Source: Nemertoderma westbladi
Taxonomy: Eukaryota; Animalia; Xenacoelomorpha
Direction: 5' to 3'
Length of the DNA: 47,253 bases
Assembly: GCA_032718475.1 (NCBI GenBank)
Contig: JAUCBJ010005287.1
Location: 1-47,253, forward strand
How positions within the stretch are numbered: the stretch's first letter is position 1; each line of letters begins with the position of its first letter. A model generated the notes under the pieces. That model worked only from the letters and a program-made list of their open reading frames with translations. It was not told where the DNA came from and made no database searches. This document shows, piece by piece, positions 1 through 47,253 of the stretch. The translations under genes and the position numbers were made by a program.

Positions 1-1130
1 AGAAGTTAGAAGTAGTAAAGGATAGTAAGTAGAGAAGTTAGAAGGCGGCGGAGTATAGGGAGTGTGGTATAAACATACCACGGGAGTAGAGGGTACGTAG
101 AAGGAGAGTAAGTTAGAAGGCGGCGGGGTAAGGGAGTGTGGCATATTGTCATGCCACGAGTAGTAGTAGGGGGGTCGTGGGCACCGGAAGCGCCACGTAG
201 AAAGGAGTAGTAGTAGGGGGGTCGTGGGCACCGGAAGCGCCACGTAGAAAGGAGTAGTAGTAGGGGGGTCGTGGGCACCGGAAGCGCCACGTAGAAAGTA
301 GTAGCAGAGAGAGGTTGTGGGCACCATAAGCGCCACGTAGAAGCAGTAGTAGAGTGGTTGTGGGCACCGTTAGCGCCACGTAGATGGAGGTAGAGTTAGT
401 AAGAGGGTACGTAGTACCGGTTGTGGTTGTGGGCACCGTTAGCGCCACGTAGATAGAGTAGAGTAGTGGAGAGGGCACATAGGGTGCCAGGTAGTAGAGT
501 GGTAGAGACGGGCACATAGGGTGCCAGGTAGTGTAGTTAGAGAGGTAGTTGAGTAGTAGAGAGGGCACATAGGGTGCCAGGCAGTAGAGTAGCAAAGGCG
601 GGCACATAGGGTGCCAGCTTAGTAGAGTTAGAAAGATAGTAGCAGAGTAGAAGTAGTAGTAGAATGGTTGTGGGCACCACAAGCGCCACGTAGATGGAGG
701 GTTTTAGTCAGGGTTAGGAAAGAGTTAGTAGACTTAGCAGAGAGTAGAGTTAGTGGTTAGTAGAGTTAGAATTAGAGCTAGTTAGAGTTAGTAGGGAGTT
801 AGAGAGTTCTAGTTAGAGTTAGTGGAAAGTTAGAGGCTTTAAGTTAGAGCTAGAAGTAGTAAGGGTCAGCAGAGAGTAGAGTTAGTAGTTAGTAGAGTTA
901 GTTAGAGTTAGAGAAGTTAGATAGTTAGCAAGTTAGACCTTAGATAAGGTAGATAGTATGATAGCACAGGGGTAGCATTAGAGATTAGGGCCTTAGGAAG
1001 TGGTAGAGAGTGAGAAGAGCTGTTGGCGAGAGAGAAGAGTGTGATTCAGGTGTGGGGAGAGAGTAAGAGTGGGGAGTTGAGTTAGAGAGCGGAGCTAGAG
1101 TGGTGAGAGTGTCGGGGAAACAAAAATTGT
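1..1130. repeat. Purine-rich low-complexity region with interspersed short hairpin-type repeats
   Basis: (GTA)n/(GTTAGA)n background; about 7 copies of GTGGGCACC-N5-CGCCACGTAG (177-693) and 4 copies of GGGCACATAGGGTGCCAG (473-617). ORFs here are repeat artefacts. Confidence 0.8.
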
Positions 1131-1900
1131 GTGAGAGAAGCGCACGATCGGCCCGACATGAGACGCCAGAGGGTAGTGACATCATACCCATAGGGAGCGG
1201 CCTGGAAAGCCGACTCCAAGAAAATAATCCCACCCCACACCCGATACTAGATCGGGATCCAGCGGAATTGTAGCGCACTTTAGGTGGATGCTATCTTCTC
1301 ACCGGGAAGATAGCATGGGGGGGAGTGTTAGCTTATCCAATTCCGCTAACACGAACCCATAAAGTCAACCGTTAAGCAATATTGGGGGCCACGAGATTGG
1401 GGAACCAATAACTCGTGTCACCCCAACAAAATGGGAAGGAGAAACACACAATAAGGGTCAGGGGCCAAACCCCTAACAGAGAGAGAATAGCTGGAGTGAA
1501 CGGGAACACTCCAAAGGGTGCCAACAAGAATATTAGCCAATCAGGGGGGGAGCATCGACTGGGTAATGCAATGAGGCCAACCCGTGCAGTATATATTACC
1601 TGTCATCACATCATTGTAGTAGTTATCCCAGTAGTCAGGTAGTACGGTGACAGTCAAGACCGTCACCGCCGTCACCCATATTACCTGTCATCACTCATTG
1701 GCGCTATCTGTTATCATATCTACATATATATATATCTACATTATATCTATACTGGAACAACAAACTCCTTTTCTATCACACGGTGCGGCTGACGCGTACG
1801 AAACAACACCGGATAAACCGGGATCCTCTCGGATCCCGTCACACTGCAAAAGGCTGCAGATATCGTCGACAACCCCGAACTGACGAATAAATCTCCCGAC

Positions 1901-3230
1901 TTGATCCTCGAATCCCTCTGTCGGACAGCCCGGGGCGACCCAGACTACGTTGACCTACTTCAGTCAATCCAATCTGGCTTTCCACTAACTTCCCGCGACC
2001 TCCCTGGAGTGGCTCCATATTGGTCCATTCGGGAAGAGCTTTCAACTGACAACGGCCTGGCACTCTACGGCCAGAGAATCGTAATTCCCCGCGCCGCAAG
2101 GAAGGAAGTCCTTGCTCGACTTCACTCTGCTCATCAGGGAGTCGACAAAACTCTACTTCGTGCCCGCCAAACCGTTTACTGGCCCGGTCTAACCAACGAC
2201 GTTAGGACCTCCATTTTGGCGTGCGAACCATGCCTCACCCGTCGCCCAAGTTTGGCGAAGGAACCACTCCTCCGGGACCACGAGGCCAGTCGCCCATTCG
2301 AAGAAATTTCAGGCGACATATTCTCCCTCGATGGAGACCACTTCCTTGCCGTCGCCGATCGCTATTCGGGATGGCCAGAAATATACCCCTACAGTAGCTA
2401 TCCTACAGCAGCATCCACGGCGACCCACCTGCGGGACACATTTATCCACTATGGTGTCCCAAACCGCTTCAACTCCGACGGCGGAACGCAATTTATGGGT
2501 GCGAATCTCACAAAGTTCCTCTGTGATTGGGGAGTCGAACAGGTGTACTCTTCTCTGGAATATCCGCAGGGCAATGGCCATGCGGAGTCGGCTGTTAAAG
2601 CTCTCAAAACTTTATTAACGAAAACGGGGGGGGGGGGGGGGAATACATTCAACTGAATTCCAGGAGGGACTCCTGGAGCTGCGAAATTCACCCCGAGTCC
2701 ATGGGAAATCCCCCGCCGAAATACTATTCGGGCACCCTATGCGTACTCGAGTCCCGATACACAGCCGAGCCTTCCTCTCTGACCATCAACGGGTCCGCAC
2801 GGAACTGGACAGTTGTGTCCCAACTCTTATTGCGTCCCACGCGTCGTATTACAACCGCGGCTCAAAAACCCTCCCTCACTTCTCTATTGGGGATACAGTA
2901 CGCATACAAAACCCAACTTCAAAACGTTGGGACCGCACCGGAACTGTAGTCGAGCAGGCCACTCTGCGCAGCTACAAAGTCCGCACGCCTTCGGGATGGT
3001 GCCTCACTCGAAACCGCCGCCATCTACTCCACGATCACACCGGGACATCGCGGGACACTTCTATGGGGACCTCCGGCAGAGACGCCGTCTTTCAAACCGA
3101 CCCTCCCCCCTACGACTGCCCTACCAAACAAGTGCGATGGGCGAAAGAACTCGTAAACGATTCCGCAATACCAGCTCGGCCGCGCAAAAACTACCCTAAA
3201 CGGCACAGACGCCAACCTAACAGACTTTGA
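1901..3230 (+). pseudogene. Gypsy integrase (HHCC zinc finger plus DDE core), frameshifted at a poly-G run
   Basis: LHSAHQG...YWPG...CEPC; SGDIF, NSDGGTQF, NGHAESAVK. After the G-run at 2626-2641 another frame continues EGLLELRNSP..KSPAEILFGHPMRTRVP. The shift could be a homopolymer assembly error. Confidence 0.9.
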
Positions 3231-3360
3231 AACTGAAACTATTTCTTTTTGGCCGCGCATAAACTTTTCTAAACGGCACCAACGCCAACCTAACAGACTT
3301 TGAAACTGAAACTAACTTATTCTTGTTAGTTTATCATACACCTTCAAACTAGAAAGGGGG

Positions 3361-3623
3361 TGTGAGGATATCATTACTAATTGCCATACGCGTAGCCTAT
3401 AGACTATCTATCTCATTAACATACTTTCATATTCGGTAACATTTCTGCTGTACCGCGGTATTAACACTTTTCTGCTGTATGTCAGTACCATATTACTGCA
3501 GTACTGATACTGACGTCTAACAACCTACGTTATTATTAATTATCTTGTTATCATAAAATAAACTTAATCTGAGCGTAGCGGTACGAAATACACCTTGATA
3601 TTTCCTCACCTTATCGTCTCACA
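3361..3623 (+). repeat. 3' long terminal repeat
   Basis: Starts immediately after the PPT; 6-bp inverted termini TGTGAG/CTCACA. Confidence 0.75.
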
Positions 3624-3936
3624 ACACTGTATATATACTACTGCATATATTCTGATTAACGGGGGTAAATGGTACGCCTACACCTTACCAACTACGCCAA
3701 CGAAACACCTAAAACTACATCTATATCTACACCATGCCTACACACATACATGTACCGGTACCGTAGCCGGTAGGTCTATAAATACTGTACATGTGTCTGT
3801 TTATTCTCAATTAAGTTAGATTTTATACAATATTTCTAAAACTTTCGTATTGTTTTGGTTCCTTTCAAGTGCCTTAGCCACTCCACTACTAAACCGTGCT
3901 ACTGCCAACCTCGCCGGATGCTGAACTAACAAAGTG

Positions 3937-3975
3937 TCAGCTAATATCGATAATATCAGAAAGTGCATAGGCTAC
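3937..3975 (-). CDS. Possible terminal coding exon of the SLC6 gene (VAYALSDIIDIS*)
   Basis: tttag acceptor at 3976-3980, phase 0 matches the preceding donor; VAYALS resembles the LAYAI motif after TM12 of DAT/NET. Speculative; the real last exon may lie outside the window. Confidence 0.25.
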   Translation of the reverse strand, partial: VAYALSDIIDIS

Positions 3976-5200
3976 CTAAAATATCAGAAAGTGCATAGGC
4001 TACCTAAAATATCAGCAAGTGCATATAGGCTACCTAAAATATCAGCAAGTGCATAGGCTACCTAAAATATCAGAAAGTGCATATAGGCTACCTAAAATAT
4101 CAGAAAGTGCATATAGGCTACCTAAAATATCAGCAAGTGCATATAGGCTACCTAAAATATCAGCAAGTGGAAGTGCATATGCTACCTAAAATATCAGAAA
4201 GTGCATATAGGGTACCTAAAATATCAGCAAGTGCATAGGCTACCTAAAATATCTGCAAGTGCATATAGGCTACCTAAAATATCAGCAAGTGCATAGGCTA
4301 CCTAAAATATCAGAAAGTGCATATAGGCTACCTAAAATATCAGCAAGTGCATATAGGCTACCTAAAATATCAGCAAGTGCATATAGGCTACCTAAAATAT
4401 CAGCAAGTGCATATAGGCTACCTAAAATATCAGCAAGTGCATAGGCTACCTAAAATATCAGAAAGTGCATAGGCTACCTAAAATATCAGCAAGTGCATAT
4501 AAGCTACCTAAAATATCAGCAAGTGCATATAGGCTACCTAAAATATCAGAAAGTGCATATAGGCTACCTAAAATATCAGAAAGTGCATATAGGCTACCTA
4601 AAATATCAGCAAGTGCATATAGGCTACCTAAAATATCAGCAAGTGCATATAGGCTACCTAAAATATCAGAAAGTGCATATAGGCTACCTAAAATATCAGC
4701 AAGTGCATATAGGCTACCTAAAATATCAGAAAGTGCATATAGGCTACCTAAAATATCAGCAAGTGCATATAGGCTACCTAAAATATCAGAAAGTGCATAT
4801 AGGCTACCTAAAATATCAGCAAGTGCATATAGGCTACCTAAAATATCAGAAAGTGCATATAGGCTACCTAAAATATCAGCAAGTGCATATAGGCTACCTA
4901 AAATATCAGAAAGTGCATATAGGCTACCTAAAATATCAGAAAGTGCATATAGGCTACCTAAAATATCAGAAAGTGCATATAGGCTACCTAAAATATCAGA
5001 AAGTGCATATAGGCTACCTAAAATATCAGAAAGTGCATATAGGCTACCTAAAATATCAGAAAGTGCATATAGGCTACCTAAAATATCAGAAAGTGCATAT
5101 AGGCTACCTAAAATATCAGCAAGTGCATATAGGCTACCTAAAATATCAGCAAGTGCATAGGCTACCTAAAATATCAGAAAGTGCATATAGGCTACCTAAA
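3953..5200. repeat. 28/30-bp minisatellite, about 42 copies
   Basis: Unit ATATCAG(A/C)AAGTGCAT(AT)AGGCTACCTAAA; on the minus strand it reads TTTTAG|GTAGCCTA(TA)TGCAC. Confidence 0.97.
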
Positions 5201-5285
5201 CAAATCAGCATTCGGTCTAGTAAGTGACATCAAACAAGTTGCAAAATGACGAAAGTGATATTGTAAATAGCTACAACACTCTAAC

Positions 5286-5456
5286 CTCTTTCCAAGTAAC
5301 ACCGGAACTTTTGCAAATCTTATATATTGCGACTCCAGGTATAAGAGACATCGAACTCAAAGTGATTAACCATCCAATGAGGTTGGCCCACATCGGGTAC
5401 TCGTATTGGTCGTGTTTAGCAGGTTTATATCCGACGCAACTAAACACAACAATTAT
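5286..5456 (-). CDS. SLC6 exon 13 (TM11-TM12)
   Basis: [57 protein letters not shown]|gttag. Confidence 0.92.
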
Positions 5457-8400
5457 CTAAGAAATAAATAAATAATAATTTCTATTTGATAAACTTTCTC
5501 TAATATTAACTTTATTTATAGTTTCTTTAAAAGTAACTAATTATTTGCAATTGTAAATGCAAATGAATTTACCGCAAGAAATGTAGGACTCAAGAACTTC
5601 CAACAAAATCTCCACCAAATATTTGGTCTTTTTCCCAACATTTCTTCAATATCATCAGAAAATCTAAAACATAAATAATTACATTGTCCTTTATTATTAA
5701 GATTCCCAATAGAAAATAATACACACCATAAGTATTTTAGAAAACAAATTTTAGAAAATCAAACGCAATTTTTATCAAAAATGTATATTTTGCTATTATA
5801 TGTTTCCGCTTGTTTTCAAACACCCTCCAGCCAATGATGTACATACAGCAGGTACAAACAAGTACAGACAACTAACCTACCTATCAACCCCATAAATCCA
5901 TGATATTCCTATGGCCTCGAACAATACGGTGTAGAGAATTGCTGTTCCCGCTGCGTAGGTATCGAATAGCGTCACCATATATGAGCCTCCGTATGTTACA
6001 TTGGAAAGACCAACTAAGAAAGCTATTCCTATAATAATAGCAGTGTAGATTTCTCTTCGAATGGGGAAGTGCGGCCGAATATCATCGTGAGTACCGGTTA
6101 TAACAGATTCCAAACCGCCCATCTAAACAAATTAAGTAGAACATTAAATCTGTAATAGATTCCAAAACAGCTAATCATCCAAAAATAAACTTTTGTAGGT
6201 TGTATCAGTAATGTTAAATTCATTAGCAATCATAATTCTTACCGCACTGTCCAATCCAAGTGTTAATAACATAATAAAGAAAACTACAGCCCAAGCAGTA
6301 GATCCTGGAAGCGTTGCTATGGCTTCAGGGTATACAATAAACACAAGACCCACTCCTTCAGTTGCAACCTGTAATGTAGTTATCATTTTTAGTATTCCGA
6401 GATTAATAATAATTAGTTACATTTACAACAATAAATTAGTTCAGTTAAAATAGGCGTAAAAAAGGGTCACACTCGAACAAATGGCAACATATTTGAATTT
6501 ATGTGTTTTCTAGGCCCAATTTTTTTTTATTATCAACATATCCAAAATAGGCCCCAATCTGATTGTTAGAACTACTGTAGTAGTAGACAATAGGAATATT
6601 TTTTAGTATTAATATTATATTAATAGTACAATCTTCGGCCGCCACCGGGACCGGATTGTAAAAAAGGGAGTTTTATTACAATATTACAAATTATTATAAT
6701 AAACTCAATTTACAGTCGGCAAATAAAACAGTAATAAACTGAAGGGGATTTCCTCACATAAATAATTAAACGGAAGGGTTATTTATTGTTAAACGTAAAA
6801 GCAGAAAAAGGAATCGTACTGAATAACTACTGTGGGGAGAATTCATGGAATTAATATAATCCCTTTCCTATAATCCTATTTCCTATAACCTTTATAGATA
6901 TTATAGATCTACCCAAATAAAAATGTTGGAGAATCCGATGGGGTACTTTTTAAATCCCGTTACCATGGCAATTGTGAGAAATACATCGACAAACTTAGCA
7001 ATTCTGGAACTTATCCGTATTACGTATAAGTTGCAAAATAATGAAACATGGGAAATAATAATTATTATTTTTTAGTAGTTGAAGGATTGAAATGGAATAG
7101 GAGTTAACCTGAATCCTTCCATATAATACAATACTGGAACTACATATAAATAATAAAATATAAAGCATATATATATACTAAAATACTGGAACTTAAAGTA
7201 TTGGAACTTCTAAAGTTTGCCGCTAAAGGGCGAAATTTTCTGAAAGTGACAACATTATCTCATTTCGTTATTTGTTATCCGTTCATGCTGAAACTTTGCA
7301 AATATAGGCCTACGTGCTAAACCGTCCATAGGTAAGTGTTCTTCATTCTACAGCTAGTGGGCTGAATTTAAAAAACATTTTAGAATGAATCAGTAATTCT
7401 GAAATGAAAAACTTTCGTATTATTTTTTTCGCTATTTCGTATTATTATAATACCTAACACATTCTTACCTTGTCAATAGGAACTCCTTGTTTGTGACTCA
7501 TATAGCCCAATACAGAAAATATAACGAATCCACTGATAAAACTTGTACCGCAATTTACCGAAGATGTAATAATAGCGTCCCTAAAAGCAAAAATAAATAT
7601 TTTTGGAATGGAAAACAAAAATGGTTTTATCTCGCTAACCCCGAGATGTTTTGCTTGCCGCTTTAGCGATGTAGCCATGTATATTCGTTGTATACGTCAA
7701 TGTAAAATAAATATATAATGGGTATATAAATGCTACCAAAACCAAATACTTTAAGAATGGAAGCTTAGTCACCATCGATGGCCTCCCATCATGAACGGTG
7801 GCTCTACTGTGGTAAACTACGTGAATTTATGCATGATTTCTTAATATACATGCACTTTTTAAATTTTGTTAATTTAATTAGTTGGTGCACCAGACTGACC
7901 TTTCATCAATAACTTACATGTAACAATTGTTATTAAATTTGTTGTAACTCGAATAGGCAATGAGAACTCCAAAGCCACAGCCAAGTGAATAGAATATTTG
8001 GGTAGCAGCATCAATCCAAACTTGGGATTTACCTAATAAAAGGAATATTCGGCATAATACTTCTTATTAATTGATTGAGGCTGATAAAATGTTCACGTAT
8101 TATTTAATTTTAATGTGATAGTTATGTTAGGTGGAGGCTATATTAAAATATTACTATGCTTAAAAAAATTATTTCAAACTAGTATTTAATATACATGATA
8201 TTCTATATATTTAATGTTTTACCTACCGAGTTTATATATGTTTGGTATTAAATAGTATTTTATACCGTCCATCGATCCTTCCAATGTAACACCTCGGATA
8301 AACAATATAAACAGCATGAAATATGGCAGAGTGGCAGTCACCCAAACAACCTAAATAATATAAACACGATAAAGTATGGGATATGGCAGAGTGGCAGTCA

Positions 8401-11400
8401 GCCAAACAACCTAAACAATAACTACAGCATGAAATATGGCAGAGTGGCAGTCACCCAAACAACCTAAATAATATAAAAAACGATAAAGTATGGGATATGG
8501 CAGAGTGGCTGTCACCCAAACAACCTAAATAATATAAACAGCATGAAATATGGCAGAGTGGCAGTCAGCCAAACAACCTAAACAATAAATACAGCATGAA
8601 ATATGGCAGAGTGGCAGTCACCCAAACAACCTAAATAATATAAACACGATAAAGTATGGGATTTGGCAGAGTGGCAGTCAGCCAAACAACCTAAACAATA
8701 ACTACAGCATGAAATATGGCAGAGTGACAGTCACCCAAACAACCTAAACAATATAAACAGCATGAAATATGGCAGAGTGGCAGTCACCCAAACAACCTAA
8801 ATAATATAAAAACGATAAAGTATGGGATATGGCAGAGTGGCTGTCACCCAAACAACCTAAATAATATAAACAGCATGAAATATGGCAGAGTGGCAGTCAC
8901 CCAAACAACATAAATAATATAAAAAACGATAAAGTATGGGATATGGCAGAGTGGCTGTCACCCAAACAACCTAAATAATATAAACAGCATTAAATATGGC
9001 AGAGTGGCAGTCACCCAAACAACCTAAATAATATAAAAAACGATAAAGTATGGGATATGGCAGAGTGGCTGTCACCCAAACAACCTAAATAATATAAACA
9101 GCATGAAATATGGCAGAGTGGCAGTCAGCCAAACAACCTAAACAATAAATACAGCATGAAATATGGCAGAGTGGCAGTCACCCAAACAACCTAAATAATA
9201 TAAACACGATAAAGTATGGGATTTGGCAGAGTGGCAGTCAGCCAAACAACCTAAACAATAACTACAGCATGAAATATGGCAGAGTGACAGTCACCCAAAC
9301 AACCTAAACAATATAAACAGCATGAAATATGGCAGAGTGGCAGTCACCCAAACAACCTAAATAATATAAAAACGATAAAGTATGGGATATGGCAGAGTGG
9401 CTGTCACCCAAACAACCTAAATAATATAAACAGCATGAAATATGGCAGAGTGGCAGTCACCCAAACAACATAAATAATATAAAAAACGATAAAGTATGGG
9501 ATATGGCAGAGTGGCTGTCACCCAAACAACCTAAATAATATAAACAGCATTAAATATGGCAAAGTGGCAGTCACCCAAACAACATAAATAATATAAAAAA
9601 CGATAAAGTATGGGATATGGCAGAGTGGCTGTCACCCAAACAACCTAAATAATATAAACACGATAAAGTATGGGATATGGCAGAGTGGCAGTCAGCCAAA
9701 CAACCTAAACAATAACTACAGCATGAAATATGGCAGAGTGGCAGTCACCCAAACAACCTAAATAATATAAAAAACGATAAAGTATGGGATATGGCAGAGT
9801 GGCTGTCACCCAAACAACCTAAATAATATAAACAGCATGAAATATGGCAGAGTGGCAGTCAGCCAAACAACCTAAACAATAAATACAGCATGAAATATGG
9901 CAGAGTGGCAGTCACCCAAACAACCTAAATAATATAAACACGATAAAGTATGGGATTTGGCAGAGTGGCAGTCAGCCAAACAACCTAAACAATAACTACA
10001 GCATGAAATATGGCAGAGTGACAGTCACCCAAACAACCTAAACAATATAAACAGCATGAAATATGGCAGAGTGGCAGTCACCCAAACAACCTAAATAATA
10101 TAAAAACGATAAAGTATGGGATATGGCAGAGTGGCTGTCACCCAAACAACCTAAATAATATAAACAGCATGAAATATGGCAGAGTGGCAGTCACCCAAAC
10201 AACATAAATAATATAAAAAACGATAAAGTATGGGATATGGCAGAGTGGCTGTCACCCAAACAACCTAAATAATATAAACAGCATTAAATATGGCAAAGTG
10301 GCAGTCACCCAAACAACCTAAACGATATAAACACAATAAAGTATGGGATATGGCAGAGTGGCAGTCACCCAAACAACCTAAACATTATAAATAAGAAGTA
10401 TTGGATTGGCAGAGTCAAAAAAATAATTTTAGAATTACATGTTAAGATACTATAGCCTAATAATATGGTAGGTAAAGTAGATTTCATAAAATCTACAATG
10501 TGTAACTGTCTTCGTTTTCATGGTAATGGATAGATGGTTCTAAAAATATCAGGATTTACATTTTGTTTAAACTTTTTAGCGCTCAACTTTTTTTCAATTT
10601 TGAATTTATTGAAGTAAAAAAAGTTTTTTTAGAAAATATAATTCTTGGGGGTGACCAAAGAAAATTTTTTGAATTTCGAAATGAGAAATATAACGTACCA
10701 GTTAACGTGGAAACGAGCAAGATGACACACATAGATTGGAGATACGATATAGATTTTTTTTCAAAAATCATCTATAATATAATCAAAATATTTTATTGTG
10801 TACATTATTTACGGGCATTGCGTGTCTTTATAAATTTTGTATGTAATGCAGATTAATCTGCGTCAGTAACGGATTAATTCTTACTTTTCCGCTCATCTTC
10901 ACGCCTTTCCAAAGACTGAAGTAAAGTATGAGGAACACAAATAGTAAACAGAGAGCCAGTTGCCATTTAACGTTCCCGAGATCGTGAATACCTTGGCTGA
11001 GATCAACATTTAATGCAGATCTTCTGTAAGAGTTAAACGAATAATAATTAGTGGTTGGTTGGCGGCTAGAGTGGTTACAGGAGTGGTGGCACAAATTATT
11101 ATAAGTGGCTGGTTGGCAGCTAGAGTGGTTACAGGAGTGGTGGCACAAATTATTATAAGTCGTTGGTTGGCAGCTAGAGTGGTTACAGGAGTGGTGGCAC
11201 AAATTATTATAAGTCGTTGGTTGGCAGCTAGAGTGGTTACAGGAGTGGTGGCACAAATTATTATAAGTCGTTGGTTGGCCAACCAATGCATCAGAGCCAG
11301 AACAAGCAGTCAAGTTTTATGAAGAACTGACTGGACTTATTAAGGACATCCCGAAACACAATGTTAAAGTCATTGCTGGTGACCTGAATGCGCAAATTGG

Positions 11401-14400
11401 CCCAGAAGACATCAAGGGTTACACCTATAACACCAGTTCTAACAGAAATGGGTACTTACTTTTAGACCTAATGGAAGAATGTGAATTGATACCAACAAAC
11501 AACACATTCGAAAAGAGTAAGGGGAAGCTATGGACCTTTCAATACCCTAATGGAACCAAAGCACAACTGGATTACATCCTTATAAACAAAAAGTGGAGAA
11601 ATAGCATGATCAACTGCGAGGCATACAGCTCGTTCAACCTAATTGGTTCGGACCTCAGAATTGTGACTGCAGAGATCAGACTCAGTTTGAGAGCCAGCAA
11701 ACCCAGGACAAGCAAGCAAATCAACTATGACTGGGAGAAACTCAGAACTGACAATGCTGTAAAGGATGCTTATACAGTAGAAGTTCAAAACCGCTTTGAA
11801 GCACTTCAGTCAATGGATGAAGACCAATCCACCGATTCAATATACCAGAATATAATAACAGCCCACAAGGAATCAGCTAAGAGGCATATCCCCCAGAAAC
11901 CTAAACGAAAACAGTATGTGCCATGGCAAAACTCTGAGGTTACTTGTAAGAGAGAAGATCTTAAGATAGCCTACAAAGTTAAAACCGAACAACCAACAAC
12001 CGAAAACATTAACAAGGTTGAGAAAGCTAAGGAGGATCTTAAATTGGCCTACAACATCAGCCAGGAAAAGTACATACAGGATAAAACTGAAGCAATTACA
12101 ACTGCTCACATACAGCAACAATCAAGACTTACCTGGCAAACTGTAAATGAGGTATCTGGTCGGAAAAGTTGTGCAAATGGGCGCCTCAAAGCCGATAGTC
12201 CTGAAGAACGTGTTGGGAAGTGGAAAAATCACTTCAGCAACTTGCTTGGGCAGCCACCAAACATCGAGGTCAGCCCTACAAGGAAAATATATGACAAGAC
12301 ACTACCTATAGAAACAGGGGACTTCACACCTGCCGAACTCCAAAGAAGCATTAAAAGCATGTCAAATAATAAAGCGAGTGGATTAGATGAAATCCCAGCG
12401 GAGGTATGGAAAACCGGAGTGCTAAATAGACCATTATTGAATGTTTGCAACCGGATGTTAAAAGGGGAAAAGCCACCACCAATTTGGACTAAAGGTCAAC
12501 TAAAGCCTCTTCCCAAGAAAGGAGACCTCGGCATACCAACAAACTATAGTGGGATCTGTCTGCTTGTGGTAGCTGCCAAAATATATAATAAAATGATTCT
12601 ATATAGGATTAGGCCTCACATAGAGAAACTACTGCGTAAGAGCCAAAACGGATTTCGACCAAGTAGATCAACAATAGCTCAGATACTTGCACTACGGAGA
12701 CTGATTGAAGGAATTAAGTCAAAGAATCTCCCCGCAGTCATGACTTTTGTGGACTTCAAGAAGGCATTCGACTCCATCCATAGAGGTAAAATGCTTGAAA
12801 TCCTAAGAGCTTATGGAATACTAGAAGTAATTGTTGCTGGCATTGGATTGTTATATTGTGACACAGAAGCGCAGGTACTCTCACCAGATGGTGAAACTGA
12901 GTTTTTCTCAATCCTGGCTGGCGTACTGCAAGGTGACACATTAGCACCATTACTATTTGTAATTGTGCTGGATTACGCAATGAGGACGGCCACAAAGGGT
13001 GAAGATCTGGGATTCACACTTCAAGAACGCAGAAGTAGTAGATATCCGGCAACTACAGTCACAGACACCGACTTTGCGGATGACATCGCCCTGCTCTCTA
13101 ATACGCTAGCAGATGCACAGCTTCTACTAAATAAAGTGGAGAGGGCTGCTAAGGAGGTTGGATTGCATATAAATGCTACCAAGACCGAATTCATGACCTT
13201 TAACCTAAGGAAGGTCGATTACTTCCAGTACCTTGGATCATGGATAGAGAGTAGCAAAAAGGACATAGAAGTTAGGAAAGCAAAGGCTTGGGTAGCTCTA
13301 TCAAAAATGGATACCATCTGGAAATCAGATCTCTCCAGGCACCTGAAGACTAAGTTCTTTCGAGCCACAGTGGAAAGTGTATTTTTATACGGCGGTGAGA
13401 CCTGGACACTGACTAAATCACTTGAACAACGAATTGATGGTTGCTACACAAGACTACTAAGGGCAGCCCTAAACATCAGCTGGAGACAACACATGACAAA
13501 CGCCGAGCTTTATGGTACAATACCACCTGTATCAACCACCCTCCGTAAACGCAGATTAAGATTCAGTGGGCACTGCTGGCGAAGTAAAGACGAGGTCATA
13601 CCAGATCTACTTCTCTGGCAACCAACTCATGGAAAGCGTAGTCGTGGACGACCTGCCATAACATATATAGATCAACTTGAAAGGGATACTGAACTTGGGA
13701 GAAACGAAATTGCGACAACTATGGAGAATCGGGAAGCCTGGAAGGATCTCATTTCCACTGTCCGAGTTCGCTCGACCTCGTATTAGTAGTAGTTGGTTGG
13801 CAGCTAGAGTGGTTACAGGAGTGGTGGCACAAATTATTATAAGTCGTTGGTTGGCAGCTAGAGTGGTTACAGGAGTGGTGGCACAAATTATTATAAGTCG
13901 TTGGTTGGCAGCTAGAGTGGTTACAGGAGTGGTGGCACAAATTATTATAAGTCGTTGGTTGGCAGCTAGAGTGGTTACAGGAGTGGTGGCACAAATTATT
14001 ATAAGTGGCTGGTTGGCAGCTAGAGTGGTTACAGGAGTGGTGGCACAAATTATTATAAGTGGTTGGTTGGCAGCTAGAGTGGTTACAGGAGTGGTGGCAC
14101 AAATTATTATAAGTGGCTGGTTGGCAGCTAGAGTGGTTACAGTAGTGGTGGCACAAATTATTATAAGTGGCTGGTTGGCAGCTAGAGTGGTTACAGTAGT
14201 GGTGGCACAAATTATTATAAGTCGTTGGTTGGCAGCTAGAGTGGTTACAGGAGTGGTGGCACAAATTATTATAGGTCGTTGGTTGGCAGCTAGAGTGGTT
14301 ACAGGAGTGGTGGCACAAATTATTATAAGTCGTTGGTTGGCAGCTAGAGTGGTTACAGGAGTGGTGGCACAAATTATTATAAGTCGTTGGTTGGCAGCTA

Positions 14401-17400
14401 GAGTGGTTACAGGAGTGGTGGCACAAATTATTATAAGTGGCTGGTTGGCAGCTAGAGTGGTTACAGGAGTGGTGGCACAAATTATTATAAGTGGTTGGTT
14501 GGCAGCTAGAGTGGTTACAGGAGTGGTGGCACAAATTATTATAGGTCGTTGGTTGGCAGCTAGAGTGGTTACAGGAGTGGTGGCACAAATTATTATAAGT
14601 CGTTGGTTGGCAGCTAGAGTGGTTACAGGAGTGGTGGCACAAATTATTATAAGTCGTTGGTTGGCAGCTAGAGTGGTTACAGGAGTGGTGGCACAAATTA
14701 TTATAAGTCGTTGGTTGGCAGCTAGAGTGATTACAGGAGTGGTGGCACAAATTCTTAATTAAAATTTCATGAAACTCACAATCAAGAAATTCTTAGACTA
14801 GGATTTTTGTTTGGGTTACATTGACTGGCCTATTTGGACACCACAATAGTATAAACCTTGCCAATGGAATGAGCATGTTCTAAAATCTCAGAGGCTAAGC
14901 TATATGGCCGATTTACCTACTTTGAAAACAATTTCGACCGTCTTTCACTTTTGGTAGACTTTTAGTGTCTGTTTCAAATCCGTGTATTCCCTCATACTCT
15001 AACTTACTTTTGATTATTAATAATGAATCAAAAAATCATAATACGTTGAAATATGTCCGCTTTCAGATGAAGCAAATAAAAACTTTATAGCTCCAGTAAT
15101 TTTCAAGATATGGGGAGTACCTCTCACCCATGTCAGTATTTTTGGAAATTGAAAAAAATTACTCACTATACACCTCCCATCAATTACATATTTTTAATTA
15201 GGGCCAAGTAGTTTCGACGCACTAGACCTAATGTTTTCTCTTGTATTCTAACTAAGAGAGATATCTGTCTCATAAAATTTAGGAGGATTGCAGCAGCTTG
15301 GGGGGTCGTATCTGTTGTGCCGGTAGGTCATAAACCACTGCGAGGGTCACGCTTGGATAGGGACCACTCTTTATCCTAGAATGATTCACAGGGGGTTATC
15401 CAGCTGTCAGAGACAAAAATAATGAAGATGGGAGTTGATATGGCATTTTATTTGTTGTACTTACTCAAAATATTGTAGTGCCGGTGACTCGCCATGTGTA
15501 GTGAGATTGTAAGTGATATTATCCATGGTAACTGTTCCGTTATGGGAACCTGTGGAACACAGCGGGGTGTTCCAATTATTGGTACAGAACTTCCACGGTA
15601 CATCACGCCGAAATGACTGAACTGCAAAATAGTTTCATATAATTGTGTCAGTAATATCTCGCCCATTGTGTAAGTAATAAAATACACACACTTCACGGAA
15701 TATTAATTTAAAATGGTTATTATTTTACGACAGTTGCTCAAGTAACCCATAATTGTAACTTTCGACTCGATTACATAATTAACATGATAGCTAGTAATTA
15801 ATAATTATTTGAGTATTATGCGTCACAAGGTTTATCATTTGGTATAATTTCCCGCCGCAAGTAATATTTATAGCGATATTAGATATATTTCGTTAGATAT
15901 CTGCGGTTTTTTTAACTGAACTATTTATGGAAGAAGTATAGCCAGGTATTGTAGTTGTGCGTGTAACCATTATTCTGTTTTTTTTTCAATGACTGTTTTT
16001 GGCTATTGATTTATGTTAACTTTCTGGAACATAATTATGGGAGGGGGGGGGGGGGGGGGGGTTAGTGCATTAAGTCTATAGGGTTATCGACAAGTACGAC
16101 GGTTACGCATGATGCCAATATTACGGCCCAATAATATTATATATAATAATATATAATATTAAGCGGAAACAGTATATTAAATTCGCAACCGAAGCAACAG
16201 AACTCTTAACAAGTGTTCCAGAAAGTTTAAAATATTACATGGCAACTGTTGAAGTAAACTCTAAGAATGAGATCTAGAACTAGCGTTTATCATAAATAAT
16301 AATAATCTTTTTACAGTAGTTTATCATAAATGTATCATAAATATGATGCAAATTGCAATCTTTTACTAAACAAATATTTTTTGTATTTTTTATAAACATT
16401 CCAGTTAGGATATGAAAACTCGAGTTATTATTGAATACACGGGCGAGCTACCTCGAAAATTTAACATGTTCGGAGTCGAAAACATAAATCAATAGACAAA
16501 AAAAGCAATAAAACAACTATTAAAAAAGCACAAAAAGGTGACAAGGGATAAAAATATATCCAGGAACGGTTTCGACATCCGATCCATTATTTCCTTATAT
16601 ATTGGTTATTTTTTCTAGTGAAAATTGGCACTAGTTCGATATGTGTCACCATTTGCATTTTCACGGAATTTATCCTAATTGTGTTTGCGACTTTTTATCA
16701 ATTTTTTTTAAATAAGATCGGCTTGTACTAAATTTTCTGATAGCCGGTGCATTTTTACGGTAGCTAGTGTTTTTTAAAGGTGGGCGTAGGCAGCATCTAG
16801 TTACGTAATAAATAATTAATTATTCGAGATCATTAAATTATTTAACAGTAAGGCAGAATCAGGAGTTTAATAGTAAAATAATTTGCAATCACAATATCTA
16901 TGGAAGCAATATAGTAAAATATTACAGTTCAATATAATAATGTTTTGTAAGACTATTTCGTTCGATCTTTTAATAAAGAATCAAGCAACAAAAAGAATAT
17001 TTATATTTTTTTTATTTGGTTTTGCAGGCGCCCTTAGGGTATATTTACATTCTTATCAGGGCGTAAAAAGTACCGATTTAAGAATAAAATTACTTGTTAC
17101 ATGGGAAAATACGTAGAACGTTTTTTTCCCCAAGTATTAAATAATTATATTTTACTTTTTTTCGCTATGTATGCAATCCAATTGGTTACTTCATTCCTCA
17201 GGGAAAAAAAATTACTTTTCCCCCGGTTTTGGACTATATTTGAGGGAAAAAGTAACAATTCAAGAATAAAACACATTTTTACGGATAAATGAATAATGTC
17301 AGAAACCTACAAAATATAACTTGTAAAAATTTGATGACTGGTTTGTGGACATGCGTGTTTTTGCCTAGGAAAAGAAGAGAGATTATACCAAAAAAAAACA

Positions 17401-20400
17401 CGCTTGTTGAAAAGTTATACTGTATTTCCTCGGATTTCTCAGAATGAATTTTTTATTGAGTATGCTTCTTCAATTACAATGTCTCCTATAATTACGCAAA
17501 TTTTCAAAATTAGCAGAAAACATTGCCGAAGAAGATAATTACTAATATAAGCAAAATATATGGAAATTACTTTGTAAAGTATTATCGTTCTGAACTCCGT
17601 CGTTACATCAATTCGTTGAGACAATATGTCCAAAATAATAAATACTTAATTGAATTGTAATGGCAGCAATAGAAGACATTTATATTAAGTTCCTTAGTTA
17701 TGTAAATTTGTTCAACAAATACCGTTTTTGGTGCGTTTGCATGACCTGCGGATTAGCGACGTTAGCAGCGCTTGCTATCGGTAAGACCGTAGTTTACAGA
17801 CTGTTTACAACGCGGTTGAGAAATCTATTAGGTTTCAATGTTGTGGTAAATCAAGGCGATAATTATGAGAGGCGGAGAATGAGAGGAAGAGGGCCGCGAG
17901 TGAAATTATCCGCGAGTTCTGTGAGTCAGGCGTTAGGTGGAGTCACGAGTCTTCCGGGGATCTCCGACGATTGGGGCAGGAAAGTGGGGAGTTTCATTGA
18001 GTCGAACAATGATGTTGCGACAACTCCTCACAAAAAGTTGCCTACAAGAAGGGTACCGCCGAGGCGAACCCAAACCCCACCGAGAAACCAGTACATCTGG
18101 AACGCGAGTAAACTACGACATCTGGAGGACTTCGAAGAATCAACTACTTCGAGTAAGACGACCAGCGACGAAGTTTCAGATGGATTTAAGAGTTGTGTTG
18201 AACTCAAACAAAAAATAAAAGACCTTACAGCCGCACTGGATAAAGAAACGTCCCAGAAAGCTTTTGAAACATTAGAGAGGTTGGCAGTAGAAGATAATCT
18301 TTTGGAATACAAAGTGCAAAACGAAGAACTCGCCAGTAAAGTAGATTTATTAATGATGGAAAGGGAAGAACAAACACAACAGCTTGTTGACTTGAAAAAT
18401 GTGTTATTAAATGAAAGAGTGGCTAGCGAACAACTAGTTCACAATCTGAAGAATGAACTTGATGAAGAAAGATGTAAATCAGAAAGTCTAAATAGGAATA
18501 ATATTGATATCAAGTCGGGTGATGCGGAGATGGTACCAGTCGGGATGTTAAAGGAAAAGGAAGCAGAGATTAAGGAGCTTCACACTGATATGGAGTCGCT
18601 CATGAAGGTAGTCAAAGATATGGAATTGCAAGTGAAACAATTGGCTCTTTCTCAAGAAAATAACAACGATTTATCAAACGACAACATCCTTAGTGTCAGC
18701 GATAGTCCAGTGGCGATAGTACCTTCTTCACTTTAACAATAATAACTATCTTAACAAAGGAATGGGGAACTATTTCTTTTAAACAACGTATATTTCGTAT
18801 GGTTGCCCACTTCAGCAACAACAAAATAATATACAGAAGTTTATTGTTCTTCTTTAACTGTTGTTAACTGTTTACTGTATTTGCCGTGGGAATTTGCTGT
18901 GACCTTCGAAGGCAAATCAATATCCCCTGGCGATTTTATGTAAGATTCCACAGTAAACCCTTCCAGTCTCACGTAAATGGAGTTACATTACTGTAATATT
19001 GATCTTTGATAAGACATACAAAATGTGTGTAACGTAACCAACAGAGTGATTCTTATTCAGTTTTTTTTATTTATGATGTACAATATCCTTTGTAGTTCGC
19101 AATACGCAATAATAAGTTGTGCAACTACTACTGTAGATAATGTACCGGTACTTACCCAAGTAAAATAACGCCCACGCGATAATCGCATTATAATAAAACG
19201 CAACGTAGAAGGCAATGAGGCAAGCAGAATAGCCAACACCTATGGTAGATAAATAATACATATCAGTTTTAATCTCCCATTATGGAACATCAAGTTTGAT
19301 TAACGAAATTCGTTTGCCATTCAATAAAATAGACCCATTTCACCTCCATTAGTCTGTACATATACAGTACATACATACACATAACTTATATTTACTTACC
19401 TTTAAGGATAGGACAGCATCTTGGCCAAATTGTAATGGGTCCCTGCCGCTGGTACTGGCCGAGGGCCAACTCCATGTAAAACAAAGGGATTCCGCCGATT
19501 ACCAACATCAGAACGTAAGGAATCAAAAACGCTCCTAAATAATTAATTGAGGTCGGATTTTATCGGAAACCAGAAATTTGGTTGGACGTCGGAATTTATA
19601 AAATTTGTCACCTCACCTGCATTGAGCCGAATTACAAATTAAACTAATAATAATACAGTAATAAATGAATTGTTGTGGGGTGAATGACAGTGATGTCATA
19701 TTGTCCTATTACATTATATAATTTGAAATATTGCTGAGGCGAATGTTGACATTTTTCTAAGTTAGAAAATCTGTAATGAACCTCATGGAGTGAACCTCTC
19801 TCTGTACCGATAGGGAACATCATGGCCTACTGCCTGCAGAAAATCACTGATTGTTAATCTTACCGCCCCCGTTTTTGTAGCACAAGTACGGAAACCTCCA
19901 AATATTAGCCAGATCCACCGCGAATCCGATGACAGAAAGTAGGAAGTCCGCTTTGCCGCTCCAAGTTATCCGGTTAAAATCATCCGAATCAATTGCGGCG
20001 ACCTGCGAAAATAACAAGCAATATCTCAGTATTATTCTAAACTAAAACTAATTAAATAAAGTATAGGTAACCTAGTAGTTGTGGCACGGTTAGCGCCCCG
20101 GCCAGCCTATATTAACATATTGAAAGAAACTATGTCATTAAAAATATTAGTAATAATAAAAAACAAGCAATATTCGATATTGTATATATCACACGATCAC
20201 TTGAAAAATATAAAAAGATTTTATACGTAGGCCTACTTCTTTCTGGCAGAATATGATAAAGGAGGTAAACCTGCCTAAACTGTGCAGCAATCGGTGGGGG
20301 TACCCTCAGCGACAATAGTGTCCAGTGTCTTAACTAAACGGTGATCTTAAAAACAATACAATATAGCAGCCATGACAGAGGAATCAAATACTTGCAGTTT

Positions 20401-21362
20401 CCACGGGAAATGTGCAGATGAATTCTTATTGCAAAATATCGAAAATTTGGTTTAACGTTTTCACATTCACATTTTCAGTTTCACAGTTTCACATTTTCAT
20501 TTGTGTAAATTCATAATGGTTTCTAGTTTCGTGTCCGCAGTAATAAAGGTCCTTAATACACGTATGAATTGCACGGTACAATTTTAATATTATTTATGAC
20601 AGATGGAGGGATATCGTCAGTTTGACCGTTTATAACAAAAAAATTTGATTTACTTTCATTGATCACCAATACCGTACCGGATATATTGCCTACATTGTAA
20701 TGTGAAAAAAAATCGAGCAACATTTCCTCTGAAAATACTGAGCGAACATTCGAGACAGGGGGGAAACTGGACGCAAAACCCGCCTTGGCGAATTAATAAT
20801 ATCCCGCCTCAATGTTAATCAATGTTAATTTAACCAAAACAACAAACTAAACACATTAGAACAGGTTACAGTTTTATTTTTGAGAGTAATCATCTGTTAT
20901 TAATTTGCGTCGAATTTCCCCTGGAGAGGGTTTAACTTTTATTGTGTCCAGTTTCCCCCCCTATCTGGAACATTCTTGTAATTGGTTCTCAAACATTCCG
21001 AACTTACTACCGAACGAACTATAAAGATAAAGACAAAATACTGAAAACGGATGAGTTGACTGATCATCTATTACATTATGTCGGCCTATGTTTGGGTAAT
21101 TATTTAATTCTGTCTAGGCCATTTGATTAGTTGCAAATCAGGTTTTTTTTACTTTTCCCATATATGCAGCTGGTGCTAAGTGATCCATATGGTTTACCTG
21201 TAAATCAACCACCTCTTCATACGGAGGCGGTTTTTCTTCGATTGTTTTTCCGCTTCCCAGTTTAATTTCCTTCATCGATATCGCGGTATCGCAATCACTG
21301 AGTCCCGAAACATCCACTCCGAAATCGCTGAAGCGACCAGAGGCAATATTTATACCTGCCAT
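5286..21362 (-). CDS. SLC6A2/SLC6A3-like: Na+/Cl--dependent monoamine transporter (SLC6, dopamine/noradrenaline/octopamine transporter-like), 13 exons visible, 600 codons, C-terminus unresolved
   Basis: join(complement): 21198-21362, 19864-20002, 19400-19534, 19156-19239, 15465-15621, 10885-11023, 8227-8350, 7918-8032, 7469-7580, 6243-6368, 5881-6122, 5573-5663, 5286-5456. All introns are GT-AG with compatible phases (sum 1800 nt). Motifs: [92 protein letters not shown]. Confidence 0.95.
5573..5663 (-). CDS. SLC6 exon 12 (TM11 start)
   Basis: [30 protein letters not shown]. Confidence 0.95.
5881..6122 (-). CDS. SLC6 exon 11 (TM8-TM10)
   Basis: [10 protein letters not shown]...[15 protein letters not shown]...[12 protein letters not shown]. 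Confidence 0.95.
6243..6368 (-). CDS. SLC6 exon 10 (EL4 and TM8)
   Basis: [42 protein letters not shown]. Confidence 0.95.
7469..7580 (-). CDS. SLC6 exon 9 (TM7)
   Basis: [37 protein letters not shown]. Confidence 0.95.
7918..8032 (-). CDS. SLC6 exon 8 (TM6)
   Basis: [38 protein letters not shown]. Confidence 0.95.
8227..8350 (-). CDS. SLC6 exon 7 (TM5)
   Basis: tttag|[41 protein letters not shown]|gtagg. Confidence 0.93.
8351..10415 (-). repeat. 53/60/61-bp minisatellite made of the exon-7 acceptor plus exon start, about 36 extra copies
   Basis: Each unit reads tttag|GTTGTTTGGGTGACTGCCACTCTGCCATAT, matching the first 30-50 nt of exon 7. Confidence 0.97.
10885..11023 (-). CDS. SLC6 exon 6 (TM4)
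   Basis: [46 protein letters not shown]|gtaag. Confidence 0.95.
11280..13791 (+). mobile_element. 5'-truncated RTE-type non-LTR retrotransposon (partial APE plus RT), young
   Basis: Uninterrupted frame from about 11279 (PTN...[10 protein letters not shown]) to the stop at 13786; RT motifs [28 protein letters not shown]; RTE-like C-terminus GHCWR...GKRSRGRP; (TAG)n tail; TSD GTTGGTTGGC at 11270-11279 and 13792-13801. Confidence 0.93.
11471..13786 (+). CDS. LINE endonuclease/reverse transcriptase ORF (N-terminally truncated)
   Basis: 771-aa ORF with the APE C-terminal part (LDYIL, SDLR) and a full RT domain. Confidence 0.9.
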   Translation: MEECELIPTNNTFEKSKGKLWTFQYPNGTKAQLDYILINKKWRNSMINCEAYSSFNLIGSDLRIVTAEIRLSLRASKPRTSKQINYDWEKLRTDNAVKDAYTVEVQNRFEALQSMDEDQSTDSIYQNIITAHKESAKRHIPQKPKRKQYVPWQNSEVTCKREDLKIAYKVKTEQPTTENINKVEKAKEDLKLAYNISQEKYIQDKTEAITTAHIQQQSRLTWQTVNEVSGRKSCANGRLKADSPEERVGKWKNHFSNLLGQPPNIEVSPTRKIYDKTLPIETGDFTPAELQRSIKSMSNNKASGLDEIPAEVWKTGVLNRPLLNVCNRMLKGEKPPPIWTKGQLKPLPKKGDLGIPTNYSGICLLVVAAKIYNKMILYRIRPHIEKLLRKSQNGFRPSRSTIAQILALRRLIEGIKSKNLPAVMTFVDFKKAFDSIHRGKMLEILRAYGILEVIVAGIGLLYCDTEAQVLSPDGETEFFSILAGVLQGDTLAPLLFVIVLDYAMRTATKGEDLGFTLQERRSSRYPATTVTDTDFADDIALLSNTLADAQLLLNKVERAAKEVGLHINATKTEFMTFNLRKVDYFQYLGSWIESSKKDIEVRKAKAWVALSKMDTIWKSDLSRHLKTKFFRATVESVFLYGGETWTLTKSLEQRIDGCYTRLLRAALNISWRQHMTNAELYGTIPPVSTTLRKRRLRFSGHCWRSKDEVIPDLLLWQPTHGKRSRGRPAITYIDQLERDTELGRNEIATTMENREAWKDLISTVRVRSTSY
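15465..15621 (-). CDS. SLC6 exon 5 (extracellular loop 2)
   Basis: [22 protein letters not shown]...ESPALQYFE with the conserved disulfide pair and N-glycosylation sequons; not in the ORF track in this frame. Confidence 0.93.
17660..18736 (+). CDS. Nested intronless 358-aa protein: N-terminal hydrophobic segment, basic/Ser-Pro-rich linker, C-terminal coiled coil
   Basis: Long ATG-initiated ORF in AT-rich intron 4 of the SLC6 gene; hydrophobic stretch [23 protein letters not shown]; heptad-like E/K/L-rich C-terminal half; no TE motifs seen. Confidence 0.75.
   Translation: MAAIEDIYIKFLSYVNLFNKYRFWCVCMTCGLATLAALAIGKTVVYRLFTTRLRNLLGFNVVVNQGDNYERRRMRGRGPRVKLSASSVSQALGGVTSLPGISDDWGRKVGSFIESNNDVATTPHKKLPTRRVPPRRTQTPPRNQYIWNASKLRHLEDFEESTTSSKTTSDEVSDGFKSCVELKQKIKDLTAALDKETSQKAFETLERLAVEDNLLEYKVQNEELASKVDLLMMEREEQTQQLVDLKNVLLNERVASEQLVHNLKNELDEERCKSESLNRNNIDIKSGDAEMVPVGMLKEKEAEIKELHTDMESLMKVVKDMELQVKQLALSQENNNDLSNDNILSVSDSPVAIVPSSL
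19156..19239 (-). CDS. SLC6 exon 4 (TM3)
   Basis: [28 protein letters not shown], canonical splice sites. Confidence 0.95.
19400..19534 (-). CDS. SLC6 exon 3 (TM2)
   Basis: [45 protein letters not shown], canonical splice sites. Confidence 0.95.
19864..20002 (-). CDS. SLC6 exon 2 (TM1)
   Basis: cgcag|[46 protein letters not shown]|gtaag. Confidence 0.95.
20744..20975. mobile_element. Small MITE-like inverted-repeat element in SLC6 intron 1
   Basis: AGGGGGGAAACTGGAC (20757) versus GTCCAGTTTCCCCCC (20946), with imperfect outward extension. Confidence 0.6.
21198..21362 (-). CDS. SLC6 exon 1 (cytoplasmic N-terminus MAGINIASG...[11 protein letters not shown])
   Basis: ATG at 21362, phase-0 donor CAG|gtaaac matching the phase-0 exon 2; not itself a conserved region. 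Confidence 0.7.
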
Positions 21363-23086
21363 ATTAATTATATTCGCATAGTAGACTATCACTAGTGTGA
21401 ATCACTCATGGTCATGTTGCACTAATTAATTGATAGTAACATAATAACAAACAAATAATCCTCAACATGCCAGCAGCTTGGGGTGGAGGGGCACCCCTCC
21501 TCCACCCAATATGTCATCACAAACACATCAACCAAACTTACGATATTTTTTTTATTGAAAACGTACTACATTGTCCTGAACATTCTTCACTGCTAGTAAA
21601 CTCAACTCGAAATTACTGAAATATTGGCTATGGTTGGTTCATTAGTCGCTGTTCTTCAACAGCTGATTGCCCAACAATGGTGTGTATTAAACACATTGCC
21701 TTCAATTCATTTCTCTCAGGAGGACGAGTTTTTGTTTCGGCACGAATGCTTTAAGTGACTAGCCAGGGCGCCTATCTATCTACAGTATCTACCTTCCATC
21801 CTTAAATGGTAAGTTAAATGAGTACTGGAGTTTTCTCTGGAAATGAGTACTGGAGTATAGTTCTGGGGGGACCGCACTGGAAATTAGTCGTCATACTTTG
21901 TGCGTAATCTGTACTAATTGCCCCACAAAAAAAATTATTTTACTGTAAATGTGGCGCAAATTAAAATATTATGGTAGGTAGGTAACCTTACTATTAAACT
22001 TATTACACCACACGTGACATTTTACTTCTATTGTGAGAAATTATTTGTTTAGATATAATAAAATAAAAATGACATTTCACCAACACAGAATCATTGTTTT
22101 GCGTAATGCAGCCTCTTTCCCGGTCGTCTTCTTATTTATATCATCACACTGATCTCTTCTCGAAACTTTGGAATCCTTTTACATCACTTTATATGTATCT
22201 CAAGAGGAAGGTTAATGGATCAGGATGGTTACTGCCGAGCTGCAGATGCACACCGCATCGTGTACCCATATCGGGATCGCTACTTTCGAGAAACAAACCC
22301 AGAATTAGTTCATTGAGCAAAACATAGATACTGAGAGGAGATAAGGAACCCTGGAACTACGTATAATATTGGGCCAGGCGCGGTTACAAATTAAGTTATC
22401 TATAGTTATAAAGATCATATGTAGGGGTATGGGTCTTTGTGGTTCTTTTTATAACTGTGGCACAAATGGCTACTTATATTTTGTTAACAGGACCTCTTGG
22501 TATTCGGATTGAGGTTGAACTACCAGGACCTCCATTTACGAGATGACGTGTTTTATATGAACTCCGTATGAACTCTATATGAACTATGGACTGAATACCG
22601 ATATATTTAGGATGCAGGCGGGTGGTGGATGATTTATATATTCATTTACAGTAACTACATTTTGTACGTGCATACAATTTTGACGGTGGATCAACAAACA
22701 AGGTCGACCAAAATGTCGACCCAGTGAAATTGATAAAGGTCCGTGTTACTGCACGTCTAGGAAACTAACCATCTATCCGTGAGAAAATATTAGTGCTCAG
22801 CTGATGGAGAGGAACTACATTAAAATATTTATCTTACATTCGAACGGATTTCACACACTTGATTGACGGTATCGTGGGAAGCACCAATAAATAGGACTAC
22901 CGATAACTAACGACTTATAAAGCTAGTCATGGAATACAATATATAAAATAATAAATGGTTTTTGTAATTTTGTAAATGGTTTTTAAAATGATAAATAATT
23001 TCTTGTATTAAATTGACTGGTTTTATATTTATCTTATCAGCTGATCTTGAAATTATGTCCAGCTTGAATATCACGTTACGAAAACA

Positions 23087-25145
23087 TTATTCACTGGAAC
23101 TACTGGAAGACGATGTAACATATTCTTTGCCCTTAATAACTTTCAGCCATTGGTTCCTGACTTCTCTACTTTCAAACCAAAAGTTATCCTCTCTATTGCC
23201 CCTTTTCATTGTTAATTGAATTCCGTGTTCTAACGATATCCCTCGATTTGTGGTCAACGTAGATTTCGGTTGAATTGGTTCCGCCGTGAACTCTTCTAGG
23301 GCGTAGATTTTGGTTATGTCTTTCGGTATTAGCGAACTATCTCGGGTCAAACTCAATACGTTTCTATTCAGCCCGGTGGATTTAATTTCTCCCCAATATG
23401 CCCTAACTTTTCGGCCTTTAATATCTTTGTAGATGAGTCCTTCCTTTATAAATCCCAATAGTCGCTATAACAATAAAAACGTTATATAAAGAATGTAATA
23501 ATGGTAAATGAATAACTGCACCAAATAAGAGGAAAATCGCGCCAACACTTTTTGCTATACAGTATTATTATTCACTTGTCCTTCAGCGCTTCAGGAGTGT
23601 GAGTTTTGCAGGGACTTGTTACACTATATAGCAGTACAGACACTACTTCCGGGCGGACTTTATTTATACCCATGTGAACGACCCAACAGGTAGTTGTGCG
23701 CTAAACCGCGCGGTTTACCGCAGCCCATTTAAACAATCAATGTTAAAACAATTAATGTAATTTCCTGTTGAATTTACAGTCCACAGATAGACAACCAGTT
23801 ACGGCAACGGTAACGTTGGGTGTGAACGGGCTTCGGGTAGTGTACCGCTGGCTTACCGCTTCAATACCGCCAGACTACTTTACCGCTCACGCACCATTGG
23901 ATGTGAACGGGGCTATAGGGAGCTTTGTGAAAGAATTCTACATCACCATAGGGCTGGGCTACAACACGTACACTGTGCAGTAAACACTGACGGCTCAAAA
24001 CCAGTTGGGGGACCAGGGAATCCAAAATTAGCCACAATGAATGTTATCGTCGCATAGATAGACCAGAATAGGATACTACAGTACATGTTCTAGACGGCTG
24101 ATTAGTCTTTAGCTACCATCTAATCTAAAGCTTCTGATATTAAACCTAGAGGCTGCCAAGTGTATTGGTGATGTTCCTCTATACCTATGCTACTACTTTT
24201 ATACTACAGTACCTCAACCTCTCCTTGACATGTAGTATCGCAGATGATGTACAGTAGTGTCTGAACTGCCTGGTGCCTAGGAATGTTTGATGTAGGCAAT
24301 TTTTTTAAATCACAATGAAGTCTCACTCTAGATTGCAGCTATGAGGCAATAAATATCCGGCGGATGTAGTTGAAAGTATTTAATTATTAGCAATTCCTGT
24401 TCCACTTACATAGGAAACACCAACTACTTCATACAAGATATCTTGAAAACGAAAAAAAAAATGAAAAACTCTTTGCAGATTTGGAATCAAAATTAAATTC
24501 TGATTCATATAGGATATTATTGTTTGTCGCAAATTCGACTGACACAACCCTCCCCCCCTCCCCACTCAGCAACATATGTAAGTAATGTAAATAATTATAA
24601 ATATGTTATGTAAAGTCTAATAAATTTCAAGCGATTTCATAATTAAATATTGAACTTGCCAGTGTAGATTCGTCTATTGAGTTGTTGATGTTTAGAACAA
24701 TGAATGAGGACAATATGGCAACATCATATTTGTGTGCAGCTTGTACGTTAATTCGAAATTTGTTATCATCCTCCCTAAAGATTGAAATCCCACCACCGTG
24801 ACCTTTTGAAAGAACCGTCCCATCAAAACGATTCGTTCGATATACCGTAGTAGGGCCTCTACGCAATGTCAATAACCACTCGACGAATGCAGTTTTTTGG
24901 TCAAATCTGAACATTAACATTCGCTCATTTGGTACGTTTTCCTCTAAAAAGCCTTCGGACATTGCTTTACAATCCACAGTGAATGTTTCCAGACCAGCTG
25001 TCGCTTTGTGATAAGATAGTAACAGATCTTGTGAGGTTACCCAGAATGTTGAACCTTTCATTGCAAGCAGGCTTTCTCTACCTTCATCTTCTCTTATGCG
25101 TGGCATTTTATTTGCCTTCTTGAATTTTGTTACAGTAATTGACAT
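23087..25145 (-). CDS. Two-exon gene, paralogue 1: unknown N-terminal domain plus C-terminal PH domain (about 287 aa)
   Basis: join(complement 24660-25145, 23087-23464); phase-0 donor CTG|gcaagt (GC type) and acceptor ttatag|CGA; PH hallmarks IKEGLIYK and FESREVRNQWLKVI. Confidence 0.7.
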
Positions 25146-25161
25146 TTTTATACTATTGTAT

Positions 25162-25240
25162 TTGATAAGTGCAGTAAAATCTTCCGTGTTAAATTTTTAT
25201 ATAGCAAAACTAAGATTCAATCTAATTTGTTGCTTTGTCT
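25162..25240 (-). promoter_or_regulatory. Putative core promoter of PH paralogue 1 (TATA box)
   Basis: TATATAAAA at 25195-25203 on the minus strand, about 50 nt upstream of the ATG; flanking blocks (TGATAAGT.CAGTA.AATCTTCC, CTAAGA.TCAAT, TTGTTGCTTTGT) recur upstream of paralogue 2 at 38341-38406. Confidence 0.55.
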
Positions 25241-25804
25241 TAATCTGAATTGTGATACATGTTTTTATAAATTGCATATCTTTCACTATATACAGTAAAG
25301 TGCCCAAGTGTTTAATAAGGTCGGTTCACACTATGTAGACATATATAGCATACAGTATATATTAGTATAAATTAGGTATATATTCAACTTAATGTTTTAG
25401 AACCTCCAATGTATCGAAAAACATTCCACTATGGAACGTTTCACACATACTCTCGTGTGATACATTTTTAACGATCATTCTTTATAGATATGCGGTGTAT
25501 TATTCATATTGTCCATATATCTACTGGCTTATTTTACAGAATATTAAAATTAATATATATATAGGTTTACAGTAAATATTGCAGTCATGAGTGAGTCATT
25601 CAACCGTTTATATTGATTGATTGCCTATCAAACATTTGAATTTTATAAAACAGTGAGAACCATAAAGCTACCCATAACTCAATTGGTGGAGTAGGAATTC
25701 TGCTAAGCCCATTTGCACTGCAAACCTCAAACAACATTGAATCTATAAATTCTGGCGTCATGATTGCAACATTTGATGGGAATCCAAAGACAACAGTCTG
25801 AAAC

Positions 25805-25931
25805 ACAATGTCAAAGTCATTGCTGTTGACATGAATGCGCAAATTGGCCCAGAAGACATCAAGGGTTACACAAATAACACCAATTCGAATAGAAATGGGT
25901 ACTTACTCTTAGACCTAATGGAATAATGTGA
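25805..25931 (+). mobile_element. Fragment of the same RTE family (APE region)
   Basis: Close match to about 11358-11484. Confidence 0.85.
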
Positions 25932-26406
25932 AAATATAAGTAAAAATATTCAAAATATCTACTACTGCACTACCAAAGCAATCGTAAGACAAGGCTTTTT
26001 CAGACCTTCGTCTTATTTTCAAACCTTCGAACCAATACCTCTGCATGGAATTTGAAGAATTTTCCACAGTATAATCAGTTTTTCGATTTACTCGCTTAAA
26101 GATACGTATAATAAAATAATACACGCAAAGATAGGTGGAATATTTAGTACTGTAGTAAATTTAGTAGCGAAATGCCAAGCCTATCAAACAAAAGTGACAC
26201 AAAGCATCGTAATGCCCTGCTTTTCTTCTTCAATTTTATATACTATATGATTAAATTTATTTTTGTCAACTCGAGTAGCACAACTTCTAATTAATGGTAT
26301 TTTACTCTACAGCAATAATAAATCTTCGACTTCTAAATAATGACTTCTTATAACAGCTGATCGAGGTATTCTACAATGTAGTGAGGAGGAGGCCTTGTAT
26401 TACGAT

Positions 26407-26441
26407 CCCTGACGATACCCCAACGGGGAGAAATATATAGG
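26407..26441 (+). ncRNA. Minimal hammerhead-ribozyme-like motif (Penelope pLTR type)
   Basis: CC-CTGACGA-TA-CCCC-AAC-GGGG-A-GAAA-TATAT-A-GG: catalytic core boxes, stem II and palindromic stem III; stem I is only 2 bp. Confidence 0.4.
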
Positions 26442-26524
26442 CCGTTGTTTAAATTATCTTTTAATTGTCTTCCGGGGCTATAAAACTCCTGTTCCACCAA
26501 CCCCTTGTATTACGATGGCTTAGA

Positions 26525-26937
26525 TAGTGCTAGGACGAGCGAACTCAGACAGTGGAAATGAAATCATTCCAGGCTTCCCGATTCTCCATAGTTGTCGCAA
26601 TTTCGTTTCTCTCAAGTCCAGTACCCCTTTCAAGTTGGTCTATAGCCGGTCGTCCACGGCTACGCGTTCCTTGTGTTGGTTGGTCCTTGTCTTGAACTTA
26701 GAAGTAGATCGGGTATACCTCATGTTTACTTCTTCAGCAGTGCCCACTGAATTATAATCGGCTTTCATGGATGGTGGTGGATACAGATGGTATTGCACCA
26801 TAAAACTCTGCGTTGACACGTGTTGTCTCCAGCTGATGTTTAGGGCTGCCCTTAGTAGTCTTGTGTAGCAATCATCAATTCGGCGTTCAAGTGATTTAGT
26901 CATTGTCCAGGTCTCACCCCCGTATAAAAAGTACACA
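26525..26937 (-). mobile_element. 3' fragment of the same RTE family
   Basis: [37 protein letters not shown]; diverged reverse complement of about 13378-13786. Confidence 0.9.
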
Positions 26938-27838
26938 GGCACTTTTGGCAAGGAACTAGGACAATAACATTCTTCTAGAACATTCACCAATATATAAAAA
27001 AAAACACATAAAAACGCAAAAAAATCAATGTTCAAAAATGTTCACACAAGCTATACTAGTGCCAAAACAATATCTATCACTACTATGATAAAGACAAAAA
27101 TCATAATTAGACTGTAATAAACGATTAAAAACACATTTAATGAATACAGATTTGGTGTACATGTAGGGTAGTTATTTGTTTCAGAGACAAGTTGTTATGG
27201 ATGTCAACCCAAATATGAAAATAAATAGATATATAAAATCTTATTATATTTTCCAAGAATACCGAGCTTACTTCATATCATAAATCAGTATATCACATAA
27301 CTGAAGTACTGATCAGATACTGTATAACCGCATCTGACTAACGATACCGGTAATCATAAAAAAAAGGTCCACTATAAATGCGATATATTTTGCACACAAG
27401 TTGCAGCAATTAATGTAATGTCACGGGGGGATTATGAACTTAATTAAGAAATCAATTAATTAATATATATCATCCAAAATTTTTTGAAAATTATGTTATA
27501 CTAATTTTAACCTAACTAATATTATAGCAAGAAATATTAGAACAAAATGCATTTAATAAATTTTAGTATCGGTACGCATACTGTATTGCACTTGTTCTTA
27601 GTACTCACTACTAGGTGGTAGGCCTACCTACTAAAATTTTGTTAGATCGTGTTGATGGTAGATCAAGTTGCATCCTAGCTATCAATATAAAAATAATATT
27701 CAAGAACAAATATTTTTTGTTACCAAGGTTTTAATCTTTTTTAGATTTAAGTGGTCTCACATCCATGGTTGATTTTAATTTCGTACGTGTTAAACGGAAC
27801 AATGGATGGGGAGAAAAATAGAAAAACATTATTGTTTT

Positions 27839-27877
27839 GCTATATTTCGGACACCTTACGGTAGACCGTCGTCAGGC
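27839..27877 (-). ncRNA. Second minimal hammerhead-like motif
   Basis: Minus strand: GC-CTGACGA-C-GG-TCT-ACC-GTAA-GGT-GT-CC-GAAA-TAT-A-GC. Confidence 0.4.
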
Positions 27878-28234
27878 TTTAATTTAATTTAATTATACAA
27901 CAGAACAACAGATTATAAGAACTGCAAATGTTTAAAATTCCCGCCAACGAAATAGCACTGAAATTAGAAGCAAGACTAGAAAATAGACAAAACGAGACCA
28001 TGCGAAAACTAAACTCGGAAAATAACAGTAGAAATGAAAGGATAGAGGCGATAATTCGTAATTAAATACTTAGTTTGTCAAATTAAATTTACAAAATCCA
28101 CCAAAAGGAAAGATTAAAGTAATTAAACGATATATTAATGGGTTTAAAGTGCAAATTGGAAAATAACTTGAAACCGACCACATAAATCAGTAAATAGATA
28201 ACCAGACCATCATACATGGTCTGGTGATTCCGCA

Positions 28235-28305
28235 AGTCTGTGAGACTGCACGTCTGTGAGAATGCACGTCTGTGAGTCTGCACGTCTGTGAGATTGCACA
28301 TCTGT
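28235..28305. repeat. 16-bp short tandem repeat, about 4.5 copies
   Basis: GTCTGTGAG.(A/C/T)TGCAC repeated. Confidence 0.85.
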
Positions 28306-29277
28306 GGCGTTTCATTCCCTAGGCAACGACTTGGTATGGTGGGATGTGGGAACGATTGGTCAGATGTACCAAACAAGCCTTGGAATGAATCTACGTAAAT
28401 CTCTAATAACTATCAGTGAACTCAGCATATTAATTGTCAAAATAAAAGAAAAACTTAAAGATCGTCCTTGACGTAGTATCAACCGATTACAGTGATCCCT
28501 TACCTCTTACCTCATCTCAACTTAGGCATGGGTTTCGCCTAAGAAGTCTTCCAGACATTAACAATTACCCTGAAAAAGACAGCGATCCATCATATAAACC
28601 CCTAGAGACTCAAAATAATCTTCGAGAGAATTTCCTGCATCTCCATTATATTCTTCAATCATACTGGACAAGATGGTCCGCAGAGTTCTTAGCATCTCTT
28701 CGTGAGTTCCATCGTTGCAGTTCATGGTCTGGTCCTCCTGTGAGGATAGGATATGTCATAATGATTGAAAGAGATATTCACACTCCAAGACTCCAGTGGA
28801 GGCATGGTAGAATTACCGCTCTCCACCCAGGTATAGAGGGGTCAGTTTGATCTGTCACTCCATAGTGCGGAGGTGTTGGTTGAACTTCCGATGCGGTTTG
28901 TTGTTTGTGTTGTCGTGTCGCATACAATATGGGGTATGGAGCTACTTCGAGGTTTAGTTGCCAACATCGTCTTTCTCGAATTTCGGCGGCGTCACTACAT
29001 TGCTCAGATCTAATGCCTACCATAGGTTTTCGCTTATTATAATGTGCGATTGTCTACTGTATATTTGTTGGGTTATGGATTCAGATGTCACTCCCATCCT
29101 GTGAGCAATTGTACATACAGTAGTTTACTACGCCTTGCAACCCGTAGATGGCGCTAGGCTAGTATTATCATTAGATTTCTTGCTGTAGTACTGTACACCG
29201 TGGCCTACATGAAGCCACGGCCCTACTATAGTTGGTGTACCGGTACCATATATTATATGCGATATATGCATGATACA

Positions 29278-31050
29278 TGGCGCAGTAATGTGTAGGATCA
29301 CCCTAGCGGTTCCCTGAACCCATCCTCCCTCCCGCAGCACTAGTAAATAGGGATTGAAACACACCGGACCGTCACGGGTGCCTCATGGCCTTCACCTTCC
29401 CTCCCCACTAAACTCATCCGGGACTGATAAGGATTTTTCCTCTCCCCGATGCCATGCAAGAAACCACAGCGAGACTGCAGTGATTCCAACATGGATGAGG
29501 CTTGAGACAACGGCCCATGCCGGCCGTCCCATGCCGCGCCCCATGCAACCAACCCACTGAACTCGCGTCGCTTAATCGACACCTCTTCGATGGACAAAGT
29601 GGACTGTGAGATGTCCTATGCCACCTTCCGACGGTGGTGCGCCGCCTGGCAGGTGAACTGCCAGCACCAACAGGTTGACACCTACCCTGACAGACTCAGG
29701 TCTACTCCCTCCTCGCAGCACTCGGGATGGCGATACAGGAAATGATCTGGGTTACCCTGTGGATCGAAATAAATGACCCGAATACGGACATGGCACTCAT
29801 CCTCGACGCAATCCAAACTCACCTTTGGGACAAAAGATCCGTCGCGGTGGATCGGATCGCCTTCCACTGCCGCATCCAGCATGCAAACAAATCCTTTGAC
29901 TCGTTCCGCGTCATGCTGGAGGAGCTGGCCGATGACACGCGGCTCTGCGAGCACTGCCGCAATGACCAGTTCGTAATGCAGATCCTCATCGGCATCCGCA
30001 ACAAGGAGACCCAACGCAATCTCTTGGAAATCCTACCCCAACCAATGCTGGATCAATGCGTGACAATGTGCCAAACATTCAAGGCTAGCGGACGGAATGA
30101 TGCCATCCTCGGCTCAGCAGTGATCTCAAAACTCTCCCAACATAAAACAGATAAACGGGCCTCGACAGAGCCCCAATGGGAACGAGGTTGCCATCGCCGC
30201 AATGATCACTGCAAACAGCGGAATCTCAGTGCACTCCCCAAGCCACGGTCGCAATTGCGCGAACACAAAGTTGGGCGCGAACTGCGGGCGTTGACATCCG
30301 GTGGGGATATACAACTGCCCCGCCCACGGGTCTACCTGCAGTGGATGCAGCAAGACAGGCCATTTCCGGAACGTCTGCCAGTCCATACCACCAACCTGCG
30401 ACCCCAAACCCAGCGGACTGAACTCGGTATTTGTCAACAAACTAAACCAGTGCGACTACTGTGGGACGACCTGCTCTTTGAAAAACATTACCGTTAAACT
30501 ATCTCTCCCGGGGGGCGCTGATTTGGGATCCATCGCACACACGCTCCCAGACAAGGGAGCTGCCGCCACCATCATTAATGAACAGTTGTTATACCAGAGC
30601 GGAGGCCAATGCAAGGATGTATCAACGTCCCACAACATCGGCCTACTCACGGCTGACAACCTCCCTCTCACTACAGAAGGGCAGGCATCGATCCGCATCG
30701 ACTATGGGACACAGAGCCATACGAGCGACATTGTCTTGTCACCTGAGGTCGATGGGTTAATTCTCTTCCTCGCGGCCTGCCAGGCATTGGGAATCTTTCC
30801 CCATGAGTTTCCCCAGCAAATTGCCTCCCTTCCTCGTGCGGTGGTCTCACCCTCCCACGAATCGAACCCCATAGCGCTCACCAAACCCAGCAAGGATGAT
30901 GCTGACTTCCAGACCGCAATCTCAGAGAGATTCGCGGATGTGTTCGACGAGCGAAATGGCTTCCTCCCATGCATGGTGGGCCCCCCATGCATATTTCCCT
31001 CATGCCCAACGCGGTCCGATTCTACGTCAATGGCCCGCGTGTTTTTCCGA
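29278..31050 (+). mobile_element. Degenerate Ty3/Gypsy 5' half (PBS, gag, protease), Mag-like
   Basis: ...ATACA|TGGCGCAGT LTR/PBS-like junction at 29277/29278; gag core (DRIAFHCRIQ, QILIGIRN); twin zinc knuckles NCGR*H...CPAHGSTCSGCSKTGHFRNVC; degenerate protease LPDKGA; breaks off before RT. Confidence 0.85.
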
Positions 31051-33843
31051 CATCATCCATGATCCCTTCTGAGTGTGTGTTCTGTGTACCGCCTTCATGT
31101 CCTTCTTGTCGGGATATTACTGTATTATGGCTCTGTGAGCCCTTTTCTTGCTCTCGTCTGTTGCTGCCAGGATTCTGTGCCATTGTATGGCACTCCTGAT
31201 TCCTTTTGGTTTGCAGTGAGAAATCCTAGTCAGCTGTTATCCTGGCTACTTCCTGTGCATCTTGTTCCTGGATTCCAGTAGTCAGTCATACCTGGAATGA
31301 TTTACTTATATTCTGCTTACCTCCAGAAGCCGCTCTATCTACTTTCACACCATTGGCTGTATTATTATTTTTATTAGAATCCCTATTATCTTGTCTACAA
31401 CAGTCGATTATCTTTTGTTCTGTCAGTATTATTTTATTATATAAATTTTTTATTTTTAATTCAGTCATTTTATTTAATCAGTCACATTTATTTGATCTTT
31501 CACACCCATTCTTTACTGAATTGACTCGACTGGGAGATGCTCCAATACTGCGTAACTCCATAGACCACTTTTGTTCTATCTGGCTATTTTTTTTTATTTT
31601 TTTTTAGCCTTTTATGGAGTTCTCTATGATTTTCCTCGCCCTTTAATTCATTTTCTCTCTCCCTTTCCACCCTTTTACGCTCTCTTTCACATTATCTTTG
31701 CTCTCTCATCAACTTTACTTTTCTCAAACTCTCTTAGGACTTCATCCTACTCTGTTTTTGTTATCTCCAATGGCATATATTGTGCTAATGTCTGTGCCTT
31801 CCTGTGTCTTACTATCGATGACATCATGGATCTCATAGAGATACCACTACGTGTACCTTTAGCCTGTACCATGTAGCCTTTAGCCTTTACTATGTACCTG
31901 TAATTTTATTCCTGTTGATTTCATGGAATCCTCAGTATTTACATTCTCTCGATGCGTGGTCATTGACTTCCTGCTCCGCATTTTGCTTATCCTTGGTTGC
32001 ACGCACTAAAAACAGCCCTACTAAAACATACCATAAAATTAATCCTCTACTACTAACTGTCTTTATGCCTTCAAACAACCTGGTGGCTAGTCCCTCAGCC
32101 ATTTTTGCTTCTTCCATCTTTCCTAAATGTTGTAATATCGTAGAAATCCTCATTGTCATCATCGTCATTGGATCAGGACTGCGTTGCATTCGAGCAGGGT
32201 TGGCTGGCCAAATATTTGCGAGGTATTCGCGGATCATCTTTTCTGGTTCTGGTGTCCGATCGGACACACTGGGCCAAACATTTGACACCTCCTCTTCGCG
32301 GACTGTGGTCACCAGGATGTTGATATCCTCCTGGGACGCCCTGCCAGATTCTGCTATCTTCCCCTCTTCTAGCAGCAATTTGTCCTTGCCTTTGATGATG
32401 GATGTGATGGGTATCACAGCCCGACTTGATCTCTGGCTTATCAGCCTGTACAGCACTTAATTCATCCCCCCCCCCCCCCCCATTTGGCTCCCCACTGTGG
32501 AGCTCATTGGTGTGATGATTTTCATTTTACATCTGCTGGTGTTGTCGCAAAGTTATTACTGTTGTGGGATCTATGTTGTTGAATGGAATGAGTTGCTAGG
32601 GTACTAGATACCAAGCGGAGGTGGTAATACGGTGAGGTATTACTGATCAAAGCTTAATAGCTTTGGATCTTTGGTGAAAACTCTACTGGATCCTAAATCT
32701 TTATCTTAAGATATAATGTTTAACAACAGTATGAGAGTAGGTCGCAGACAGATAACAAGTTAATGCCCCAAAGTCCATGCTTATGCGTCGCAATGGCACC
32801 ACATAAACTGAGTAGCTAAGATTCAGTGAAGACAGCCAGCAACTAATTGTGGGGCGAGCAACGAAAGTAAGCGAGCTTAGCATACAGGTACCTGTTGCCT
32901 GTTGTCCAGGTGTCTGTTGTTCTGTCATTCTATTGTTCTGTCGTTCTGTTGTTCTGTAATTCTGTTGTGATCAATTTTAAACGTTAATAACGAAATGTTA
33001 ACAAATGTTAATGAAATCTATCCAAGCTAGGTACACATGAAGTCTGGCAAAAGTTTAGAAATATTCCAAGTTGAATTTCCGTGTGGCCTTCGAGAAGCTA
33101 AGATAATAACAGTTAATTTGTTAATTAAGTTGATTAGGGTAAAAACATCATTTACAAGCCTGTCTTTTAATGGAAATTAATTATTTAAGTATAAGATATA
33201 AATAATTATACTTAAAAGTTATACAGCTGTAATCTCCATACCACATTCCATTAGAGTTTTTAATTAGTTCAAGTGATTTGCTTTTAGAAATGTGTTTTTA
33301 ATTGATCTAAACGTAATAAGTCATCCAAATGCCCTTGTCACTCTATACATCCCTCATACCTTGGCTTACTAGCAATGGCCTATTAGTTGGAACCAATCCA
33401 ATCACCTCATCACTACTACTTGGCAACGGGTAATTACATCTATAGGACATAGGCAAGGCAGGCAATACTAGTGTAAAGTGACTAATAAGCCAGCTTGCTT
33501 ATTACTTATCTCGCAAAATGATTGCATGGAGTATTTAATCACATTCTTTAGAATCATTTGCTAAATAATTCCTTTGAGGTGTTGTTGACCTTATAAATTA
33601 ATATTTCAGTATCAATACTATCGGCATAAGGTAAGGAACAAATTGGATTGCCTCCACAGTCCACACCTAAAAATATATTCCTTTTAAAACACATATTTCC
33701 TGTTAATACCTCTGCCTTTCATTAATCCTCTGTGCTCCTTTGGGTTGGGGTGGTGCAGATTAAAAGGGCGGTTGAAGCGAGGGAGGGAACTTTCCTCTCT
33801 TCTTTGATTTATTCTTATTGGCAGTTTGGTTAAATTTCTTATT

Positions 33844-35124
33844 TAGGGAGGGGTGGGGTTGAATGGGTCGTGGGGCTAAATGGGTCTATTCGATATTTTC
33901 TGTCATATTTCGAAAAATACTTACGATTACCACAATAATTTAATTGTTTCTAGTAGTCTAATAAATTTCCTTTTTATTGACCTATAATATGTTAGCATTT
34001 GAAGTTTACTTCATGTAAATTATTGCTGGTGATAAAAATATATTTTCCCGCCATAAAAACACTCAATTTTGCTAAGCGATTTTATGTGTTCTGGTTAGTG
34101 TGGGACGTTGAGGAATGGATTGCTGAGATTCTCCATTTACCAAGCTATCGTTTCATATATAGTAGTGTATCATGGAGCGTTTTAAACGCGGAGAAACGAT
34201 CAATTTGTGAAACGGGGGAAAATGGGTCTATCTGAATTTTTTAGAGTGGGGTAAAATGGGTCTATCATGATTCAAAAAAACTGACGGGAATTTAAAGCCA
34301 CTGTAGATCGATAGGCCCTGTAAGCGATGGATATTGATTTTAGAGGGAAACTTGAACTAATAAGCAACATACGCTGACGGAATTAACTTCAAGCATAATG
34401 GTGGGGGACTGGATGTTAGTCGAGGTGGCCGGAAGTCGTGGAGGGTCAAAGAATTATGTTTCTAAGGTTATTGAGGTAAATAATGATAACATGGGGATTA
34501 CTGTACATTATGAATCGCGTTTAAAAGCTTGGAACAAGATTGAAGTTAGTGTTACGACGGTTGTACTAACGGATCCACCGGAGTATGGTTGTCATTCATT
34601 CTCGGAGATTAGGAGAAAGTTAAACATACCAGTTGCGACAGGAGGTACTAAACGTGTGCAACGCACGTTTCGCTTTGAAATAAACACCTTCGGAGAGGAA
34701 GAGCTACCACCTTGATTGTTTCTGCCGTGAACTTTTAAATAATATTTAGGACTCTTATTTAGGAGAACATTCTTAATATGACAAAATATAAGTTAAAATG
34801 TATACAATCTATATATAAAATTTTTGCAAATTTTGTTCTGTTTTTCAACGACCCATTCAACCCGCTTTAAATCCCACAATATATAGCTAATTTTGCCAAA
34901 GATTCAACATAGTCCCATTTAACCCCACACTTGATCCATTTTTCCCGACGATTCATTACTTCTAAAAACTGAAATATCTTTCCATAGAATGGCTCTCTAC
35001 TGTCGATTCTTATAAATTCAGAAACTAGAATAATACAATGTTACATTAGATAATGTTTTTATTTCATAATGAATGATCAAAGGCAAAAAAAGTCATTTAA
35101 AAAAAAAATAGACCACTGGGCCCT
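33844..35124 (+). mobile_element. Internally deleted DNA transposon (possibly pogo/DDE_1-like)
   Basis: Repeated GGGG.TAAATGGGTC motifs on the left (33854-33887, 34214-34264) are inverted on the right (34849-34927, 35108). ORF 34398-34715 (VGDWMLVEV...YVSKVIEV) resembles C-terminal extensions I associate with such transposases; family call is tentative. Confidence 0.55.
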
Positions 35125-35476
35125 ATTGGTACCTTGACCTTTCTAGGTAACAATGCCCTTTTTGTAGGGTGATAATTACTGCCATTATACAGCTGATAGT
35201 TAATAAGGTGATATATTGGTTTTGGGTTGTCGAAGTGCATATAGGAATTATTCCTGTAACATGGGTGAGTCGAGATTCAAGTTCACAAGGTTGAAAACAT
35301 ACCAATGGTAGACCTATGCCTATAACTACCCTATAACTAACAACGTGTAAAGATAGTTATGGACTACATTTTATAAAATAAGAAATGGTTTTGGTATTAA
35401 ATTGTATTCATATTTATCTTATCAGCTGATCTTGAAATTATATCCGGCATGAATATCAACCTTCGTAACACAGACA

Positions 35477-38299
35477 CTAGTCACTAGAACTACTGGAAGA
35501 CGATGTAACATAATATTCTTTGCCCTCAAAAACTTTCAGCCATTGGTTCCTGACTTCTCTACTTTCGAACCAAAACGTCTCCTTCACTTTGTCCTTTTTC
35601 ATTAACTGAATTCCGTGTTCTAACGATATCCTGTTCTCACCACGAGTTGTGGTCAACATAGATTTCGGTTGAATTGGTTCTGCGGTAAAATTTTCTAGGG
35701 CGTATATTTTGTCTTTGTTTTTCTGAACTAAGGAACTATTTCGTGTTATGCTCAATTTGTTTTTGTTCTCACCGTTGGATTGTATTTCTCCCCAATATAG
35801 TTTCAGTTTTTTTGTGCTTTTGCTCTTTTTGTATATCATTCCTTCCTTTACAAATTTCAGTAGATGCTATAAATAACCATAAAAGTGATATATAGAATAA
35901 TAATAAATCAGTAGTCATTGGACTAATATTGCTGTGCACCATATTAGGTATAAACCGCGCAGATAGGCCCATTTTTTACTATTTAAAATCCATGAAATTG
36001 TGTTACCCTCTTTTTGCCTAGATTTAGTACAGGATCCAGCCCATGACCCATTAGGAATTTTATATTTGACTGAGCTACCCCACATAGATGTTTATTACAG
36101 ATATGGGACATTATAAAATTATTAGGTAGACTTCACCAAACGGTTGCGCTGGCTTATTAGAGGGTCTTAAACATAGCAACGGAGGAAATTGCCATAGCAA
36201 CAGCTCTTATAGTAAATATGACGATTTAAAATTTATAGCAGATTAATATTTTCGATATGAAGAATTTAATGGCATATTTCGTAAATTTCGTATCCCCCCC
36301 CCCCCCCCCGTAAAATCTAAACGTTTTAGCGAAAACGTGTGATTTTCTGTTTGTACGTAGATTTCTCTAGTCTGAAACCGACCGAAAAAAAATTTCAAAA
36401 AAATATACGGGGTGGTTATATTGCAGCACCAAAATTACAAGTGGTAAACAATTTTCATAAATCTTGAAAGTTACAATTTTCGGCTAATTGTTTTTCAATA
36501 TAGGTTTTCTGGTTCGCAAAATCCATTGGAAAATGTTGAAAAATGATGTGATTACTATTGTTTTAGTCCTCTACGTGTAGGCAAAAAAATGAAAAAAACA
36601 AGTAACCATCACTTTTCAGTTGGAACACAAAATTTTTAATTAACTTATACGATGCTATAAATTCACATTTTTATAGGTTTTCTGGGGCGCTGATTCTAAT
36701 GGACTACATTTCTAATTTGCAGGAACATTGCTACTCGTATTTTTCGGCGTAAAATGGCAAATTTTGTGCTAGCACCAAATTTTGTACCCATCACCAAAAA
36801 GCCAAAAAGTACAAGTTTGATACGACCAGTGCTATTTTTATTGGTTCCATCGTATTCAGAACCCTCACAAACCCGTACGGGTATAACGCAAGAAACGAGA
36901 TGATACAATCTATTGATCAATTTGCTTATTTTCAAAAATTTGGTGCTAGCACAACAAATTTCACCCACCAAATATCGCGGAAAATACAAGTTTTTTCAAA
37001 ACTCTTGCGCAATTTTTACTTTTTCCATTGAATTCAGAACCCTCACAAACCCGTATAACGCAAGAAACAAGGTGACCCAATCTATTGATATACTTGATGG
37101 TTTTAAAAATTTGGTGGTATCACCAAATTTTGCACCCACTTTCGAAAAATACGAGTTTGAAATGTCTATTTTTAGATAATGATTTATTACATTGAATTCA
37201 GAATCGCCATAAGAACCGCGAGAAATACGTTGTCACAAGCAATTTAACTATTGAATGGATTTTCAAAATTTCGTGCTAGCACCAAATTTTGCCACTTCGC
37301 CGAAAAATACAAGTTTGATACGCTAGGTGCAACTTGTATATATTCAATCGAAGCCAGAACCCCAAAAACCCCTATTGCGCTAAAAACAGGTTCAAATTTA
37401 CAAAATTGACATATTTCAAAATTTGGTGCTGGCCCCAAAATTTATCACCCGTCGAAAAAACAAGTTTGAAATTTCGAAATTTAATTATATGAATACAGAT
37501 GATAGAGATGTTACAAATCATATTTCATGCTATATAATTTTCAAAAATCGTCTCAAAAAATGTTCCAAAAGTAGGTTTAAAAAATGGTGCTATAACTCGA
37601 AAACTTCCCAATATTTTTGAAAATGGTTTTCACTATTACAAAGACATTAGTTTTTTAGGAAAAGTCATCAAATTCCAGATTGCCAACTGCGTTTGTTTAA
37701 GAGTTATAACAAAAAAACCACGGGGTGGGGTCATATTGACCCCCCCCCCCCCCCTCTCCGGGTTTAATAGGGTTAAATAATAAATAACTTACCCGTTTGG
37801 ATTCGTCTATGTTCATGTATTGAAAAAAGAATGAGGTCAATATGTCAACATCATTTTTCTCAGCAGCATGTATGTTAATTCGAAATTTGTATTCACCTTC
37901 CCCAAAGATGGAAAGCCCACCACCATATTGTCGTCCAATAAACGATTCAACAAAACGTTTGGTGCGATAAACCGTGATAGGGAATTTACCCAAAGAAAAT
38001 AACCACTTGACAAATTCAGACTTTTTCTCAAACATGAACATGCTACTTCTATCGTTTTCCCCTATCAACGCATCAGGCACTAACTCGTACTCATACAGTG
38101 GACCCTCATTGAGATTATACTCCCCTAACCCATTGTTTTTAGCAAGATCGGGGGAGAATACAAAGAATAGTGAATCATCTGACAGATCGTGGAGAAGTTG
38201 TTCCTGTTTCCGAATTGCATCTGTAATTTTTTCATTGGTACCGGTAGTTACTTGTGGAAGAAGGCTCTTTTCTTCAACTTCCTTTATTTTACGAGGCAT
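35477..38299 (-). CDS. Two-exon gene, paralogue 2: unknown N-terminal domain plus PH domain (about 298 aa)
   Basis: join(complement 37793-38299, 35477-35866); strong phase-0 donor CGG|gtaagt exactly where similarity to paralogue 1 ends; acceptor ttatag|CAT. Confidence 0.78.
36750..37470. repeat. Degenerate tandem repeat of about 150-175 bp with a palindromic core, 5 units, in the intron of paralogue 2
   Basis: AAATTTGGTGCTAGCACCAAATTT-like cores near 36760, 36937, 37108, 37266 and 37419; CAGAACCCTCACAAACCCGTA is also repeated. Confidence 0.7.
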
Positions 38300-38486
38300 T
38301 TTGCATTGAGTATTTATTAAGACAATAATTTATATATTTATGATAAGTCCAGTAGAATCTTCCCTACATAGCAGAGCTAAGAATCAATTTTGTATTGTTG
38401 CTTTGTTTTCATCGATTTATCGATACGGATTATTATTAATTATTCCAAAATATAGACCAAGCAGTTAAGTTTTGTAGTACTTAGTA

Positions 38487-40220
38487 CTAGTGTGTTATAC
38501 TGTATATAGATACACCCCTCTAAAATATTTTTACTAGCTAGTTTTTTCTATTCCTTTTTATGAACATGTTCCTGAAAATGATAGCTAATTTATAAAAATA
38601 AATAAATGTTCTAGAAAAAATATTTTTGTTCTAGAACAATTTAAAAAATAATACAAAATTAATGTACTATTTTTACTTTTCAATAATGTTCTAGAACATC
38701 TTCGCTAATCAGAACTGAGAAAAATAGTTCTAGAACAAATAATTTTTGTTCTAGCGCCAAAGTGGTGAGGGTTGGATACCGATGGGTATCAACACAATAA
38801 AGTACTGTATATAATATATTATTATTAGTATTATATAATCAGGTCAGTATATATTATCACAACTAGTCTGGTACCGGCAAACACAGACAGCGGTACTTTT
38901 TTACTTTAACCCCCCACACCCCACAGATTATTCCACTCTCTATTTTGTGAATTTTTGTCAATTGGATATTGTTCCCCAACACTTGTTGCCTCTGTTGATA
39001 AAAACATTTGTTCTAGAACACTATCTATTGTTACTAGCTATGTTGGTACTAGTGTGTTTTGTGCACACCCCCCCTAAAATGTTTTATACTAGCTAGTTTT
39101 TGTTACTTTTTTTTCAAACACGTTCTAGAACATATTGTCTAGGCCTATTCATTTAATATAAAAATTAGAATATAAAAAATAGAAAAAAACAAGCTAATTT
39201 GTTTATATTTTTATTTTTTTATTGTATGTTATCTTTGTATAAATTTTTTAAACTAGCTAATTTTTGTTTTCTTTTAAAAAAAAATGTTCTAGAGCATATT
39301 ATCTATATTATCTATTCATTTAAATATAAAAATTTTGTTCTGGAACAAATATTATTTGTTCTAGAACAAAAAAAAACAAAAAAAAAATAGCTAATTTGTA
39401 AATTTTGTTAATTTTTTATTCTGTGTTATCTTTGTATTATCACATATTTAATAAAACTCACTAGCTACAATGAAAATTTATAGTTGTAAGTAATTGTTTT
39501 TAACACTTACCGGTACTAATCAAATAAAAAAACACCACAATAACATATTTTTTAATGTTCTAGAACAAAAAATATTTGTTCTAGAACATTACTTTAATAG
39601 ACAATATGTTCTAGAACATTAAAACAATTTGTTTATTTGACATTTTTTGCGCTGTTACTATTGAATTATATATTCTAGAAAACTGTATTTAAATATCTCT
39701 TAGAACATATATCTCTAAAACATTTTTAATAGATATATTTTTCTCATGGTAGCTAGTGTTTTTTTTTACTAGCTAGTATTTTTTGAAATTTTAAATATAC
39801 GGTATATTATATTTATTTATTTTTATATTTTTGTTATTGGTTAAGTGTTCGTGAACATTTACAAGATATTTTTTAGTAAGGTTGCTAGTGGTTTTTTTTA
39901 CTAGGTAAGTATTTTGAATGTTATTATTTTGTCGATAAGCCGGCACAGCATTCTTAAAAATGCAGCTGCAATGCAGCATGCCGATCCTAGTATTTTGAAG
40001 CATGAACTTTGGGGCATGACCTTTTTGGAGCATGAACTAGCTAGAAGTATGCATACACCACTAAAACTAGTACTCATTTAGTAGGTGGTTTGGTGGTACA
40101 TACTTATTACTATATTTGGTATATAAGTATAGACAAGACGATATATAATTGCAGTAGATGACTTTAAGTTTAGATCATATTCCTAGCTACTTATTTAAAT
40201 ACCACATTCTAGAACATGTT
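38487..40220. repeat. AT-rich repetitive element with many GTTCTAGAAC palindromes
   Basis: About 12 TTCTAGAA copies; duplicated block ACTAGTGTGTT...CACCCC.CTAAAAT...ACTAGCTAGTTTTT at 38487 and 39048. Confidence 0.7.
39926..39992 (+). mobile_element. Extreme 3' end of a second RTE-like family
   Basis: Nearly identical to about 45578-45644. Confidence 0.75.
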
Positions 40221-40469
40221 GTCAAGATTTCAAAGAAATTATCAAAAGCATGATCATTACATTAGATATACAATTCACTGTATTCAGATAATAGCGAGAG
40301 TAAGTCTCGCAGAGGCGGCGCTATGGGAAGCTATGAGTCTGCTGCCAAGCATAAGCCTAGGCCTACAGTATGTTTTATGATGTTTTAAAGTTAGACATAG
40401 ACATAGAGCACGTACTTTATTGGTACAGTACATGACGACGATGTGAGAACTTAGAGACGCCGCCATCAT

Positions 40470-42070
40470 AGCAACTCTGGCAACGCAATTAACACAGTTT
40501 CAATAAAACTGCTGACTGAGAACCCAGAGATCTGGTTCTCCCAAGTTGAGTCACAGTTCGTCACCCACAGCATCACCATGGACTCAACAAAAGTACACTG
40601 TGGAATTTTATTACTGCCGTCTGTGGTCACTGCCCTGGACAATGTAACAGCTAAGGAAGTCGGGCCCATCCTACTCAATCCACTGGCCAGAGACCAGTAT
40701 GGGACCTTGAAACATGCCATCATTGCCTCTTTCGGTAAGACTCAGACCCAGAAAGACAATGAACTTCTTTCACTTTCTTGACTCAGAGACCACAAACCAT
40801 CCAGCCTCCTTCACTACATGAGGTCCCTCAATGCCGACCCGGAGACACTCTTCTGGGCGTTATTCCTCTCCCAACACCCGTCCGAAGTGTGACGCATCCT
40901 TGCCAGTTCAAACACCTTCGACCTCGATGTTCTAGCCACCGATGCCGATCACATCATGCAGGCAACCCGGAACGACCCTGTCGACGTTGGAATCGCCAGG
41001 GTGAGAAGAAACAATGCTCCCAGAGCTGCGCAGACCTACCTCGAATCTCTGCTTCTTCCATAAGAAGTTTGGCAATGCTGCATGAAATTGCAACTACAGA
41101 GATTGCTGACTTAGTCACCTTCTCCCCTCCCCAATATCCTTGACTCATGGTTCGGGAAATGCCAGGGCCAACCACTAAACATCTCTGCAGTCGGCTAGAA
41201 TGCGAAGAGAACTATGACTGTGTCGGATCATCGCAGTGGCCAAACTTACCTAGTGGATTGCGGAGTTGAAGTTTCGGTTTCCCCCACCATGGACAATGAC
41301 AAATGCACCCACCCCACTGCACCATTGGTTGCTGTCAATGGCAGTCCGATTGCCACTTGGGGTAAAAGATGATCAACCTCCACCTTGGCAAGGGCCGTGT
41401 CCGTGTCTTCACGCAGGAGTTCCACTTAGTCAATGTTACTTCTCAGATCCTCGGCGCCATCGACCTCACAGGGAGGTCTCTAATCAATATGTCGAACTTC
41501 AAAGCGATCCTGAAAAAGATCGCTTGTTACTCATCTGCTATCGCTGGAATTCACATCGACCATGTCGGACCCTGCTAGCTGCTTCTCAATGGGTTTCTGG
41601 AACTCCATATACCAAGATTCGAGATGACTGCAGCCAACAAACATGGTGTGGAGCACCACATCATTAGTGTGGGACCTCCTCTACACACACGCGCGCACCC
41701 GTCGGCTCAACTCTGAGAAAGTCACGGATGCCAAAGTCACGGATTCCAGCTGTCAGCCACCACAACGTGCCGTCTCATCCCACTTCGTCTGGCATGGCCT
41801 GAAATGCGACATTTTTAGATGGTGCGAAGAGTGTCACACATGCCAATCTAATAAAATTCACCAGCACACCCATGCTCCACTCACACGTCAACAACCCCCT
41901 GATTCCTGGTTCGACTGCCTATACATATACATCGACATGGTTGGCCCTCTACTGGTCTCCAAAGGTATGACCTATGGCTTGTATGACCTGGCTATTTTCG
42001 ATCATAGATTGCTTCAGCTGATGGCCAGAAGTCATCCCAGTTTGTGACTCAACCACCGAGACCTGCACAC
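40470..42070 (+). mobile_element. Heavily decayed Ty3/Gypsy element (CsRN1-like gag, protease, integrase zinc finger)
   Basis: ENPEIWFSQVESQF gag motif; YLVDCG protease; HGVEHHI linker; HFVWHGLKCDIFRWCEECHTCQSNK...IDMVGPL; many frameshifts, RT deleted. Confidence 0.8.
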
Positions 42071-42580
42071 GAGCCCCTAGGAACCGAAGGTAGTTTACAG
42101 TCACAATTCAGCCCTGAAATGAATCTGTGTTGGTTTCATGATTGAGTGATCAAATTCAAAACGGTTCTAACGAATTTCCCAATTCTTTCAACATGGGTAG
42201 ATAGACACCCTAAATCTAAGATCACTCACAAATTTTCAGACTCGGAGGGTCAGCGATCTAATGAAAAATGAATAGGCTAAAAATGAATCTCGATCGAACT
42301 CAACTAATCCAAAACTAAATTTTTAAATTATCGCTAAGAAAATCCCCCTCCATACACTCTATGGTGAGTTGAGATTCAGTTTCACAAGGGGGTCTACCAT
42401 GGCATGCCCATAACTAACCTTCAGTATAACTAACAACTTATAAAGAAAGTCATGTACTACATTATTTAAAATAATGAATTATATATTGTATTAATTAAAT
42501 TGACGTTTTATACATATTAATATTTTCAGCTGATCTTGAAATTATGTCCAGCATAAATATAAACCTACGTTACACAAACA

Positions 42581-42943
42581 TTATCCACTAGAACTCGATG
42601 TAACAGATTCCTTGCCCTCAATAACTTTCAACCATTGGTTCCTGACTTTTATACTTCCGAACCAAAACTTCTCCTTCACTTTGCCCTTTTTCACTAATTG
42701 AATTCCATGTTCTAACAATAGGCCTATCATTCTCTCACCATGATTTGTTGTTATTGGTTCTGCTATGTATTCCTCTAGGGCATAGATTTTGTCTTTGTTT
42801 GTTGCTATTAAGGAACAATCTCGTGTTATGCTCAATTGGTTTTTGTTCTCTCCGGTGGATTTTATTTCTCCCCAATATAGTTTCGGTTTTTTTAAGATTC
42901 TATCTTTGTAGATGATTCCTTCCATTGCAAATTTCCTTAGTCG
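42581..42943 (-). CDS. PH-domain terminal exon, paralogue 3 (upstream exon not seen in the window)
   Basis: ttatag|RLRKFAMEGIIYK...FGSIKVRNQWLKVIEG; same acceptor position and same downstream blocks as the other two. Confidence 0.7.
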   Translation of the reverse strand, partial: RLRKFAMEGIIYKDRILKKPKLYWGEIKSTGENKNQLSITRDCSLIATNKDKIYALEEYIAEPITTNHGERMIGLLLEHGIQLVKKGKVKEKFWFGSIKVRNQWLKVIEGKESVTSSSSG

Positions 42944-43039
42944 CTATAACCATAAATATAATAGGCCTATAGATATAATGAAATTGTAGGGATAAAAGGA
43001 CTACTATTCGATAAAAAAAAATGTAAGTGGAAAATTTGC

Positions 43040-43321
43040 AGGACATTGCTTTCGCCGTGAGGACCATCCAGTGCATAATCTTCTGCTTTGGCAGCCTCAT
43101 GGAGTGAATAAGCATGGTGGGCAGCCCATGATTTTCTTGAGACGTATCTTAAAGGACGCTGGCCTTAAAGATGCGGATGATCTAGCAAATGTCATGGGTG
43201 ATAGGGAGTTGTGGTGGTGCAATTTTGTAGACAAGCCGGCACAGCATTGTTAATATGTTTGTAATATATATTATATATAATGCAGCTGCAATGCAGCATG
43301 CCAATCCTAGTAGTAGTAGTA
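43040..43321 (+). mobile_element. 3' end of the second RTE-like family with (TAG)n tail
   Basis: GHCFRREDHPVHNLLLWQPHG...; ends TAGTAGTAGTAG; second copy at 45395-45645. Confidence 0.8.
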
Positions 43322-45390
43322 AGAGTCTACCGGAGCTAGATCTCGAAGCAATCGACTCTGTGAATGCACTAACTCAAAGTCAGATTAATAAGTTGATGAA
43401 CGAGCAATTAGAGAAGGCGTTGGGAAAATACAGGAGTGTAGATGTAATAGGCGTACCTGAAACACCAACAACCACAATGACTCCCTCGCGGATTGTGACA
43501 TTAGAAGACAATACTCAATGAGCTTAAACATTTGCCTAATGAGGTTAAACAAATCGGATCACTCAAACAAGAAGTTAAGGAAATTTCCAATAAACTGAAC
43601 AGTGCATATGTTATAATCAACCATCAGGAAGCCTACCTTGATAGGATCAATTCCGAAAAACGACAACTAAACTGTTTTCAGGTTTAGATGAAGCCAAGTC
43701 CAAGACTGCAGAGGATGTCCTAGATATGGTGAAGGGTTGAGCGAAGAAATGCGATGATCTGATTGACCAAGTTGCACTCTGGAAGGCTAAGCGTATAGGC
43801 TGACTGCTTTCAGACAACCATAGCAGGATATTTTTTGTTGAGGTTTGAACAGCTGAGACATGATCGAAGCTGTTAACTCGGGCAAAAAATTCTGAAAGCT
43901 GGCGGCACTTATAGTAAAGTGTATATGAAAAAAGATGTGCATCCTCTGGTTTGCAAATAAGAGGCACGTTTGAGGCAATAATATGTGTTCGTGAGGAACG
44001 TGAGTACCCTGAAAACCAGGGTGTTATGGTAAATTACCATGCCATGCTTAACTTACCATGCATAAACAAATCTGGCTTAATGTTCCCATTGACGGGTACT
44101 CATGTTCTTTATTTTATGGTTTAGGGGTGCAGAATCTATGCAAAGAGGACTCCTTAAATATTTGTCATGGAATATATGTAGTGTAAAAGATAAACTGTTA
44201 ATTCCAAATGTACATTAATTATTGGTTGGCTACGATATAGTGTTTGTTTGTGAGTTTAAGACGGCAGATCGCGTTAGTGTACCCGGTTTTATTGCCTATT
44301 CAAATTTACCTGAACAGTCGCATCGGCTGGAATTGTGATGCTGGTAAATTATGATATAAACAATTATATTAACTGTGTTGATACATCGATTGAGGGGCAA
44401 ATATGCACCACTGTATCATTACTTCCTGGCATTTTACATGGGGGGGGGGGGGGGGGGATATATACCACCACACAGGTTATTCTAGTTGGTGATTTGAATG
44501 CCAGGGTTGGGTCACTGCAGCTGAGTATAAAGACCAATGGTTATTCTGAAGCAGCTATCTACTCTGATATATCTGACCCAGTAGTTAACTCAGAGGACTC
44601 TCTCTAGGTTGATCAAGGTCTGCAACTCAACTTCTGGTGTTATCCTAAACCATCTCGAAAATATAAATAGTTGTCGGTTGGGAGGTGGTTTATCTTATAG
44701 ACAGGGCCAGACATGGAAGTCGGAGCCTGACCTAGCTATATCAAGTTCGTCTTGTCTCAATTTGATCAGATCTGTTTATATGCCTAAATCGATATTCTAC
44801 TCTGATCATTCACCATTGGGTTTACAGATTATGATTAACCCGGATGTTTGCTTTTGCTTACTGACGCTACTGGAATGCGCGGGTATCTCGTATTATAACC
44901 AAATGGCGAATTCTATACCTACTACTATAAATTTATATAAATTTTTTTATTTAATACTACTATTTCTCACAGAACTATTAATTGCAATAAATTTACAGAG
45001 TCACTGTCGTCGATTAGTCCACATTATCGATCATTGGTTATTGATTAAAGAGGACTCTAACTCATAAACTGATAAACTGACTCATAAACTTGTTCTCAAT
45101 AGCGTTAACACCATTGGCCAGATGGCTCTTGACAGATATATGAATTCTGAACAAAGTCATCTAAGTGGCGATTCCCGGTAGTATCCGTGATAATGATGCA
45201 AAATATATTTGGACTGCTATAAACTGGAAAAGTCTATTGGATGATAAGTGTACTTCGTCAATGATACAACCCACAGATGAATGCTTTAAAACTCGCTTCA
45301 AGAACTTGCTAGGCGAATCTACATCCACTACTACAGTACCACAGACTCCATCTCCATTCGAGTTGGTTGATAGTGCATCGAATCAACATC
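43322..45390 (+). mobile_element. Decayed two-ORF LINE (ORF1-like coiled coil, then APE remnant)
   Basis: Broken ORF1-like frames 43322-44050; APE motifs ILVGDLNARVG and SDHSPL. Confidence 0.65.
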
Positions 45391-45394
45391 ATAT

Positions 45395-45645
45395 CTGCCA
45401 CGTTTAGATGACCATGATAGACAGCCAGTGCATAATCGTGTACTTTGGCAGCCTCATAGAGCGAATAGCATGGTGGACAGCCCATGACTTTCCTGAGACG
45501 CATCTTAAAGGACACTGGCCTTGAAGATGCGGATGATCTAGCAAATGTCATGGGTGATAGGGAGTTGTGGCGGTGCAATTTTGTCGACAAGCCGGCACAG
45601 CATTCTTAAAAATGCAGCTGCAATGCAGCATGTCGATCCTAGTAG
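45395..45645 (+). mobile_element. Second copy of the RTE-like 3' end
   Basis: Direct repeat of about 43060-43312. Confidence 0.8.
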
Positions 45646-45804
45646 TTGTTTGCGACGAAACATGGATCAAATACGCATTTGCAATAATTAAATACGCAAA
45701 TCAATCAAATCTAGAAATACAAAGGATAGACGGGCCAAAAGATTTAGTGGATGTGTAATTGTTTACTCCAGGGAAGTTTTAGAAAATAATATTATTAGGC
45801 TTAA

Positions 45805-45836
<32 letters not shown>

Positions 45837-47060
45837 CACCATTTTCGGACAACTCTTCGATTTATCACTCTCAGCGTTTCAAAATTGTTTGGTTTTGGCT
45901 AAAATTTGGCATATAGGTGCCTAAGATGCTATTCTACATGACAGGTCAGAAAAAAATTTTTTTTCGCTATTTAATATTAGTTAATACTAGTTAACAATAA
46001 AAAAAACTTGGTTGCGCTTAAAACCCTAAGGCTTTTACAGTTTTGAACCTAATCACATGAAAGTTTTTTTATATGATAGATCAAAGATGGGGCAACATAA
46101 CTATCAGGCGAAATTTTGTTAAAATAATTCTGCACCGCTAGGTGGCGCTGCAAATTTATGCTAATTTTTAGGTTTTTTATAAATAGTATTAAATTTTATT
46201 AACAAAAAATTTCGAAAAGTTGTCTGATACTTTTATGCAGGGTGGCTATCTAGACACCCACAGGAAGTTTCAGACTAATTACTCAAAAATTGTAGAAGTA
46301 GTAGGGTTTTGAAGTTGACAATTTCATGAAAAAAATATTTGGAGATAATCGACCTTTCATTATACATAGTAATAGTAATTTCAATAGGATTCCCTAAATG
46401 GAAATTTACATAACTTGAAAACTAAAAGAGCTATTAAATAGCGGTTTTCAGATTTGGAAACACCATTCAATGGTGCATTATAATAGACCATAAAAAAAAT
46501 TTCGACATATTTTGGACCAAAATGGTGTACCCCCCCCCTTAATGAATTCGAGTCTAAGGACATGATGTGGTTAAACTTCAATAAGTACTATATTGGGCTT
46601 GAGGGAGATTTAATATTATGTGCGTCTTATATACCTCCACAAGGTGCTACCAGTCATAATGGAGATCCTTTACATAAGATTGACTTCATTGGGTCTACAA
46701 TTGGTACATACCATGATACATGTGATACCCTGATTGTTGGTGATTCAAACGCGAGAACCGACATTAACCCCGATATAATAATTAGCGATGATAGATCGCC
46801 TGGGTTAGAAGACCTTTTGCCATTAGATTACAAATTTGACGGTTTTGAATACTGGGGGGATGTTACAAGGGCAAGGTCCAATAGCGACAAAAAGACAAAT
46901 GCATTTGGGAATAAAATTCTAAGTGTGTGTAAAAAACAGGTTTGCGTTTATTTAACGGTAGATTAGGTGCAGATGAGGGTAAAGGCGTGTGTACTTTTCA
47001 TTGTAGAACTAAACAAGTAGTAATAGGCAAATCGACCATTGATTATTTTATAGGCTGGTA
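45646..47060 (+). mobile_element. LINE APE endonuclease remnant interrupted by a MITE
   Basis: DETW, RFSGCVIVY, YIPP, IVGDSNART, LFNGR, STIDYFI motifs. Confidence 0.8.
45805..46538. mobile_element. Non-autonomous TTAA-target DNA transposon (Kolobok-like termini)
   Basis: TTAA|G(n)TTACACCATTTT ... AAAATGGTGTAC(n)|TTAA; removing it restores the APE frame (NNIIRLNEFESKDMMW). Confidence 0.85.
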
Positions 47061-47253
47061 TGTACAGAGACCAAAAGTATGGAACAAGCAAAAACCTAAT
47101 GAGACAAAACGGTATGGTTGGAATATAAAATTTGCTGAAAGGTAGCGCAGTGACCTTGAGTCTGAAAATGTTAAGTGTGCGATGAATGAGGTCCTGGATA
47201 TATGCACAAGCGGTAACCCCAGAGTAGCCCCACACCACACAATATTTAATGAT

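What the first reader, a model, noticed from the sequence alone, without database searches (positions are those of the whole stretch)
8227..10415. Essential exon preceded by about 36 tandem copies of its own splice acceptor and exon start
Seen: intron 6 of the transporter contains about 36 extra copies of tttag|GTTGTTTGGGTGACTGCCACTCTGCCATAT, the true exon-7 acceptor plus the [10 protein letters not shown] codons. About 32 keep the AG; four (near 8904, 9464, 9578, 10198) have lost it. Only the most distal copy continues into the full exon. Splicing to any upstream copy either frameshifts or, if in frame, meets a TAG (at the latest the acceptor TAG at 8351-8353), so every decoy is non-productive. 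The rest of the ORF is intact. Each unit starts GT and ends AG, so it is formally a 53-61 nt mini-intron. Inference: the gene needs distal-AG selection, or recursive (ratchet) re-splicing at AG|GT points, or the array tunes transporter dosage through NMD. It also resembles the tandem-duplication model of intron gain caught in progress.
Basis: partly seen in the sequence, partly recalled or inferred. Interest (0 to 1): 0.82.

Follow-up and report, generated by a model that had tools for sequence, protein, structure and literature searches.

The report
Mirage acceptor repeat in amine transporter
In an animal's monoamine-transporter gene, the end of an intron and the start of the next exon are repeated 36 extra times in a row, a repeat type already known from lancelets as a "mirage" and found at other genes of this genome, and the cell likely splices past the spare copies to the last one.

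Summary
The array is real: 36 extra copies (53, 60 or 61 nt) of the intron-6 acceptor plus exon-7 start of an octopamine/noradrenaline-transporter-like SLC6 gene; 32 keep AG, and all hit a stop within 13-37 codons. Three DNA runs from two studies hold it at high depth. All 7 exonic differences in those runs are silent, so intact protein is likely still made. No RNA holder was listed, so splicing is unseen. It fits the lancelet "mirage" class (PMC3087553; BflGb6 is acceptor-type) and resembles human CBS 844ins68. It is not special here: 8 of 80 introns I modelled carry such arrays, and the scan noted many more on other contigs of this genome. Recursive splicing is poorly supported (the regenerated donor outscores only 2 of 79 real donors); intron gain does not fit (six paralogs share the intron). 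Likely route: cross-exon pairing with the donor 124 nt downstream. Remaining oddities: splice-site arrays look enriched (6-7 versus 1.5 expected), and two or three paralogs show duplications at this same junction.

The parts
8351..10377 (-). Minisatellite of 36 decoy units (53, 60 or 61 nt), each the first 30 nt of exon 7 plus a tail ending in the acceptor; 14 unit variants; three 560-nt ten-unit higher-order blocks
   Evidence: units, order MJ ABCDEFGHI KLAJ ABCDEFGHI N ABCDEFGHI KL; blocks 10264-9705, 9530-8971, 8970-8411 differ by 5, 0 and 5 nt
8227..8350 (-). True exon 7 (124 nt, [10 protein letters not shown]...), the only copy that keeps the reading frame; its acceptor is itself a repeat unit
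8221..8226 (-). Donor of intron 7, the likely partner that defines exon 7; matrix score 8.3, above 29 of 79 real donors
10378..10416 (-). Unique intron end before the first unit, likely the ancestral acceptor; weakly resembles exon 7 nt 14-52 (25 of 2000 shuffles reach the score), with short matches 53 and 56 nt apart
10378..10884 (-). Non-repeat part of intron 6 (507 nt) with the donor at 10884
10885..11023 (-). Exon 6 (ends ...GVKMSGK, phase 0; last bases AAA, so no AG|GT is regenerated on joining)
5286..21362 (-). Coding exons 1-13 of the host gene, an octopamine/noradrenaline/dopamine-transporter-like SLC6; 600 open codons; exon 14 lies off the contig
   Evidence: exon 14 on G000:C476 at 61786 (+)

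Best explanation
This is a minisatellite of 36 extra copies of the intron-6 acceptor and exon-7 start in a monoamine-transporter gene, of the kind called a mirage in lancelets, likely born by slippage and likely tolerated because the spliceosome would pair the donor just behind exon 7 with the nearest acceptor, the last copy. Shown: the anatomy, the stops in all decoys, the presence in two studies' DNA, and similar arrays at other genes. Inferred: origin by slippage at short matches between the old intron end and the exon, growth by unequal exchange (three near-identical 560-nt blocks), choice of the last AG by exon definition helped by the exon's unique last 71 nt, and loss of any mis-spliced RNA to nonsense-mediated decay. 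No role of its own is needed.
For: Anatomy and stops. Real in DNA: depth ratios of 5 repeat contigs match the window's 31-mer counts (X1 12.6 vs 10.9 and 3.7 vs 3.7; X3 12.8 vs 11.2, 9.1 vs 8.9, 4.1 vs 3.9). Gene likely working: 7 of 7 exonic differences in exons 6-9 in runs X1-X3 are silent, as are 2 of 2 in exons 10-13 and 2 of 2 in exon 14 between assembly copies. Local sequence cannot pick the site: 14 of 32 AG decoys score at or above the true acceptor and three share 32 nt upstream and 40 nt downstream with it, so position or downstream exon sequence must decide. Even the first decoy is 507 nt from the upstream donor, beyond the 200-250 nt often cited for intron definition (PMC4338349 passages). 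Common in this genome: 8 of 80 modelled introns. Precedent: mirages reported not to disturb splicing (PMC3087553; PMC3902484); in CBS 844ins68 the distal copy of a duplicated intron/exon junction is strongly favoured (PMC2630376).
Against: No transcript of this gene was seen, so distal choice is inferred. Exon length alone does not exclude the nearest decoys: they would give exons of 184, 237, 298, 351 and 404 nt, and this genome has modelled internal exons of 342-447 nt; the decoy at 8463 scores higher than the true site (12.3 vs 10.1). In Drosophila, intron definition was seen at all intron sizes (PMC8906543 passages), which would favour the first-transcribed decoys. Similar size and unit mix in a second study's sample, while a 30-bp array in intron 13 is 42 vs 3 copies between gene copies, could mean constraint. 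The short matches are 53 and 56 nt apart, so the 60-61-nt unit needs a further small insertion.
Confidence: 0.72

Rival explanations
1. The array is leaky enough to matter: the nearest decoys take a real share of splicing, those RNAs are destroyed by nonsense-mediated decay, and array length or unit mix sets transporter dosage.
For: 14 of 32 AG decoys score at or above the true site; the nearest five give exon lengths found in this genome. Human ABCA7 VNTR length changes splicing, including retention of one unit with a frameshift (PMC5954066 passages). Array size looks similar in two studies.
Against: Nothing measured here shows decoy use; lancelet mirages were reported not to disturb splicing; such arrays also sit in myosin and kinesin genes, which suggests a general by-product.
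Confidence: 0.16
2. Recursive (ratchet) splicing: exon 6 joins an early copy and is re-spliced stepwise to the last.
For: 31 internal unit junctions read TAG|GTTGTT, formally a juxtaposed acceptor and donor (definition in PMC8906543).
Against: After joining, the donor is AAA|GTTGTT: score 1.1, above only 2 of 79 real donors; 0 of 80 donors lack both -1 G and +5 G. Using an internal AG|GT instead leaves stop-bearing units in the RNA. The intron is 2.5 kb, whereas recursive splicing is described for exceptionally long introns.
Confidence: 0.04
3. The gene is no longer expressed or is dispensable, so the array is free.
For: The gene also carries a LINE-like insertion in intron 5 and an LTR retrotransposon in intron 13.
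Against: 600 open codons with canonical GT-AG introns, an intact last exon, 7 of 7 exonic differences silent.
Confidence: 0.04
4. Intron gain by tandem duplication of an AG|GT-bounded segment, caught in progress.
For: Units begin GT and mostly end AG; PMC3087553 proposes mirages as a route to new introns.
Against: The intron is old: six other SLC6 genes have it at the same position. No unit keeps an open frame, and units are shorter than all 80 modelled introns.
Confidence: 0.03
5. Assembly artefact.
For: No contig spans the array; the higher-order blocks are near-identical, so their exact order is unconfirmed.
Against: High depth and matching unit variants in 3 of 3 holding runs from 2 studies.
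Confidence: 0.01

Closest known systems
Amphioxus 'mirage' minisatellites (globin BflGb6 and BflGb9, Adh3, troponin C, PGBD5); PMC3087553 and PMC3902484, passages seen
   Same: Head-to-tail copies of the gene's own intron-exon border; BflGb6 is acceptor-type (intron 3' end plus exon 5' part); many but not all units keep the splice signal; edge unit differs from homogenised inner units; unit length within the 10-72 nt given for Adh3.
   Different: 36 copies against 6 and 3 for BflGb6; two unit lengths in a ten-unit higher-order block; normal splicing was checked by RT-PCR there but is unseen here; length polymorphism of this array not shown.
Human CBS c.844_845ins68 (PMC2630376, passages seen; Romano 2002 only as cited there)
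   Same: Duplicated intron/exon junction in which the distal copy is used and the upstream exon piece is dropped.
   Different: One 68-bp duplication, not an array; polymorphic in people.
Human splice-site VNTRs: F7 IVS7 37 bp (PMC1557585, abstract seen), CBS 31 bp c.1444_1467+7(16_21), ABCA7 25 bp (PMC5954066 passages)
   Same: Minisatellites that multiply a real splice site; the exon-adjacent copy is the normal one.
   Different: All donor-side; the F7 model of first-come 5' scanning cannot explain choice of the last acceptor; ABCA7 shows a length effect that is untested here.
Drosophila recursive-splicing ratchet points (PMC8906543 passages)
   Same: Intronic AG|GT junctions.
   Different: Ratchet points are zero-nucleotide exons in very long introns; here the donor left after joining is among the weakest by this genome's own matrix and the sites are 53-61 nt apart.

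Membership tests
Mirage minisatellite | Tandem repeat whose unit spans an exon-intron boundary of the host gene | tested here: met
   array runs to 52 nt inside exon 7; units hold acceptor plus exon start
Mirage minisatellite | Many but not all units keep the AG/GT splice signal | tested here: met
   32 of 36 decoys keep AG
Mirage minisatellite | Concerted evolution inside the array, boundary unit excluded | tested here: met
   560-nt blocks differ by 0-5 nt; first unit M is unique; the last decoy L has an identical inner twin, so only one edge is excluded
Mirage minisatellite | Length instability between haplotypes | tested here: inconclusive
   Contig depth suggests a similar size in run X3, but X3 flank depth is 51.5 on one side and 13.1 on the other; no contig spans the array
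Mirage minisatellite | Regular splicing undisturbed | not testable with these tools
   No RNA run was available for this gene; only indirect support from silent-only exonic variation
Recursive-splicing ratchet point | Juxtaposed acceptor and donor around AG|GT | tested here: met
   31 internal junctions
Recursive-splicing ratchet point | Usable donor after the first splicing step | tested here: not met
   score 1.1, above 2 of 79 real donors; lacks -1 G and +5 G; by sequence only
Recursive-splicing ratchet point | Nascent intermediates spliced to the intronic site | not testable with these tools
   needs nascent RNA reads
Intron gain by tandem duplication | Intron absent at that position in homologues | tested here: not met
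   same phase-0 K|V intron in C3286, C8915, C7348, C1650, C2589, C8237
SLC6 monoamine transporter (host gene) | Closest relatives are octopamine/noradrenaline/dopamine transporters | tested here: met
   exon 11 best PDB hit human noradrenaline transporter, E 4e-18; best database hits an octopamine transporter and a noradrenaline-transporter-like protein; no tree built, substrate untested

The most novel reading that the evidence does not exclude
In this animal, splice junctions are themselves a hotspot for the birth of minisatellites (6-7 of 79 other introns against about 1.5 expected), and one junction, the K|V acceptor of SLC6 genes, has been duplicated independently in three or four of seven paralogs, caught at stages from a 12-19-nt remnant to 37- and 51-copy arrays. 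That would point to a mutational process tied to splicing (for example spliceosome-linked pausing or RNA-DNA hybrids) and give a natural series for testing how the last of dozens of equal acceptors is chosen against the order of transcription.
Probability: 0.2. Interest if true: 0.7.

Novelty: new member of a known kind. Interest (0 to 1): 0.3.

Why it matters
As a single locus it is a mid-sized example of a described class, in a genome where the scan has noted far larger ones. Its value is as a test piece: three decoys match the true acceptor over 72 nt and are transcribed first, so any rule based on local sequence or first-come splicing fails, and exon definition can be tested directly with a 2.7-kb minigene. 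The repeated duplication at one homologous junction and the apparent excess of arrays at splice sites would matter for how minisatellites arise, if they hold in an unbiased genome-wide count.

Tried and rejected
RNA: no RNA holder listed; run X5 laid 0 contigs on both flanks; neither says anything on expression. The 30-bp array at 3952-5210 as a second acceptor array feeding the last exon: my aligner proposed it, rejected because an intact exon 14 exists on C476 and that array has only 3 copies in the duplicate. A link between duplication and AG|GT exon starts: seen for the acceptor cases but post hoc, mostly one homologous junction, and donor arrays are as common; not claimed. A CTGAC branch-point-like variant sits in the unit before the true AG, but also before 7 of 36 decoys; not evidence of selection. 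PF00122 search gave 9 long single-block matches and was not used. Paper searches: four terms on acceptor duplication and intron gain, 0 papers; mirage/minisatellite/exon-intron/amphioxus, 2 papers; two searches gave nothing on point. The original Adh3 mirage paper and Tsai 1996 were not held, so they are known only as cited. No earlier scan note matched this sequence. Supplements were not read; those of PMC3087553 (BflGb6 alignment) bear on the unit-level comparison.
Full report
Observation. On the - strand the exon-7 start occurs 37 times from 10377 to 8350. The 36 upstream units are 53, 60 or 61 nt in 14 variants, ordered MJ ABCDEFGHI KLAJ ABCDEFGHI N ABCDEFGHI KL; three 560-nt blocks differ by 5, 0 and 5 nt. 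32 of 36 decoys follow AG, 4 follow AT. All 36 meet a stop after 13-37 codons. The window is the whole of contig C5287, and a DNA search with 7900-8420 found only this locus and one paralog exon (2 candidates scored).

Host gene. Thirteen coding exons from 21362 to 5286 give 600 open codons with GT-AG introns; a spliced aligner I wrote recovered the same introns 2-12 from a database relative. Exon 11 is closest to noradrenaline and dopamine transporters in the PDB and to octopamine/noradrenaline-transporter-like proteins in the large collection (4 hits among 92 candidates). Exon 14 is not in the window. A 64-codon last exon lies on C476 (+, 61786) behind an LTR whose flanking 5-mer matches the one at window 3626, with 98% identity over 520 nt of the element's inside; I infer that the gene continues there. 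C476 also holds an inverted partial copy of exons 10-14.

Is it real? Six runs were listed, three hold the stretch, from two studies, none on record as RNA. I laid 4 of the 6 on the two flanks. X1, X2 and X3 show summed depth of roughly 900-1950 over the repeat against 13-52 on the flanks (sums double-count overlapping contigs). For 5 of the listed repeat contigs (4 exact, 1 with 3 other letters) depth over distal-flank depth matched the window's 31-mer counts: 12.6/10.9, 3.7/3.7, 12.8/11.2, 9.1/8.9, 4.1/3.9. X2 and X3 (one sample) differ from the window at many flank sites, so they are other haplotypes; X1 may be the source (0 differences over 929 nt on one side, 6 over 406 on the other). X3's flank depth is uneven (51.5, 13.1), so absolute copy number there is uncertain, and no contig spans the array.

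Does the gene work? All 7 differences that searches list inside exons 6-9, after setting aside 2 rows at 8329 and 8341 that come from repeat units or the paralog, are silent. So are 2 of 2 between exons 10-13 and the C476 copy and 2 of 2 between the two exon-14 copies. About three in four random coding changes alter a residue (general knowledge), so purifying selection is likely, and with it enough correct splicing.

How is the last AG chosen? With matrices from 79 other modelled introns, 14 of 32 AG decoys score at or above the true acceptor, and those at 9924, 9190 and 8630 share 32 nt upstream and 40 nt downstream with it. Local sequence therefore cannot decide. The true copy differs in lying 124 nt from a good donor and in owning the exon's last 71 nt. 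The first decoy is already 507 nt from the upstream donor, past the 200-250 nt cited for intron definition (PMC4338349, passages). I infer exon definition. Against: the five nearest decoys give 184-404-nt exons, within this genome's range (342-447 nt seen), and Drosophila data show intron definition at all sizes (PMC8906543, passages). Some leak, removed by NMD, is plausible and unmeasured.

Recursive splicing, mini-introns, intron gain. Exon 6 ends in AAA, so joining to a unit leaves a donor scoring 1.1, above 2 of 79 real donors; 0 of 80 donors lack both -1 G and +5 G. Internal AG|GT sites score 3.4 (above 5 of 79) and their use would keep stop-bearing units. Units are shorter than all 80 introns (72, then 99 nt). 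Six other SLC6 genes have the same phase-0 K|V intron, so the intron is old.

Origin. The unique intron end before the first unit weakly resembles exon 7 (25 of 2000 shuffles reach the score), with short matches 53 and 56 nt apart. Slippage there followed by unequal exchange is inferred.

The genome. I modelled SLC6, myosin and kinesin genes (26 stretches, 21) and kept 80 introns on 24 contigs whose two exons had tblastn support, dropping C476 and C4836 as duplicates. Of 31 arrays, 7 span a splice site by a strict rule (3 acceptors including this one, 4 donors; 3-133 copies); an eighth, C2127, does so by eye. Random placement expects 1.52; without the window's intron, 6 gives P=0.005 and 7 gives P=0.001. 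The sample is not random, the models lack RNA, the null is crude, and introns longer than my stretches are missed. At the K|V acceptor, C8915 has a 51-copy array, the serotonin-transporter-like paralog C3286 (label from my reading of its sequence) has a decayed copy with an exact 19-mer of its own exon 57 nt upstream, and C7348 a 12-mer (0 of 2000 shuffles each); C1650, C2589 and C8237 have none. Counting remnants, 3 of 6 against 1 of 73 other acceptors gives P=0.001; arrays only, 1 of 6, P=0.15 (post hoc).

Known kinds. Earlier scan notes gave the name 'mirage' and list many donor and acceptor arrays on other contigs of this genome, some of hundreds of copies, several reporting spliced contigs that use the exon-adjacent copy (unchecked, not counted as support). 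I read the passages: PMC3087553 describes tandem duplications of intron-exon borders in lancelet, acceptor-type in BflGb6 (6 and 3 units), not disturbing splicing; PMC3902484 repeats this. PMC2630376 describes CBS 844ins68, a duplicated intron 7/exon 8 junction with the distal site favoured (it calls the sites donors). F7 (abstract), CBS 31-bp and ABCA7 are donor-side human cases.

Verdict. Observation confirmed; a new, mid-sized member of a known kind, likely tolerated through distal selection (0.72). Interest 0.3. The open lead is the genome-wide excess at splice sites and the repeated hit at one junction.

Noticed in passing
window 3361-3626 and G000:C476:61207-61522 (L125 1186-1501): A full LTR retrotransposon sits in intron 13, antisense to the gene, with a 5-nt target-site duplication; its two ends lie on different contigs and split the gene in the assembly.
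   Followed up: partly
G000:C476:36849-41790 (L089): Inverted partial copy of exons 10-14 of the gene (95% identical overall, coding differences silent), without the LTR element; allele, partial duplicate or mis-join is unsettled.
   Followed up: partly
window 3952-5210: 30-bp array of 42 copies in intron 13 with an acceptor-like AG|GT in each unit; only 3 copies in the C476 copy. Not the true last exon.
   Followed up: yes
window 11050-11279 and 13781-14757: The same 54-bp unit forms two arrays (4 and 18 copies) on either side of a LINE-like reverse-transcriptase insertion in intron 5; the smaller ends 26 nt from the exon-6 acceptor.
   Followed up: no
L012 1624-1690 (G000:C3286:57375-57440): Paralogous transporter with a decayed single copy of its own exon start in a 102-nt intron; seen in contig ends of X1, X2 and X3.
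   Followed up: partly
G000:C8915:95421-97019 and 98562-100542 (L086): One SLC6 gene carries both a 51-copy acceptor array and a 71-copy donor array.
   Followed up: partly
G000:C5720:20289, C2042:14344, C9009:23281, C1576:65731, C2127:28684: Further splice-site arrays in an SLC6, two myosin and two kinesin genes (3 to about 200 copies).
   Followed up: partly
L025-L054, L139-L150: Many SLC6 and kinesin genes match as single open blocks (12 kinesin motor domains without introns), beside relatives with many introns; suggests heavy intron loss in this genome.
   Followed up: no
window about 17750-18900 (+ strand): Coding-like stretch inside intron 4 on the strand opposite to the transporter.
   Followed up: no
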